From Thermoplasmata archaeon (GTDB lineage Archaea; Thermoplasmatota; Thermoplasmata; GCA-020350865), in contig CP070751.1 of NCBI GenBank assembly GCA_020348445.1, positions 2,181,186 through 2,245,185 on the forward strand: a stretch of DNA of 64,000 bases, written 5' to 3'. The position numbers and the translations under genes were made by a program. Below, in pieces: positions 1 to 64,000 of this stretch. Below the pieces are notes generated by a model, which was given only the letters and a program-made list of their open reading frames with translations, made no database searches and had not been told where the DNA came from. How positions within the stretch are numbered: position 1 is the stretch's first letter; every line of letters starts with the position of its first letter.

Positions 1-2
1 AG

Positions 3-704
3 GGCCAGATAGGATACATGATACAACAGACTCTGCTGAATGAGCTCAAAAAAATTGGGATCAAGGCAAGGGTTACATCCCTTATCACCCAGGTCGTGGT
101 GGACCCAAACGATGATGCTTTTGAGAATCCAACAAAACCAATAGGCCCCTACTATCCAGAAAGCGAGGCTGAGCGATTGGCTAGAAAAAAAGGATGGACC
201 ATGATGGAGGATGTGGCTAGACAGGGATTTAGGAGGGTGGTCCCTTCCCCAGAGCCCAAAGAAATTGTCGAGTGCGAGACAATAAAGAGACTGGTTCAGG
301 GAGAAGATGATAGAAACATAATAATTGCCGCAGGTGGAGGCGGTGTTCCCGTTATTAAAACAGAACAGGGATTAATAGGTGCCGAGGCAGTTGTTGATAA
401 GGATTTTGCATCTTCAGTGTTGGCAACCAGTATCAACGCCGATATGCTTATCATGCTAACAGATGTTCCGTGCGTGGCAATTAATTTTGGAAAGTCCCAG
501 CAGGAATATCTGAGCCATATGACAGTTGCAGAAGCTACAAAGTACCTGAAAGAAGGGCATTTTCCTCCTGGTAGTATGGGCCCAAAGATAGTGTCTGCCA
601 TCAATTTTCTGGAAAACGGTGGTAATGAGGTAATTATAACAACACCAGAGAACCTGGAAGAGGCGATGGATCAAAAGAAGGGAACGAGAATGGTTCTTGG
701 CTGA
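3..704 (+). CDS. arcC: Carbamate kinase, 5'-truncated by the window edge
   Basis: Frame is open to the window start (GQIGYMIQQ). Motifs PTKPIGP, GFRRVVPSP, AVVDKD and GSMGPK are typical of carbamate kinase. Confidence 0.93.
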   Translation, partial: GQIGYMIQQTLLNELKKIGIKARVTSLITQVVVDPNDDAFENPTKPIGPYYPESEAERLARKKGWTMMEDVARQGFRRVVPSPEPKEIVECETIKRLVQGEDDRNIIIAAGGGGVPVIKTEQGLIGAEAVVDKDFASSVLATSINADMLIMLTDVPCVAINFGKSQQEYLSHMTVAEATKYLKEGHFPPGSMGPKIVSAINFLENGGNEVIITTPENLEEAMDQKKGTRMVLG

Positions 705-708
705 TAGT

Positions 709-1809
709 ATGGTTACAATTGAGGATCAGATCAAGGAAATCGAGGAGGAGATCAGAGACACTCCCTACAACAAGTCAACCCAGCATCATATAGGAAAACT
801 GAAGGCAAAGCTCGCCAAACTCCAGGATGAGCTGGACAAACGTAAGGCCAAGAAAGGCGAGGCAAAGGGTTACGCAGTCAAAAAATCCGGTCATGCCACC
901 GTGGCCCTTGTTGGATTGCCCAGCGTGGGTAAAAGTACACTTTTAAATCTCTTAACCAACGCTGAGAGTGAGGTGGCATCTTATTTTTTCACCACCCTGG
1001 AGGTGATTCCAGGTGTGATGAGTTACAAGGGAGCAAAGATCCAAATTCTGGATTTACCTGGCCTTGTGGAAGGTGCATCTAAGGGCAAGGGAAGAGGAAG
1101 GGAAGTTCTTTCGGTTGTAAGATCCGCGGATCTTATTCTTTTAATGGTTGATGTTTTCGCCTGCGATGTTAATCTTCTTGTGGAGGAGCTTAGAAAGGGA
1201 GGTATTAGACTGAACAAACATCCTCCTGATATAACAATAAAAAGAAAGGACAAAGGTGGTGTTTCCATCAGCTCCACAGTTAAGCTCACCAAATTGGACA
1301 AAGAAACCATAGCCGCAATTTTCAGAGAATACGGTTACATAAATGCGGATATCCTATTAAGAGAGGATATAAGCGAGGACAGGTTAATCGACTCCATGGC
1401 AGGAAACAGGGTCTACACTTCGGCCTTAGTTGTATTGAACAAGATAGATCTGGTATCAAAAAAGGAACTGGAAGGAATAAAGAAGACTATGGGAGATATG
1501 CCCATATCCATCATATCTGCCAAGGATGGCGTAGGTCTGGACGCACTAAGAAAGAACATATACGAGATGTTGGATTTTATAAGAATCTACATGAAGCCAC
1601 AGAGAAAGAAGGTGGATTTGAATGAGCCTTTGGTGATCAAGAGGAAGTCCTCGGTGGGGGATGTATGTGATATTATACATAGAACATTTCGCAAGCGCTT
1701 TAGGTATGCGAACATCTGGGGCAAAAGTGCAAAATTCCCTGGACAAACCGTGGGTATGAGGCATATTCTTAAAGATGGTGATGTTATCACTATTGTGGTT
1801 ACAAAGTAA
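709..1809 (+). CDS. DRG/OBG-family GTP-binding protein with C-terminal TGS domain
   Basis: N-terminal TPYNKSTQHHIGKLKAKLA, G1 GLPSVGKS, G3 DLPG, G4 NKID and a TGS-like C-terminus. ATG at 709 preferred over TTG at 697. Confidence 0.93.
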   Translation: MVTIEDQIKEIEEEIRDTPYNKSTQHHIGKLKAKLAKLQDELDKRKAKKGEAKGYAVKKSGHATVALVGLPSVGKSTLLNLLTNAESEVASYFFTTLEVIPGVMSYKGAKIQILDLPGLVEGASKGKGRGREVLSVVRSADLILLMVDVFACDVNLLVEELRKGGIRLNKHPPDITIKRKDKGGVSISSTVKLTKLDKETIAAIFREYGYINADILLREDISEDRLIDSMAGNRVYTSALVVLNKIDLVSKKELEGIKKTMGDMPISIISAKDGVGLDALRKNIYEMLDFIRIYMKPQRKKVDLNEPLVIKRKSSVGDVCDIIHRTFRKRFRYANIWGKSAKFPGQTVGMRHILKDGDVITIVVTK

Positions 1810-1959
1810 TGAACCATAAGATGGAAAGGAGAAAACGGATGTTGAGCATAAGGGGGAATAAAACGGGTATTATCCTGCAAAATCGCAATCTCAGATTCTC
1901 GACATTTATAAATAGCATTACTCATATACATTTATAAACTATGCTAAGGGGGAAATTAA

Positions 1960-4900
1960 TTGTTCGTAAGAAGAATCATATCCCTTGTATTATTAATAAC
2001 AATGCTTTTTAGCCCGACCACTGCTTTTATGGGGGAACTTCTTCTGGATGAATCAAAGAACCTTACTATTACCGATAATAATCCCCCAGATCAGGGAGAA
2101 ATTGTTGATTTAAGAGGAACTCGTGCCGAGAGCAACAACATCAATATGGTAAGCAAGATGCTGTTTGGACCTTCAACTGATGTACATGTCGTGGGAAATT
2201 ATGCTTACGTGACTGCGGGATGCAGCCTTCTGATTTTCGATGTTACAGATCCAGGTGATCCAACCCTTGAGGGATTCTATGATGCCGATTCTGCGATAAA
2301 CGGGATTTTTGTGGAGGGTAATTACGCCTATCTTGCTAACAGCTATTCAGGATTGAACATTGTGGATCTGAATGATCCTTCTTCACCTACCAGTGTTAAA
2401 ACTGTTTTCATCTATGGATCAGCTATTGATGTGTATCTCTCAGGAACTTATGCTTATGTGGCCCAAAGTTATATAATCAGCGGCTTTCGTGGGATTTCGG
2501 TTGTGAATGTACAAATTCCCCAAACAGCGGAAGTGGTGGGTACTTACGAATCAGATGGCACCCCTTACTGTTTAATGGTTTCGGGGGACTATGCATACGT
2601 GGCAAGTGAAGGTGAGGGTTTTCTGATATTGGATGTTTCCAATCCCACCGTGGATCCCACCTTTGTAGGATTGAACGATACCTATTCTGATCCCATGACA
2701 CCCTATACAAGAGATGTTTTTGTCCGGGAACCATATGCTTTTGTTGTTGATTACTTCAATGATTTTCATGTATTTAATATCACAGATCCATCTGATCCTC
2801 TAGGAGTGGCATTTGTTGAAACTGACGGCGATCCCATGGAACTAACACTGAACGGAGATTATGCATACATCGCAGATGGAGATGCGGGCCTTACTATAAT
2901 CGATATTTCGGTTCCAACCACCCCCGGCCCACCGATAAATCACGGTACACTTGACAGTGCATTTTCCATCTTTGTCGAGGGAACCTTCGCATATCTCGCA
3001 ATCTGGGGCTATGGATTGCAAATTGTGGATGTCTCAGGTTCCCCACCAGTACCAACCGACGAGGGAGGATGGATCACAGGTTATTATAGTGAGGATATTC
3101 ATGTGGTAGGGAATTACGCGTATATCGCTGATGAAGAAGGGGGATTGAAGATCCTAGATGTGAGTGATCCCAGTTATCCCGTTCTTCTGGGATTCCATGA
3201 AACAGGGGGTTGGTCATCTGCGGTTTTCGTTGAGGGTGACTACGCTTATCTGGCCGAAGGCTGGGACGGAATCACCGTGGTGGATGTTAACAATCCTACT
3301 TCCCCAACCTTTGCCTGGAGCTTCAACATACCCTTTGGAAATGCGGAAGGGATATTTGTTTTGGGTTCCTATGCCTATGCTGCCTATTATGATGATGGAC
3401 TAAGGATAATAAATATAAACACACAGGAGGAGGTGGGAGATGTTCCCGCCCACCATTACTCTTACAGTGTCCATGTGATCGATTATGGTGATTTTGTGTT
3501 CGCTTACGTGGGGGACAGCAGGGGACTTATAATAGCAAATGTTACAGACCCTGATAATCCTAGTGAAGAAGGATTTTTAGAGCTAACAACAAGTGGCTAT
3601 GTGGATATCTACGTTACAGGTTCATATGCCTATCTTGCGGATTCAGATGGAGGTTTGACCATAGTTGATATCACCAATTCCTCTAATCCTACCCTTGTAG
3701 ATACGTACGATCTATCTCTATCAAGAGGTGTTTATGCAAAAGGCACAACAGTTTATGTGACAAATTCGGATAGATTGGTTGCAGTGGACTCCTTAACACT
3801 TACGGAACTTGGATACTTCGAGCCAGGCTGCAATCCTGTCAAGGTGCAGGTTGTGGGGCAGTATGCCTATGTTGCAGCCATGCAGGGTGGATCATACATA
3901 TTGGATATCAGCCAGGTAATGGATACAACTCCGCCTCAAGTGGAATCTACACTACCTGAATCAGGTACAATCGATGTGTCAAGAGAAACTGATATCGAGA
4001 TAACATTTAACGAGAACTTGGATCATGGTTCTTCAGAGGACGCCTTTTTTATCTCGCCCACTGTAAACGGAGAATTTAACTGGAATGGAAACACATTGAT
4101 TTTTACACCTGAAATGGAGCTTGACCCAGAGACGGATTATACTGTAACAATCGAAGCAACCGCCATGGACACTGCAGACAACACATTGGATGGTAACAAA
4201 AATGGTAATGAGGAGGGCTCACCAACGGATGATGCATCTTTTGGATTCACAACAAGTGCTATACCTCCGACAGTTGAGACTGTATTTCCTGATGATGGCT
4301 CAACCTCGGTCATAATAAACACGCACATGAACATTACCTTCAGTAAGCCCATGGATCAGACATCAACACGAAATGCCTTCAGTTACTCAGACGGTGTATC
4401 TACATGGACCGCCACAAGCGGTGATATCACCTGGAGCGATGGGGATAGAACCATGATCTTTACGCCCGACAACTTATTAGAAAACGATAAGATGTTCAAC
4501 GTCACAGTTGCATCCACTGCCCAGGACACAGGGGGTACGCCCTTGGACGGAGATGGCGATGGAATCGGAGGAGAAGAAGGTGAAGACGATTATACCTGGT
4601 CCTTTACAACAGCTAAACCTCCACCGCAGATTCTATCAACTCAACCGAAGGATGGAGCCCTCAATCAACCTGTGGACATTACAATCATCATTAACTTCTC
4701 AAAGACCATGAACAGGATGTCAGTTGAAGATGCTTTCAATTATACGAATGGTCTCACCGTCTGGGACGCTGGGGATGGGATCGTCAGCTGGAGCGACAAC
4801 GATAAAAAGTTTTCTTTTATTGCTTCATCTGCGTTCGGATGGGGTATGAAATATGAGGTAGGGATTGCACACACTGCCATGGATATAACCGGTATCTTTT

Positions 4901-6705
4901 TGGATGGAGATGAGGATCTGATCCCAGGAGAGGTTGGCCAAGATGATTATTCATTCTCGTTTACGACCATTCCCTTACCTCCTAGGATTTTTTCCACATC
5001 ACCAGGACACGGCTCCTCAAATATCATGCCAAATACAGAGATCATAATAGACTTCAGCACGAGCATGGACAGAACTTCAACTCGTAATGCGTTCAGCTAC
5101 ACTGATGGCTTTACAACGTTCAAATCTTCAAGTGGCCAGATTTCGTGGAGCAACGGTGATAGAACCATGACCTTTGAATCTGCAACCGAATTCGCCTATG
5201 AGCAAACTTATATTTTCACGATAGCACACACGGCAACAGATTCTGAGGGTGCACCTTTAGATGGAGATTATGATGGCGTCGGAGGTGAAGGAGTGCAGGA
5301 TGATTATTCCTGGAGCTTCACCACAATACCCACTCCACCTAAGGTGTTATCAGTCACCCCAGGATTCGGTGCCAATAAGGTCGAGGCTGATACTGACATA
5401 GTGATCAGGTTTTCTAAATCCATGGATCATTCATCAGTTGAGGGGGCTTTCAGCTATGAATACCCTGGCCTTCTTTGGCCTTATGATATAGATGATGGTA
5501 ATGTATCGTGGAGTTCAGACTCAAGGACCATGACCTTTGAGCCAGATGAACAATTAGATTATGAAACAGTATATACAGTGATTATAGATTCCTCGGCAAA
5601 GGATGAGGACGGAATAACCCTAGATGGCAATCGCAATGGATTGCCAGAGGCAGACGATGACTATTCGTGGACCTTTACCACGATCAAGGAACCGCCAAAG
5701 CTTGTATCTGTTGAACCTGATGAGGACGCAGAAGATGTGGCTGTTGATGCAGATATCGTGATAACTTTTAACAGATCCATGGACAAGGATGCAACCGAGA
5801 GTGCCTTTAGCTATACATACGAGGGCTCTGATGAAGTTTATGAAATCAGGACAGGAACCCCTGAGTGGACTGATAGCGATAAAACATTAACATTCACCCC
5901 TGATGCGGATTTTGCAGAAGGGGTGACCTATACCATAACCATCGATGACTCCGCAAAGGACGCCGAGGGCGTTATTTTCGAGGGCTTTGAATGGGAATTC
6001 ACCACAAAGGTCAACTCACCCCCGGTTTTGAAGACGGGAGGTGTTAATCCCGATAGCGGAGATGCCAGTGAGCCTTACACGTTCAGCGTGGTTTATAGCG
6101 ACGCAGATGACGACGAACCCAGATTTGTAAAAGTGGTGATAGACGGAGCTGCTTGGAAGATGCAGGAGAGCGATACCTCCACAGGTGACTTTATAGAGGG
6201 CAAAGTGTACGAATTGGAAATTGAACTGGATGCAGGTGATCACACCTACTATTTCGAGGCCGAAAATGAGCAGCATGTTGTTCGCCTTCCCTCAGGAGAG
6301 AGTGTAAGGTCATTGAATGTAACTGGTAAAGAAAAAGAGCTCATTATGGGTATTTTCGAGGAGGAATACTCTGGTATACCAACCATGGTCTGCGGTGCCT
6401 TGGGCATTATAATCCTTATTGCGATAATCATCAGCGTTATTTTAATTACAAAAAGACGCAGGGCAGGCAGAGCCGGAGAAGCTGGCGAGGAGATGATGAC
6501 CTTCGAGACCTTCGATGCGGAAGGCGGAGAGACCATGACATTCTTGCCAGAAGACGAGGAAGACCTCATGTCCTTTACAGCCTTTGAGGAGGAAGAACCT
6601 GTCATAATACAGTGCCCCGAATGTAATCAGCATTTGAAAGTGACCCCTTCTGTGCGCCCCTTCATGTTCCCATGCAAGTGCGGGGCCAAGTTGATGTTGA
6701 AGTGA
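1960..6705 (+). CDS. Large membrane-anchored surface protein: LVIVD repeats, six Ig-like (Big_5/SbsA-type) domains, TM helix, cytoplasmic acidic tail with zinc ribbon
   Basis: TTG start after GGGGGA and a signal peptide. More than a dozen YAYVA..GL.IVDV repeats, then six PP.V....P..G...V......I.F...MD repeats, a hydrophobic helix followed by KRRR, and a CPEC...CKC tail. Confidence 0.85.
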   Translation: MFVRRIISLVLLITMLFSPTTAFMGELLLDESKNLTITDNNPPDQGEIVDLRGTRAESNNINMVSKMLFGPSTDVHVVGNYAYVTAGCSLLIFDVTDPGDPTLEGFYDADSAINGIFVEGNYAYLANSYSGLNIVDLNDPSSPTSVKTVFIYGSAIDVYLSGTYAYVAQSYIISGFRGISVVNVQIPQTAEVVGTYESDGTPYCLMVSGDYAYVASEGEGFLILDVSNPTVDPTFVGLNDTYSDPMTPYTRDVFVREPYAFVVDYFNDFHVFNITDPSDPLGVAFVETDGDPMELTLNGDYAYIADGDAGLTIIDISVPTTPGPPINHGTLDSAFSIFVEGTFAYLAIWGYGLQIVDVSGSPPVPTDEGGWITGYYSEDIHVVGNYAYIADEEGGLKILDVSDPSYPVLLGFHETGGWSSAVFVEGDYAYLAEGWDGITVVDVNNPTSPTFAWSFNIPFGNAEGIFVLGSYAYAAYYDDGLRIININTQEEVGDVPAHHYSYSVHVIDYGDFVFAYVGDSRGLIIANVTDPDNPSEEGFLELTTSGYVDIYVTGSYAYLADSDGGLTIVDITNSSNPTLVDTYDLSLSRGVYAKGTTVYVTNSDRLVAVDSLTLTELGYFEPGCNPVKVQVVGQYAYVAAMQGGSYILDISQVMDTTPPQVESTLPESGTIDVSRETDIEITFNENLDHGSSEDAFFISPTVNGEFNWNGNTLIFTPEMELDPETDYTVTIEATAMDTADNTLDGNKNGNEEGSPTDDASFGFTTSAIPPTVETVFPDDGSTSVIINTHMNITFSKPMDQTSTRNAFSYSDGVSTWTATSGDITWSDGDRTMIFTPDNLLENDKMFNVTVASTAQDTGGTPLDGDGDGIGGEEGEDDYTWSFTTAKPPPQILSTQPKDGALNQPVDITIIINFSKTMNRMSVEDAFNYTNGLTVWDAGDGIVSWSDNDKKFSFIASSAFGWGMKYEVGIAHTAMDITGIFLDGDEDLIPGEVGQDDYSFSFTTIPLPPRIFSTSPGHGSSNIMPNTEIIIDFSTSMDRTSTRNAFSYTDGFTTFKSSSGQISWSNGDRTMTFESATEFAYEQTYIFTIAHTATDSEGAPLDGDYDGVGGEGVQDDYSWSFTTIPTPPKVLSVTPGFGANKVEADTDIVIRFSKSMDHSSVEGAFSYEYPGLLWPYDIDDGNVSWSSDSRTMTFEPDEQLDYETVYTVIIDSSAKDEDGITLDGNRNGLPEADDDYSWTFTTIKEPPKLVSVEPDEDAEDVAVDADIVITFNRSMDKDATESAFSYTYEGSDEVYEIRTGTPEWTDSDKTLTFTPDADFAEGVTYTITIDDSAKDAEGVIFEGFEWEFTTKVNSPPVLKTGGVNPDSGDASEPYTFSVVYSDADDDEPRFVKVVIDGAAWKMQESDTSTGDFIEGKVYELEIELDAGDHTYYFEAENEQHVVRLPSGESVRSLNVTGKEKELIMGIFEEEYSGIPTMVCGALGIIILIAIIISVILITKRRRAGRAGEAGEEMMTFETFDAEGGETMTFLPEDEEDLMSFTAFEEEEPVIIQCPECNQHLKVTPSVRPFMFPCKCGAKLMLK

Positions 6706-6874
6706 TTGTGAGATCTTTCATTTCATACATTTTAACCAAAAAATTCTTAAATCCTATAACATCATTATGGCCTTCCGATAGACCCAAAAGAAAGCAATGG
6801 TATTTCCAACTGTTGTATGGGAGAATCCATGGCAAATGATAAATTCGTAACCTAAGAATCAAAAGGTCGAGACA

Positions 6875-8278
6875 ATGGAGAAAAAAGAGAATTTCTCAGA
6901 ATGGTATGCCGAAGTCGTGGAGCTGGCCGGTTTAACTGATAAAAGGTATCCAGTCAAAGGACTGAATGTATGGACACCTTACGGCTGGAAGCTCATGCGA
7001 TTAATTGATGAAATAATCAGATGCGAAATGGAAAAAACGCAACATCAGGAGGTATGCTTTCCATTGCTCATCGCAGAGGATCAATTTGCCAAGGAGGCCG
7101 ATCATATCAGGGGTTTCGGCGATGAGGTGTATTGGGTTACGAAGGCGGGTGGCGAGGATCTGGATAAGAAACTTCTACTTCGCCCCACCTCGGAGACGGC
7201 AATGTATCCGATATTTAACCTCTGGGTGCGTTCCCATGCCGATTTACCTCTTAAGACATTCCAGCTCGTAAACACCTTCAGATACGATACAAAACAAACA
7301 AGGGCTTTTATCAGGGTCAGGGAAATCCATTTCTTCGAGGCTCATACCTGCCATATCGATTTTGAGGATGCTGAAGGACAGATAGAAGAGGATCTTAAAA
7401 TCATGGAAAGCCTGGCGAAAAAGCTTTGTATACCGTATCTTGTCTTAAAACGACCTGAGTGGGACAAGTTCCCAGGAGCTTTCTATTCCCTGGCTGCAGA
7501 TTCCCTGCTGCCCAGCGGAAAAACCATGCAAATAGGTACAATACATCAGTACAAGGAAAATTTTGCCAAACCCTACGAAATCACATACGAGGATGAAAAG
7601 GGGGAACATCGGTATGTGCATCAGACTACATACGGTATGAGCGAGAGGCTAGTAGGTGCCATCGTCGGGGTGCACGGCGATGATCTGGGACTGATAATAC
7701 CCCCGGATGTTGCACCATATCAAATCGTAATCGTCCCTATCCTGGCAAAGGGACTACAGGATAAAGTAACATTGGAGTGCGAAAAGTTAAAGGAAGAGCT
7801 TTTAAAGGCAGGATTCAGGGTTCACCTTGATTTACGTGATGTAAGGCCTGGTAGTAAATATTTTGACTGGGAGATAAGGGGCGTGCCCCTGCGCATAGAG
7901 CTGGGCCAAAGGGACATGGAAAAAGGTGTAGTGACCTTTGTAAGAAGGGATACAGGTCAGAAAAAGGAGATCGACAGGGCCAAATTAGTAGAACATGTAT
8001 CAGAAACTCTCAGAGAAATTGCCGAAAATCTTTTGGATATGGCTTCCAAATTTCTTTTAGAAAACACCAAATCCGCGGCCTCACTGGAAGATATAAAAGG
8101 TAAAGCCGGTATCTTCAAGGTAGGATGGTGCGAGGGTGAGGGATGTGGCCTGGAAATGGAGGAAACCACAGACATGAAAGTTCTGGGAACACCGATGGAG
8201 AAGGAAGAATACAAAGGGGAATGTCTGGTGTGTAAAAAATCCACTGAGATCGTGGTTTACCTGGCAAAAACCTATTGA
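6875..8278 (+). CDS. proS: Prolyl-tRNA synthetase, archaeal/eukaryotic type
   Basis: LRPTSET, class II motif 2 (FIRVREIHFFEAH), QTTYGMSERL, anticodon-binding domain and C-terminal zinc site. Confidence 0.97.
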   Translation: MEKKENFSEWYAEVVELAGLTDKRYPVKGLNVWTPYGWKLMRLIDEIIRCEMEKTQHQEVCFPLLIAEDQFAKEADHIRGFGDEVYWVTKAGGEDLDKKLLLRPTSETAMYPIFNLWVRSHADLPLKTFQLVNTFRYDTKQTRAFIRVREIHFFEAHTCHIDFEDAEGQIEEDLKIMESLAKKLCIPYLVLKRPEWDKFPGAFYSLAADSLLPSGKTMQIGTIHQYKENFAKPYEITYEDEKGEHRYVHQTTYGMSERLVGAIVGVHGDDLGLIIPPDVAPYQIVIVPILAKGLQDKVTLECEKLKEELLKAGFRVHLDLRDVRPGSKYFDWEIRGVPLRIELGQRDMEKGVVTFVRRDTGQKKEIDRAKLVEHVSETLREIAENLLDMASKFLLENTKSAASLEDIKGKAGIFKVGWCEGEGCGLEMEETTDMKVLGTPMEKEEYKGECLVCKKSTEIVVYLAKTY

Positions 8279-8484
8279 TCTTCCTCTTCAATCTCTTTTC
8301 TTGTGTATAGGAATATGCCCACAAGTCCAAATCCTATAATGGGAGCTGAGATCGCATATAGGCCTATATCGGTCCAAGCATCATATGAAGCTGCCCAGTA
8401 TAAATAGAGGCCGAGGCCTGCTAATAATACCAAAAAGGAGAATATAAGCTTGAATTTCTGGGGTAGCTCTACTTCTTGCTCCAT
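8272..8484 (-). CDS. Small hypothetical membrane protein (2 TM helices)
   Basis: Two hydrophobic segments with acidic termini. ATG at 8484 chosen; convergent 7-bp overlap with proS. Confidence 0.65.
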   Translation of the reverse strand: MEQEVELPQKFKLIFSFLVLLAGLGLYLYWAASYDAWTDIGLYAISAPIIGFGLVGIFLYTRKEIEEEDQ

Positions 8485-8554
8485 ATAATCGAGTCGCAAA
8501 TATTGTACCACTATTAAAGGGTTTCTAAGAAAATTCCAATTTAAAAAGGTATTT

Positions 8555-8890
8555 TCAATCCATTTTTTTCTCCCTAAATTGTGGCATCCTCATGTAACTT
8601 CCGCAGTTCTCACAAAAAATCACGATTTTCTTGTACTTGATCCTTACCCTGCTGTTTACTGAGGGAACAAGGTAGGAATGGCAGAATTTGCAGTATCTTC
8701 TTTTGAAATGGCTGGGTACCCTGACATTATATCTCATTCCAATCTTTCTTGCTAGCTCAACGTACCTGTTCGCCCTTTGGAGGTTGTAGGCTCTGGCTTC
8801 CTTCTCCGCAAGATCAAACAAGATATCGATTCTCTCCTTTGCGATGTTCAACATACCCTTGGTTCTTCTGCCTCTTCTTCCCTGTGACAT
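8555..8890 (-). CDS. rnp4: Ribonuclease P protein component 4 (Rpp21)
   Basis: IAKERIDILF, RYVELARKIGMR, CKFC...CENC zinc ribbon. Confidence 0.93.
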   Translation of the reverse strand: MSQGRRGRRTKGMLNIAKERIDILFDLAEKEARAYNLQRANRYVELARKIGMRYNVRVPSHFKRRYCKFCHSYLVPSVNSRVRIKYKKIVIFCENCGSYMRMPQFREKKMD

Positions 8891-9001
8891 CGGTTGCCTA
8901 ATGGAATTTACATGTTAATACTTTGCTATGGTTTTATTTCCAAAAACATATGATGTTGCATGCATATTTTTTTATCATGGAACAACTATACCCATGGCTT
9001 G

Positions 9002-10090
9002 ATGCTAACGTCAAGAATAGGCAAAATATTCCAGGGTTGCGATGAAATAGATGCTGCAGTGTTCATCAACGGCGCAGAACCGCTTTTAGACATGGGCTTT
9101 TTCTACGTCACAGGACTTATGGAGGGACTGTTTGAGGGCGGCATGGCAATCATTTACCCCGACAGTTCAATAGAAGTGGTGACGTCTTTGTTGGAAGCAG
9201 AGAGCGCCAAAAAAGGGGATTTCGAGATAACCATATTCAAATCCAAGGCCGAGAGGAAAGAGATATTCAAGGACAAGCTCTCGAAATTCAAGAAGATAGG
9301 AATTAACTCCCAGGGATTGATTCACAAGAATTACCTGGAATTAAAGGAGCTTCTGCCTGAAATCGAATTTGTGGATGTCACAGAAGCTGTAAATTCGGCA
9401 AGGATGATCAAGGATGAAAAGGAAATGGAAATCCTGAAAAAAGCCTGCCAGATGGTATCAGAGGTTGCAGATGGCATAGTGGATTTCTTCAAGGAAGGAG
9501 TCAAAGAGTATGAAGTGGCTGCAGAACTCTCCTATATGATGCAGAAGTTAGGGGCCACAGGGCCCAGTTTCGATACCATATCCTCCTTTGGAAAGAACAC
9601 GGCAGAGCCCCATTATACTGCAGGGGATGTTGCATTAAAGCAGGGGGATTTCATTCTCCTGGATTTCGGCGCAAAATACAGGAGGTACTGCTCAGACATT
9701 ACAAGGACATATTTTTTAGGAGAGGCATCAGAGAAACAGAAGGGTATGTATACCACTGTATTGCAGGCTCAAAAGGTGGCATTGGACATGATCAAACCGG
9801 GTGTAAATGGAAAGGATGTTCACCAGGCTGTTGCTGATTTTATCGAAGGGACAAAATACAAGGGCCTTTTTACACATTCCACTGGTCACTCCATTGGACT
9901 TTCTGTACATGATGGTGTGGCACTTACAAAAGAAATTGATAACACCCTTGAAGAGAATATGGTTTTTACAGTGGAGCCTGGTATATACGAACCTGGCTAT
10001 GGGGGAGTGCGGATAGAGGATAACGTGCGGGTAACATCAGACGGCTGCGAGATTTTAACCACAGCTAAAAAGGAATTAATTGAGGTTTGA
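9002..10090 (+). CDS. Xaa-Pro peptidase, M24B family
   Basis: DFGAKYRRYCSDITRT, HSTGHSIGLSVHD, TVEPGIY and GVRIEDN metal-binding motifs. ATG at 9002 is the likely start. Confidence 0.92.
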   Translation: MLTSRIGKIFQGCDEIDAAVFINGAEPLLDMGFFYVTGLMEGLFEGGMAIIYPDSSIEVVTSLLEAESAKKGDFEITIFKSKAERKEIFKDKLSKFKKIGINSQGLIHKNYLELKELLPEIEFVDVTEAVNSARMIKDEKEMEILKKACQMVSEVADGIVDFFKEGVKEYEVAAELSYMMQKLGATGPSFDTISSFGKNTAEPHYTAGDVALKQGDFILLDFGAKYRRYCSDITRTYFLGEASEKQKGMYTTVLQAQKVALDMIKPGVNGKDVHQAVADFIEGTKYKGLFTHSTGHSIGLSVHDGVALTKEIDNTLEENMVFTVEPGIYEPGYGGVRIEDNVRVTSDGCEILTTAKKELIEV

Positions 10091-10104
10091 TAGATTTTTC
10101 ACAT

Positions 10105-10491
10105 TTAGATTTTTTTTACCCTAATTACCTCCCCATCCTTGACCTTTTTCAGAATCTTGGCATCCCCTATGATCTTGGCGAATAGGTTCACAGGACTATA
10201 GGCCTTTGGCTTTTCAGTATCTGAAACAGGTGTGGGGCCAAAGAATATGCACATGGCATTTCCCATGGGCCAGAATGCGATGTCTCCCACCTCCATCTCC
10301 TGCTGGGAATCTTCCTCTGATGCTGAGGCAGGGATGTTGAAGTATATCTCCTCTCCCCAGACATTAGCTGTGCCTTCGAAGGGAAGGGCCTTTAGGATGG
10401 TGTCCACAGTGTCGAGATTCTTATCTATAAATTCTGCCTGGATTTCTCCGATGCTTTCACTGCTGATTAGAAATTTTTCTGCCTCGCTCAT
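10105..10491 (-). CDS. Cyclophilin-like fold protein (TM1367/DUF369-like)
   Basis: WGEEIYF, GDIAFWPMGNAMCIFFGPTP and SPVN motifs typical of this archaeal family. Confidence 0.8.
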   Translation of the reverse strand: MSEAEKFLISSESIGEIQAEFIDKNLDTVDTILKALPFEGTANVWGEEIYFNIPASASEEDSQQEMEVGDIAFWPMGNAMCIFFGPTPVSDTEKPKAYSPVNLFAKIIGDAKILKKVKDGEVIRVKKI

Positions 10492-10725
10492 GATATCCTA
10501 AATCCATTCTGGGGTATTAATCGTTTCTACCTTTTTTTTATCATCCAAAATATTTGAGAATGATATCTCTTCCTTCCCCTACGCTTACCCCCACCATCGT
10601 GGCCTATTATGTATTCTAAATAGTAAATTCATAGACCACTTTGCCCTTCGGTTATGCTATAAAATAAATATATCTTAAGCCTCAGGACTCCCACCCTTTA
10701 ATTTAACTTGCGACATAGGATTCCT

Positions 10726-10740
10726 AAAAACATTATATAT
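10726..10740 (+). promoter_or_regulatory. Putative BRE/TATA promoter of the tRNA gene
   Basis: AAAAAC followed by ATTATATAT, ending 31 nt upstream of tRNA base G1. Confidence 0.55.
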
Positions 10741-10771
10741 CATGGATAGAATACAGGAGACAACCCGTGGT

Positions 10772-10898
10772 GGGCCGATGGTCTAGGGGTTAGCGGGTGA
10801 TCCCTGCCCTCAGATGACGTCGCGCTTACAACCGCAGAAATATCATTTACCTGCGGAAGGAAACGCGGAGGTCGCCGGTTCAATTCCGGCTCGGCCCA
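10772..10898 (+). tRNA. tRNA-Val(UAC) with two introns (10792-10813 at 20a/21; 10831-10862 at 37/38); CCA not encoded
   Basis: Acceptor stem GGGCCGA/TCGGCCC+A, T-arm GCCGG-TTCAATT-CCGGC and anticodon arm TCGCG-CTTACAA-CGCGG after splicing. D-arm GTCT-AGGGGTTA-TGAC after splicing. Both inserts fold into bulge-helix-bulge motifs. Confidence 0.9.
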
Positions 10899-10912
10899 TT
10901 CTAATTTTTTAA
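10899..10912 (+). terminator. Oligo-T terminator candidate after the tRNA
   Basis: TTCTAATTTTTTAA immediately after the discriminator base. Confidence 0.5.
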
Positions 10913-11045
10913 CACCATTATACATGAGCCTCACCTGGACATGATCGAAATTAATTTATGTGAAAGGTGTTGTGAAATGCTTATTATCTCCTTTCATCCT
11001 CTTGCGAATTTACACTCATAAATACTTGGATCTTAAGCTTCGCAA

Positions 11046-11059
11046 TCCGGCTCGGCCCA
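11046..11059 (+). repeat. 14-bp direct repeat of the tRNA-Val 3' end (att-like)
   Basis: TCCGGCTCGGCCCA is identical to 10885-10898. Confidence 0.85.
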
Positions 11060-11193
11060 CTCTGTTTTAATATTCATTTATTCGTGGGTCGAGCCTCGAA
11101 TATGAATTCATGATAAGAATATCGAAAACTAAATAAGGCACAATACCCGTTTATTATATGCAATATCAAGACAATATTCCTTGAAAATATAAA

Positions 11194-11751
11194 ATGGGGA
11201 AGGAAAAGTATATGTCTCCAGCACGAAAAATCAAAACTCTAAAAACAAAAATAATCATCGCAGGTGCCCCTGGTGCCGGTAAATCCTTCATTGCCCGGGC
11301 AGCCGATACCTGCATCCCCTCCCAAGAAATCGGGGTTTCTATTGGAAAGATATCCGAGACAATCGAGGATACATCAAGGGAAATAACACTGATGACCTGG
11401 GCCATCACCGAAGGGAGGCCAAGGGAGAGCACCCATTTAAAACATGCTCAGGCAGCCATAGTAGTGTGTGACTTGAATAAACCGGAAACCGTAGTTCAAA
11501 CTCCAGAGTGGGCAAATAGGATACTCAATTATGCCGGAGATATTCCTATTTTCTTTGCAGCAAACAATGTCAATCAAGGTTCACGAGATACTTACCGCCT
11601 TCTAAGAAGGGTGGCTAATAAATACAACTCCGCTTGTTTTCCCATTCTCGCAAAAGATCGGGAATCTGCAAGAGACCTTCTTGGGATAATCGCCTGGGAA
11701 TTATCTGATTATCTAGAGAGTGAAGGACAAGAGGAACTTGTGTCTTGGTAA
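11194..11751 (+). CDS. Degenerate small Ras/Rab-like P-loop GTPase
   Basis: KIIIAGAPGAGKS P-loop and AAIVVCDL strand at Rab-like spacing. G3 (WAITEG) and G4 (ANNVN) are degenerate. Confidence 0.7.
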   Translation: MGKEKYMSPARKIKTLKTKIIIAGAPGAGKSFIARAADTCIPSQEIGVSIGKISETIEDTSREITLMTWAITEGRPRESTHLKHAQAAIVVCDLNKPETVVQTPEWANRILNYAGDIPIFFAANNVNQGSRDTYRLLRRVANKYNSACFPILAKDRESARDLLGIIAWELSDYLESEGQEELVSW

Positions 11752-11868
11752 ATACATCTATGGTGTATGGAGGACCTTATTGTCCCTTTCATTTTTCAAC
11801 CAGATATATTATTACCAAAACGAAATCATTTTATTCTGAAATCCCATTCCCAGCCCGAGGTGCGGATC

Positions 11869-12339
11869 GTGAAAGAATATCAAAAAATACTCATTCCAAC
11901 GGACGGCTCAGAAGATGCCAATTACGCTGCCTTAAGGGGTTTGAGCCTGGCCAAGCTCATCGGGGCCAAGGTAACGGCCTTGCATGTTCTCGAGCATCCT
12001 CACTACCTGGGGGAGGTGCTAGCAGTAGGAGACATGATTCCTGTGGAGCCCCCTGAAATGAAGGAGTCTGATATGTACAAAGGCCTGGAAAGGATAGGTC
12101 AAGAGGCTGTGGATTTTATAAAAGAGGAAGGGGAGAAGCTAGGAGTCGAAGTGGAGACAAAAATCATCGAAGGGCATGCCGCAGATCAGATCTCCAAACT
12201 CTCTGAGAAGTACGATCTTATCGTGCTCTCAGCTCTGGGAAGAAGCTGCATGACAGACCTTCTTTTAGGCGGCGTGGCTGACAAGGTGGCAAGGCATGCC
12301 AAATGCCCTGTTCTTTTGGTAAGGAAAAAGAAGGATTGA
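11869..12339 (+). CDS. Universal stress protein (UspA family)
   Basis: KILIPTDGS start and GRSCMTDLLLGGVADKVARHAKCPVLLV end. GTG at 11869 follows a GAGGTG Shine-Dalgarno site. Confidence 0.9.
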   Translation: MKEYQKILIPTDGSEDANYAALRGLSLAKLIGAKVTALHVLEHPHYLGEVLAVGDMIPVEPPEMKESDMYKGLERIGQEAVDFIKEEGEKLGVEVETKIIEGHAADQISKLSEKYDLIVLSALGRSCMTDLLLGGVADKVARHAKCPVLLVRKKKD

Positions 12340-12360
12340 AGATATTTTTTAATTGCAGAT

Positions 12361-13680
12361 GTGATGGATATGACGTCATGTATTGGAATTCGCAGAGAGG
12401 ATAAGAATAAATGGGAGCGGAGGGTTCCCTTAACTCCAGATCATGTGAAGAAACTCAAAAATGAGCATCTTGTGGATGTAGTTGTACAGCCCTCTGAGAT
12501 ACGCGCCTTTTCAAATGAAGATTATGAAAATGCAGGGAGCAAGGTTAATGAGAACCTTTCAGAATGCCCCACGATATTTGCAATAAAAGAGGTACCAATT
12601 CCTCTTCTAGAACCTAAAAAGACGTACGTATTTTTCGCACATGTCATCAAAGGTCAAGAGCACAACATGCCCATGCTGCGCAAGATGATGGAGCTTGGAT
12701 GCAATCTCATAGACTATGAAAAAATCGTAAACGAAAAAGGTTTCCGCCTGATATTCTTTGGAAAGTGGGCAGGCCTTGCAGGAATGACAGACACCTTAAC
12801 TGCCTTTGGATTGAGACTCCAAAACCAGGGTATATCCAATCCCTTTACTGATATTCAGTACGCCCATAATTACAAGGATCATCAAAAGATGCTAGCGGCA
12901 ATAACCCAGGTCGGAGAAAATATCAAGAATAACGGTCTTCCCAAAGAGCTAGTTCCCATGGTGGTGGGTCTTGCCGGTTACGGAAATGTATCCAAGGGCT
13001 GCCAGGAGGTTTTATCCTATCTCCCGGTACAGGAAATTCCCCCAGAAGAGCTGGCCTCCTTCTTCGGAAATGGAGATTTCTCAAAGAACTTGATATACAA
13101 AGTGGTCTTCAAGGAGGAGCATATGGTGGAACCCATCTCACCTGATAACAAATTCGAACTGTACGATTACTACGACCATCCACAAAAGTACAAGGGGACA
13201 TTTCGTAATCATGTTCCATACCTCACAATACTCATGAATTGTATCTATTGGGACAAACAGTATCCCAGGCTGGTTACCATTGAACTGGCAAAAGAGCTAT
13301 TTAAGGAGGGTAAGCAGCCAAAGCTGAGGGCAATAGGAGATATCAGCTGCGATATGGACGGTGCAATCCAGTTTACGAAAAAGTCAACCTCCATTGACCA
13401 ACCAACCTTTGTCTATGACCCAATGGAGGACAAGATAATAGATGGAATTGAGGGTAAGGGCATACTGGTTATGGCAGTGGACAACCTTCCCTGTGAATTA
13501 CCAAGAGAGTCTTCTACGCAGTTCGGAGATTCCCTTTTTGATTTCGTATCTTCCATAGCAGAAGCGGACTTTTCCTTGCCTTTTGGGGAGCTGGAACTTC
13601 CACCCCCAATCAAAAAAGCAGTGATTTTACAGAATGGCAAATTGACCCCTGATTATGAATATCTGAATAAGTTTTTATAA
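12361..13680 (+). CDS. Lysine-ketoglutarate reductase (LKR/LOR)-like saccharopine dehydrogenase, AlaDH/PNT fold
   Basis: GIRREDKNKWERRVPLTP, IDYEKI, GYGNVSKG, DISCD and AVDNLPCELP closely parallel the N-terminal half of bifunctional AASS. Confidence 0.85.
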   Translation: MMDMTSCIGIRREDKNKWERRVPLTPDHVKKLKNEHLVDVVVQPSEIRAFSNEDYENAGSKVNENLSECPTIFAIKEVPIPLLEPKKTYVFFAHVIKGQEHNMPMLRKMMELGCNLIDYEKIVNEKGFRLIFFGKWAGLAGMTDTLTAFGLRLQNQGISNPFTDIQYAHNYKDHQKMLAAITQVGENIKNNGLPKELVPMVVGLAGYGNVSKGCQEVLSYLPVQEIPPEELASFFGNGDFSKNLIYKVVFKEEHMVEPISPDNKFELYDYYDHPQKYKGTFRNHVPYLTILMNCIYWDKQYPRLVTIELAKELFKEGKQPKLRAIGDISCDMDGAIQFTKKSTSIDQPTFVYDPMEDKIIDGIEGKGILVMAVDNLPCELPRESSTQFGDSLFDFVSSIAEADFSLPFGELELPPPIKKAVILQNGKLTPDYEYLNKFL

Positions 13681-13773
13681 ACATGCTTTCATCAAGAGAT
13701 TCAAAATATGTGATAAAAAATACTATTTATGAAAAACCCATACGGGCGCTTAAAATTGGTTGGAGGTAAAAAA

Positions 13774-15102
13774 ATGAGTGGAATTCTGGTATTGGGAGCA
13801 GGAATGGTGGCAGGGCCTCTAGTAAGATATCTTTTGGATCAGGACTTTGAAGTCAAGGTGGCAAGCAGAACCATAAGTAAAGCAGAAAAATTGGTGGAGG
13901 GTTATCCCAAGGGCAGTGCTGAATCATTGGACGTTGAAAAACCAGATGCCGAAAAGAAACTGGAGGAGCTTATATCTTCTTCTGATTTGGCTGTGAGCCT
14001 TCTACCCTATATTCATCATGTAATGGTCGCCAAACTTTGTATCAAACACAAGAAGAACATGGTAACGACATCTTATGTTAGTGATGCAATGAGGGCCTTG
14101 GATGAGGATGCCAAGAAAGCAGGGATTATCATAATAAACGAGTCTGGTGTGGATCCCGGAATCGATCACATGTCTGCAATGAGGATCATCCATAAAGTGG
14201 AGGAAGAAGGAGGTAAAGTGATCAGCTTCAAATCTACAACTGGAGCACTACCTGCGCAAGAGTCAAATAACAATCCCTTTGGATACAAGTTTTCCTGGGC
14301 CCCAAAAGGTGTCCTTCTTGCCTCCCGCAATGCTGCGAAGTGGCTGGAGGATGGTAAAGAAGTATCCATCCCGGGTGAGCAGTTATTTGAGAATTATTAT
14401 ATTCAGGATGTACCTAGTGTTGGGGCTTTTGAAAATTACCCTAATAGAAATTCCATACCTTACAAGGAAGTATACGGTCTTTCAGATGCCAAAACCGTTT
14501 ACCGCGGGACCTTCAGAAATGTCGGGTGGTGTGAGACCCTAAGATGTATCGTGGCCCTGGGCTGGCTTGCTGATGAGCCAGTTGAGAATTTTACAGGTGG
14601 AACCTATGGAGAGCTAACAGGGAAATTAATAGGTGCAGGTTCATCTGATAATATTGTCAATGATGTTGCAGCCTTTCTCGGTTTAAAGCCCTACTCAGCA
14701 GCGATCAAGAGGTTGAATTGGCTTGGTCTTTTTAGTGATGAGCCATTACCAGCAGACAAAAATAATCCATTGGATTATCTAAATGTCTTAACCCTTAAAA
14801 AGATGTCCATGGATAAAAAGGACAAAGATATGATTGTAATGCTTCATGAATTCGTAGCCGAGTTTCCCGATAAAAAGGAGTACATAACCTCCACATTGTT
14901 GGACTATGGAATTCCCGGTGGTGATACCTCAGTTGCAAGAACTGTGGGCCTTCCTGCAGCAATTGCAGTCAAGATGGTACTACAGGGGAAAATCGACCTA
15001 ATTGGGGTTCATATTCCAACAAAACCAGAAATTTATAATCCAATTCTAGATGAACTAGAAGAAATAGGGATAAGATTTTTAGAAAACCGCATCCCTATTT
15101 GA
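13774..15102 (+). CDS. Saccharopine dehydrogenase (glutamate-forming; Lys9/AASS-SDH-like)
   Basis: ILVLGAGMVA, SLLPY, GVDPGIDHM, KFSWAPKGVL, YRGTFR and ARTVGLPAAI motifs. ATG at 13774 follows GGAGGT. Confidence 0.9.
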   Translation: MSGILVLGAGMVAGPLVRYLLDQDFEVKVASRTISKAEKLVEGYPKGSAESLDVEKPDAEKKLEELISSSDLAVSLLPYIHHVMVAKLCIKHKKNMVTTSYVSDAMRALDEDAKKAGIIIINESGVDPGIDHMSAMRIIHKVEEEGGKVISFKSTTGALPAQESNNNPFGYKFSWAPKGVLLASRNAAKWLEDGKEVSIPGEQLFENYYIQDVPSVGAFENYPNRNSIPYKEVYGLSDAKTVYRGTFRNVGWCETLRCIVALGWLADEPVENFTGGTYGELTGKLIGAGSSDNIVNDVAAFLGLKPYSAAIKRLNWLGLFSDEPLPADKNNPLDYLNVLTLKKMSMDKKDKDMIVMLHEFVAEFPDKKEYITSTLLDYGIPGGDTSVARTVGLPAAIAVKMVLQGKIDLIGVHIPTKPEIYNPILDELEEIGIRFLENRIPI

Positions 15103-16420
15103 CGGATTTAAGGGCCTTTTCGAAGATATCCAGTCCCTGATCTAGTTGCGATTCTTCAATAACTAGCGGAGGAATAAACCTTATTCCAGAGGTACCACAT
15201 GGAAGGAGGACAAGGCCGTTTTTGTAGCTCTTTACCAGTATCTTATCAACCTCTTTTTCTGCAGGTTGCTTGGTCTTTATGTTTTTGACAAGCTCAACAG
15301 CCTGCATCAAGCCGATTCCCCGAACATCTCCTATCAATGGGTATTTATCTTTCATTTCGTAAAGACGCTTTGAAACATGCTTTCCCAATTTCTCTGCCCT
15401 CTGACTCAATTTCCCCTTCTTTATCACTTCTATGGTGGCCAGGGCAGAAGCACAGGCAACGAGGTTACCTCCGTAGGTATTGGAATGGGCACCCGATACA
15501 CCAAAATCGTATTGCGCGTTGAAAACGGTGGCACCGATTGGCATTCCAGAACCCATACCCTTGGCAAGGCAAAGGATTTCGGGTTCAATTCCATGATGTT
15601 CCACTGCGAACATCTTACCAGTCCTTCCAAAACCTGCCTGGACTTCATCGTCAACCATGATTATTTCATGCTTTTTTGTAATCTTTCTTATCTCCTCTAT
15701 GAACTTTTTGGGAGGAACTATATACCCTCCTTCCCCCTGGACAGGCTCGAAGAACAGGGCTGCCACTTCGCCTGGGGGAACAAGAGAATTGAAATAAACC
15801 TCATCCAATATCTTGGCACACCATACGTCGCAATCAGGATATTCCATCTTGTATGCGCAGCGATAACAATAGGCATATGGAATATGGGTCACCCCAGGCA
15901 TCATGGGAAAGTATCTTTCCCTATGAACTGTTTTACTGGCAGTTAGTGTAAGGGAGCCCATGGTCCTTCCATGAAATGCCTTTATAAAGGAAATAAAACG
16001 GCTGCGTTTTGTCGACCACTTTGCCAGCTTGATCGCGCATTCATTTGCTTCGGTTCCGCTGTTTGTGAAGAACACCTTCTTTGCGAACTTACCAGGAGTG
16101 ATATTCACCAGTGTCTCGGCAAGATCGTTTTGGACATCATAGTAAAAATCGGTACCAGCAAAATGCATGAGTTCGCCTGCCTGCTTCTGCACTGATTCCA
16201 CGATTTTTGGGTGGCAGTGGCCGCAATTGACCACGCCCACACCGCTTGTAAAATCTATGTATGTATTTCCGTCCACATCCTCGATTATTGCTCCTTTTGC
16301 CTGCTTTGCCGCAATGGGTGAGGTCTTTGTGGCCGTTGCTATTAATTTATGGTCCTTGGATACGATTTTCCGGGCCTTTGGCCCTGGAGGAGTAATCTTT
16401 ATTTTTGCCTTCTTTTGCAT
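15095..16420 (-). CDS. Class-III PLP aminotransferase (ornithine/lysine/4-aminobutyrate omega-aminotransferase family)
   Basis: TNSGTEAN, FHGRT, EPVQGEGG, DDEVQAGFGRTG, CLAKGMGSG and HSNTYGGN motifs. Confidence 0.9.
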   Translation of the reverse strand: MQKKAKIKITPPGPKARKIVSKDHKLIATATKTSPIAAKQAKGAIIEDVDGNTYIDFTSGVGVVNCGHCHPKIVESVQKQAGELMHFAGTDFYYDVQNDLAETLVNITPGKFAKKVFFTNSGTEANECAIKLAKWSTKRSRFISFIKAFHGRTMGSLTLTASKTVHRERYFPMMPGVTHIPYAYCYRCAYKMEYPDCDVWCAKILDEVYFNSLVPPGEVAALFFEPVQGEGGYIVPPKKFIEEIRKITKKHEIIMVDDEVQAGFGRTGKMFAVEHHGIEPEILCLAKGMGSGMPIGATVFNAQYDFGVSGAHSNTYGGNLVACASALATIEVIKKGKLSQRAEKLGKHVSKRLYEMKDKYPLIGDVRGIGLMQAVELVKNIKTKQPAEKEVDKILVKSYKNGLVLLPCGTSGIRFIPPLVIEESQLDQGLDIFEKALKSVK

Positions 16421-16698
16421 TTCACCACCCCTTGGGTGTGGCACTCCGTATATAATTGCAAGATAAAAGATTTATGTTGGATTATACTCTTATTATAGAC
16501 TTTCACAAGTATTCATCTTTTATCGGATAACTTCATCTTCCTGCTATCCCCCTATTACCGGTATTAATTGATAGGACACGATTTAAACACTGGATTATCG
16601 TCCGATTTATCATTAAAAACGCTATTTAACGCAATATTGCTAATTTTCAAGGAAAATTTATAAAATAATAACAAAATTTATAAAGATAAAATCTTATA

Positions 16699-17772
16699 AT
16701 GTCATCGATGTATACGAAGAGACTCACTAAAAAAGAGCAGCTCACGCTGTGGGGTTTGATAAACCACCCGAGTTTAAATGACAAGGAATTGGCTAAAAAA
16801 ACTCGCTTGAAGCTCTCAACAGTCACAGCGATAAGGAGAAGGCTGAGGGACAAGGGATATTACCAGACAGTGAATATACCTAATTTCTATCGCCTTGGAT
16901 ATGAATTGTTCAGTGTAATGTATGGGACTTTCAATGAGGCGGTTCCCATCGAGGCAAGAATCGAGAATTTTAGAAATTTCTCGAATAAATACCCCAATAC
17001 CATCTTTTCCATGATGAGTAGAAGCAACGGCATTGTTTTCAATGTTGCGAAAAATTACGCCGAGGCCAACTCACAATACGAGGAACTGGAAATGTTCTTC
17101 ACAAGCCATCATCTTACAGATGAAACAGGTTGGAGTAGGTTGATTTTCCCCTTCCAAACATCCATTTTCTGGAATTTTTTTAACTTTTCCCCTGTATTCC
17201 GCAACTCCTATGACATAAAAAGGAAAATCAACTTACAGGAGTTTTCATCACAAAAGAAATTGGACGTTATTAGATTGAGTAAAAAGGAGAAAAAGGTCCT
17301 ATTTGGGCTAGTTAAATATCCTGAGGAATCGGACAACAGCATAGCAGATAGATTCAACTTATCGCGGCAAGCTGTTTCGAACATTAAAAAGAGATTCATA
17401 AGTGATGATCTGATATTAACGAGAAGAATTTTAAATTTTGAACATACTGGGTGCGATCTGATAACGTTCGCGTACACCTTCTTTGGAACGAGAGCACCCA
17501 TCGAATCAAGGGGAGATGGTCTTAACTATACGAAAAAGTATGTACCAGCCTTTATTGGAATCTCAAGTAACTTTGAGAATATTTTACTTGCGGCCATAAG
17601 AAATTATTCTGAATATGAAAAACTGAAGGAAAAGATTCTTTCGTTCTATAAAACTCATCTTTCAATTGCAAGGCAACCTGAGATATTATTGTTCCCGGTG
17701 GATGATATTCGTTATAGCGAAATCCCTACATTCCATGATCTTTTGGGCGGGATGCTGGGAATGGAAGAATAA
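16699..17772 (+). CDS. Putative transcriptional regulator with two tandem winged-HTH/Lrp-like repeats
   Basis: Two homologous halves: LTKKEQLTLWGLINHPSLNDKELAKK..LSTVTAIRRRL and LSKKEKKVLFGLVKYPEESDNSIADR..RQAVSNIKKRF. Confidence 0.75.
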   Translation: MSSMYTKRLTKKEQLTLWGLINHPSLNDKELAKKTRLKLSTVTAIRRRLRDKGYYQTVNIPNFYRLGYELFSVMYGTFNEAVPIEARIENFRNFSNKYPNTIFSMMSRSNGIVFNVAKNYAEANSQYEELEMFFTSHHLTDETGWSRLIFPFQTSIFWNFFNFSPVFRNSYDIKRKINLQEFSSQKKLDVIRLSKKEKKVLFGLVKYPEESDNSIADRFNLSRQAVSNIKKRFISDDLILTRRILNFEHTGCDLITFAYTFFGTRAPIESRGDGLNYTKKYVPAFIGISSNFENILLAAIRNYSEYEKLKEKILSFYKTHLSIARQPEILLFPVDDIRYSEIPTFHDLLGGMLGMEE

Positions 17773-17817
17773 TAGAATAACTGAGTCCAATTTTGGCGGT
17801 TTGATTCTGCAAGACCA

Positions 17818-20800
17818 CTATAAGATCACATCTACCTCTCTTTCTAAAAGTTTCAGTTGACTGCCTTCTAATATGGAGGGGTTGACAGGGATAATCAAAA
17901 TCGAGTTTGCCACAGCCACTTGATCTCTCATGGACTGTATCAATCTAAGCACGGTAATGAAATTGTTGTTCGTAATAAGATATTCGATGCCAGAAAGCAG
18001 TATAACACCATTTTCGTCCCTCGAAAGGAACTGCTCCATGGAAAGGCTCAGTTTTTCCAGATTTTTAGGACGGATGGTATCCTTCTTTCCTATGTTGGAG
18101 AGCCAGTATACCTTAGTCTCGCCGAAGTTGAATTCGTCTTTCAATTTCTTGGGAAAGTCCCTTGTGAAACAGATCGCGCTATGGCCTTTTTCCACTGCCT
18201 GTTCGATAAGTTTGTAATGCTCATCAGTGGTTTCGCTTTTTATAAGATGTGTCCCTCCCCATTTCAGCTTCTCAATGTCCATGGCTTCCTCTTCTTCCTC
18301 TTCGGCTTCAACTGGTTCCTCTGCAACAGCTTCCTCGGATATAGGCTCCTCATAAACTGGCTCTTCAGGTAATACCTCTTCTGGCAATTCTTCCAGAAGA
18401 GGTGCTCCACATCTACTACACACTATTGCATTCTCTGGAAGCTGGGCCCCGCACAGAGGACAGAACTGCGGTTGCCCTTCCATCACCTTCTCTTCAACAG
18501 GGACCTCCTCCCTCTCCTCTGAGGCATATTTCTTGCAGCTGTAGCAGTACCACCGCTTATACTCCTCGATATAATTCAATACATTACCGCAAAATTCACA
18601 TAAGTTCACTGGCAGTTCTTTGGCCTTCTTCCTCGCCTCCATTTCTGCTATTGCCCTCTCAGTGACAATACTGATAGTGAAGCTCTCACCTTCAGCATTC
18701 CATTCGACGATGTAACCTTCTGAAAGCTCATCGGTAACAAAATCGAGATTCTGGGATCTGGTTTCCCTGGTAATGTAATCCTTCTTCCCCTCTAAAATAT
18801 CATAGAGTTCGTCGCTGATTTTAATCTTCGTATGTATTTCCTCTTCCACATGCAAATTCATTTCCTTTCGCATCTCCTGAATCCGCCTGATCATCTCTTT
18901 TGCGAAGCCTTCAGATCTAATCTCGTCTGTAATCTCCGTATCAAGGAATATAAAACCATCTGAGAACTCCTCCTGAAGAACACCCTTGGGCAAGGTCTCC
19001 ATGAAGGAGACCATGTTGGGCATGATTCTCACCTGCTGTCCCTCTATGCCAAGGCTGTACTCACCTTTTTCAATACCTTCTTTGATTCTCCTTGCGGATT
19101 GGTACTGAAGGAGGGCAGCAATTTTACTGGCCCATTGTCTGAAAACAGGACCAATGACCTCCATGTTGGGTTTTACCTCAAGCTCCATACCGCCCCATTG
19201 TTCCCCCATCCTGACGATCTCCAAAGCCTTGGCATTGGTTTGACGCAAGATTACGCTCTCCAAGGCCTCCACCGCATCTTCCACCTCGGGAGAGCCGGCC
19301 TTGACCACCACCAGCTTCACAGGCCATCTCAACTTTATTTTGGCCTTCTGTCTGGCACTTGCTACCCGTTCCACGATCTCCCGAGCTATATCCATCTGTC
19401 TGTTCAATTCTGAATCAACAAGAGCTTTGTCGTACTTTACAACAGGTGACATAAAAATCGTGGGCAGCTTCCCATCCAGATTCTGATAAGCCTCTTCTGC
19501 AAAATGGGGGGTGAGGGGCGCCATCAGGTTGAAGACGGTCATTAGCACCTCGTGCAGGACCTTGTATACGGCCAGTTTATCTGGCTCTTCGCTTTCCACC
19601 CATGTTCTATCCCGAACTAGTCTGACATACCATCTCGATAGATCTTCTAAAATGAATTCTTCCAGTTTACGACACGCGACGTGCACATCATAATTATTCA
19701 TGGCTGCAATCACATCTTTTTTAAGGCTTTCAGCCTTTGAAAGCAACCACTTATCTTCAATCCTCATGTACTTTCTAATGGACCGAAACGATGCTTTATC
19801 TGGCTCAAATTTATCTATGGACATGTAAGTTGTGCTGAATACATATACATTCCATAGTATGTTCAATGTCCTTTTAGCGTTTTTCACACCCTCCTCCGAA
19901 AACGAAAGATCGTCCCAAGGGGCAGATGTTTTGAGTAGATAGAACCGCAGCGAATCCACACCGTAATCCTTGATAATATCGAAAGGCTCGACTATGTTCC
20001 CAGAGCTTTTTGACATCCTTTTTCCCGCATCGTCCAATGCCCACCCATGCATAAGTACCGACTTATAGGGAATTTCGTCAAAGGCTATCACTCCAGCACC
20101 AAGTTGCGAATAGAACCAACCCCGGGTTTGATCATGGGCTTCGGTTATCCATTTACACGGCCACCACTTCTGAAATTCTTTTTTATCACCGGGGAATCCA
20201 AGCTGTGCCCATGCACATACGGCGGAATCGAACCAAACGTCCATTACATCTGGCACCCTTTTCATGGTGTTGTTACAATCGGGGCATGGAAATGTAATGG
20301 CATCTATCCATGGTCTATGAAGGTCCAGATCGCCTTTATAATTATCTCCTTCCGAAAGATCGTCAATAGAACCTATCACACGGATATTACCGCATTCGCA
20401 TTTCCATATTGGCAAAGGAGTGCCCCAGTATCTCTGCCTTGATATGCACCAATCCCTTGCATTGGATACCCAATCGTGCATTCTCGAAGAACCTGCCCAA
20501 TCAGGATACCAGGGGATATCCGCGATTTCCTCCAGCATATCATCCTTTATTTCTGTCACCTTTAAGAACCATTGATCTGTGGCGCGATAAATGATGGGGA
20601 TTTTGCAGCGCCAGCAGTGCCCGTACCTGTGGGTTACTTCATCATCGAAGAGCATCAAGCCCTTTCTCTTAAGTTCTGCAATAATGTAATCATTACCCTT
20701 TTTAATATCGATACCTGCGTATCTACCCGTCTCCTCGGAAAACCTCCCGTCCTCGGTCACGGGGCAGAAGGGTGGGATATCGAACTCCTTTCCAATTTCG

Positions 20801-21816
20801 AAATCCTCGGGGCCATGCCCGGGTGCGATATGAACGACACCAGTGTATTCTTCTGTAACAGTATCAGAAAGCAGCACTTTATGTATCCACTCACCTTCTA
20901 AGTTCTGATGATATTTCATCTCACGAAGGAAGGGGTGCATGTATTCGAGTTCCGCTAGTTGGCTTCCACCTAAAAGATCCAGAACTTCGAAGTCTCTACA
21001 GCCGATTAAGGCCATAACGTCCTCCACCCTTTCCTCAAATAAGTACATGATTTCCTCCTTTCCTTTCATATTGAGCTTTACCTTCGCATAGATGAACTCT
21101 GGATTAACAGCTATAGCCAAATTTGCCAGTAAGGTCCATGGTGTGGTAGTCCAAATGAGGATGGACTCATTATCCTTACCTTTTAGAGGGAATCTAACAT
21201 AAATGGACGGGTCCGTTTCATCCCAGTACTCAACCTCAGCCTCGGCAAGGGCGGTCTGACATCTCGGGCACCAGGTTAAAACTCTCTCGGATTGTATCAA
21301 GAGCCCTTTATCATGTGCCTTGCTTAGGGTCCACCATTCCGATTCGATGTAATTGTTCTTTATTGTGAGATAGGGATTTTCCCAGTCCAACCAAATCCCG
21401 AGTTTTTTAAATTGATCCACCATCTTCACTTTAAAATCTTGTGCAAATTCCCGGCATTTGTCAACGAAAGTATCAATGCCCATCTCCTCAATTTGGCGTT
21501 TATCCTTTATTCCCATGGATTTTTCAACAAGAACCTCGATGGGAAGACCGTGCATATCGAAGCCTGCCTGGTCCCTGACATTGTATTTCTGCATCCTGCG
21601 GTATCTGAGTACGACATCCTTCAATATCTTGTTCCAGGCGGTTCCGAGATGGATATAGCCAGTGGTATACGGTGGGCCGTCGATGAAGTAATATTCCTTC
21701 CCGGTTTTGCATTGCTCCTTTGTCTTCTCGTACGCCTTGCTCTTAATCCACAGTTCCTGGATGTACTTCTCCATTTCATTTGGTTGATACTTTTTCTCAG
21801 CCTGATGAATCATCAC
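17818..21816 (-). CDS. ileS: Isoleucyl-tRNA synthetase with C-terminal extension (zinc ribbons, acidic linker, DUF835-like domain)
   Basis: DGPPY, HLGT (HIGH), WCISRQRYWG, RMSKS. The core ends near 18660 and about 280 extra residues follow. Confidence 0.95.
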   Translation of the reverse strand: MMIHQAEKKYQPNEMEKYIQELWIKSKAYEKTKEQCKTGKEYYFIDGPPYTTGYIHLGTAWNKILKDVVLRYRRMQKYNVRDQAGFDMHGLPIEVLVEKSMGIKDKRQIEEMGIDTFVDKCREFAQDFKVKMVDQFKKLGIWLDWENPYLTIKNNYIESEWWTLSKAHDKGLLIQSERVLTWCPRCQTALAEAEVEYWDETDPSIYVRFPLKGKDNESILIWTTTPWTLLANLAIAVNPEFIYAKVKLNMKGKEEIMYLFEERVEDVMALIGCRDFEVLDLLGGSQLAELEYMHPFLREMKYHQNLEGEWIHKVLLSDTVTEEYTGVVHIAPGHGPEDFEIGKEFDIPPFCPVTEDGRFSEETGRYAGIDIKKGNDYIIAELKRKGLMLFDDEVTHRYGHCWRCKIPIIYRATDQWFLKVTEIKDDMLEEIADIPWYPDWAGSSRMHDWVSNARDWCISRQRYWGTPLPIWKCECGNIRVIGSIDDLSEGDNYKGDLDLHRPWIDAITFPCPDCNNTMKRVPDVMDVWFDSAVCAWAQLGFPGDKKEFQKWWPCKWITEAHDQTRGWFYSQLGAGVIAFDEIPYKSVLMHGWALDDAGKRMSKSSGNIVEPFDIIKDYGVDSLRFYLLKTSAPWDDLSFSEEGVKNAKRTLNILWNVYVFSTTYMSIDKFEPDKASFRSIRKYMRIEDKWLLSKAESLKKDVIAAMNNYDVHVACRKLEEFILEDLSRWYVRLVRDRTWVESEEPDKLAVYKVLHEVLMTVFNLMAPLTPHFAEEAYQNLDGKLPTIFMSPVVKYDKALVDSELNRQMDIAREIVERVASARQKAKIKLRWPVKLVVVKAGSPEVEDAVEALESVILRQTNAKALEIVRMGEQWGGMELEVKPNMEVIGPVFRQWASKIAALLQYQSARRIKEGIEKGEYSLGIEGQQVRIMPNMVSFMETLPKGVLQEEFSDGFIFLDTEITDEIRSEGFAKEMIRRIQEMRKEMNLHVEEEIHTKIKISDELYDILEGKKDYITRETRSQNLDFVTDELSEGYIVEWNAEGESFTISIVTERAIAEMEARKKAKELPVNLCEFCGNVLNYIEEYKRWYCYSCKKYASEEREEVPVEEKVMEGQPQFCPLCGAQLPENAIVCSRCGAPLLEELPEEVLPEEPVYEEPISEEAVAEEPVEAEEEEEEAMDIEKLKWGGTHLIKSETTDEHYKLIEQAVEKGHSAICFTRDFPKKLKDEFNFGETKVYWLSNIGKKDTIRPKNLEKLSLSMEQFLSRDENGVILLSGIEYLITNNNFITVLRLIQSMRDQVAVANSILIIPVNPSILEGSQLKLLEREVDVIL

Positions 21817-21984
21817 TTTCCCCCAATGTTTTTGTTGTATTTATTACTTATTAAGATATTCTCATGCAGTTTTTTTTCACTCCCAATAAAACCTCAGATA
21901 ACTTTAAAATATTTAAAACCATTTGAAGATATAACCTAAGGCTAAGCATTTATTATGGTTCACTCATATATAGGGGGGATATAT

Positions 21985-23280
21985 ATGGGCACGACAGCTA
22001 TTGTGGGAACGCAGTGGGGTGACGAAGGTAAAGGCAAGATCACGGATGTATATGCAGAGGATGCGGACATAATTGCTCGGTTCCAGGGGGGAAACAACGC
22101 GGGGCATACGATAGTTGTTAAAGATGAGGTCTATAAATTCCATCTTTTGCCTTCCGGAATAATAAGACCTGAGAAAACAGTTGTAATAGGCAATGGCGTT
22201 GTAATCGATCCAGAGGTATTGTTAAAGGAATTGGGTGATATCGAGGCAAGGGGCTTTAAGGTGAACAACCTTCTAATAAGCGATAGGGCACATGTTATCA
22301 TGTCTTACCATAAATTACTTGATGGATTGCAGGAGCAATCATTGGGTGAAGCAAAGAAAATTGGAACCACGAAAAGGGGTATCGGACCTACATACGGTGA
22401 TAAGATTGGACGATACGGTATTCGAATCCACGATTTGATAGATGAAAAGGACCTTTCAGAGAGACTGGACGCCCTTGTACCCCTGAGACAGAGGATGATA
22501 TTTGCCTACGACGGCGAATCTAAGATATCGAAAGAAGAACTATTGGATAAATATACTGAATATGGCAGAAAACTGTCAAAATATGTGACAGATACATCCG
22601 TTTTTTTGAACAAGGCAATAGACGAAGGGAAAAACGTGCTTTTTGAAGGTGCCCAGGGTGCAATGCTGGATGTGGATTTCGGCACTTACCCATATACGAC
22701 TTCCTCCCATACTGTTTCCGGTGGTGTGTGTATAGGTCTAGGTATTGGCCCAAAAAAAGTCCATCGGGTGATAGGGGTTGTCAAAGCCTACACAACAAGG
22801 GTCGGGGGCGGTCCCTTGCCTACAGAGCTTACAGATGAGATTGGGGAGCACTTGTTAAATAAAGGTGGGGAGTATGGCACCACCACAGGAAGGCCTAGAA
22901 GGTGCGGGTGGTTGGATCTGGTTGTTGTTAGACATGCGGTTCGATTGAACTCATTGGATGCAGTGGTGATAACGAAAATAGATGTTTTGAATGGATTAAA
23001 GAATATCAAGGTGTGCAGGGCCTACGAATTGGACGGTAAGGAAACAGTGAATTTTCCATCCAACCTGAAGGTCTTGGCACGTTGTAAGCCTGTTTACGAT
23101 GAGCTTGCCTCTTGGGACGATTTCTCAAAGGAGGAAGGCCTTAAAATGGCAGAGGAAGGTTATGATGCTCTTCCAAATGAGATGAAGGTCTACTTAAAAT
23201 ATATCGAGAAGAACCTTGGGGTGCCCATTGAAATGGTTTCCCTTGGGCCGGGAAGGGGGGAGACTGTGGATCTACGATAA
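21985..23280 (+). CDS. purA: Adenylosuccinate synthetase
   Basis: GTQWGDEGKGK, GGNNAGHT, EGAQG, GTTTGRPRRCGWLD. Confidence 0.97.
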   Translation: MGTTAIVGTQWGDEGKGKITDVYAEDADIIARFQGGNNAGHTIVVKDEVYKFHLLPSGIIRPEKTVVIGNGVVIDPEVLLKELGDIEARGFKVNNLLISDRAHVIMSYHKLLDGLQEQSLGEAKKIGTTKRGIGPTYGDKIGRYGIRIHDLIDEKDLSERLDALVPLRQRMIFAYDGESKISKEELLDKYTEYGRKLSKYVTDTSVFLNKAIDEGKNVLFEGAQGAMLDVDFGTYPYTTSSHTVSGGVCIGLGIGPKKVHRVIGVVKAYTTRVGGGPLPTELTDEIGEHLLNKGGEYGTTTGRPRRCGWLDLVVVRHAVRLNSLDAVVITKIDVLNGLKNIKVCRAYELDGKETVNFPSNLKVLARCKPVYDELASWDDFSKEEGLKMAEEGYDALPNEMKVYLKYIEKNLGVPIEMVSLGPGRGETVDLR

Positions 23281-23284
23281 TTAT

Positions 23285-24211
23285 CTAAGTTTTTGCTATG
23301 GCCTTTATTTCTTTGATCATACTGCATGATTTGCATATTTTACTGAGTGTTGGCTCTCCACAATCTTTGCATTTTAAAAGTTTTGCAGGCGGGAATGATT
23401 TAAGAAGAGCATCGGAAATGGAATCATAACTTTGAAGTAGGGCGTGTCGTGTTCCTGGGGTATCCTTTTCCAGGTTGTTTATGATATCCCGAAACCTTCC
23501 CCGTTGTGCTCTTTCGGAATAAGGGCATTCGCCATGGTAGAATTCGATTCTGTTGAGCATGGCATAAAGGTAGCTCTCCTTTTCTGGAATAAGCCTCAGG
23601 GGTTGGATTCTGGGAACGAGACCCTCCTGCACCCTTTCATGTGGCCCCAGTCTTGCGAGCTTGGCTATATCTCCTCTCATGATGTTCATGAGTATGGATT
23701 GGGCTGTATCGTCCAGATTAAGGCCAGTGGCAAGCCTTGTAGCATTAAGTTCCTTTGCCTTCATATTCAGGCATTTTCTTCTGAATACACCGCAGTAAGA
23801 GCAAGGGGTTGTTTTAATTGGAAGTTTCGAGATATCGTCCATTGTGATGTCCACTGCATCCTTGAAGCTGACGATATGCAGAGGGATATCCATAAGTTCA
23901 CAGTTTTTCTTGGCAAATTCCATGCTCTCGGGCCTGTAATCTGATATTCCCTCATTTACGCAAATTGCGTGTATCTCGGTGTCCTTTCTTTCTTCCAGAA
24001 TATTATTCAGGATATGCATGGCCACGACGCTGTCCTTTCCACCTGATAGAGCAACTGCGAAGACTTCATCCCTCTCTAATTTGAACTGCTTCCTCAACTC
24101 CTTCTTCACCCTTTTTTCCACGAATTCGGTGAGGTGGAGCTTACAAAGGTGCGCGCCGCTGTATCTGATGAAAGTCACGGCATTCTTGCCGCATTTGTCG
24201 CATGCCTTCAT
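23285..24211 (-). CDS. tRNA 2-thiolation protein, TtuA/Ncs6/Ctu1 family (TIGR00269-like)
   Basis: N-terminal CxxC, PP-loop LSGGKDS, CSYCGVFRR, NLDD, CPY and C-terminal CxxC...CxxC. Confidence 0.9.
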   Translation of the reverse strand: MKACDKCGKNAVTFIRYSGAHLCKLHLTEFVEKRVKKELRKQFKLERDEVFAVALSGGKDSVVAMHILNNILEERKDTEIHAICVNEGISDYRPESMEFAKKNCELMDIPLHIVSFKDAVDITMDDISKLPIKTTPCSYCGVFRRKCLNMKAKELNATRLATGLNLDDTAQSILMNIMRGDIAKLARLGPHERVQEGLVPRIQPLRLIPEKESYLYAMLNRIEFYHGECPYSERAQRGRFRDIINNLEKDTPGTRHALLQSYDSISDALLKSFPPAKLLKCKDCGEPTLSKICKSCSMIKEIKAIAKT

Positions 24212-24384
24212 TAGAAGATGTGAAAGGTTTGGCGTTATTTAGAGGTTGGGATTGATAAATTATTTCATCACGCTATTTGAATACTTTTTTAAGTTCCCCT
24301 TTTTGGGCATTATCGCTTTTATTTACAGTTAATAGTACTCCATCACCAAAAGCTATATAACCCCCAAGAATAATCTATGAGTAT

Positions 24385-24711
24385 ATGGAAAATGAATCCA
24401 GCCAGGAACAGGAAGAAACAGACCAAGAAACTCCTGTAAAAACCGTTGATTCTGCAAAAGAGCCCAAGAAAGCAAGCACCGCCATACCTTTGATGATCAC
24501 GCTCATCGGGATATTCTGCTACTTGGGAGTGATTATACCCTCGGTCTTTGGATCCTCCAACAGATTATTTGATTATTCCATTTTTGATATACTTCTTATG
24601 GTGGGAGGAGCTGCTTTAGTGGGTTTGGGTGCATACTTCTGGTTCAGTGTTAAAGCTGAGATGCTCGAAGTTATGGAAGAAGAGGACAAGAAGTCCCTAG
24701 AGGCGGCCTGA
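24385..24711 (+). CDS. Hypothetical membrane protein (2 TM helices)
   Basis: Acidic N-terminus and two hydrophobic helices; TATA-like sequence upstream. Confidence 0.65.
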   Translation: MENESSQEQEETDQETPVKTVDSAKEPKKASTAIPLMITLIGIFCYLGVIIPSVFGSSNRLFDYSIFDILLMVGGAALVGLGAYFWFSVKAEMLEVMEEEDKKSLEAA

Positions 24712-25824
24712 GTGGGATACCTTTTTTAAAAGACCTTTAATTTCCATCAGCTGACAAATTATACAGTGATTAATAGTGGGGGAGTCAATATCTCCAAATT
24801 TCCCACTCTTTATCATATGACATTTATGTCCAGTCTCCCAGGGACAGTTCAATTCCCCAGGTTCTAATACAGGCTTTGCCACTATTTCTTCTGCCTCCTC
24901 CAATAATGATTCCCCAAAATGTATGGCATCTTCTATTTGCCGATAAAAATCAGGGGAAATCTCATCTTCAGCTACAACAACGGAAGTGAGGGGTTCAGAA
25001 TCAGGCTCAGAAGCTGATTCTAGAATGGATGCAGAATCTATCTCAGATACCACCTTTTCCTTTGGCAATTTCGACTTCTGTTTTTTGGCTTCGACCATCA
25101 TTGGCTCTGAGACCGGCGTTCCCGATTCCATTTCGCCAGATATCCTCTTCTCCTTCACCCTTTTTTCCAATTTAGTGGCCTTGTCCACCTCTATTCTGCC
25201 TTCTCTATCATCTTTAAGTATAGCTTCATCGGATTTGATTTGGATTACCTCTCCCTCTTCTGTGAGGGTGCTTTCCAACTCCCCAGATACAGTTTTTATT
25301 TTGATGCCTTTTTCCTGCTCAGCATCATCATCTTCTATTACTTCCTCCAGTGCTGGGACACCGATACTTCCCGTGTTATTAACTTCAGATGATGATATCC
25401 GTTCTGCTTTTATATGTTCATCAATGCCCTCGATGATCTCATTTGAAAGGTTACCAACCTCAGCCACATGAATTTTTTCCTCCAGTAACTTGGAATAATC
25501 CACCTTCTGGGTGAAGATGCTCTTTTTTGCGTGCTTTGCCTTGTTGAGGACTTCCAATGCCTTGATGTCCTTATGCCATACATCCTCATCAAAGGTTTTT
25601 ACGAGTTCCACCCCTTTGGGGGTGATGGTCACCGTAAAATTACTGGGTCCCACCCATTCGATGGAGATGTAACCTTCCCTTTCAAGTGCCAATACTTCCT
25701 TTTCCAAATCACTATATCTAATACCCCTTATATTGTGGAAAAAGACCTCTCTGTCTGCTCCGGTATAGCCCCTTTTGGCTACGATTATGAGAATCTTGTT
25801 TCCCATTTCGGAAGTCATCGGCAC
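24697..25824 (-). CDS. Hypothetical protein: N-terminal winged-helix-like region, long acidic linker, C-terminal Cys/His cluster
   Basis: LEREGYI..W.....VTITPKG resembles a wHTH wing. E/D/S-rich middle. CPW...KCH...HCIIC near the end. Confidence 0.7.
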   Translation of the reverse strand: MPMTSEMGNKILIIVAKRGYTGADREVFFHNIRGIRYSDLEKEVLALEREGYISIEWVGPSNFTVTITPKGVELVKTFDEDVWHKDIKALEVLNKAKHAKKSIFTQKVDYSKLLEEKIHVAEVGNLSNEIIEGIDEHIKAERISSSEVNNTGSIGVPALEEVIEDDDAEQEKGIKIKTVSGELESTLTEEGEVIQIKSDEAILKDDREGRIEVDKATKLEKRVKEKRISGEMESGTPVSEPMMVEAKKQKSKLPKEKVVSEIDSASILESASEPDSEPLTSVVVAEDEISPDFYRQIEDAIHFGESLLEEAEEIVAKPVLEPGELNCPWETGHKCHMIKSGKFGDIDSPTINHCIICQLMEIKGLLKKVSHSGRL

Positions 25825-25910
25825 CTCCCCTCATATCAATAATGTACTTTCGTATATTAGGATTTTTGCATTATAAAATCAATAAGCATAAGGAAAAAAA
25901 TCGTAAGAAA

Positions 25911-26675
25911 TTATAACTTTTTCACTTCTTTTACAATATTTGGTAGTATATCCTCAACCTTACCTTTTATAATCCAATCCGAAATAAGACCTGTTAAAAA
26001 GGTCTCTTCTAAATTGATCTCAAGCACTTTCGCACCATTCTCACCTGCCATAACAGGCATATGGGACATGGGTGAAACAACAGAAGAGGTCCCAACAACT
26101 AGCATCAATTCACATTCCCTGGCAAGGGCATAGGAGCCAAAAAGAACTTCCTGGGACAGCTGCTCTCCGAAAAGCACAACATCGGGTCTTAGGGCAAATC
26201 CGCATTCACATCTTGGAGGTATCTCTATTTGGTATCGCTCTATGGGATAGGTCTTGTTGCATTTCATACAAATTAAGGTGCGATTGCTACCGTGCAGCTC
26301 CCAAACGTTCTTGCTGCCTGCGGCCTGATGCAGGGAGTCAACGTTTCCTGTGATGATGCCAGAAAGAAGTCCCATTTCCTCCAGCTCAAAAAGGGCAATA
26401 TGCGCGGGATTTGGCTTCGCAGGTAATATGGTATCTATCATCTCTTTCAGCATTATCCATACCTTTTTGGGATCTTCCAAAAATGCAGCGACATGAGCAT
26501 ACTCGTCAGGGTTGTACTTCTCCCAAAGTCCCCCCTTTCCTCTGAAAGGTGGAATCCCGCTTGCTACAGAGATTCCCGCTCCTGTGAGGGCAATGGTGTT
26601 TTCTGACACGATGATCGCTTTTGCAGTCCTCTTTATTAATTCATCTTGGTTATTCAAGTGAGTTTCTGTGTTCAT
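25911..26675 (-). CDS. cobB: NAD-dependent protein deacylase (Sir2 family)
   Basis: TGAGISVASGIPPFRG, NVDSLH, ELHGS, CMKC...CECG, RPDVVLFGE, GTS. Confidence 0.93.
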   Translation of the reverse strand: MNTETHLNNQDELIKRTAKAIIVSENTIALTGAGISVASGIPPFRGKGGLWEKYNPDEYAHVAAFLEDPKKVWIMLKEMIDTILPAKPNPAHIALFELEEMGLLSGIITGNVDSLHQAAGSKNVWELHGSNRTLICMKCNKTYPIERYQIEIPPRCECGFALRPDVVLFGEQLSQEVLFGSYALARECELMLVVGTSSVVSPMSHMPVMAGENGAKVLEINLEETFLTGLISDWIIKGKVEDILPNIVKEVKKL

Positions 26676-26787
26676 TATAAATCCTCTTTTGTCGTCTTAA
26701 TATAGTGATGGGGCCCCCTAGATCATAAACCCTACAAGTATTGTCTGTGCATCCTACTCAAGGTCATCTATTAAGAGTGCGAATTCC

Positions 26788-27663
26788 TCAGCTCGTCTTA
26801 GAAAAATCACTGATAAGATCGATTACGATCTCTCCTATGCGGCCCATGTTCTCGTATGTTTGGGCACCGAGATGTGGTATCAGAAGCACATTTTCAGCGC
26901 CCAGAAGTGGGGAGCCCTCTGGCGGCTCGGCATGATAGACATCAATTCCCGCGTATCTTACCTTCCCTGATTTCAGAGCCTCTGCCAGATCCCCATCAAC
27001 AATGAGTTTTCCCCGTGCTGTGTTTATTAACACGACACCATCCTTCATCTTTGCTATTGTATCCTTGTTGATAATTCCCTTTGTCTCATCTGTAATGGGA
27101 GTGTGAAGTGAGATAATATCTGATTGTGAAAGAAGCTCATTTAAGCTTACGATTTTTGCGTAATCAGATGGTTTGTCTGATTTTCTGTATGCGATCACGT
27201 TCATACCAAATGCCTGAGCCCTTTTTGCCACCTCGGTCCCAATCAACCCTATTCCTATAAGACCCAATGTCTTTTTGTAAAGCTCCTGCCCTTTTAACTG
27301 CTTTTTTATCCACTCGCCATTTTTGGTGGTATTGTGGGCCCTTACAATGTTTCTCTGAATTGCAAGCATCATTGCAAAGGCAAGCTCTGCAACTGCAATG
27401 GAAGATGCCTCGGGTGTGTTGTGAACCCTGATGCCCTTTGATTTGGCATATTCCACATCGATGTTGTCTATTCCCACACCACCTCTTATTATCATCTTAA
27501 GGTTCTTTGCCTCATCAATATATTCCTTTCTGGCCTTGGTTGCGCTTCTCACCAGAATGATATCTGCGTCCGTATACTCTTCTTTATTATCAGTGACTTC
27601 ACCAAACTTCTTCAACTTATCTGGAAGATCCTTTGAAAATGGATCCGATATTAATATCTTCAT
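26788..27663 (-). CDS. serA: D-2-hydroxyacid dehydrogenase / short D-3-phosphoglycerate dehydrogenase without ACT domain
   Basis: VRSATK, RGGVGIDNID, GIGLIG, INTARG, PHLGAQT. Directly downstream of serC. ATG at 27663. Confidence 0.8.
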   Translation of the reverse strand: MKILISDPFSKDLPDKLKKFGEVTDNKEEYTDADIILVRSATKARKEYIDEAKNLKMIIRGGVGIDNIDVEYAKSKGIRVHNTPEASSIAVAELAFAMMLAIQRNIVRAHNTTKNGEWIKKQLKGQELYKKTLGLIGIGLIGTEVAKRAQAFGMNVIAYRKSDKPSDYAKIVSLNELLSQSDIISLHTPITDETKGIINKDTIAKMKDGVVLINTARGKLIVDGDLAEALKSGKVRYAGIDVYHAEPPEGSPLLGAENVLLIPHLGAQTYENMGRIGEIVIDLISDFSKTS

Positions 27664-27668
27664 ATTTT

Positions 27669-28760
27669 TCACCCCTCTACCTTATTGTTTTCCTGAAATT
27701 CCTTTAAAAATTCAGCAAGTTTCTTTGCCCCCTCAACTGGCATTGCATTGTACATCGAGGCCCTCATGCCTCCAACTGACCTGTGGCCTTTAAGCCCGGT
27801 CAATCCCTGGGCTTTTGCCTCCTCTATGCACTTTGCACCCAGCTCATCTGAAGGCAGCCTGAATGTCACGTTCATCAAGGAGCGCGAATCCAATTCGGCA
27901 TGGCCTTTATAGTAACCATCTGATTCATCAATTACCTTGTAGATCGCCTCAGCCTTCTGTTTGTTCCGATTCTCAGCACCTTCAATTCCACCGTTTTCCT
28001 TGAGCCATTCCATAACCAGCTTGCATATGTATATTGGGAAACACGGAGGTGTGTTAAAGAGCGAATCTTTTTCGGCATGGGTCTTGTACTTGAGCATAGT
28101 GGGGAGCTCATCAGGGCCACTTTCAATAAGATCCTCTCTTATGATCACGGCTGTAACTCCAGAAGGGCCCATGTTCTTTTGAGCTCCAGCATATATCAGG
28201 CCAAATTTCCCCACATCTATTTTTCTGGCCATGATATCAGAGGACATATCTGTAATCAGTGGGACATCGCCTGTATCAGGATAAGTTAGCCATTGGGTTC
28301 CGAAGATCGTATTGTTGGAAGTTATATGCACATAAGATGCGCCCTGGCTGAATTTTATGTCCCTTGGAATATACGAGAAATTCTTGTCTTCTGAGGACGC
28401 AACGACGTTCACATTGCCAAGAAGCTTAGCCTCCTTTATTGCTTTCTTTGACCACGTTCCTGTATTTACATAGTCGGCACCTTGTTCAGATTTCATCAGG
28501 TTCTTGGGAATCATAAAAAACTGTGTTGATGCGCCTCCCGTAAGCCATAGGACCTTGTAGTTGTCTGGTATTCCGTAGACCTCTTTCATTAGTGAAGAAG
28601 CCTCTTTTATCACGTCATCAAATTCCTTTGCCCTGTGGCTTGTTTCCATAATTGATATGCCTGTGCCCTTGTAATCCAAAAGCTCGCTTTGTGCTTTCTC
28701 TAAAACCGGCAATGGTAATGTGGCCGGCCCAGCATTGAAATTATACACTCTCTTCACCAA
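27669..28760 (-). CDS. serC: Phosphoserine aminotransferase, bacterial type
   Basis: YNFNAGPATLP, SHR, GGASTQF, NNTIFGTQ, YAGAQKNMGPSG, GHRSVGGMRASMYNA. Confidence 0.95.
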   Translation of the reverse strand: MVKRVYNFNAGPATLPLPVLEKAQSELLDYKGTGISIMETSHRAKEFDDVIKEASSLMKEVYGIPDNYKVLWLTGGASTQFFMIPKNLMKSEQGADYVNTGTWSKKAIKEAKLLGNVNVVASSEDKNFSYIPRDIKFSQGASYVHITSNNTIFGTQWLTYPDTGDVPLITDMSSDIMARKIDVGKFGLIYAGAQKNMGPSGVTAVIIREDLIESGPDELPTMLKYKTHAEKDSLFNTPPCFPIYICKLVMEWLKENGGIEGAENRNKQKAEAIYKVIDESDGYYKGHAELDSRSLMNVTFRLPSDELGAKCIEEAKAQGLTGLKGHRSVGGMRASMYNAMPVEGAKKLAEFLKEFQENNKVEG

Positions 28761-28875
28761 ATTTTCAACCTCCTATTTCGTTTTCTTACTCTCCCTTTTT
28801 TATTTCTCTTTCACCGAGTATTTATCTCTCGGTTTTCTACCTCCACCCGACCAAGAGGGAAAGCCCCTTGATCAT

Positions 28876-30228
28876 TTACAGTTTGTTTATCACGAACCCC
28901 GTATATACCTTGGGATAGAAAAAGGTTGACTTCTGTGGCATTGTCTCGTGATTGGTTGCCACGTCCTCAACCTCCTTAACCTTGGTGGGGTTCATGAAGA
29001 ATACGGCCTGGTAGCCTTTTTCGTTGACCTTGTACACTGACTCCGCAACGGCATCACCAATGGCCTTGATGTACTCCACGTACGAACCGCCCTCTATTGT
29101 TCCGCTGGCCACCTTTTCCTTGGTGATACCTAGGATGTCCTCTAGTATAAACTTGTGAAGTATGGTCACATCCAGGTTTTTCCAGGCCTCTGAATGATCC
29201 TGAATTTCATCCATTTTATTTACGTTTTCAAGAACCATTGAATAATATTTGCCATCATTGCAGTACAGTCCTAGGGCATGTTTTCCCTCGGTAAAATGCT
29301 CGTTTAATCTTTTGAACATGGCTTGCTGTGCTTCCTTATCAGATCCTGGTTCATATGGAAATTCCTCTATTGCAAAATCCTCAGAAAGATCAGAAATCAA
29401 TTTCCCGCATTCAAAATTCTCAACACCCTGAATTAGCCTGTGTGTGGGCAGAATCACAAGTCCCTTGTTCATTGTATTTACAAAGGCCAACATCCTGTAT
29501 TGGGCTGAGGTAAAATCAGGATTTTCCTGGCTGTATCTGAGCGCGGTTTTGTAACGGTGATGACCGTCTGCTATAATTATGTATTTTTTCTCCATGACAT
29601 CCTGGATATTCTTGATTTCATTTTCATCATCTATGGCCCAAAGCCTGTGGGTGATATTATCATCATCTGCAACCTCCATGAGAGGAGGTTCATTCATTTT
29701 GTTCTCCATTATGGAATCGATTGTCATTGCTTCGTCTGAATAAATCGAGAATATCAGGCCGAAATTGGCCTTTGTGGCTGAAAGACAATTGAGCCTATCC
29801 TCGATGTCCTTGGGAAGTGTCTCCTCGTGCTGATGGACCCCATTACACACTCCGCCTTCCCCTGTGGTCGCACACATATTCTCAAGCTCAATGAGGGCGA
29901 TAAAGCCAGATCGTGTCATCTTCTTTTTCGCAACCTCGAAGTCCTGGGCAAGAACATATATCGATGGTTTTTCCTCCTTCTTAAGTGCCCCCGATCCGAT
30001 CCAGGTACCAAGTAATTTTGAGGCACGAATGTACTCATTGTTTTCCCTCGTGTCGCTTTCGAATTTCTCACCTTTTATCAAATGTGCCACATTGTATTGA
30101 GAACCTTCATGAAGTTTCTTTTGCAGTTCTTTGTTTATGACATCGTAAGGGGGAGAGACAACGAGCTTGAAATCACCTACCGTATTTTTATCGTATCTGT
30201 ACCCTTGAAACGGAGCAACTTTTACCAT
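28876..30228 (-). CDS. DUF1015 family protein
   Basis: PFQGYRY, SPPYDVI, HEETL, IADGHHRY and MPQKSTFFYPK..TGF hallmark motifs. Confidence 0.9.
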   Translation of the reverse strand: MVKVAPFQGYRYDKNTVGDFKLVVSPPYDVINKELQKKLHEGSQYNVAHLIKGEKFESDTRENNEYIRASKLLGTWIGSGALKKEEKPSIYVLAQDFEVAKKKMTRSGFIALIELENMCATTGEGGVCNGVHQHEETLPKDIEDRLNCLSATKANFGLIFSIYSDEAMTIDSIMENKMNEPPLMEVADDDNITHRLWAIDDENEIKNIQDVMEKKYIIIADGHHRYKTALRYSQENPDFTSAQYRMLAFVNTMNKGLVILPTHRLIQGVENFECGKLISDLSEDFAIEEFPYEPGSDKEAQQAMFKRLNEHFTEGKHALGLYCNDGKYYSMVLENVNKMDEIQDHSEAWKNLDVTILHKFILEDILGITKEKVASGTIEGGSYVEYIKAIGDAVAESVYKVNEKGYQAVFFMNPTKVKEVEDVATNHETMPQKSTFFYPKVYTGFVINKL

Positions 30229-30295
30229 GGAGGGCCGATAATGAAATCTGTGGATAAATAATTTATGATATTTTCTGTGTTATTAAGAAGAAATA

Positions 30296-31750
30296 TCACC
30301 GTTTCCTAAAAGGCACAGCCAACAGGGTCAGCACAGGGAATATCTCCAGTCTTCCCACCCACATTTCAATTATCAAAACCACCTTCAGATGACCGGGCAT
30401 CGCAGCGTTGGTGATGCCCGTACTTAACCCAACATTCCCCTCAGCAGAGGCAACCTCAAAGAGGGAATCTGCTGCAGTGTAGGTCTCTGGCCCGTTTGCA
30501 CCATAAAAACCTTCTGGTGCCTGGGTTGCCATGAAAACCAGGGCTCCAAGACAGAGCACCAAGATGTAAAGAATTGAGTAAAGAGTCGCAATACGGATTT
30601 CTTCCACAGGATAGGTGTTTCTTCCGATTTTAAATGGGATTACAGCTTTTCTGGAGTACAGGAACTTCTTAACAACCCATGCCACTGCGTAAATTATGAT
30701 GACCACCCGGATCATCTTCAATGCAGATGATGTGGAGCCGTAACCTCCTCCTAGAACCATTAAAATGCTGAGGATGAATTTGGAGAAATCATCCCATTCT
30801 CTTATGGTGGCCGTGGAAAATCCAGTTCCTGTGAGGGCAGAGGCTGTCTGGAAAAAGGAATCCAGGCCACCCAGTCTTGTCATCAGTAAAATGCTAGCAA
30901 GGAATATAATCAGAAGGATGGCCTTGACCTCGATTGTGAAGAATTCCTTGAAATTTCTTTTCAAAAGGTGCCTGTGGGAAGCAAAGGATATCCCACCTAA
31001 AATCATGAACGGAATGATGAAGGTCGCGATGTAACCAGGGTACGCCGCAATGCTGTCGTTGGTCACAGCAAAACCACCTGTAGCAAGGCATGTCATACTG
31101 ACGTTAACTGCGTCAAAGGTTTTGCCCACACCCATGAGAGCAATGAGGCCGATTATACACAAAACTGTGTACAATATATAAATTCCCCATATTCTTCTTG
31201 CCGTGCTTACGATGTTGGTGGCGATTCTATCGGTCCTTCCCTCTGCTTTATAAAGCTTTGCAGCAATTCCCGAGCTTCGAATCAAAATGGATAGAAACAG
31301 CACGATGACCCCAACTCCTCCGATCCACTGTGTAAAAGATCGCCAGAATAATATGGCCCGCGGGAGGGATTCCACATCAGAGAACATGGTGAGTCCAGTT
31401 GCTGTAAATCCTGACATGGACTCAAAAAAGCCGTCCAGACCGGAGAGATATCCAGATAATGAGAAGGGCAGAGAGCCTACAAAGGTCAAAAGTAGCCAAC
31501 CAAATGCGGCTATACTCAGAGCCTCATCATAACCCAGTCTGGAAGGTTTCCCAAGGAGGATCATCGATAGAAAACCCAAAATCAATGAGAGACCACCCAC
31601 AGAAAAGAAGATTACACTCAGGTCATAATCAGAGTCCACATATGCCAAGAGGCCTGGGAGAAACAGGGCCATGCCCTCTATAACTAGTAGTACAGAGGAA
31701 TAATACCAAATCTTTCCGAATTTAGTCTCACCAAGACCCAACGCCTTCAC
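30296..31750 (-). CDS. trkH: Trk potassium uptake membrane protein TrkH
   Basis: FESMSGFTATG, QWIGGVG, ATGGF, GTGFS, GNVGLSTG and GRLEI pore motifs. Confidence 0.93.
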   Translation of the reverse strand: MKALGLGETKFGKIWYYSSVLLVIEGMALFLPGLLAYVDSDYDLSVIFFSVGGLSLILGFLSMILLGKPSRLGYDEALSIAAFGWLLLTFVGSLPFSLSGYLSGLDGFFESMSGFTATGLTMFSDVESLPRAILFWRSFTQWIGGVGVIVLFLSILIRSSGIAAKLYKAEGRTDRIATNIVSTARRIWGIYILYTVLCIIGLIALMGVGKTFDAVNVSMTCLATGGFAVTNDSIAAYPGYIATFIIPFMILGGISFASHRHLLKRNFKEFFTIEVKAILLIIFLASILLMTRLGGLDSFFQTASALTGTGFSTATIREWDDFSKFILSILMVLGGGYGSTSSALKMIRVVIIIYAVAWVVKKFLYSRKAVIPFKIGRNTYPVEEIRIATLYSILYILVLCLGALVFMATQAPEGFYGANGPETYTAADSLFEVASAEGNVGLSTGITNAAMPGHLKVVLIIEMWVGRLEIFPVLTLLAVPFRKR

Positions 31751-31840
31751 TTCCCATCCATATTCTCAAACTCGCCTCACAAAGCCAAAATAGGCTAGTT
31801 ATATAATAATTTTATGGGTTTTATATATGTAGAATTTACT

Positions 31841-33184
31841 TTAGAACAACTTCACCAGCTTAGGTATTGTATCAGTTCTTGCAAACACTATAAGGCTATC
31901 TCCCACGTTAACAACATCTTCGCCACCTGGAATGATAACGTTGCCGTTGCGCACTATCGCTCCCACCAGTGTGTTCTTGGGGAAATTGGTCCTTTTCAGC
32001 TTTTTACCAGCGATTTTTGACTGGGGATTCACCTTGAGCTCCACGATTCTAGCCTCGCCCTTATGAAGGACACTCAAGGAAAGCATTTCAGCCCTATGGA
32101 CATGCTGCAGAATTCCACTCACGGTGGCCAGTCTCGGAGCAATGGCTATATCGATACCAATGCCTTCGAGCATGTTCTTCAACTCAGGGCGGTCAACAAG
32201 TGCTATTGTCTTTTTAGCACCATACTGTTTAGCCAGTATACATGAGAGGATGTTGATCTCCTCTGAATTAGTGGTGGCGATGAATGCGTCCACATTGCCG
32301 ATTCCTTCTTCCAACAGGACCTCATCATCTGTCCCGCTTCCATGAATTACCAATGAGGAGAGCAGTCTCTCAGAGGCCATTTTGCATCTTGCTTCATCTT
32401 CGTCGATCAAAACGATGTTGACCTCCTTCTCCAAAAGTCGTGCGAGATGCATTCCTATCCTGGTTGCGCCGACAACCATTATCTTTTCGATCATATCCAG
32501 GCTCGTTGCCGATTCACCGGTTCCAAAAAGGCGTTTTATTTCGGGCATTCCCCGGGGATCACCCAAAGCCACAACGACCCTGTCCCCTGCTATTAACTTG
32601 TCGGTGCCCCTGGGTATGATCACCTCCTCCCTTCGAAATATGGCAACAAGATTGCATCGCGGCGGAAGAGGAATGTTTTTCAGAGCCCGATTATTTATTG
32701 CCGATTTTCTATTGACAGTGGACTCGATTATTTGGATTTTTCCCCGGGCAAAAACATCTGTATCCAGAAGTGAGGGCATGGTGAGCATCCTGGCCATTTT
32801 GATGGCCGCCAAAAGTTCGGGGCATACAGCAACATCTATTCCAAAAAAGGCGTACTTCTTGGTGGCGATGGGCTCGTCAATATAATCCAAGCTGTTTATC
32901 CTTGCAATGGTCTTGCACCCCTTGGTATGTGCAATGCCGCAGGACAATAAATTGATCTCGTCAGAGCCTGTAACTCCTATGAAAATCTCGGCATTGGCAA
33001 TTCCGGCTTCCTCCAGCTTTGCAAGGCTTGCTGCATTTCCACGGACAACGAGAGCGTCCAATGCTTCGGCTCTCTCACATGCTTTTGTATCAGTATCGAT
33101 GATAGCAAGGTTGTAACCCTCATCGTACAGGGAATGGGCAATATGCAAGCCAACCTCACCTGCACCGCCTATAACAGCGTACAT
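31841..33184 (-). CDS. trkA: Trk potassium transporter regulatory subunit TrkA
   Basis: Two Rossmann RCK-N domains (GAGEVG, GATRIG), each followed by an RCK-C domain (IIPRG, IIPGG). Confidence 0.93.
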   Translation of the reverse strand: MYAVIGGAGEVGLHIAHSLYDEGYNLAIIDTDTKACERAEALDALVVRGNAASLAKLEEAGIANAEIFIGVTGSDEINLLSCGIAHTKGCKTIARINSLDYIDEPIATKKYAFFGIDVAVCPELLAAIKMARMLTMPSLLDTDVFARGKIQIIESTVNRKSAINNRALKNIPLPPRCNLVAIFRREEVIIPRGTDKLIAGDRVVVALGDPRGMPEIKRLFGTGESATSLDMIEKIMVVGATRIGMHLARLLEKEVNIVLIDEDEARCKMASERLLSSLVIHGSGTDDEVLLEEGIGNVDAFIATTNSEEINILSCILAKQYGAKKTIALVDRPELKNMLEGIGIDIAIAPRLATVSGILQHVHRAEMLSLSVLHKGEARIVELKVNPQSKIAGKKLKRTNFPKNTLVGAIVRNGNVIIPGGEDVVNVGDSLIVFARTDTIPKLVKLF

Positions 33185-33265
33185 GACATCGCTATAACAT
33201 ACCTTCTCAATTTAAATCTTTCGATTTCGAAAAAACCCGATTAAAGCCTGTTTTTCCCGGTTAAA

Positions 33266-34846
33266 TCAGGAGAAATCCATGATACTCACTTCACCTGTAT
33301 GCAGGTTGAAAATGGGTATCTTCCCAGGATCAGGAACGAAATTGTGCATCTTCTGGTAGTTAGTTTGGGACTGCCAGCATGAGGCATTGATCAGAGTGAT
33401 GCCGCGGTATTTCTTCAAACCTGTGGAATGTCCGTGTCCAGTAACGAAGATATCGGGAATCCTATCAATTACCAGATAATCCTTATGCTCAGGGGCAATG
33501 GGTGTTCTGCCCCCGTATATTGGCACAAGGTGCCTTTTTTTGAGCATGTTTATCATGATCTTTATAGCCTGGCCATAGTCCAGGGATGGTAGCGCCTTGA
33601 TAAAATCGTCCATGCTTCTCCCATGATATGCCAGGATCTCAACCCCGTGCAGGCTGAAATAGCAGGGATTTCCCGTAAAAATCACGTTCTGGGGAAAGAG
33701 ATCTCTTATCTCCTGGGGAAATGTGGGCTGGGGTTCAGCTGGTCTCACTGCATCATGGTTGCCTGGCTGCATTATCACCTTGATATGCTCGGGAACCTGG
33801 GAAAGCAATCTTGCCAATTCCTCGTACTGTCCATAGATATCGTCGATAGCCAGTTCTTCCTCCTGATCAGGATATATGCCTATACCATCCACGGTATCTC
33901 CAGGGACCACCAGATATCCCACTTTTTTGGCGACATCCCGCATTGTACCAGAATTTCCCTTTAACCATTCAAGGAAGTTTTCGAACTCCTCTTTTAAAAA
34001 TGTTTTACTTCCCGCATGAATATCTGCGACAAAAGCCACGTATATATCCTCCTCTGAGCGGTTGGGATTTCTGTTCACTGTAACATCCGGTCTTACCAGC
34101 TCCTGGGCCAAGAGGAGTTGCCCGTCCCTTGTTTTGGAGCCTATTATCCCAATTACCTCATCAACAACTGTTGAATCACTGGCAAGCCCGCTGTCCTTGG
34201 TGAGAAGAACGTTTTGCGAATCGTTTTCATCCTCCAATATAATCATCTTATGTCCGTTTTTTGTTGTTCTTATATCACTGACCATTCCAATTATCTTAAT
34301 GGTACCATCTGCTTTTTTCACCTTGGAAAGTTCCCGAACACCCACCATCTGCCGTTTCTCCTTTAATATTTTCCTCAAGGTCTTCAGTCTGTCATTGAAA
34401 TAGAGCTTAAAATCACCGATTGTGCCTTCGCATGTGGAGTTGCCTGTGATATCCCTTAAGATTTTAATGTCGCCTGGTAGCTCGTGAACAGGGATTAGGG
34501 CCTTTTGTTTTTTTGTCACAACAGGGAGTTCTGCAAATCCCTCCAATTTCTTCTCCACTGATTCAAAATGAGTGATGGGTTTTATGGACTCATCAACTGC
34601 AATGGGCTTGAGTTTTGGTTTGGCTTCGGTTTTCTTTTGTTTTTCTCCCTCAGATGCGGCTTTCTTTGCGAGCTTTTCCACACTCTGGAGGTGCTCAACT
34701 GTTAGTATTAAAGGGGTGCAATCGATATTGTTCAAAACGCCCTGGACAAACTGAATAGGCTCCCCTTTTGATAGCAAATATTCCATGGCCTCGGGGGCAA
34801 TGAGTGTACCACTTTCTGCAAGGAAATTTAAAATTCGCTCCCTCAT
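33266..34846 (-). CDS. polB: DNA polymerase D small subunit (DP1)
   Basis: OB fold, then calcineurin-like ADIHAGS, GDTVDGIGIYPDQ, PGNHDA, YHGRS and GHGH motifs. Confidence 0.95.
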   Translation of the reverse strand: MRERILNFLAESGTLIAPEAMEYLLSKGEPIQFVQGVLNNIDCTPLILTVEHLQSVEKLAKKAASEGEKQKKTEAKPKLKPIAVDESIKPITHFESVEKKLEGFAELPVVTKKQKALIPVHELPGDIKILRDITGNSTCEGTIGDFKLYFNDRLKTLRKILKEKRQMVGVRELSKVKKADGTIKIIGMVSDIRTTKNGHKMIILEDENDSQNVLLTKDSGLASDSTVVDEVIGIIGSKTRDGQLLLAQELVRPDVTVNRNPNRSEEDIYVAFVADIHAGSKTFLKEEFENFLEWLKGNSGTMRDVAKKVGYLVVPGDTVDGIGIYPDQEEELAIDDIYGQYEELARLLSQVPEHIKVIMQPGNHDAVRPAEPQPTFPQEIRDLFPQNVIFTGNPCYFSLHGVEILAYHGRSMDDFIKALPSLDYGQAIKIMINMLKKRHLVPIYGGRTPIAPEHKDYLVIDRIPDIFVTGHGHSTGLKKYRGITLINASCWQSQTNYQKMHNFVPDPGKIPIFNLHTGEVSIMDFS

Positions 34847-34913
34847 AATTATACTTATCGGCCATCCCTATTAAAAAGTTTTGGAGGATAAAAAAATAAA
34901 ATGACTACTCGCC

Positions 34914-35501
34914 CTATTCCTCCTCTGTTGTCTCTTTTGGTATTTTATAGAAGATGTCAATTGTTAATGTATAGCCTATATTGAAACTTGAATAGTTCTC
35001 GACTCTGGCTGTCCAAGTTCCAGTGACATTGAGCTCATGCTCTTCGATTTTGGCAACCTCATTTGCAGCTTCAGTTCTCTGTTCTGAGACTACGTGTCCG
35101 TCTGCATCGTACACTATAAGTTCTAAATCGGGTCTAGCACTGGGGGATCCTCCAGATACAGTTGCATTTACGTAGGCTTCATAGCCATTTTCTTTTACCT
35201 CAAAATCATGATTGTTATACTGTAATCCTTCAATTGAGGCCAGTCCCAAGGGTGAGGGTGCTATAAGCGAATCTGAGAATTCCTCACTCTCAAGTTCTAA
35301 AGTAAAATTACTGGCCGCTCCTTCCCCTTCCTCCCCTCCTTCTGATCCTGAAGTCATCCCCGTGACCTCTATGGCTCCGGCCCAATATGCGAAATCCAGT
35401 GCAAGAACAATTACTATCACTATCATTCCCGCAATACCCTTTTGCGTCTTTGGGGTTTTGAACCATTTGATAATATTATCCATCCAAGTCATTTCAATCA
35501 C
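34914..35501 (-). CDS. Hypothetical membrane-anchored protein with PPC-like beta-sandwich domain
   Basis: N-terminal TM helix, G/E-rich linker, then PDLELIVYD..G and GTWTARVENY strands. Confidence 0.7.
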   Translation of the reverse strand: MIEMTWMDNIIKWFKTPKTQKGIAGMIVIVIVLALDFAYWAGAIEVTGMTSGSEGGEEGEGAASNFTLELESEEFSDSLIAPSPLGLASIEGLQYNNHDFEVKENGYEAYVNATVSGGSPSARPDLELIVYDADGHVVSEQRTEAANEVAKIEEHELNVTGTWTARVENYSSFNIGYTLTIDIFYKIPKETTEEE

Positions 35502-35546
35502 TATAATTGACCGGGTCTATATTATATTTTTCTACTTTTTACCGAA

Positions 35547-36551
35547 TTACCGCTTTAAAGGTATTATAAAGCCGCATTTATGACATTTTGCATCCTTTGC
35601 ATAATGACTGCGAGTAGAGAATCCAATTCTCTCTATCAGCATCTCGCCGCATTCAGGGCAGTATGTATTTTCGTAATCGCCGTGGGGTACGTTTCCGAGA
35701 TAGATGAATCTAAGTCCTTCCTCCCCTGCGATCTCATAGGCCCTATTTAGGGTGGACATGGGCGTTGCTATTTGGTCGTGCATCTTGTAGTCAGGGTGAA
35801 ATCTCGAAAAATGAACCGGGGTATTCTCGCCTAGATTATCCACCACCCACCTGCAGTAATCCCTTATCTCCTTTTCACTGTCATTTTTTGTTGGTATGAT
35901 AAGATAGGTCAATTCCACAAGGATGTCCAGTTTCTTTGCCAAAATGCATGTATCCAAGACAGGTTGGAGTTTGGACTTGCAGACCTTTTTGTAGAAGTCG
36001 TTGTTAAAGGACTTGACATCTATGTTCATGGCATCCAGGTAGGGACTTATCTTTTTTAGAGGCTCTGCTTCTATGAAACCGTTTGTCACATAGCATGTGT
36101 AGAGCCCTTCTTTTTTTGCCAATACAGAGGCATCGTATGTGAACTCGAACCATATCGTGGGCTCATTGTAGGTCCAAGCAATACCCTCGCATTTGTACCT
36201 TTTGGCTATGCTGATCACATCCTCTTTTTTCAGTCTCTGAAATCTCGTGCCCTCGATTTTGGCCTGGGAGATGCCGTAGTTCTGGCAGTGCTGACATTTG
36301 AAGTTGCACCCCACTGTGCCGAAAGACAGGACATAGGACCCTGGAAAGAAGTGGAAAAGGGGCTTCTTTTCTATTGGATCGGGGGTAACTGATGTGGCAA
36401 GGCCGTATATCAAGGTGTTCAGCGTGCCTTTTTGGTTCTCCCTCACCCCGCATATTCCGCGTTTACCCTGGGATATGGTGCACCTATGGGGACATAAGGT
36501 GCACTCAATTTTGTTGTTTTCAAGCTTCTCCCAGAACATGGCCTCCTTCAT
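35547..36551 (-). CDS. AmmeMemoRadiSam-system radical SAM enzyme
   Basis: N-terminal CTLCPHRC...CGVR, DPIEKKPLFHF, CNFKCQHCQN, YNEP and C-terminal CPEC...CHKC. ATG overlaps the thiL stop (ATGA). Confidence 0.9.
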   Translation of the reverse strand: MKEAMFWEKLENNKIECTLCPHRCTISQGKRGICGVRENQKGTLNTLIYGLATSVTPDPIEKKPLFHFFPGSYVLSFGTVGCNFKCQHCQNYGISQAKIEGTRFQRLKKEDVISIAKRYKCEGIAWTYNEPTIWFEFTYDASVLAKKEGLYTCYVTNGFIEAEPLKKISPYLDAMNIDVKSFNNDFYKKVCKSKLQPVLDTCILAKKLDILVELTYLIIPTKNDSEKEIRDYCRWVVDNLGENTPVHFSRFHPDYKMHDQIATPMSTLNRAYEIAGEEGLRFIYLGNVPHGDYENTYCPECGEMLIERIGFSTRSHYAKDAKCHKCGFIIPLKR

Positions 36552-37528
36552 GCTTTCCACCTGAAATGCTCATATCCCCTATATTCTAAGGTAGTAGATA
36601 TTCCATCCTTTATAAGTATATTCTTATTATCCTTTTTGACCTCGCCTATGGGTGTTAGTGTGGTTCCAATATCAGATAACACCTTCTGAGCATCTGCCAC
36701 TTTGTCTTTCATCAAGGTAACTAAAAGTTCGTAATCGCCGCCCATATAAAGCACTGGTTCCTCCAAGGGAATATCCAACTTCTTGGAAATATCCTTTGCA
36801 TTTGAGGATATGGGTATCTTATTAAAATCTATATTAAATGTCACTTCATTTAAGCTGCTCAGCTGGTGAATTGAAGAGGCAAGGCCGTCGGAGATGTCCA
36901 TGCAGGAAGTCACAACCTTTGTTTTCGAAAGAGCCATGCCCTCCTGGATTCTGGGATTTATTTCTAATAGATTCTTTATAACGTTTTCCTCATCGATATT
37001 ATCTTTTAGGGCATGGAATGCAGCGCCAGCTTTACCCAGCTCCCCTGTCACAGCCACGATATCCCTGGGTTTGGCACCCTTTCTTTGCATGATTTCTGAC
37101 TTTGGCACACTGCCAATTGCGCAGCCCGAAAGTGTAAGGCTCTTTGCCTCTTTTGTATCTCCTCCCAGGATACAGGTATCGTATTTAGAGGAGCAAGAGT
37201 CCATCCCTGATATGATGTTCCTCAGGGATTCCTCTTCGAAATCTTTAGGCAATCCCAGAGCCACCACCATCCCCATTGGTCTTCCGCCCATGGAAGCAAT
37301 ATCTGAGAGATTTATTGCAACTAGGTGCCATCCAATCTGCCAGAAGGTGGCTTTTTCAGGGATGTGGGTATGCTGTGATATCATGTCAGTGGTTATCAAA
37401 AGATATCCATCACCGAACTCCACAACAGCGCAGTCATCCTTCATTTCTGCGGAGTCTATTGTCTTGAGAGCCAGAACATCACGTATTAATTCCTGAGCCT
37501 TTCTCTCCCCCAAATCCTTCAATTTCAC
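36548..37528 (-). CDS. thiL: Thiamine-monophosphate kinase
   Basis: DDCAV, TTDM, NLSDIASMGG, GGDT, DISDGL, GGDYELL, GYEHF. Confidence 0.95.
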   Translation of the reverse strand: MKLKDLGERKAQELIRDVLALKTIDSAEMKDDCAVVEFGDGYLLITTDMISQHTHIPEKATFWQIGWHLVAINLSDIASMGGRPMGMVVALGLPKDFEEESLRNIISGMDSCSSKYDTCILGGDTKEAKSLTLSGCAIGSVPKSEIMQRKGAKPRDIVAVTGELGKAGAAFHALKDNIDEENVIKNLLEINPRIQEGMALSKTKVVTSCMDISDGLASSIHQLSSLNEVTFNIDFNKIPISSNAKDISKKLDIPLEEPVLYMGGDYELLVTLMKDKVADAQKVLSDIGTTLTPIGEVKKDNKNILIKDGISTTLEYRGYEHFRWKA

Positions 37529-37612
37529 CTTGCTTCCCCCTTACTCACCACAATTTTACAGGACCCTGACGAAATGAAGGTACTTTTACAGAATCAATTT
37601 ATACAGGTGGTT

Positions 37613-37795
37613 CTAGGCCTTGGCCTCTGGTATGCTCATTGCCCCAACTGGGCAGACCTTTACACACGCGCTGCAGTTGGTACACTTATTATTGTCTAGA
37701 TCAAGCCAGGCCTCGTACACTGTAATGCAGTCGGCGGGACAGACTGCCACGCATCCGCCACATAGCATGCACTTGTCGTATTCAAGATCCACCAT
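37613..37795 (-). CDS. 2x[4Fe-4S] ferredoxin
   Basis: CMLCGGCVAVCP and CTNCSACVKVCP motifs. ATG at 37795 follows GGGAGA. Confidence 0.9.
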   Translation of the reverse strand: MVDLEYDKCMLCGGCVAVCPADCITVYEAWLDLDNNKCTNCSACVKVCPVGAMSIPEAKA

Positions 37796-37867
37796 TTCTC
37801 TCCCGACCATAAATCGCTAATCTTATTAAAAAGGTTTGGTTTGGAGGAGGTTGAGGACACTATATAT

Positions 37868-39976
37868 TTACAATGGGACTTCCCACAAACAGTTGGTTTT
37901 TGCATGAACCCAGTATCCTCGTCCTCTTTCGAAATAATCAAACTCGCCTATTTGCTCCCATTTCTGGATTGATGCGTTATAGGTCCAGATCGCATCAACC
38001 TCCAAATCAATAGTGAGATTATTCAAGGCCAAGGTTCTTGTTCTATTGTTCAATGAAGGGTATCCAACAAGGTTCCAACCGGTTTTTAAGGTTATACTCT
38101 GATTTTTGGTGGGAATTATTCCTGAGCATTGGAATAGCACCCCTCCAGGCTTAGTGACATGTATCCAAAATCCCATTGTGTGATCAATACTCTCTAAATC
38201 GTTCAAATGTGAGGGTTTTGAGATTTGGTGATGTTTCCAATGGTCTGAGTTATCCCTAACGTTATAACATTGAACGGCATCATACGAGCCATCTATTGAG
38301 CTCAGAACACTGCAAATATCCGTATCTGTTTGAATAAACGGTATCGATATCAGGTTCCAGCCCTCATAAAGCTGGACGCTATAACCTTGGCTCGTATCGA
38401 TTGTGAAATTCCAGACCCAATTCGGGGGAGTTATGTTAAACCCATCATTTGTGTACGTGTGCCAATACCATTTGCCATCTGATAATAGAGGGGGTTTCCA
38501 GGATGTTGATGTTATCCAACCGCTATAATATATAGTGCCGCTTTCCGCGTCGGGTTGGTCTGAGATTGTGAAGTTGAAATAGATTGTGTCGTTGTCTGGA
38601 TCGAAAACAGTATCTACTTGTATATTAGGCTCATTCAAAGCTAATTTGGACCCGATTGGAGGAGAAATCGGGGTTGCCATTGGAGGTTCCCAATTTGACC
38701 TAGTGAAGTAGATATCCCAATCTCCTTTTCTGTCGTCCTGCCATACTATATAAGCATGGTTTCCTTTTGCGGCGATAGCGTTGGATGGCGTATATACAGC
38801 TGAAAAGCTTGGGCCAATGTTTATTTTCTGTTTAGGGTTAAATATAATACCACTATCTGTAGAATTTGTAAAATATATATCGCTAACATTTTCTTGGTTG
38901 GGAAAATCTTTATCCTCAAGCCATGTCACAAATATTTTTCCCTCATCGCTAACTGCGATTGAAGGATGAAATTGAGCTTCATCTAGAAAATCCTCACTAA
39001 CTTGTACACTAGAAGAAAAGTAATCTCCTCCATCACTAGAATTTGTAAAATATATATCCCAATCCCCATCTTTTTTATCTCGCCATACAACATAAATATT
39101 ATCATTTGAATCTAACGCAATATCTGGCATTCTTTGACCTTCACTTAAGGCATCATCATCTACCTTTTTGCTTGGAGCCCAAGTATTGCCACCATCAAGA
39201 GATTTTGAGAAGTGTATTCGCGTTTCTCCACTAGGATTATCTTCCCATACCACATATATGATTCCTTTACTATCTATTGCTATTTTAGAATAATAAATAA
39301 TACTCCCAAGAACATCATTTACTCTTTTGTTTTCTCCAAATGTGTTACCTCCATCCGTGGAATTGGCAAAATAAATACCACCTCTTTGATCTTCCCATGT
39401 TATCCCAATAAAACCATTACGGGCTGCAATGGAAGGAACATTCTGCCAATTATTACCAGTTTCATCGATTACTCTTTTATTAATACCGAAGGAATTCCCG
39501 CCATCAGTTGAATTTGCACAATAAATATCTATGCTATAGGGATCTGGGGAATTACGATAGTCTTGCCATACAATAAATATGTTACCGTTACTTTCATCTA
39601 AAGCCATGGAAGGATTTGTAGCTGCACCTATTGGAGCATTGTCTACCCGAACGTTAGTCTGAAAAGACTTTCCATTATCTGTCGATTTTGCAAAAAATAT
39701 ATTAGTATTATGGATTCCACTTAATCTATTGTCTTCCCACACTACATATATTTCGTTACCATGTATCGCAATATCGGGTCTAGTTTGATTAGTAATACCA
39801 AATTTTGTATCATCTACACGAATATTATTACCAAAGTTTTCAGCTTGAATAACTAAGGGTATAGAAATGAATGGAAGTTGTGAAATAAAAATTAATGCAG
39901 ATATACTAATGATAATTATGATTCTTTGATAACAGTTTTGTCTTAGTTGCTTTAAATTGGGCATATATATCGCCAA
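37868..39976 (-). CDS. Secreted protein with six Asp-box (BNR) repeats plus the shared type-A C-terminal domain
   Basis: Basic N-region plus hydrophobic signal. S(T/S/L)D.G..(F/W) occurs six times. GWNLISIP...LWEVPL C-terminal module at about 37868-38380. Confidence 0.85.
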   Translation of the reverse strand: MAIYMPNLKQLRQNCYQRIIIIISISALIFISQLPFISIPLVIQAENFGNNIRVDDTKFGITNQTRPDIAIHGNEIYVVWEDNRLSGIHNTNIFFAKSTDNGKSFQTNVRVDNAPIGAATNPSMALDESNGNIFIVWQDYRNSPDPYSIDIYCANSTDGGNSFGINKRVIDETGNNWQNVPSIAARNGFIGITWEDQRGGIYFANSTDGGNTFGENKRVNDVLGSIIYYSKIAIDSKGIIYVVWEDNPSGETRIHFSKSLDGGNTWAPSKKVDDDALSEGQRMPDIALDSNDNIYVVWRDKKDGDWDIYFTNSSDGGDYFSSSVQVSEDFLDEAQFHPSIAVSDEGKIFVTWLEDKDFPNQENVSDIYFTNSTDSGIIFNPKQKINIGPSFSAVYTPSNAIAAKGNHAYIVWQDDRKGDWDIYFTRSNWEPPMATPISPPIGSKLALNEPNIQVDTVFDPDNDTIYFNFTISDQPDAESGTIYYSGWITSTSWKPPLLSDGKWYWHTYTNDGFNITPPNWVWNFTIDTSQGYSVQLYEGWNLISIPFIQTDTDICSVLSSIDGSYDAVQCYNVRDNSDHWKHHQISKPSHLNDLESIDHTMGFWIHVTKPGGVLFQCSGIIPTKNQSITLKTGWNLVGYPSLNNRTRTLALNNLTIDLEVDAIWTYNASIQKWEQIGEFDYFERGRGYWVHAKTNCLWEVPL

Positions 39977-40086
39977 TAGATAGTAATATGGGATGAACTT
40001 TTCTTAAAGTTTTTGATGAATCTAAACTCGTTTAACCCATTATCATATTCTTCATTTTATCTACAAATTAATTATTACTCGAATAG

Positions 40087-42267
40087 TTAGAATTTGCTTG
40101 TTGAAAAAGGAATGTAATCGACATAGTCTGAAACTCTATCACCGTCGTCACTTGGACCTTCTCCTGATGGTCCTTCGTCATCGTTCCACCAATTATTCTC
40201 CGCATTAATTGTATTAGTATCATCATTATAAACCCCATACCCTGGCCCACTAGCCCCACCTCCATTATTGCATATATTGTTGTAGTTAATTACAGGGTCA
40301 CTCCCGCCTCTACTAAATACACCATAATCGGTATTATTCTCAATATCATTGTAGGTTATAGACGGATCACTATTACCTGCACAATGAATGCCTTCATCGT
40401 CATTCCATACTATCATATTATCTTTAATACTTAGGTCATTATAACTTGTACATTTAATCCCTGCTTGACCATTCCATCCTATAACGTTTTTGTAAATTAT
40501 ATCATCATAGGCCATATCATCCAGATGGAGTCCATCGTGGATATTCGATGATATATTGCACTTAGAGATATTATTATTCGATGATGAATACAGGTAGAAT
40601 CCGAAGTCATTTTTTGTGATAACACACTTTGCTATTTTGTTATTTGAGGACCAAAGCCAGATACCATAATAATTACTCGATGATATAAAGCAGCTAAATA
40701 TATCATTCCAACTAGATTGATATAGAAAGACACCATAATAATCGTTATTCGACAGATTGCTGTTTGTAATATTATTATTAGATGAAAAATAGAAACTAAT
40801 ACCATAATAGTTATTTGATACGTTACAATTTTTAATAATGTTATTCGAGCAAAATGTTAGATAGATGCCATACTCTTGGTTTATGGAGACATGATTATCT
40901 ATAAGGTTATTCCAATCAGAATAACTGAATACAATGCCCTTTTTGTTATTGGAAATGTTATTGCTTGATATTTTATTCCCATCACCTATTAGATCGATAC
41001 CTGTATCACTATTTAAGGATATTGTATTGTTTGTGATGTTATTATTTGAACCTGACCCGAGTATACCATATGTATTGTTTGAGATGGAGTTATTTATGAT
41101 CTTATTCCCATTACAATAACCATCCAAAACGATACCCACACCATTATTTGAAGAAATTATATTGTTTGATATATTGTTATATAATGAATTGTAAAGATAG
41201 ATTCCAGATGCCCCTGGATAGTATCCATTATAATCATTATTTGATATATTACTGTTCACAATTGTATGATTTGGATATATATACAAAATTATTCCTAATT
41301 CGTTATCATTTGCTGTTACATTATCTATATGCGTATAATTTGAATAAGCAACCAATACACCTTGGCCGTTTTGAGTTAAAGTCAAGTTTTCAGCTGTTAT
41401 ATTTGTTGAGTTAACAATGCCCACATAACCTGCATAAAAGGGAATAGACTCGTCATCGTGCTCGTGATTCCTCCAGTAAAAGATAGGTTTATCGTTCACT
41501 GTATTCGTTGTGTCAATGTCATGGTTGAATTCAGATAAGTGATCTCCCCAAACTCCGAAGTTATAAGTGCTGTTGTCAATATTGTTATATCTCAATCGAG
41601 CATCGGAGACATCGTAGAACACGATGCCGCGTTTTGTATTGTTGTAGACGGTATTGTTCTGGATGTTCGCATATCCACCCCCAGGGTCGTTCCCATTAAA
41701 GTGCATACCTTCTTCAGTGCAGTTCTCTATGATGTTGTTCTCGATTGTTGGAGAGCCATGATTCGAATAGATCCCGTAAGTGCAGTTTCTGATCGTGCAA
41801 TTTCGGATCAAAGGGGACGCTCTCTCCAACCGCACACCATAGGTAGCATATTCGATCACTGAATATCGGATTGAAGAGTAATCATAGCTCGAATCCTCGA
41901 ACTCAATACCATACCAGCAACCCGGGCATGGTGCCCCTAAATCGGAATTCCAAGAAAATAGAGCATAATTTCTTTGAGATATGCCCTGTACGATCCAAAT
42001 TATTGCTCCCTCTTCTACATATATACCAAAAGAACCATTGAATAAAACATCCACACCGATTTCAATTGTTAGGTTCGCACCATTGACTACAAATACATCA
42101 TCCACAACCCAATATGGACTACCTTCTATGTCCCAAGTTGTATCACTATCGATAGGGCCGCCCACAACAGTACCAGCGCTGGCCCTTGGAGATGTTGCCA
42201 CCAAAAAGGTCAAAGCAGTTATCATCACAATATTCGCGCACACGAATAATTTGGTCAATTTCCTCAT
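40087..42267 (-). CDS. Secreted right-handed parallel beta-helix (NosD/CASH-like) protein without the shared C-terminal module
   Basis: Signal peptide ending ASA, GTVVGGPIDSDTTW..GSPY start, many N..I.NN...GI.L repeats, AENNWW near the end. Confidence 0.85.
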   Translation of the reverse strand: MRKLTKLFVCANIVMITALTFLVATSPRASAGTVVGGPIDSDTTWDIEGSPYWVVDDVFVVNGANLTIEIGVDVLFNGSFGIYVEEGAIIWIVQGISQRNYALFSWNSDLGAPCPGCWYGIEFEDSSYDYSSIRYSVIEYATYGVRLERASPLIRNCTIRNCTYGIYSNHGSPTIENNIIENCTEEGMHFNGNDPGGGYANIQNNTVYNNTKRGIVFYDVSDARLRYNNIDNSTYNFGVWGDHLSEFNHDIDTTNTVNDKPIFYWRNHEHDDESIPFYAGYVGIVNSTNITAENLTLTQNGQGVLVAYSNYTHIDNVTANDNELGIILYIYPNHTIVNSNISNNDYNGYYPGASGIYLYNSLYNNISNNIISSNNGVGIVLDGYCNGNKIINNSISNNTYGILGSGSNNNITNNTISLNSDTGIDLIGDGNKISSNNISNNKKGIVFSYSDWNNLIDNHVSINQEYGIYLTFCSNNIIKNCNVSNNYYGISFYFSSNNNITNSNLSNNDYYGVFLYQSSWNDIFSCFISSSNYYGIWLWSSNNKIAKCVITKNDFGFYLYSSSNNNISKCNISSNIHDGLHLDDMAYDDIIYKNVIGWNGQAGIKCTSYNDLSIKDNMIVWNDDEGIHCAGNSDPSITYNDIENNTDYGVFSRGGSDPVINYNNICNNGGGASGPGYGVYNDDTNTINAENNWWNDDEGPSGEGPSDDGDRVSDYVDYIPFSTSKF

Positions 42268-42561
42268 ATCCTTTCCTCCTATCTTTTTGATTTAATTAAA
42301 CCGAAGGCATGCGAAAATAGGGAAGATCCACTACAATGAACCGTTTCATTCCTAAAGTGACTCTCTTCACTCTCTATAATCGCTTACCCTAAGTTGTATC
42401 TCCAAAAGCTTATTGTCTTCAAAATATTTAAGTTTATTGTTAAATTTTTATTATAAGATAATTATTATATTTTTTTTTTAACTTTTTCTTAATATTTTTA
42501 TTGAAATTATATAATTGCTGTTAGATATTAACAATGACTTAAAATATTTTATATTTATTAT

Positions 42562-44256
42562 TTATAGCGGTACTTCCCAGACAACTTCAGCCTTTGCATG
42601 TATATAATAACCTCTTCCGATCTCAAAATAATCTGATTCACTTATTTTCTCATATTTTTGTGTGGTTGAATTATAGGTCCAGATCGCATCGACATCAGAT
42701 GGGAAATCGATATTGTTCAAGGCCTCGGTTCTGATTTTGTTACTAAGGGAGGGATAGCCAACCATGTTCCAACCTGGGTGTAAAGCAAAGTTCTGGTTCT
42801 CAGTCAGTCTGGTTCCATTATAGAAGAAGATCGTATCCCCAGGCTGGGTAATGTGTACCCAGAAGCCCATGGATTCATTTAACTCTAAAAGATCATTTCC
42901 ATAGGATTTGCCTACCTTGTAATGCTTCCATGGATCAAATGAATCTCTTGGATCATACCATTGCACTGCATCATAATCCCCATCTATGAACTCAAGAACT
43001 TTTATTAGACTTTGGTCCTGTTGAATCAATGGTATGGAAATCAGATTCCATCCTTGCTTTAACATCATGAAGTTCTCAGATGTTGGTAACCCGAAAGGTT
43101 TAATCAGGGGATACTGGTCTTGGGAATTGCCAATTAAGTATGGATTCTTTCCACCAGATGGAAGTCCCTGATCCACAATACCATCGTATCCTAGAATATT
43201 CTGATTCCCTCCTTTAAATTCGTCAAAAGCCCCTTCACCGGGGTCGTCGAAATCAGACCAGTAATTTCCCCCGCTTGGATAACCATTATGCCATTGATTG
43301 CCATTGTCAGTTGCGTCCGAACCCTGCCAAACGTTCTCTATTATATTATTGTGATATACTCTGTTGCCGATGCAATTCGAATCCATGAAATCGATGCCGT
43401 AATCATTATCTGATATGGTATTACCAATGACATCGTTGTTGTTGCAATATTCGAAAAAAAGTACACCATGCTCGCCTCCAGATGCGATGTTACCGAAGAT
43501 ATAGTTGCCATCAGAATTATCCCAGATAAAGATGCCGTACCACCCATAACCAGTGACGTTGTTTCCATAGATGTCGTTATTGCTGGATGAAACTAGACAT
43601 ATACCATCCCGGGTGTTCCCCAAAACTGCATTACATGTGATGTTATTCCAATTGGAAATATCTAATACTATACCCTCATCGCTATTTGAGTTTACTTTAT
43701 TATCATAGATATAATTGTTATTTGAGGAACGGACACACATGCCATAATAGTTATTTGAAGCACTATTACCTATAATGTCGTTCCAGTTTGAAGATATGAG
43801 ATAAATGCCATAAAGACCATTTGAGGACACGATATTACCAGAAACCTTGCAATTCCCGACATTATTGAGCTCTATCCCAGAGTCTCCTGTAATGGGTCCT
43901 CCTCCAGTCATTTTAAACCCACTCACATTTACCCAATCCGCATTTATAATAACTGCATCACCGCTCCCTCCACCATTGATAATAGTTGAATTTTTATCTT
44001 CTCCTATAAGTTTGATCATCTTATTTACATCAACATTTTCAGTATATGTGCCATTATAAACAAAAACCGTATCACCGGGATCAGCTGCAATGATACCCTC
44101 TTGTATCGTAGATTTGTTATCAGGTCCACTACCACCCACATAAATTGTTGCCCCTCCTGCAGGTTGTATGAGTCTAAAATTTATATTCACCATACTGAAA
44201 AAGGTTATGATAATTAATAAACAGATTATGATAGATGAGAATCTCTTTTTCCTCAT
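42562..44256 (-). CDS. Secreted NosD/pectin-lyase-like beta-helix protein with type-A C-terminal domain
   Basis: TIQEGIIAADPGDTVFVYNGTY, beta-helix repeats, GYPSGGNYWSD cap, GWNLISIP...VVWEVPL module. Confidence 0.87.
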   Translation of the reverse strand: MRKKRFSSIIICLLIIITFFSMVNINFRLIQPAGGATIYVGGSGPDNKSTIQEGIIAADPGDTVFVYNGTYTENVDVNKMIKLIGEDKNSTIINGGGSGDAVIINADWVNVSGFKMTGGGPITGDSGIELNNVGNCKVSGNIVSSNGLYGIYLISSNWNDIIGNSASNNYYGMCVRSSNNNYIYDNKVNSNSDEGIVLDISNWNNITCNAVLGNTRDGICLVSSSNNDIYGNNVTGYGWYGIFIWDNSDGNYIFGNIASGGEHGVLFFEYCNNNDVIGNTISDNDYGIDFMDSNCIGNRVYHNNIIENVWQGSDATDNGNQWHNGYPSGGNYWSDFDDPGEGAFDEFKGGNQNILGYDGIVDQGLPSGGKNPYLIGNSQDQYPLIKPFGLPTSENFMMLKQGWNLISIPLIQQDQSLIKVLEFIDGDYDAVQWYDPRDSFDPWKHYKVGKSYGNDLLELNESMGFWVHITQPGDTIFFYNGTRLTENQNFALHPGWNMVGYPSLSNKIRTEALNNIDFPSDVDAIWTYNSTTQKYEKISESDYFEIGRGYYIHAKAEVVWEVPL

Positions 44257-44425
44257 TTTGTCGCCCTTCATATAAATTATTTATAAATCTTATATAAGAG
44301 CTTTGTGTAGCAAAAATACAAATATATTTATGAAAAATACTATCGAATTAGAGGCCATTTAACGGCTCAGTTCTATCTGGATAATTGGATAAGCTTATTT
44401 ACCCCTGCTTCCTATTGCATTTTAG

Positions 44426-45178
44426 ATGAAGATAATAGGCATCCTAACCTCTGACTTCCGCATTTATTACGACCTCATCAAATGTCTCAAAAAAAGAGAC
44501 TTACCCTTTGCCAGCCTCTCCTTGGACGAGCCCATTCCCGTGAACATTGGTGTCATTATCACAACAAAGGACGAGGAGGACAAAATCGATTTTCCGCACC
44601 TTGTCTTGGCTGAACCCGACATTGAACTCACAATCGACATTGCCCTAAGAACCATGAAAGGCAAGGAAAAATTCAGGAAATTGATGATTGGAATCGACCC
44701 TGGAAAAAGGCCTGGCTTGGCTGTAATAGGTGATGGAGAGATACTCACTACAGCCCAAGTTTCCTCGCCAGAGAAGGTAAGTTCAGTGGTTAAGAGGGCC
44801 ATAAAGTCCTACCCAGCAGAGGACATGGTCGTGAGAATCGGCCACGGGGATACGACCCACAGAAACAGGATCATAAACTCCCTCTCAAAGTTCGGCCTTA
44901 AGGTGGAAATCTCGGATGAATCAAGGACCACCAGAATATCTGACACTCCTGATATAGACGCTGCAATTGATATCGCATTAAAAAGCGGTGTCACTGCCAA
45001 AAAATCGTACAAGGTGGAACCCACAGAAGGTGAACTTCGGGACATACAGAGAAGGAGCAGAATCGAAAGCAAGGGAAGGGTGACAATTTCCATGGCAGAG
45101 GCAAAAAAGGTGGCAAAAGGAGAGCTGACACTAAAGGAGGCTATAAAGAGATCTGAAAAAAACACTAAATTGGAATAA
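44426..45178 (+). CDS. Conserved hypothetical protein with RNase H-like (YqgF/RuvC-like) motif
   Basis: LMIGIDPGKRPGLAV strand-turn-strand, VRIGHGD, DESRTT and DIDAA acidic positions. Confidence 0.7.
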   Translation: MKIIGILTSDFRIYYDLIKCLKKRDLPFASLSLDEPIPVNIGVIITTKDEEDKIDFPHLVLAEPDIELTIDIALRTMKGKEKFRKLMIGIDPGKRPGLAVIGDGEILTTAQVSSPEKVSSVVKRAIKSYPAEDMVVRIGHGDTTHRNRIINSLSKFGLKVEISDESRTTRISDTPDIDAAIDIALKSGVTAKKSYKVEPTEGELRDIQRRSRIESKGRVTISMAEAKKVAKGELTLKEAIKRSEKNTKLE

Positions 45179-45237
45179 CAGGCAAAAATTTATGAATTAT
45201 TTGAGGTATAATACCAGTTGAGGAGGCAAAATCTAAG

Positions 45238-45675
45238 ATGAACAGGTACCACATCTTGGCCGTCATTTTCCTTATTTGCGGCATAGCTGCAATAGGATAC
45301 AGCGTGGTATCTGGTGAAGGCAGTGCGGGCGTTATAGTATTTATTCCAGTTTTTTATGGTTCAGGTTTGTTTTCTTTTCTAGGAGTACTTTGTATAATGG
45401 CCGCAATTTTCTTTGGATTCTTTGGATTTGCCCAATCTGCTGTGGGTTCAGAGGATTTAAATGGTGAACATGAACCTCGAACATCACAACCGTATTCCCA
45501 AAATCAGCGAGCCCAACCCAGGGTCCAGAAAACCGTAAAAGGTGGGGGAGTGGTGCTCATAGGGCCCATACCAGTGGTATTTGGGTCAGATGCAAAAACC
45601 GCCATGATATTGATAATTCTGGCTATAATTCTCATCGTTGCAGTTGCCATTCTTTTTTATTCAAGCTGGTTTTAA
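45238..45675 (+). CDS. DUF131 / TIGR00304-family membrane protein
   Basis: GGGVVLIGPIPVVFGSD motif between TM helices. Confidence 0.85.
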   Translation: MNRYHILAVIFLICGIAAIGYSVVSGEGSAGVIVFIPVFYGSGLFSFLGVLCIMAAIFFGFFGFAQSAVGSEDLNGEHEPRTSQPYSQNQRAQPRVQKTVKGGGVVLIGPIPVVFGSDAKTAMILIILAIILIVAVAILFYSSWF

Positions 45676-45736
45676 AAAGAAACCTACTTAAAGGAATGAA
45701 TCCATTCCCAAACTCCTTACGTTGAGGGTGAATAAC

Positions 45737-47110
45737 ATGTTAAACAAGGTTTTAGTAGCAAACAGGGGCGAGATTGCGGTGAGAATCATGAGGGCCTGCA
45801 GGGAACTTGGAATCAGCACAGTGGCAGTGTATTCTGAAGCTGACCGCGAAGCCATGTTCGCAAAATATGCCGATGAGAGCCACTTCATAGGACCCCCTCC
45901 ACCCCTTCAAAGCTATCTTAACATGGACGCGATAATAGAAGTGGCACTTAAAACAAAAGCAGAGGCCATACATCCTGGATACGGTTTTCTTGCCGAAAAC
46001 GACAAGTTCTCTGATATGGTGGAGAAAAATGGCCTCGTTTTCATAGGACCCACGGGCCAGAATATCAGGGAGATGGGGGACAAGATTTTCTCAAAGAGGA
46101 CCATGAAGTCCTCGGGTGTACCTGTGGTTCCGGGAACAGAGGAGGGCATACAGGACGTTGAAAAGGCAAAGGATGTTGCCCATGAAATTGGGTATCCAGT
46201 GATTCTAAAAGCATCGGGTGGGGGAGGTGGAATCGGTATGAAGATAGTGGACAATGAAAATGATTTAATTGAAGCTATAGAATCCACAAAGAGGGTGGCT
46301 AAATCCGCCTTTGGTGATGAATCAGTTCTTCTTGAAAAATACTTGGATGAACCGCGTCATGTTGAGTATCAGATAATTGCCGACAATAAGGGCAATGTAA
46401 TTCATGTGAGAGAAAGGGAATGCTCTGTTCAGAGAAGACACCAGAAGTTGATTGAGGAGACTCCATCATGCGTTATGACAGAAGAACTTAGAGAAAAAAT
46501 GGGTGAGGCTGCAACCCAAGCTGCAAAGGCTGTTTCTTACAGGAATGCAGGCACTGTGGAGTTCATGTACTCGAAGGGTAATTTCTACTTCTTGGAGATG
46601 AACACCAGGCTTCAGGTTGAGCATCCCATCACAGAGATGATAACTGGTGTTGATTTGGCAAAGGAGCAGCTCAGAGTTGCTTCAGGTTTGGACCTCCAGT
46701 ACGCCCAAGAGGATATCACTGGCCAGGGATGGGCATTCGAATGCAGGATATGTGCCGAGGATCCAGAGAACAATTTCTTCCCCTCGCCTGGTAAGATCGT
46801 GGAATACAAAGAGCCCGCCGGGCCTGGCATCAGGGTGGACAGCGGTGTTTATGCAGGTTTTGATGTGCCACCTTTTTATGATTCACTGCTTTCGAAGCTG
46901 ATAGTATGGGGCAGGGACAGAAACGAGGCAATCAAAAGAATGAAGCGTGCTTTATGGGAGTACGAGATCACAGGAATAAAGACGAACATACCATTTCATG
47001 AGGTGGTTCTTGATAACGAGTTTTTTGTGAAGGGGGACTACACGACACATTTTATCAAGGAGCGCAACATTTTAGACGAGGTAAAACGGTATTTGGAATC
47101 AGGAAAATGA
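45737..47110 (+). CDS. accC: Biotin carboxylase subunit (acyl-CoA or pyruvate carboxylase type)
   Basis: ANRGEIA, HPGYGFLAEN, GGGGIGM, RECSVQRRHQK, EMNTRLQVEH, YDSLLSKL. Confidence 0.93.
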   Translation: MLNKVLVANRGEIAVRIMRACRELGISTVAVYSEADREAMFAKYADESHFIGPPPPLQSYLNMDAIIEVALKTKAEAIHPGYGFLAENDKFSDMVEKNGLVFIGPTGQNIREMGDKIFSKRTMKSSGVPVVPGTEEGIQDVEKAKDVAHEIGYPVILKASGGGGGIGMKIVDNENDLIEAIESTKRVAKSAFGDESVLLEKYLDEPRHVEYQIIADNKGNVIHVRERECSVQRRHQKLIEETPSCVMTEELREKMGEAATQAAKAVSYRNAGTVEFMYSKGNFYFLEMNTRLQVEHPITEMITGVDLAKEQLRVASGLDLQYAQEDITGQGWAFECRICAEDPENNFFPSPGKIVEYKEPAGPGIRVDSGVYAGFDVPPFYDSLLSKLIVWGRDRNEAIKRMKRALWEYEITGIKTNIPFHEVVLDNEFFVKGDYTTHFIKERNILDEVKRYLESGK

Positions 47111-47173
47111 AATGACTTAAATCGACACCTGATAACCTATAATAATCCCTAATTCATTCCAGAAAAAGATATA

Positions 47174-47923
47174 ATGGGTGATTTGAAATTCTATGAGGAT
47201 TACTGGCGGGATAAAAAAGCCGATGTCGTAGATAGAGACGCCATCTGGAAGGCAAAGATGCTGCTTTTGGTCATTTCAAAGAAAAAATACAAAGTAGTTG
47301 CAGAGATGGGATGCGGAATCGGGGTGGTCCTTGATATCGTGGCAAATGAACTTGGTGCCACCCATAAAATCGGTTTGGAGATATCTAAAGAGGCCCTTCT
47401 TAAAGCAAGGCAACTCGATCCTCAAATGTCATGCATTCAGGCAGATGTAATGAAATCGCCCATTAAAGACCATTCCCTGGATCTTGTGATCCTGAGCGAC
47501 ATTTTGGAGCATCTGCAAAATCCTGCCGAGTTTCTTACAAATACAAGCAACCTTACAAAATATATGGCAATGAACATCCCCATTGAAAAATCACTGTTTC
47601 CAAAGCTGTTCGAGAAATTAGCTGGATTGGAGAATCAAATAGAATCAGGGAAACACAAGGCAGGGCATCTTTTCGAGTGGACTAAAAAGGAGGTGGAGAA
47701 ATTGCTTGATGATGCAAATCTCAAGATAATTAGATCAATGCTCATTCGGCCTCCAGATGAATTTTTCAAATCATCACAAGAGAAAAAGAAATCCCATATT
47801 CTCGGGAGTGCATCTGAATTTTCCCTGGTGAATTTGGAGATAATCTCATATGGATTATCTGAGAACCTTCACTCCCGTATGTTCCACACCAAATACTTTG
47901 CTTTTGTCGAAACCAGGCGGTAG
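47174..47923 (+). CDS. Class I SAM-dependent methyltransferase
   Basis: EMGCGIG motif I, DLVILSDILEHL, PIE...H. Confidence 0.85.
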   Translation: MGDLKFYEDYWRDKKADVVDRDAIWKAKMLLLVISKKKYKVVAEMGCGIGVVLDIVANELGATHKIGLEISKEALLKARQLDPQMSCIQADVMKSPIKDHSLDLVILSDILEHLQNPAEFLTNTSNLTKYMAMNIPIEKSLFPKLFEKLAGLENQIESGKHKAGHLFEWTKKEVEKLLDDANLKIIRSMLIRPPDEFFKSSQEKKKSHILGSASEFSLVNLEIISYGLSENLHSRMFHTKYFAFVETRR

Positions 47924-47968
47924 GGAAAGCTATATCAAGGAAAAAGTATTGCCCTTCTCAGTGCTAAG

Positions 47969-48676
47969 ATGAGGCTTGGAATTGTTATCCCTTCCTACAA
48001 CGAGGAAGAGAACGTAGAGGAATTGGTTAAAGAAATCCTCGTTGCTTTAAAATCCTATGATTTTGAGCTCGCCTTTGTAAATGATGGGAGCAAGGATAAA
48101 ACTGGAGAATTGGTGGACAGGCTGGCCCGAACACATGAAAAAATCGAGGCCATACATCACGAGACCAACAAGGGGTACGCCGAGGCTCTCAAGACAGGTT
48201 TTAACAACGGCATTTCCAAGGGGATGGATGCTATTTTAATAATGGACAGCGATTTGACCCATGATCCAAAGGACATACCAAAATTCATTAAATCCTTTAA
48301 TGAAGGTGCAGATATCGTGGTGGGCTCAAGGTACGTTCCTGGGGGAGGTATGACCAATGTTCCCCCAAGGCGGGTTTTTATCAGCAAAACCGCCAACTTC
48401 ATGTTCAGGGTGATTCTGGGTTTGAAAGTGAAGGACGTCTCAAGCGGTTTTCGGGGATACAAAAGAGAGGTTCTGGAGAATATTCGCATTCAATCGGATT
48501 CATTTCAGATTCATGTGGAATTGACGACCAAGGCGGCGAGATCAGGGTATATAATAAAAGAGGTTCCAATAATGCTTGAGAACAGGAGGATGGGTACATC
48601 CAGCTTCAACCTCTCCAAGGTGGCAATGAAGTACGTTAAACTGGTTATCAGATTGAGACTAAAGCGCAATACATAG
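47969..48676 (+). CDS. GT2 glycosyltransferase, polyprenol-phosphate-mannose synthase-like
   Basis: IPSYNE, VNDGSKD, MDSDLTH, VVGSRY, DVSSGFR. Confidence 0.92.
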   Translation: MRLGIVIPSYNEEENVEELVKEILVALKSYDFELAFVNDGSKDKTGELVDRLARTHEKIEAIHHETNKGYAEALKTGFNNGISKGMDAILIMDSDLTHDPKDIPKFIKSFNEGADIVVGSRYVPGGGMTNVPPRRVFISKTANFMFRVILGLKVKDVSSGFRGYKREVLENIRIQSDSFQIHVELTTKAARSGYIIKEVPIMLENRRMGTSSFNLSKVAMKYVKLVIRLRLKRNT

Positions 48677-48693
48677 ACACGAGTGGAATTTTT

Positions 48694-49686
48694 ATGGCAG
48701 AAGAGAAAGAGGAAGAAAAAGCACAAGAAAATTCTGATAACCAAAAAAGTAAGTACATAAAGATCATCAAACGAGTTGTACAAATAGTTATTGCGGTTCT
48801 GCTTCTTTATTTGGTATTTGACCTGTTTTGGACAGAGACCACCTTAGATACTCTAAGAAATGTCAATGTATCGTTCTTCATCCTTGCGATAGTTTTTCAT
48901 CTGATTGCTTTGGGTGTTGTTGCGTATCGGTTCAAGATGTTGATCGAATTCAAGGTCAAAACAACATACAAGAATGTATATTGGGCTAACTTGTACGGGA
49001 TGCTCATGGGGGAGGTCACACCAGGCAAATCAGGATATTTTTTATGCGTTCTCCCTCTGGAAAGAAAGGGTATTAAAAAAAGAATCAGCCTCTCATGCCT
49101 CATCATCATACAGGTTATGGATTTCATTCTAAGGGGGGCAATTGGTATCTTCGCCGTTATATATTTTACACTGTATCTGCAAGCCATTCCCCTATCAGAA
49201 AGCACATGGTATATCGTGATCTCAGTGGGCCTTATCGTTCTCTTCCTTTTGGGATTCTACATTCTGATGTACACATCACTTCCTGTGAGATTCTTGAAGA
49301 GATTCAACATTCCTTATAAGGAAAAGATGCTAAACGGATTGGAGATACTGCACGATACTAGGACAGCGACAAGAGGAAGGATATGGGAGATTTTGATCCT
49401 CACTGTACTTGCCTGGGTTCTCACAGGATTCAGGTGGGTGTTCATTGGCTACGCATTTGGTCTTGATCTTCCCATAATCGCCTATCTTCTTCTGCAGCCC
49501 TTGATCACCCTGGTTTCTTTTATTCCCATAACAATCGGAGGATTGGGCCTTCTGGAAGGCGGGGTTGTGAAGGCCTTGAACCTTCTCGGTGTTTCCGAGG
49601 GAAAGGCCCTGGCCTTCGTTTTGGGTGACAGGGTTGCAGTCGTGGCGGCTGAGGCAGCAGGAATAAAGGAGCATAAATTCAAATAG
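48694..49686 (+). CDS. Flippase-like membrane protein (lysylphosphatidylglycerol synthase TM / UPF0104 / AglD2-like)
   Basis: Multiple TM helices, RFKML, TPGKSG and PITIGGLGLLEGG motifs. Confidence 0.82.
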   Translation: MAEEKEEEKAQENSDNQKSKYIKIIKRVVQIVIAVLLLYLVFDLFWTETTLDTLRNVNVSFFILAIVFHLIALGVVAYRFKMLIEFKVKTTYKNVYWANLYGMLMGEVTPGKSGYFLCVLPLERKGIKKRISLSCLIIIQVMDFILRGAIGIFAVIYFTLYLQAIPLSESTWYIVISVGLIVLFLLGFYILMYTSLPVRFLKRFNIPYKEKMLNGLEILHDTRTATRGRIWEILILTVLAWVLTGFRWVFIGYAFGLDLPIIAYLLLQPLITLVSFIPITIGGLGLLEGGVVKALNLLGVSEGKALAFVLGDRVAVVAAEAAGIKEHKFK

Positions 49687-49715
49687 TAACTTTTAAACGA
49701 GAAAAATCCATTTTT

Positions 49716-50411
49716 CTACCCTTTTCTCCCAAGAACTCCAATTGCGTACGCGTAAAGATGTTTATTGGGAAAGATTCTATCGATTGCCATCAATTTTCTC
49801 CTGATGTTCTCGGGTACGAACTCCCAGTTGTTCGTTGCAAGTGGAGGAAGGATCATAAGACCCACTCTGTCTTTGGGTTCTAGCCCAGCCTGGTAAAATA
49901 GATTCACGAGCTGATCATGTGAATAATCCCTTTCGTACCCAAATTCCCATTTTTTGACTTTCCTTGCTGTGGATTTTAATATTCTATACCAAACACAATT
50001 TTTATTGGGCACGATCACCAGAACCGACCCACCTTTTTTTGTGACCCGTTTCATCTCCACAAGCAACGCAAGATCTTTTGGATACTCAAAATGCTCGATG
50101 ACACCGGAGTTGTATGCGAGGTCAAAGGTCTCATCCTTGAAGGGGAGAAAAAAACCATCTGCTCTTGTCAGATTTGCATTGGAGGTTTGCATTGCTAGTT
50201 TCAGTGCCTCGAAGGAAATATCGATTCCCATGGCTTTTTTGTTTTCTTTTTCAAATTGCGAAAGTCCTAGGCCGCTGCCACAGCCCACCTCTATTACAGA
50301 GGCACGGGCAGGGAGTTTCTTTGCCACAAAAGCGAGGTACGAATAGAGTCTGAGACTGTAGTCAGATTTGGCCTTTTTATGGGCCCATACCTCATCCCAT
50401 ATTTCCTTCAT
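49716..50411 (-). CDS. Class I SAM-dependent methyltransferase
   Basis: EVGCGSG, GIDIS, DGFFLPFKDETFD, GVIEHF, RVTKKGG. Confidence 0.88.
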   Translation of the reverse strand: MKEIWDEVWAHKKAKSDYSLRLYSYLAFVAKKLPARASVIEVGCGSGLGLSQFEKENKKAMGIDISFEALKLAMQTSNANLTRADGFFLPFKDETFDLAYNSGVIEHFEYPKDLALLVEMKRVTKKGGSVLVIVPNKNCVWYRILKSTARKVKKWEFGYERDYSHDQLVNLFYQAGLEPKDRVGLMILPPLATNNWEFVPENIRRKLMAIDRIFPNKHLYAYAIGVLGRKG

Positions 50412-50481
50412 ATGAAATCCCGTTCTTACGATCCATTATGTAGGGTCTGGTATAAGATGTGTGCTGCGACTTCTAATTACC

Positions 50482-52839
50482 TCATTTTGCTACAAGAAAG
50501 AAGAGGTATCCTTTTCTACAGATGATGTAAAGAATTATTATTGCGGGAAAGAACAACAGTGTTATTATAGCACCGAAAACGAAATCCGATGGCTCGAACG
50601 AGAAGGTGATGATGACATTTTCCATATCTGATTGGGCATTGAAACTGATTAAGCGCTGATATGCTTTAGTATCCATTTTTTCTCCGTCATTTAAGCTGTA
50701 CTTCCATCCGGGATACCACGAATTTTTAAAGACTATGATATCTTTGGATGTGATGTTGTCTGCCTTGGCCACGATCTTATGAGGGGTGATTTCGGATACA
50801 GAAAGAGGAATAACGCCATCGTCTCTGACCATAAAAACGTCAGGTAGGGAGTAATTCAACCTGTATAGATACAGGGTTATCTCTTCTGGTGGTGTCTCGT
50901 TTTTAGAGCCCAAACCAGAGAATATCTCTGATAGATCCCCAGGCTCTGCATCTTCAAACTCGGATTCTGTTAAATAGGTGGGCTCGTCGAGCACAGTGTA
51001 TTCTTTGATTAAGGTGGCATTTTCCCTGTTGGCTTTAGGAGTGACTTCATAGTTGTATGGCGTGTAGGTAACATTCCCTATTGTTATGTTGCCTGGATAG
51101 TAAAATTCGTGAAATCTGAGCCAACCTGCAACCCCTGCACTGTACAATGGGATCTCGTAGGACATCACATGGCTGTCGATGAGGGGGTAGTAACCGTCGT
51201 TTATCCATGGCCTGCTTTCTGGATTATCTGCCCAGACATCATCTGCGACTTTCTGCTCGAGTTTTTCCTCGTGAAACCAAACTGACCTTGTTTCGATACG
51301 GGGGGAATTTGCGACGAGCAGGTTGATTGCGATGAAAATCACCAGGAACGTGGAAATGAAAGTGGTGCTGTTAAAAGCCTTTCTCAGCGCATCAGTTAAG
51401 GTTTTTGGATTGATAAATTTCAAAAGATATCTTATGATATCGTATTTGTAAAACACTCGGGATATTATGAAGAGCAGAATCAATATCGTAAAAATTGATG
51501 CAGCAAGTGTTTGTGCTGTAAATTCGTTTCTTGTGAAATACCGATACGCTTCATAATTTTCCGGTATTATCAAATAGACAATAAAAGGTGTGATCATCTC
51601 AAAGAAAATAATCGCGGTGATGCTTCCAAAGAACAGCCAGACATATTTCTTCTGATGTGAAGACAGATCCTTGTATCTATCCATGAACCAGTCAAATCCC
51701 AGGACGATAAGCGATATGAGACAAAAGGACGCCACTATCAAGGACCGCGGGGGCACTGACAGGTTTTGAAACATGCCCAGAAGATGCACCACACCAAACA
51801 CTGTGAAGTAACCCATGGCCCACAATACAAACACCACTGAGGCGGCAATTAGATATTTCTTATGGGGTGATGAATGGAATATCGAGAAAGGCAGGAATAT
51901 CAAGGGAACCAATCCTATGTAGTAATAACTCACACCTTCAGACATGCCCACAGGAAATTCTGATACAGGGGTGTTATCAATGAAAAAGGCGGATATATCT
52001 CCTAAACCTACAGAGCTGTACAAAGCGGGATGTGGTCTTTGGCTCCCACCGCTGTAGTTCAAAATGGGTATCAGTTTTATGGCAAAGATCATGCAAGAAA
52101 AAATCACGATGATACATAGAATGAGAAGCTTCTCCTTGTTGATCGTGATTTTGAGTTTTCTCTTTTTGTCATAACCGAAAACCTGAAATATAGCAAAAAC
52201 AGCGAACAGAAAGGCGAAAAACATAAAAAGCGCCACGCTTGCCAAGATAAAGAAACTCATGGCGATCATGGAATATAACGCATATTTGAACTGTTTTGTA
52301 TCCAATGCTTTGTGAAGAAAGTACATTGTTATGGGAATCCAGGGAAAGGGCAGTATATGGTTTAGATGGCCCACGTACATCCTCCCAACCAGAGCACCGC
52401 ATAACATGAACATCAGGGAACCAAGGTAACGGGGAAGCTTTCGGTTTGTTAGTAATTTCGAGAAGTACCAGAATCCGATACCTGAAAGAAATACATGCAC
52501 AAGCAGAATGACCTTAAGGCCCAGAACTGGACCAAGGGTGAAGAAGAATGGTGTTGTGAAGGGGTAAAAGAGACTGGATGACCAGTCTGTATAGAGAGGA
52601 TACCCCATCTGGAACATGTTTGACCATAGAGGAAACTGGGAATAATCGGCCATAGAATTTTGTTGATAGTGGGCGTACATTGGATATATTGTATAATCAA
52701 AGGAATACGGTACGGTCTCGCCGTCCGAAAACAGGTATTTATAGGTATAGATGATCGCTATAAGAAAAAGCGAAAAAGCTACCAAAAGATCCTCCTTTTT
52801 TTCAGATGAAATCCCGTTCTTAAGGTTTAAAATCCTCAT
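50482..52839 (-). CDS. YfhO-like GT-C-fold membrane glycosyltransferase
   Basis: FPLWSNMFQMGYP N-terminal loop, about a dozen TM helices, YYIGLVPL, C-terminal SWYPGWK and a final TM. Confidence 0.75.
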   Translation of the reverse strand: MRILNLKNGISSEKKEDLLVAFSLFLIAIIYTYKYLFSDGETVPYSFDYTIYPMYAHYQQNSMADYSQFPLWSNMFQMGYPLYTDWSSSLFYPFTTPFFFTLGPVLGLKVILLVHVFLSGIGFWYFSKLLTNRKLPRYLGSLMFMLCGALVGRMYVGHLNHILPFPWIPITMYFLHKALDTKQFKYALYSMIAMSFFILASVALFMFFAFLFAVFAIFQVFGYDKKRKLKITINKEKLLILCIIVIFSCMIFAIKLIPILNYSGGSQRPHPALYSSVGLGDISAFFIDNTPVSEFPVGMSEGVSYYYIGLVPLIFLPFSIFHSSPHKKYLIAASVVFVLWAMGYFTVFGVVHLLGMFQNLSVPPRSLIVASFCLISLIVLGFDWFMDRYKDLSSHQKKYVWLFFGSITAIIFFEMITPFIVYLIIPENYEAYRYFTRNEFTAQTLAASIFTILILLFIISRVFYKYDIIRYLLKFINPKTLTDALRKAFNSTTFISTFLVIFIAINLLVANSPRIETRSVWFHEEKLEQKVADDVWADNPESRPWINDGYYPLIDSHVMSYEIPLYSAGVAGWLRFHEFYYPGNITIGNVTYTPYNYEVTPKANRENATLIKEYTVLDEPTYLTESEFEDAEPGDLSEIFSGLGSKNETPPEEITLYLYRLNYSLPDVFMVRDDGVIPLSVSEITPHKIVAKADNITSKDIIVFKNSWYPGWKYSLNDGEKMDTKAYQRLISFNAQSDMENVIITFSFEPSDFVFGAIITLLFFPAIIILYIICRKGYLFFLVAK

Positions 52840-53040
52840 TACAACCCTCGATTGTTATTGAGAATGGATATATAATCTTTGTGTAAGAGGATATAAATTG
52901 GAGTATACGATAAAATTGAGGTTTATTTAATATATCAACCTACTTTGTGATCATCTACGAAAATCTTTATAGTACCACTAAGCTTTTTGGACAAACAAAT
53001 TTACGCAGTATAAATAGGAAAAAAATCGAGAGGAATTAAG

Positions 53041-54324
53041 GTGCTTGATATCAAGTTATTCAGAGAAAGCCCTGATATGATTAAGAAGAACCTGGAAAAA
53101 CGAGGGTGGACTGCCGATGAGATAGGCCTTGTGGACGAGGTAATCCAATACGATAAGAAATGGAGGGAATCGAGAATCAAAGGGGATGCCCTAAAACACG
53201 AGAGAAACGTGATAACACAGGAAATCTCAGAGCTGAAAAAAGAAGGTAAGGACATCACTTCCAAGGTCGCGGCCATGAAGGATATTAATAAGAATATCGA
53301 AGACCTGGATATAAAGATCGATACTTCATTAATAAACAGGGATGAACTTCTGCTTCGCATCCCTAATCTCATGCATGAGTCCGTTCCTGTGGGAAAGGAC
53401 GACTCAGAGAACATGTTCCTCAGATCCTGGGGAGAGCCCAAGAAATACGACTTCGAATTAAAAAGTCATCAGGATATAATCGAAGGACTTGGGCAGGGAA
53501 GTTTTGAGCATTCTCAAAAACCCTCTGGTGCCGGTTTTTACTACCTGTACGAGGATCTTGTAATGCTGGATTTGGCTTTAATGAGGTTTTCAATTGACTA
53601 CCTACGGAGTGTGGGATTCAAATTGGTGGAGCCTCCCTTTATGCTGAGAAGAAGGGCAATGCAGGGAATGGTTGATCTATCTGATTTTGAAGATGTACTT
53701 TACAAACTGGAAAATGAAGACCTTTATTTGATATCCACATCAGAGCATCCCATGGGGGCCATGCTAATGGACAAGGTGTTATCAGAAAAGGACCTCCCCC
53801 TTCGGTTCTGTGGAGTTTCTCCATGTTTCAGAAAGGAAATCGGGGCCCATGGTGTGGATACCAGGGGAATATTTAGAACACATCAGTTCAACAAGGTGGA
53901 GCAGTTCATTTTCTCCACTCCGGAGCAATCCTGGGAGGAGCATGATCTTCTAATTAAAAATGCCGAAGTACTTTATCAAAAATTGGAGATTCCTTATCGT
54001 ATAATGAACATCTGCACCGGTGATTTGGGGGGTACCGCGGCCAAGAAGTACGATCTGGAAGCTTGGATGGCAAAACAGGGCGTATACAGGGAGGTCGTGT
54101 CCTGCAGCAATTGCACAAGTTACCAGGCAAGAAAACTCAATGTCAGGTACGAGAAGGCCCAGGGAGAAAGGGAATATCCACATACCATAAACAGCACCGC
54201 CATCGCGACCTCGAGGACCATCGTTGCCATTCTCGAAAATAATCAGCAGAAGGATGGAACAGTCCTAGTCCCGAAAGTATTGAGGCCCTATATGAACGAC
54301 CTTGAGGTTATAGGAAAGAGATGA
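53041..54324 (+). CDS. serS: Seryl-tRNA synthetase
   Basis: MLDIKLFR, coiled-coil arm, TSEHP, FRKEIGAHG, HQFNKVEQ, EVVSCSNC, NSTAIA. Confidence 0.97.
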   Translation: MLDIKLFRESPDMIKKNLEKRGWTADEIGLVDEVIQYDKKWRESRIKGDALKHERNVITQEISELKKEGKDITSKVAAMKDINKNIEDLDIKIDTSLINRDELLLRIPNLMHESVPVGKDDSENMFLRSWGEPKKYDFELKSHQDIIEGLGQGSFEHSQKPSGAGFYYLYEDLVMLDLALMRFSIDYLRSVGFKLVEPPFMLRRRAMQGMVDLSDFEDVLYKLENEDLYLISTSEHPMGAMLMDKVLSEKDLPLRFCGVSPCFRKEIGAHGVDTRGIFRTHQFNKVEQFIFSTPEQSWEEHDLLIKNAEVLYQKLEIPYRIMNICTGDLGGTAAKKYDLEAWMAKQGVYREVVSCSNCTSYQARKLNVRYEKAQGEREYPHTINSTAIATSRTIVAILENNQQKDGTVLVPKVLRPYMNDLEVIGKR

Positions 54325-54326
54325 GT

Positions 54327-55208
54327 TCACATCACCTTTCTCATCACATCCCTTTTACTCTCCTTAGCAGGCTCGTAATTGGGGTCAATATGGAGAGCTT
54401 TGTCAAAGCATTCCCTTGCAGCCTTGTATTTTTTAAGCTCCAAGAGAGCAACTCCCTTGTTGTGCCAGGCCCATGGATAGTCTGAATGAATTTTTATTGC
54501 CTGGTCGTAGCATTTTATCGATTCCCTGTACTTTTTCAGGTGCCTTAGAGTGACACCTAGATTGTTCCATGCGCTCTTGTTCTCTGGTGAGTATTTGGTG
54601 GCATTTTGAAAGCAGGAAAGTGCGTCTTTCTTTTTACCCAAGGTAAACAGTACTTTGCCCTTGTTGAACCATGCGCTGCCGTACATTGAATCCAAAGCCA
54701 GGGCTTTGTCGTAATATAGGAGGGCCTCCTTGGCCTTCCCCTGCCTCACCAGGGTGACGCCAATATTGTTCCAGGCTCTCTTCTCCCTTGAATCTAACTT
54801 GATGACCCTGCTGAATTGACTTTTGGCCTTCCCGTACCTTCCCAGGTTGAATAGCACATCACCAAAATCAAGAGAATACTGAGTCTGCTTGGCCTTGTCC
54901 ATCTTCGGTTTATGCTCATTTATTGCAGCTAGAATTTCAGATGCTTTTCTTTTGACGGTGATGTTGAGTTTTTGATCCTCATCCTCATATGTGGTGATTC
55001 TCTTTAATTTGTAAAGTTCAAGAAGAATGATTTCCCCCTCTTTTGGCGATTTTATCGCTGCTTTCAATTCCTCTTCTATCCCAGCAAGACACACCATCAT
55101 CGTTGCATTTGCACCCTTTTCCCTTGTCTGGCTCTTTTTTACTTTACAACCTAAACAGGTCTTTGCCTTAGGATCCGAAAAAATAAGTGGGCAAAGGTCA
55201 AGGGTCAT
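54327..55208 (-). CDS. Tetratricopeptide-repeat protein
   Basis: About five AW.N.G..L...A..C(Y/F)D.A repeats; N-terminal Cys-containing segment. Confidence 0.88.
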   Translation of the reverse strand: MTLDLCPLIFSDPKAKTCLGCKVKKSQTREKGANATMMVCLAGIEEELKAAIKSPKEGEIILLELYKLKRITTYEDEDQKLNITVKRKASEILAAINEHKPKMDKAKQTQYSLDFGDVLFNLGRYGKAKSQFSRVIKLDSREKRAWNNIGVTLVRQGKAKEALLYYDKALALDSMYGSAWFNKGKVLFTLGKKKDALSCFQNATKYSPENKSAWNNLGVTLRHLKKYRESIKCYDQAIKIHSDYPWAWHNKGVALLELKKYKAARECFDKALHIDPNYEPAKESKRDVMRKVM

Positions 55209-55257
55209 GAGATAATAGAATGAGGGTGATTGGTAATGAAGTTTTTGGGGTTGTTAT

Positions 55258-55914
55258 TTACCCGTACAATTCCTCGAAAATCTTCTTTTCAGCCTTCCTG
55301 ATATGGGTGAGAAAGGCCGAGTGCGATATGCCCCTTTTTCCGGCCAATTTCCTTGCATCGGCCTTTTTGGGAATATCGAAGAATCCCTGCTCCACCGCCA
55401 TCTCCAGGCATTTGTACTGCGGGGGAGTGAGAGAGGAGAGCATGTCCTTTCCTTTAACATAATAGTTTGATAATGATACGACCTCGTAATCCACGTTAAG
55501 TTCATCAAGATGTGCAAGAAGCTCTTTTAGGTTCTCCTTTGCCCCCACCAAAGGGATGGTCATCTTTCCCTTGATGTTCACGATGGGAAACTCGAAGAAG
55601 CATTTGTACTCCTTGATCACATGGGATATGAGCTCTGAGACGATTGGGGGAAGGTGCCCAATTACGATGTACAATGATGTTTTTTCCTCGCTTGAAATCT
55701 CGATGATGTCGTCTATTATTATGGACTGCCTTATGATCTCCATATCGGGCTCTTCGATCCACTCCACCTTGGATACCATGATGAACTGCTCTGATGTGAA
55801 AAGAAGGGAAGATACAGTGGTTATCTTCTCGGTATAATCAAATATCTTGTCAAAACCCAGGGCGTACTGGCCGTAAACAGAGAAATCCAGCTTCATGACC
55901 TTTAATCCTTTCAT
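55258..55914 (-). CDS. HTH_10 (bacterio-opsin activator-type HTH) transcriptional regulator
   Basis: C-terminal LTPPQ..CLEMAVEQGFFDIPK...LA...GIS.S....HIRKAEKK. Confidence 0.88.
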   Translation of the reverse strand: MKGLKVMKLDFSVYGQYALGFDKIFDYTEKITTVSSLLFTSEQFIMVSKVEWIEEPDMEIIRQSIIIDDIIEISSEEKTSLYIVIGHLPPIVSELISHVIKEYKCFFEFPIVNIKGKMTIPLVGAKENLKELLAHLDELNVDYEVVSLSNYYVKGKDMLSSLTPPQYKCLEMAVEQGFFDIPKKADARKLAGKRGISHSAFLTHIRKAEKKIFEELYG

Positions 55915-55964
55915 TGGGGTTTACATGGTAACTTTATAATTTAAAGCTTTTGGCTACAGGTTAT

Positions 55965-56048
55965 TTACAACGGGACTTCCCAGACTATCGTAACCTTGGA
56001 GTGAATGTAGTATCCTCCCTCGATCTTGTAACTATCGGATATTTTGTG
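55965..56048 (-). pseudogene. Orphan relic of a type-A C-terminal tail (HKISDSYKIEGGYYIHSKVTIVWEVPL*)
   Basis: Manual translation. It matches the ends of the genes at 37868, 42562 and 60008 and lies in frame behind TGA-AGT-TAG of the gene at 56055. Confidence 0.8.
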
Positions 56049-56054
56049 CTAACT

Positions 56055-59024
56055 TCATATCCCAATAAATATGAATTTCGTATTGTTTGAAGTCGAAATT
56101 TGGTAACCCTTGGTCATCTCCAAGACAATGTCAAAAGCTCCCTTGGGCATTATCGTTGAATGCCAGCACCATCTCTGTTTGTTGTTATCGAAATAATTAA
56201 TTCCAACTGTATCGGGGATGTTGTCGCAGTACCAATCTGCCGTATGGTTAAAGTCCAGTATCAGCGGTATCCCCATTGTATCGTATCCAAAAAAATATTC
56301 CTCAGTCCAGATTCCAATGCTGTATGTGCTCGCACCCTGGGTACCAAGGACATTAAAAGGAACCACCATGTAATACAGCCTGGCCCCAGGAATATTGGCC
56401 TGAATGCCGTTATGTGTAGTTGTGTTGGTTCCATAATCGACCCTACGCGCAAAGAAATAATCATCGCCAAAATCCCTAAAAAAGCCGTCCCTTGTATTCG
56501 AATAATACACTTCGTACCAATCTCCGCTACCCATGCCCGCTGGCTCCTGCCAAGTCAGGTATACATCTCCAAAGGGTAAGATATCTACTTGAAGGTTCTT
56601 TGCAGAAAAAGCTGGATTAAATCCTAAAAATCCGCTATTATCATGATAACTTATCATTGCACCTGGCATACCATAAAAAGTATAGATAGTCTGGCTGCTG
56701 AATTTCACCTCATAGCCTTCGCCCAATTTCATTTGTGTATTGTTTGTGTCACCATCTCCAAAATTATGCTGCATCCAAGTACGCGTGGTGGCATTCATGT
56801 ATCTGATATACTCAGCGTTCATGTTGGTTGTTAAATTGTCCGTATATAATACTTCAATTGGTTCCAGAGGCAAGGAGAATGTGGATACACCTTGTGGAAA
56901 TATCCTTGTCCATTTCCCAACTGTTCTGCTGGTTCCGGTCACTTCATAATCATCATTCACAGCTCTTATGACATAATAGAACTGTTCCTGATAATAGTCA
57001 TCTCCGGGAAGTGCAGCTTTGGCATCCCTCCATTGGGTTCTGAGGGGAATGGGAGACATCTCGGTTGTTATATCAAAATCACTTGAGGTATTCACCCACA
57101 CTGAATCAAAATCGAAATCTACCTGGGTTGGTGAACGATATAACAAATAATAAGCAAGGTCCGGGTTTGAGGGTGGATCCCAGTTTAGAATCACATCTTC
57201 CCCATCCTGGCTAACGTTTATGTAAAGAGTGGGCGGCAGAAAAGGCACCCCCAATCCTTCAATAAGGTCCATCAATGGATAATTATCCTGGGAATCCAAA
57301 TCGATTACATAGGGGGTATCCCCAATTCCATCACTGCCCAGGATATTTTGCATGGGGCCTTTGTAGTCATCAACACCACCGTAATCTGACCAGTAATTCC
57401 CACCTGAAGGATAACCGTCATCCCAGAAATTATCGCTTCGATCATCATATGCTTGAGTTGGATTGTTGTCTACGATGTTGTTGTGGTAGATTCGATTATT
57501 TGGTGAGCCCTGAAGATAAATACCCCAGCCGTTGTTCGAGACAAGGTTGTCAATGATGTTATTTTGACTGCTAATGCCATCGAGACGGATGCCATAAACG
57601 TTATTCGAGATGTTGTTGCCAATGATGTTGTTCCAGTTGGAGGAACTGAGAAAGATAGCATAAAAGTGGAACGTGAAGGTGTTGTCCTTGATGGTATTAC
57701 CAATGGACAAACTTATCGAAATGCCATTCCTGGCATTTGAAGAAATATCATTATGGGTAATTGTATTATAGTTACTGTCATATGTGATGTAGATACCGAC
57801 ACCGTACACCTCTTCGTTATTGTTAGTAACATTGTTGCAGGTAAGGGTGTTGTAACTAGAATTATAGAAGTGGAAGCCATTAGCCCTATTCTTGGAGACC
57901 GTATTGTAGACGATAGTATTGTATTCCGAGAATCTGAGGGTCATACCGTACATGATATTCGAGGAGACAGTGTTGTTAACGATAATGTTATTGTTTGAGA
58001 AGCCGAGTTGAATACCAATGCAAACATCTCTAAGTTCATAGTTTTCTAATTTTACGTATTCGCAGTTGGCAAGGATCACCTGTCCAGCACCTAATGGGAC
58101 TGTCCCACCCCAACGATTCTCCCAGTAATATATTGGCTTTCCATTGACTGTATTTGAGGTATCTATAGTGTGGGTGTTCCAATGCTCAACCAACTCGCCC
58201 CAAATACGGATTCCATCTTTTAGCATCATATTGTTGACGAGAGTGTTACCACAAGAGGTCTCGATATTAATGCCATAACGATTGTACGAAATATTATTGT
58301 TGACAATGATATTATAACTGGAGTAAAAGAGCATGATTCCGTCACTGTTATTAGAGACGGCATTATTGGTAATAATGTTATAGTTACTATATTGATCGAG
58401 GCGGATGCCAGGGCCCTTGTTCGAGATTGCTATGTTATCAGTGATAGTGTTATAGTTACAAGATTGAGTGAGGTAGATGCCATTGCCATTGTTAAAAGCG
58501 GTATTATTGGTAATGAAGTTCCTATTAGAACCCTCGAAATATATGCCACTGTGGCCCCAATCTCGACCATTTGAGGAGAAGTTGTTGTTTGAGATATTGT
58601 TTCCGCTTGAACTTAAAAGATAGATGCCATTACTATTGTTAATTATATTGTTCCCAAAAATTGTATTATTATCTGAAATTATTTTTAGTCCTGTCTGATC
58701 CTGAAAAGGTCCGTTCTTGGTGATCGTAAATCCTGATATATTCACCCAATCTACAATAATTCTAACAACATCTCCACTCCCACCACCATCAATAATAGTA
58801 TTTTCCCTATCCTCTCCTATTAAATTTATAGTCTTGTTCACTACCAAATGTTCATAATAAATCCCATTGTAGACATAGACAGTATCACCATCATTACTTG
58901 CATTTATCGCATCCTGGATTGTGGAATAATCAGTGGGAACATAGATTGTTGCACTTCCACAAGAGGTTTGTATCAGATTTTTGTCGGGAACAATGAAAAC
59001 CATAGTTGACATTATAAAAAGCAC
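56055..59024 (-). CDS. Secreted NosD-like beta-helix protein with type-B C-terminal region (two FN3-like domains alternating with degenerate GWNL-like repeats); true start uncertain
   Basis: TIYVPTDYSTIQDAINA, beta-helix repeats, GYPSGGNYWSD, VILNWDPP..YYLLYRS and VYLTWQEP..YEVYYS, ending FIFIGI. The frame stays open upstream to about 59123. Confidence 0.85.
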   Translation of the reverse strand: MLFIMSTMVFIVPDKNLIQTSCGSATIYVPTDYSTIQDAINASNDGDTVYVYNGIYYEHLVVNKTINLIGEDRENTIIDGGGSGDVVRIIVDWVNISGFTITKNGPFQDQTGLKIISDNNTIFGNNIINNSNGIYLLSSSGNNISNNNFSSNGRDWGHSGIYFEGSNRNFITNNTAFNNGNGIYLTQSCNYNTITDNIAISNKGPGIRLDQYSNYNIITNNAVSNNSDGIMLFYSSYNIIVNNNISYNRYGINIETSCGNTLVNNMMLKDGIRIWGELVEHWNTHTIDTSNTVNGKPIYYWENRWGGTVPLGAGQVILANCEYVKLENYELRDVCIGIQLGFSNNNIIVNNTVSSNIMYGMTLRFSEYNTIVYNTVSKNRANGFHFYNSSYNTLTCNNVTNNNEEVYGVGIYITYDSNYNTITHNDISSNARNGISISLSIGNTIKDNTFTFHFYAIFLSSSNWNNIIGNNISNNVYGIRLDGISSQNNIIDNLVSNNGWGIYLQGSPNNRIYHNNIVDNNPTQAYDDRSDNFWDDGYPSGGNYWSDYGGVDDYKGPMQNILGSDGIGDTPYVIDLDSQDNYPLMDLIEGLGVPFLPPTLYINVSQDGEDVILNWDPPSNPDLAYYLLYRSPTQVDFDFDSVWVNTSSDFDITTEMSPIPLRTQWRDAKAALPGDDYYQEQFYYVIRAVNDDYEVTGTSRTVGKWTRIFPQGVSTFSLPLEPIEVLYTDNLTTNMNAEYIRYMNATTRTWMQHNFGDGDTNNTQMKLGEGYEVKFSSQTIYTFYGMPGAMISYHDNSGFLGFNPAFSAKNLQVDILPFGDVYLTWQEPAGMGSGDWYEVYYSNTRDGFFRDFGDDYFFARRVDYGTNTTTHNGIQANIPGARLYYMVVPFNVLGTQGASTYSIGIWTEEYFFGYDTMGIPLILDFNHTADWYCDNIPDTVGINYFDNNKQRWCWHSTIMPKGAFDIVLEMTKGYQISTSNNTKFIFIGI

Positions 59025-59121
59025 ACTGACTATAACATACGATCTTTTTAGTGTTTTAACCTTCTTCTCTCTTCGCCAGGTATTATTCGTATGTACACGC
59101 CCCCTCCTTATTCCGCATACT

Positions 59122-59183
59122 ATTTATTATATACATATTTGACATGGTTTTTAAGGTTTATAAAGATTCTGAGCTTAAAAAGA
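59122..59183 (-). promoter_or_regulatory. Upstream/promoter segment of the beta-helix gene, homologous to 62680-62740
   Basis: Alignable blocks ATTTATT..TATT.GACATG.TTTT.AAG..TATAAA..AGCTTAAAA.GA in both copies; includes a TATA-like element on the minus strand. Confidence 0.6.
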
Positions 59184-59265
59184 AAATAAAAAAGATGCTC
59201 AGGAGCTTGTTTTGCCCCTGAGGACTAAGAACCTAGTGCGTGAAATGTTTGGTCTGTCCTTATTA

Positions 59266-59733
59266 TTAATACCCAACAGCATCGATTTCTGGTCCGTAGA
59301 TTGGATCTTCAAAAGATGTCTGACCCGTTGCACCAGTGATAAGGACCCATTGCCAGTATATTCCTGGAGTCGACGGTGTGGTAAAGTGGTAATCAGCTCC
59401 ATCCCACCCAATCCCCAAAACTGCATCAGTTGTATTACCAATGGACTTTATCTCTACCCCATACGATTCATTTTCAGTAGAACCACCGTAGACCGTGAAA
59501 GTTGTGCTAGGGGGCATCGCATTGGTAACGCCAAAATCGAGCACTAGTGTTCCGAGTGTTGATGGATTTGTCCCTGCAGTAGCAAAGGAATTATCAGGTG
59601 CACCTACTGCATCATTTACATTCTCACAGTCAATAGATAATGATGCATCAATTATCCAAGGAGCAACTGCTGAGCCGCTCATAAGGATGGTTACGGCTAG
59701 TAATATTCCAAATGTTATGACAATCTTCTTCAT
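59266..59733 (-). CDS. Small secreted beta-sandwich protein, paralog 1 (ends GPEIDAVGY)
   Basis: Signal peptide ending SGSAVA; DCEN..A.GAPD.S.AT.GTN and IYGPEIDAVGY shared with 62818-63324. ATG at 59733 follows GGAGGTGA. Confidence 0.85.
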   Translation of the reverse strand: MKKIVITFGILLAVTILMSGSAVAPWIIDASLSIDCENVNDAVGAPDNSFATAGTNPSTLGTLVLDFGVTNAMPPSTTFTVYGGSTENESYGVEIKSIGNTTDAVLGIGWDGADYHFTTPSTPGIYWQWVLITGATGQTSFEDPIYGPEIDAVGY

Positions 59734-59757
59734 TTTTTTCACCTCCCTTTAAACCTG

Positions 59758-59784
59758 GTATTTATTCCGCGCCCCGCCTCGGCG
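59758..59784 (-). repeat. Conserved 27-bp GC-rich element upstream of small secreted gene 1
   Basis: CGCCGAGGCGGGGCGCGGAATAAATAC on the minus strand; 26/27 identical to 63359-63385. Confidence 0.9.
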
Positions 59785-60007
59785 TGACCCATTCTACATA
59801 CATTATCATAACCTGCTGTGATAGTCAATATACTCCGACTCTTGGTCATTACCATCTTTTCACATTTGGACCTTTTAAGATGGCGCCCTCGCATACGAAG
59901 AGTTGAACTTCCCGCCACTCCCTTACTCATTTGAAATACGACATATATAAACTTTTCGACTTTAAAATATAGAAGAGCATAGATGATATTGTGTAGATTG
60001 GCATATT

Positions 60008-62647
60008 CTATAATGGAACTTCCCAAACTACTTCATTCTTTGAGTGAACATAATATCCTCTTCCAATCTCGAAACCATCAGATGGTCCCATCTTCTCCCA
60101 TCTCTGTCTTGCTGAATCATAAGTCCAGATCGCATTCACATCAGATGGGAAATCGATGTTGTTCAAGGCCGCGGTTCTGTCCCTATTGTTCAAAGAGGGA
60201 TAGCCAACCATGTTCCAGCCTGGATGTAAAGCTATGTTCTGGTTATCGATCAGTCTGGTTCCATTATAGAAAAAAATCGTATCCCCTGGCTGAGTGATAT
60301 GAACCCAAAAGCCCATCTTCTCGTTGAGCTCGAATAAATCGTTTCCATAAGGCTTGTTTATCTTGTAATGCTTCCATTGGTCTTTATTGTCGGTGATATT
60401 ATACCATTGGACCGCATCATACAATCCATCGATGGATTTAAGCACTTTTGTAAGGTTTTGTTCTTCCTGGATCAGAGGTAAGGAAATAAGGTTCCAGCCC
60501 TGTTTTAAAATCATAAAGTTCATGTTAGGCTCTATTAGCGGGTAATTATCCCGGGAATCCGAATCAATCATATAAGGATTCTTACCACCCCCTCCAATCG
60601 TCCCGTTATCAACTATACCATCGCTACCTAATATGTCCTGACCTTCTCCATTATACTCATCATACGCCCCCTCGCTTGATTCATCGAAATCTGACCAGTA
60701 ATTCCCTCCTGATGGATAACCATTGTCCCATCGATTTGCATTATTGGTGCCATCATAAGCTTGATTTGTATTGTTTATGATGTTGTTGTGGTAAATACTG
60801 TTATTTGTCGAGTCATTTAAATAGAAACCATAGTTGCCACTCAAGATGACAGTATTACCTATAATGCCATTCCAGTCGGAGGAAGAGAGTAAGCGGATGC
60901 CATCCAAATTGTTCAAAGTAATATTGTTACCCATTATAGCATTGTTAATTGCCGAAGAAAGCCTGATGCCGTGAGTGCTATTCGAAATGTTGTTGCCTGA
61001 TATTATATTGCCATCTGATGATGAGACGTTTATACCTCTTAAATTGTCGGAGATATCATTACCCGTTATTTTATTGCTTGATGACCACACAAGAAGGATG
61101 CCATCATAAATGTTCGATGATAGTATGTTGTCTGTTATTATGTTGCTGTCTGAAAATTGGAAAAGATACAATCCATATTTATTATTCGTAATATTGTTGT
61201 TACATATGGTGTTTCTCATAGATAGATACTCGATACAGATACCGGATTCCTCGTTTGAGGAGATATTGTTGTTAAAAACATAGGTTTCGTTGCACCAAAT
61301 GATATAGATCCCGTAATCGGAGTTTGAGAAGATGGTATTACCTGCGATGATACATCTATTGGATCCATCAATACGTATACCATCAACTCCGCTTTGCGAG
61401 ATGTTGTTGCCTTCGATGATGGTCTCATTGGATACCATGATAATGATACCTATTATACCAATCCGATGAAGGTGGTTGTTTTTAATGGCGGTTAAGGGGC
61501 TAGAATCAAGGTAAATGCCATGACCGCACCAGTCGAAGGTATTGTTTTCGATAGTATGATTTGGTGAAAACCACAAGTAAATACCCTTAGGATTACTCGA
61601 AATATTATTATGTATTATGCAATTCCCATTGCAATATAATAGACGAACACCAATTGCACCCCAGTTTGGAGAGATGGTATTGCCAATTATGTGGTTCCCA
61701 TGAGAAGTATCAATGAACATGCCATCGGCGCCATTATTCGAAAATGTATTGCCTGAAATGTTATTTCTATGTGAACGATAAAGATAGAAGCCATTATAAA
61801 AGGTATTATCAACAATATTACCTATAATGTTGTTTTCGCTGGAATAATAAAGACCAATACCATACCAGTAGTTACATGAGAAAACACCATTGCCTACGAG
61901 GTTATTATTAGAAGAAAAACCAAGTATAATTCCGGCACAGACAGAAGAGATTACTTGACTCTCAACATTAACGTTCGTGCAGTTGGCAAGTATAACTTGG
62001 CCTGCGTCAGGGGGGACTGTGCCTTCTATTTGGTTCTTCCAATATTGAATCGGTCTACCACTGATTGTGTTTGAAATGTCGATATTGTGACTGTTCCAGT
62101 TTTCAAGTTTCCCACCCTTGATATAAATTCCACTATCTAACATAATATTGGCCGTAATATTATTTTCACAGGAATAATTGAGAGAGATTCCAATCCTGGT
62201 GTTAGTGAACTTATTGCCTGATATTGTATTATGATCAGAATTTACTTTCAGTCCATCCACAACAGGATTTCCTGAGGTGATTGTGAATCCTGAGATATTT
62301 ACCCAATCAACAAAAATCCTCACCGCTGGTTGACCCCCTCCACCATTGATTATTGTGCCATCCCTGTCCTCACCAGTCAGATTTATTATCTTATTAACTC
62401 CCACATCTTCATTATACGTCCCATTGTAGACATATACTGTATCCCCATCTTTTGCAGCATTTATCGCATCTTGTATTGTGGGATAATTAGTGGGGACATA
62501 GATTGTTGTTCCGCTGGAAATTTGAAAAAGATTATTATCAGGAGTGAATAACATTACAATCGATATAATAATAAGCATGCATATTATACCAGATGAACTT
62601 TTCAGTCTTTTAATCCGCTTTTCTCTCTTATATGTGTTAACATTCAT
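60008..62647 (-). CDS. Secreted NosD-like beta-helix protein with type-A C-terminal domain
   Basis: Signal peptide, TIYVPTNYPTIQDAINA, long beta-helix, GYPSGGNYWSD, GWNLISLP...VVWEVPL. Confidence 0.87.
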   Translation of the reverse strand: MNVNTYKREKRIKRLKSSSGIICMLIIISIVMLFTPDNNLFQISSGTTIYVPTNYPTIQDAINAAKDGDTVYVYNGTYNEDVGVNKIINLTGEDRDGTIINGGGGQPAVRIFVDWVNISGFTITSGNPVVDGLKVNSDHNTISGNKFTNTRIGISLNYSCENNITANIMLDSGIYIKGGKLENWNSHNIDISNTISGRPIQYWKNQIEGTVPPDAGQVILANCTNVNVESQVISSVCAGIILGFSSNNNLVGNGVFSCNYWYGIGLYYSSENNIIGNIVDNTFYNGFYLYRSHRNNISGNTFSNNGADGMFIDTSHGNHIIGNTISPNWGAIGVRLLYCNGNCIIHNNISSNPKGIYLWFSPNHTIENNTFDWCGHGIYLDSSPLTAIKNNHLHRIGIIGIIIMVSNETIIEGNNISQSGVDGIRIDGSNRCIIAGNTIFSNSDYGIYIIWCNETYVFNNNISSNEESGICIEYLSMRNTICNNNITNNKYGLYLFQFSDSNIITDNILSSNIYDGILLVWSSSNKITGNDISDNLRGINVSSSDGNIISGNNISNSTHGIRLSSAINNAIMGNNITLNNLDGIRLLSSSDWNGIIGNTVILSGNYGFYLNDSTNNSIYHNNIINNTNQAYDGTNNANRWDNGYPSGGNYWSDFDESSEGAYDEYNGEGQDILGSDGIVDNGTIGGGGKNPYMIDSDSRDNYPLIEPNMNFMILKQGWNLISLPLIQEEQNLTKVLKSIDGLYDAVQWYNITDNKDQWKHYKINKPYGNDLFELNEKMGFWVHITQPGDTIFFYNGTRLIDNQNIALHPGWNMVGYPSLNNRDRTAALNNIDFPSDVNAIWTYDSARQRWEKMGPSDGFEIGRGYYVHSKNEVVWEVPL

Positions 62648-62679
62648 TCTTAAATACCTCTTCCATTATTTAACACAAC

Positions 62680-62740
62680 ATTTATTTACACACGTATTAG
62701 ACATGATTTTGAAGATATAAATAATTATTAGCTTAAAAGA
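62680..62740 (-). promoter_or_regulatory. Upstream/promoter segment of the beta-helix gene, homologous to 59122-59183
   Basis: Same alignable blocks as the 59122-59183 copy. Confidence 0.6.
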
Positions 62741-62817
62741 TAAATGAGAAAATGCTGAGAAGTGAGTTATACCCCCAGCATCTATGAGCTTGGTTCGATA
62801 GGATAAATGCAATGTCT

Positions 62818-63324
62818 CTATGGATATTCATAGCCAACTGCATCGATTTCAGGTCCATAGATTGTATCTGTTGCGTCAGTCTGACCATCTTCACCATCTA
62901 TCTTTACATATCGCCATACATGCCCTGAGCCAGATGTTCCCGTTGTAAAGTTGTTGTCAACTGTATCCCAATTATTATTCCAAGGCCCACATGATGCGAG
63001 AAAATCATCTCGATATACCTCTACAGTATATTCTTCTTTTAGTCCCCAACCATTTGTTCCAAACACTGTAAATAATTGGTTGTCGGGTATCCCCGTAAAT
63101 CCCATATCGAGCCACAAGTCTCCAGTTGCAGGAGTAGGTTCATTTGTCCCAACTGTAGCATAAGAACTGTCTGGGGCACCAAGGGCCTCTTCTGGATTCT
63201 CACAGTCTACTGCGGAGTAAACAGAACCTGCATAATACCAAGCAGCAACTGCTGAACCGCTAAAAAGAATTGTTGCGATTAGTAGTGTTCCTAACATTAT
63301 TCCGAATGTTTTCACTTTTCTCAT
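62818..63324 (-). CDS. Small secreted beta-sandwich protein, paralog 2
   Basis: Signal peptide ending SGSAVA; DCENPEEALGAPDSSYATVGTN and IYGPEIDAVGY; GGAGGTGA Shine-Dalgarno site. Confidence 0.85.
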   Translation of the reverse strand: MRKVKTFGIMLGTLLIATILFSGSAVAAWYYAGSVYSAVDCENPEEALGAPDSSYATVGTNEPTPATGDLWLDMGFTGIPDNQLFTVFGTNGWGLKEEYTVEVYRDDFLASCGPWNNNWDTVDNNFTTGTSGSGHVWRYVKIDGEDGQTDATDTIYGPEIDAVGYEYP

Positions 63325-63358
63325 CCTTTATCACCTCCTCCCATTCGGGATTTTATTA

Positions 63359-63385
63359 GTATTTATTCCGCGCCCCACCTCGGCG
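63359..63385 (-). repeat. Conserved 27-bp GC-rich element upstream of small secreted gene 2
   Basis: CGCCGAGGTGGGGCGCGGAATAAATAC on the minus strand. Confidence 0.9.
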
Positions 63386-63685
63386 CCTGCCATATCATAG
63401 CTCAAAAATGTCAAAGGGCTGTATCTAAAAAGGTTTAACGGGAATATCGTATTATCATCTCTCCTCTCCTGCCTTTCATTACCTCCGCCCTCTCCATGTT
63501 TTTTGATGGAGTTGTCACATCTCAAGTGGTAATGTTTCCCAACATACCTTCCAATGCATAACAGTTGCTAGATGGTGTATAAATACGTTTTGTGGAACGT
63601 TGCGCAAAAGATTTTTATACTAGAAAATGTCCAGATAAAAAGAATATACCCATAACGGAATGGTGAGGAAACAATAAGTTTTACA

Positions 63686-64000
63686 TCAAATCCCAATAAA
63701 GATGAATTTCGTGGAGCTTGAAGTGGATATTTGGTATCCTTTCGTCATTTCTAAAACGGTATCAAAAGCTCCCTCGGGCATCCTTATGGAATGCCACCAC
63801 CAACGCTGGTTGCTGTCATTAAAATAGTTGATCCCCACACAATCAGGTATGTTATCACAATACCAATCAGCAGTATAGTTAACATCCAATTTCAGCGGTA
63901 TCCCCATTGTATCATATCCCTCAGAATATTCCTCAGTCCAGATACCCACGCTGTATGTGCTCGCACCCTGGGTACCGAGAGCATTGAAAGGAACCACCAT
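63686..64000 (-). CDS. C-terminal part of another type-B surface protein (5' end beyond the window)
   Basis: MVVPFN.LGTQGASTYS.GIWTEEY..GYDTMGIPL...TKGYQISTS..TKFIFIGI aligns end to end with the C-terminus of 56055-59024. Confidence 0.85.
   Translation of the reverse strand: MVVPFNALGTQGASTYSVGIWTEEYSEGYDTMGIPLKLDVNYTADWYCDNIPDCVGINYFNDSNQRWWWHSIRMPEGAFDTVLEMTKGYQISTSSSTKFIFIGI

Follow-up and report, generated by a model that had tools for sequence, protein, structure and literature searches.

Archaeal EndA acts on a substrate of defined geometry, in which a 4-bp helix (H) lies between two 3-nt bulges and cutting takes place after the second nucleotide of each bulge. In the strict form of this motif, called BHB, both bulges and all four pairs are present. 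It is flanked by an outer helix (h) and by a helix inside the intron (h').

Two introns in a single tRNA gene have been described for the pre-tRNA-Glu(UUC) of M. kandleri, which carries a D-loop intron at 20b/21 together with the canonical intron at 37/38 (Kaneta et al. 2018, PMC5829648). The D-loop intron is relaxed and is cut poorly by EndAs that have no specificity loop (PMC5829648). Intron-rich sets of tRNA genes, with several introns per gene, have been tied to EndAs with L1, L2 or L3 inserts (PMC5829648, PMC12397907), and inserts of the CSL/ASL type are linked to the cutting of relaxed or non-canonical introns (PMC5829648). Specificity loops are carried by EndAs of the (alpha-beta)2 and epsilon2 types in TACK, Asgard and ARMAN archaea (PMC5829648, PMC4090602, PMC12397907). 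Searches of open-access papers turned up none on intron-rich tRNA genes of Thermoplasmata.

The window analysed here is a stretch of 64,000 nucleotides from the genome of a Thermoplasmata archaeon (contig CP070751.1, positions 2,181,186 to 2,245,185), hereafter G000. Judging from its sequence and from those of its relatives, the segment 10772-10898 (plus strand) is very probably a functional, vertically inherited tRNA-Val(UAC) gene with two BHB introns. Like the M. kandleri tRNA-Glu(UUC) gene, it belongs to a euryarchaeal-type lineage, is interrupted immediately 5' of A21 and at 37/38, and coexists with an EndA devoid of specificity loop. The two-intron layout itself is, as this likeness indicates, already known. 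There are, however, three differences. The D-loop intron of M. kandleri is of the relaxed HBh' type, whereas both 3-nt bulges can be drawn in the Thermoplasmata gene. In M. kandleri, EndA assembles as an (alpha-beta)2 heterotetramer, whereas that of G000 is one chain with two repeats. Finally, M. kandleri has a single non-canonical intron (PMC5829648), whereas such introns are common in G000.

As in TACK, Asgard and ARMAN archaea, single tRNA genes of G000 can hold more than one BHB intron, non-canonical positions recur, and introns are present or absent depending on the relative, but the EndAs of those groups contain CSL, ASL or L3 inserts that are lacking in the G000 enzyme. As in Asgard tRNA genes, the introns escape standard annotation, often as an enlarged D loop (bioRxiv 10.64898/2026.10.13.758758). 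For the Asgard archaea, which form a different phylum, repeated gains were argued in this preprint, whereas the pattern in the genus of G000 fits losses better; Thermoplasmata are not mentioned in it.

Anatomy of the tRNA-Val(UAC) gene

The exon and intron coordinates of the preliminary description, as well as the parts that it had assigned to both BHBs, were found to be the same when the sequence was read again. The features of the gene and its surroundings are:

10725..10740, plus strand: putative BRE/TATA-like promoter, TAAAAAC plus ATTATATAT, roughly 35 nt upstream of the mature 5' end
10772..10791, plus strand: exon 1, acceptor 5' strand, D-stem 5' strand and D loop to U20a
10792..10813, plus strand: intron 1, 22 nt, BHB, in the D loop at 20a/21, immediately 5' of A21
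10814..10830, plus strand: exon 2, A21, D-stem 3' strand, anticodon-stem 5' strand, anticodon UAC and A37
10831..10862, plus strand: intron 2, 32 nt, BHB, at the canonical site 37/38, central helix with 3 of 4 bp
10863..10898, plus strand: exon 3, A38, anticodon-stem 3' strand, variable loop, T arm, acceptor 3' strand and discriminator A
10899..11059, plus strand: conserved element of about 147 nt, outside the tRNA, then a 14-nt copy of the tRNA 3' end
10905..10910, plus strand: oligo-T run

The D loop has no position 17 (A14 G15 G16 G18 G19 U20 U20a A21) and intron 1 is therefore placed at 20a/21. Once both introns are removed, the product is a 73-nt cloverleaf that ARAGORN calls as tRNA-Val(tac) across its full length. 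It is composed of a 7-bp acceptor stem, U8, A14, G18 and G19, a 5-bp anticodon stem, U33, the anticodon UAC, a T loop reading GTTCAAT, and A as discriminator; CCA is absent from the encoded 3' end. The Rfam model RF00005 matches 10772-10898 (plus strand) over model positions 1-71 with 43.1 bits (gathering score 29), a value obtained on a short stretch with permissive filters. Its alignment contains an insert of 26 nt in the D loop, where the consensus has 3, and another of 33 nt after position 37, where the consensus has 1. Taking at least two separate introns as the definition of a multi-intron tRNA gene, the G000 Val(UAC) gene has two. Its exons resemble those of the Val(GAC) and Val(CAC) genes that lie outside a tRNA array of the same genome (see below). 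Its identity as a tRNA-Val(UAC) with one intron in the D loop and another at 37/38, proposed from the first, is upheld by ARAGORN, by RF00005 and by the joints of orthologues.

Simple tRNA finders had been expected to miss or mislabel this gene, and they do. Over the whole window there was no match, at the gene or elsewhere, in a default ARAGORN run, nor in an Rfam run at gathering threshold with default filters. The single-intron search (ARAGORN -i) labels the gene as Asp(atc), and a half-spliced form of it is called Ser(tga). The gene is also absent from the whole-genome list of 57 RF00005 matches.

In the BHB of intron 1, h is TA/TG (2 bp), H is GGGG/CCTC with one G.U pair, and h' is GCGGG/CCTGC (5 bp), while the bulges are TT-A and AG-A (the hyphen marks the predicted cut). 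In that of intron 2, h is TCGCG/CGCGG (5 bp), h' is CCGCAG/CTGCGG (6 bp), the bulges are CA-A and AA-A, and the central helix CTTA/AAGG forms three of its four pairs, with one A.A mismatch. Intron 1 has both 3-nt bulges and the 4-bp helix in full, intron 2 is slightly relaxed, and in both introns h and h' have at least 2 bp. Cutting at the bulges gives a canonical cloverleaf with the same joint as in intron-less orthologues, and either boundary can be moved by one A with no change in the product. When the introns were shuffled in place, the observed quality of H and h' was reached in 152 of 200,000 trials for intron 1 and in 14 of 200,000 for intron 2. The BHB parts of both introns are far better than in shuffled introns.

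Neither intron had a paralogous copy elsewhere in the genome when searched by BLAST, and there is thus no sign of recent intron transposition. A role of the introns as carriers of guide RNAs was discarded, since both are too short and inspection by eye saw no C/D boxes in either of them.

With respect to expression, the TAAAAACATTATATAT block upstream of the gene (10725-10740) is a putative archaeal BRE/TATA promoter. A AAAAACATTA(A/T)ATA block is located at equal distance upstream of the orthologue in G001, G003 and G004, three genomes of the same genus, and a CTAAACATTTATAC block upstream of the orthologue in family f9. The T run at 10905-10910, read directly, is likely to be an archaeal transcription terminator; equally placed T runs are present in orthologues.

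Two further elements flank the gene. The 14-nt copy of the tRNA 3' end, TCCGGCTCGGCCCA (11046-11059), is exact and recurs, together with the element of about 147 nt, 3' of the orthologue in G001, G003 and G004. A related form of the element occurs in family f9 (G012 and G110). In one of its stems, compensatory changes maintain the pairing (CTTGCGA/TCGCAA versus CCTTGG/CCAAGG), and its 5' end (GGGCC...) resembles an acceptor 5' strand. Roughly 70 nt upstream of the tRNA lies an intergenic repeat of about 120 nt (about 10576-10704), which is repeated at 15 or more other places of the genome with 73-88% identity and has no convincing fold (z-score -0.01).

Splicing enzymes and rival readings

The genome of G000 encodes both EndA and RtcB, each by a single gene. 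The RtcB ligase scores 599 bits. The EndA is a protein of 362 aa in which PF02778 and PF01974 are each found twice (two N+C repeats). Direct reading of its first repeat shows no Tyr/His/Lys catalytic pattern; the enzyme is accordingly alpha'2-like. The best match among solved structures is the fused M. kandleri EndA (PDB 5x89). The catalytic repeat is collinear with the loop-less M. jannaschii EndA (1a79), without insert, and has gaps of 7-11 residues at the loops of the A. pernix (3p1z_B), S. tokodaii (2cv8) and ARMAN-2 (4fz2) enzymes, and alignment found no specificity-loop insert (CSL/L1, ASL/L2 or L3) in the catalytic unit. Since both introns of Val(UAC) are near-strict BHBs, this gene alone is not in conflict with a strict enzyme. 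A special EndA architecture was rejected as an explanation of the layout: EndA genes of about 360 aa, with a similar two-repeat organization, are present in most sampled families of the class, including those whose Val(UAC) has no D-loop intron or no intron at all.

The anatomy of the gene, its exact junctions (from intron-less orthologues), its covarying structure and the presence of EndA and RtcB are established. We infer that the Val(UAC) precursor is actually transcribed, cleaved and ligated, in the following way. Transcription would begin from the BRE/TATA promoter and terminate at the oligo-T run, and the precursor would display two independent BHBs, one at 37/38 and one in the D arm with its cut immediately before A21. 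EndA, of which there is one, would cleave each 3-nt bulge after the second nucleotide, RtcB would ligate the three exons into the 73-nt tRNA, and CCA would be added afterwards. The preliminary description had considered that both sites could be processed in an obligatory order. The nucleotides of the two BHBs are disjoint and each local fold survives the in silico removal of the other intron; therefore, nothing points to such an order.

It could also be that the D-loop intron is relaxed in vivo, with the 5' bulge and H present and the 3' site paired, so that cutting would be inefficient or would depend on another factor, on the tertiary folding of the tRNA or on the earlier removal of intron 2. 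A preferred order of splicing or a regulatory bottleneck would follow. The MFE of the precursor calculated with ViennaRNA (-57.6 kcal/mol, compared with -49.6 kcal/mol for the BHB-competent fold) speaks in its favour. In the MFE structure GUCU (10-13) is paired with AGAU (41-44), a helix in which the 3' site of intron 1 is hidden, and the base-pair ensemble likewise prefers this helix over the D stem, with probabilities of about 0.9. Besides, the outer helix h has just 2 bp, the EndA of G000 is devoid of CSL/ASL-type loops, and the loop-less enzymes of A. fulgidus and M. kandleri cut the D-loop HBh' of M. kandleri poorly (PMC5829648). However, the same energy model also misses the D stem of the mature tRNA and is a poor judge here, and for this reason the MFE was given little weight and set aside as evidence against a BHB in the D arm. 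The GUCU/AGAU helix, moreover, needs the G of the terminal AG and is not conserved, because the same-genus genomes G002 and G004 have AA instead. As the two BHBs also have no nucleotides in common, a relaxed D-loop intron seems to us unlikely, and two BHBs cut independently by one EndA is the reading that we prefer.

The genome contains a second gene with the anticodon TAC:

4640897-4640970 of the genome, minus strand: intronless Val(UAC) gene of the tRNA array, RF00005 47.4 bits

It is part of a dense array of about 24 tRNA genes for most amino acids (genome 4640571-4643566, ~3 kb), several of them atypical and a few with introns. The 3.2-kb array region found no match in four genomes of the same genus, one of them a single contig. 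Its neighbours are of accessory type: a HEPN/nucleotidyltransferase pair, a KAP NTPase and surface proteins. The array possibly originated from a mobile element or a virus.

It is highly improbable that the window gene is decaying or silent and that GUA is read by the array gene: although the latter exists and passes RF00005, it has a very different sequence, it ranks last of all genes in the census for conserved tRNA features (17/25), it sits in a region that is unmatched in the genus and flanked by accessory-type genes, and the window gene keeps perfect exons, BHBs and its putative promoter and terminator, and has orthologues across the class. On the same grounds the array gene was rejected as the housekeeping gene. 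The preliminary description had foreseen that a second Val(UAC) gene beside a silent window copy would overturn its reading. The second gene does exist, but its divergence, its atypical features and the lack of a match to the array in four sister genomes mean that it does not make the window copy look silent. The vertically inherited Val(UAC) gene is the window copy, a real gene that probably has a housekeeping role.

Intron layouts in the genus and in the genome

Orthologues were sought by a DNA search of 40 relatives followed by a splice-and-fold pipeline, and Val(UAC) was recovered in many of them. The intron layouts are:

G000 (source genome): D loop and 37/38
G001 (same genus): 37/38 intron alone (33 nt); GGTT-ATGAC across the D loop
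G002 and G004 (same genus): three introns, in the D loop, at 37/38 and in the T loop at 59/60
G003 (same genus): T-loop intron (59/60) alone; reads TTACA-ACGCGG
G012 (family f9): D-loop intron alone
Several other families of the class: no intron, or an intron of 14-15 nt at 37/38

Intron 1 is missing in G001 and G003, which both read GGTT-ATGAC (here the hyphen marks the joint), and intron 2 is missing in G003 and in many other families, which read TTACA-ACGCGG. These intron-less alleles are natural spliced products and they confirm both predicted joints. The survey of Val(UAC) across Thermoplasmata relatives, suggested in the preliminary description, thus found the joints to be exact in orthologues that miss one intron. 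Exon 1 has the same sequence in G001, G002 and G004 and, within the genus, exons are identical or 1-2 bases apart while introns diverge; in G012, too, the exons are the same or nearly so.

When 401 genomes of the class were scanned by pattern, the D-loop intron of Val(UAC) was detected in nine: three of family f1 (including G000), five of the 13 sampled from f9 and one of five from f17. In these nine orthologues, a D loop with GGGG faces an intron strand reading CCTC, CCCC, CTCC or CCCA, and one with GTGG faces CCGC, ACGC or ACAC; pairing is kept in h' even though its sequences are unrelated. Read from these alignments, the structure of the D-loop intron is conserved through covariation. Within the genus, D-loop introns have common ends, AGCG at the 5' side and GCC(C/T)CA at the 3' side.

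The five genomes of the genus exhibit four layouts of Val(UAC): D+A+T in two of them, and D+A, A or T in one each, where D stands for the D-loop intron, A for that at 37/38 and T for that of the T loop. The RtcB proteins of the sister species are 86-90% identical to that of G000, and the RtcB tree places the three-intron G002 and G004 outside the clade of G000, G001 and G003 (support 96/96). On this one protein tree, with two unresolved forks, the simplest reading is an ancestor with all three introns, in the D loop, at 37/38 and at 59/60 of the T loop, followed by precise losses. In such a scenario, the T-loop intron would have been lost precisely in G000, those of the D loop and T loop in G001, and those of the D loop and 37/38 in G003.

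The tRNA genes of G000 were also surveyed by a census that combined RF00005 matches, two custom anchor scans, a BHB-guided enumeration of splice sites and an ARAGORN check of the products. By this census, whose calls are doubtful at a few loci (e.g. 1361225, 3438893 and 5100033), at least six tRNA genes outside the array have two or three introns. Introns recur at three sites:

Just before A21: Val-UAC, Val-CAC, Lys-UUU, Thr-GGU and Ser-GCU
37/38: many genes
59/60: Met, Glu-UUC, Arg-CCG, Gly-CCC, Lys-UUU, Val-CAC, Cys and Arg-GCG

The D-loop introns of Arg-CCG and of the initiator tRNA are located farther upstream than the A21 site. All three Val isoacceptor genes outside the array are interrupted. 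One of them is the following:

4300906-4301046 of the genome, plus strand: tRNA-Val(CAC), with introns of 30 nt in the D loop and 35 nt in the T loop (59/60)

This gene is not in the whole-genome RF00005 list either. The preliminary description had called multi-intron tRNA genes uncommon in euryarchaeal-type lineages. The two-intron Val(UAC) is no rarity among the tRNA genes of G000, and its layout has been published for a euryarchaeon, M. kandleri (PMC5829648). The gene is ordinary within its own genome, and its interest comes from the lineage context and from the orthologue series. As to the genome itself, G000 is a single contig of 5.16 Mb and carries about 2 Mb of extra DNA compared with a single-contig genome of the same genus of about 3.2 Mb.

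Significance for Thermoplasmata

Since default tRNA finders are blind to the Val(UAC) gene, the genomes of this group will appear to be short of a decoder for GUA. The gene also provides a clean case of an intron at a non-canonical position in a lineage whose EndA lacks a specificity loop. The orthologue series is more useful than the single gene, as it constitutes a natural experiment on precise intron loss.

More tentatively, and with slightly more doubt than confidence on our part, tRNA introns may have spread in this Thermoplasmata genus at three hot spots, much as in lineages with loop-bearing EndAs, with a fast and precise turnover between species, alongside a loop-less two-repeat enzyme as the only EndA. 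If this is true, the idea that EndA loops and intron richness co-evolve would not hold in general, and the four layouts of Val(UAC) among five species would make this gene well suited to testing how introns are lost and gained.
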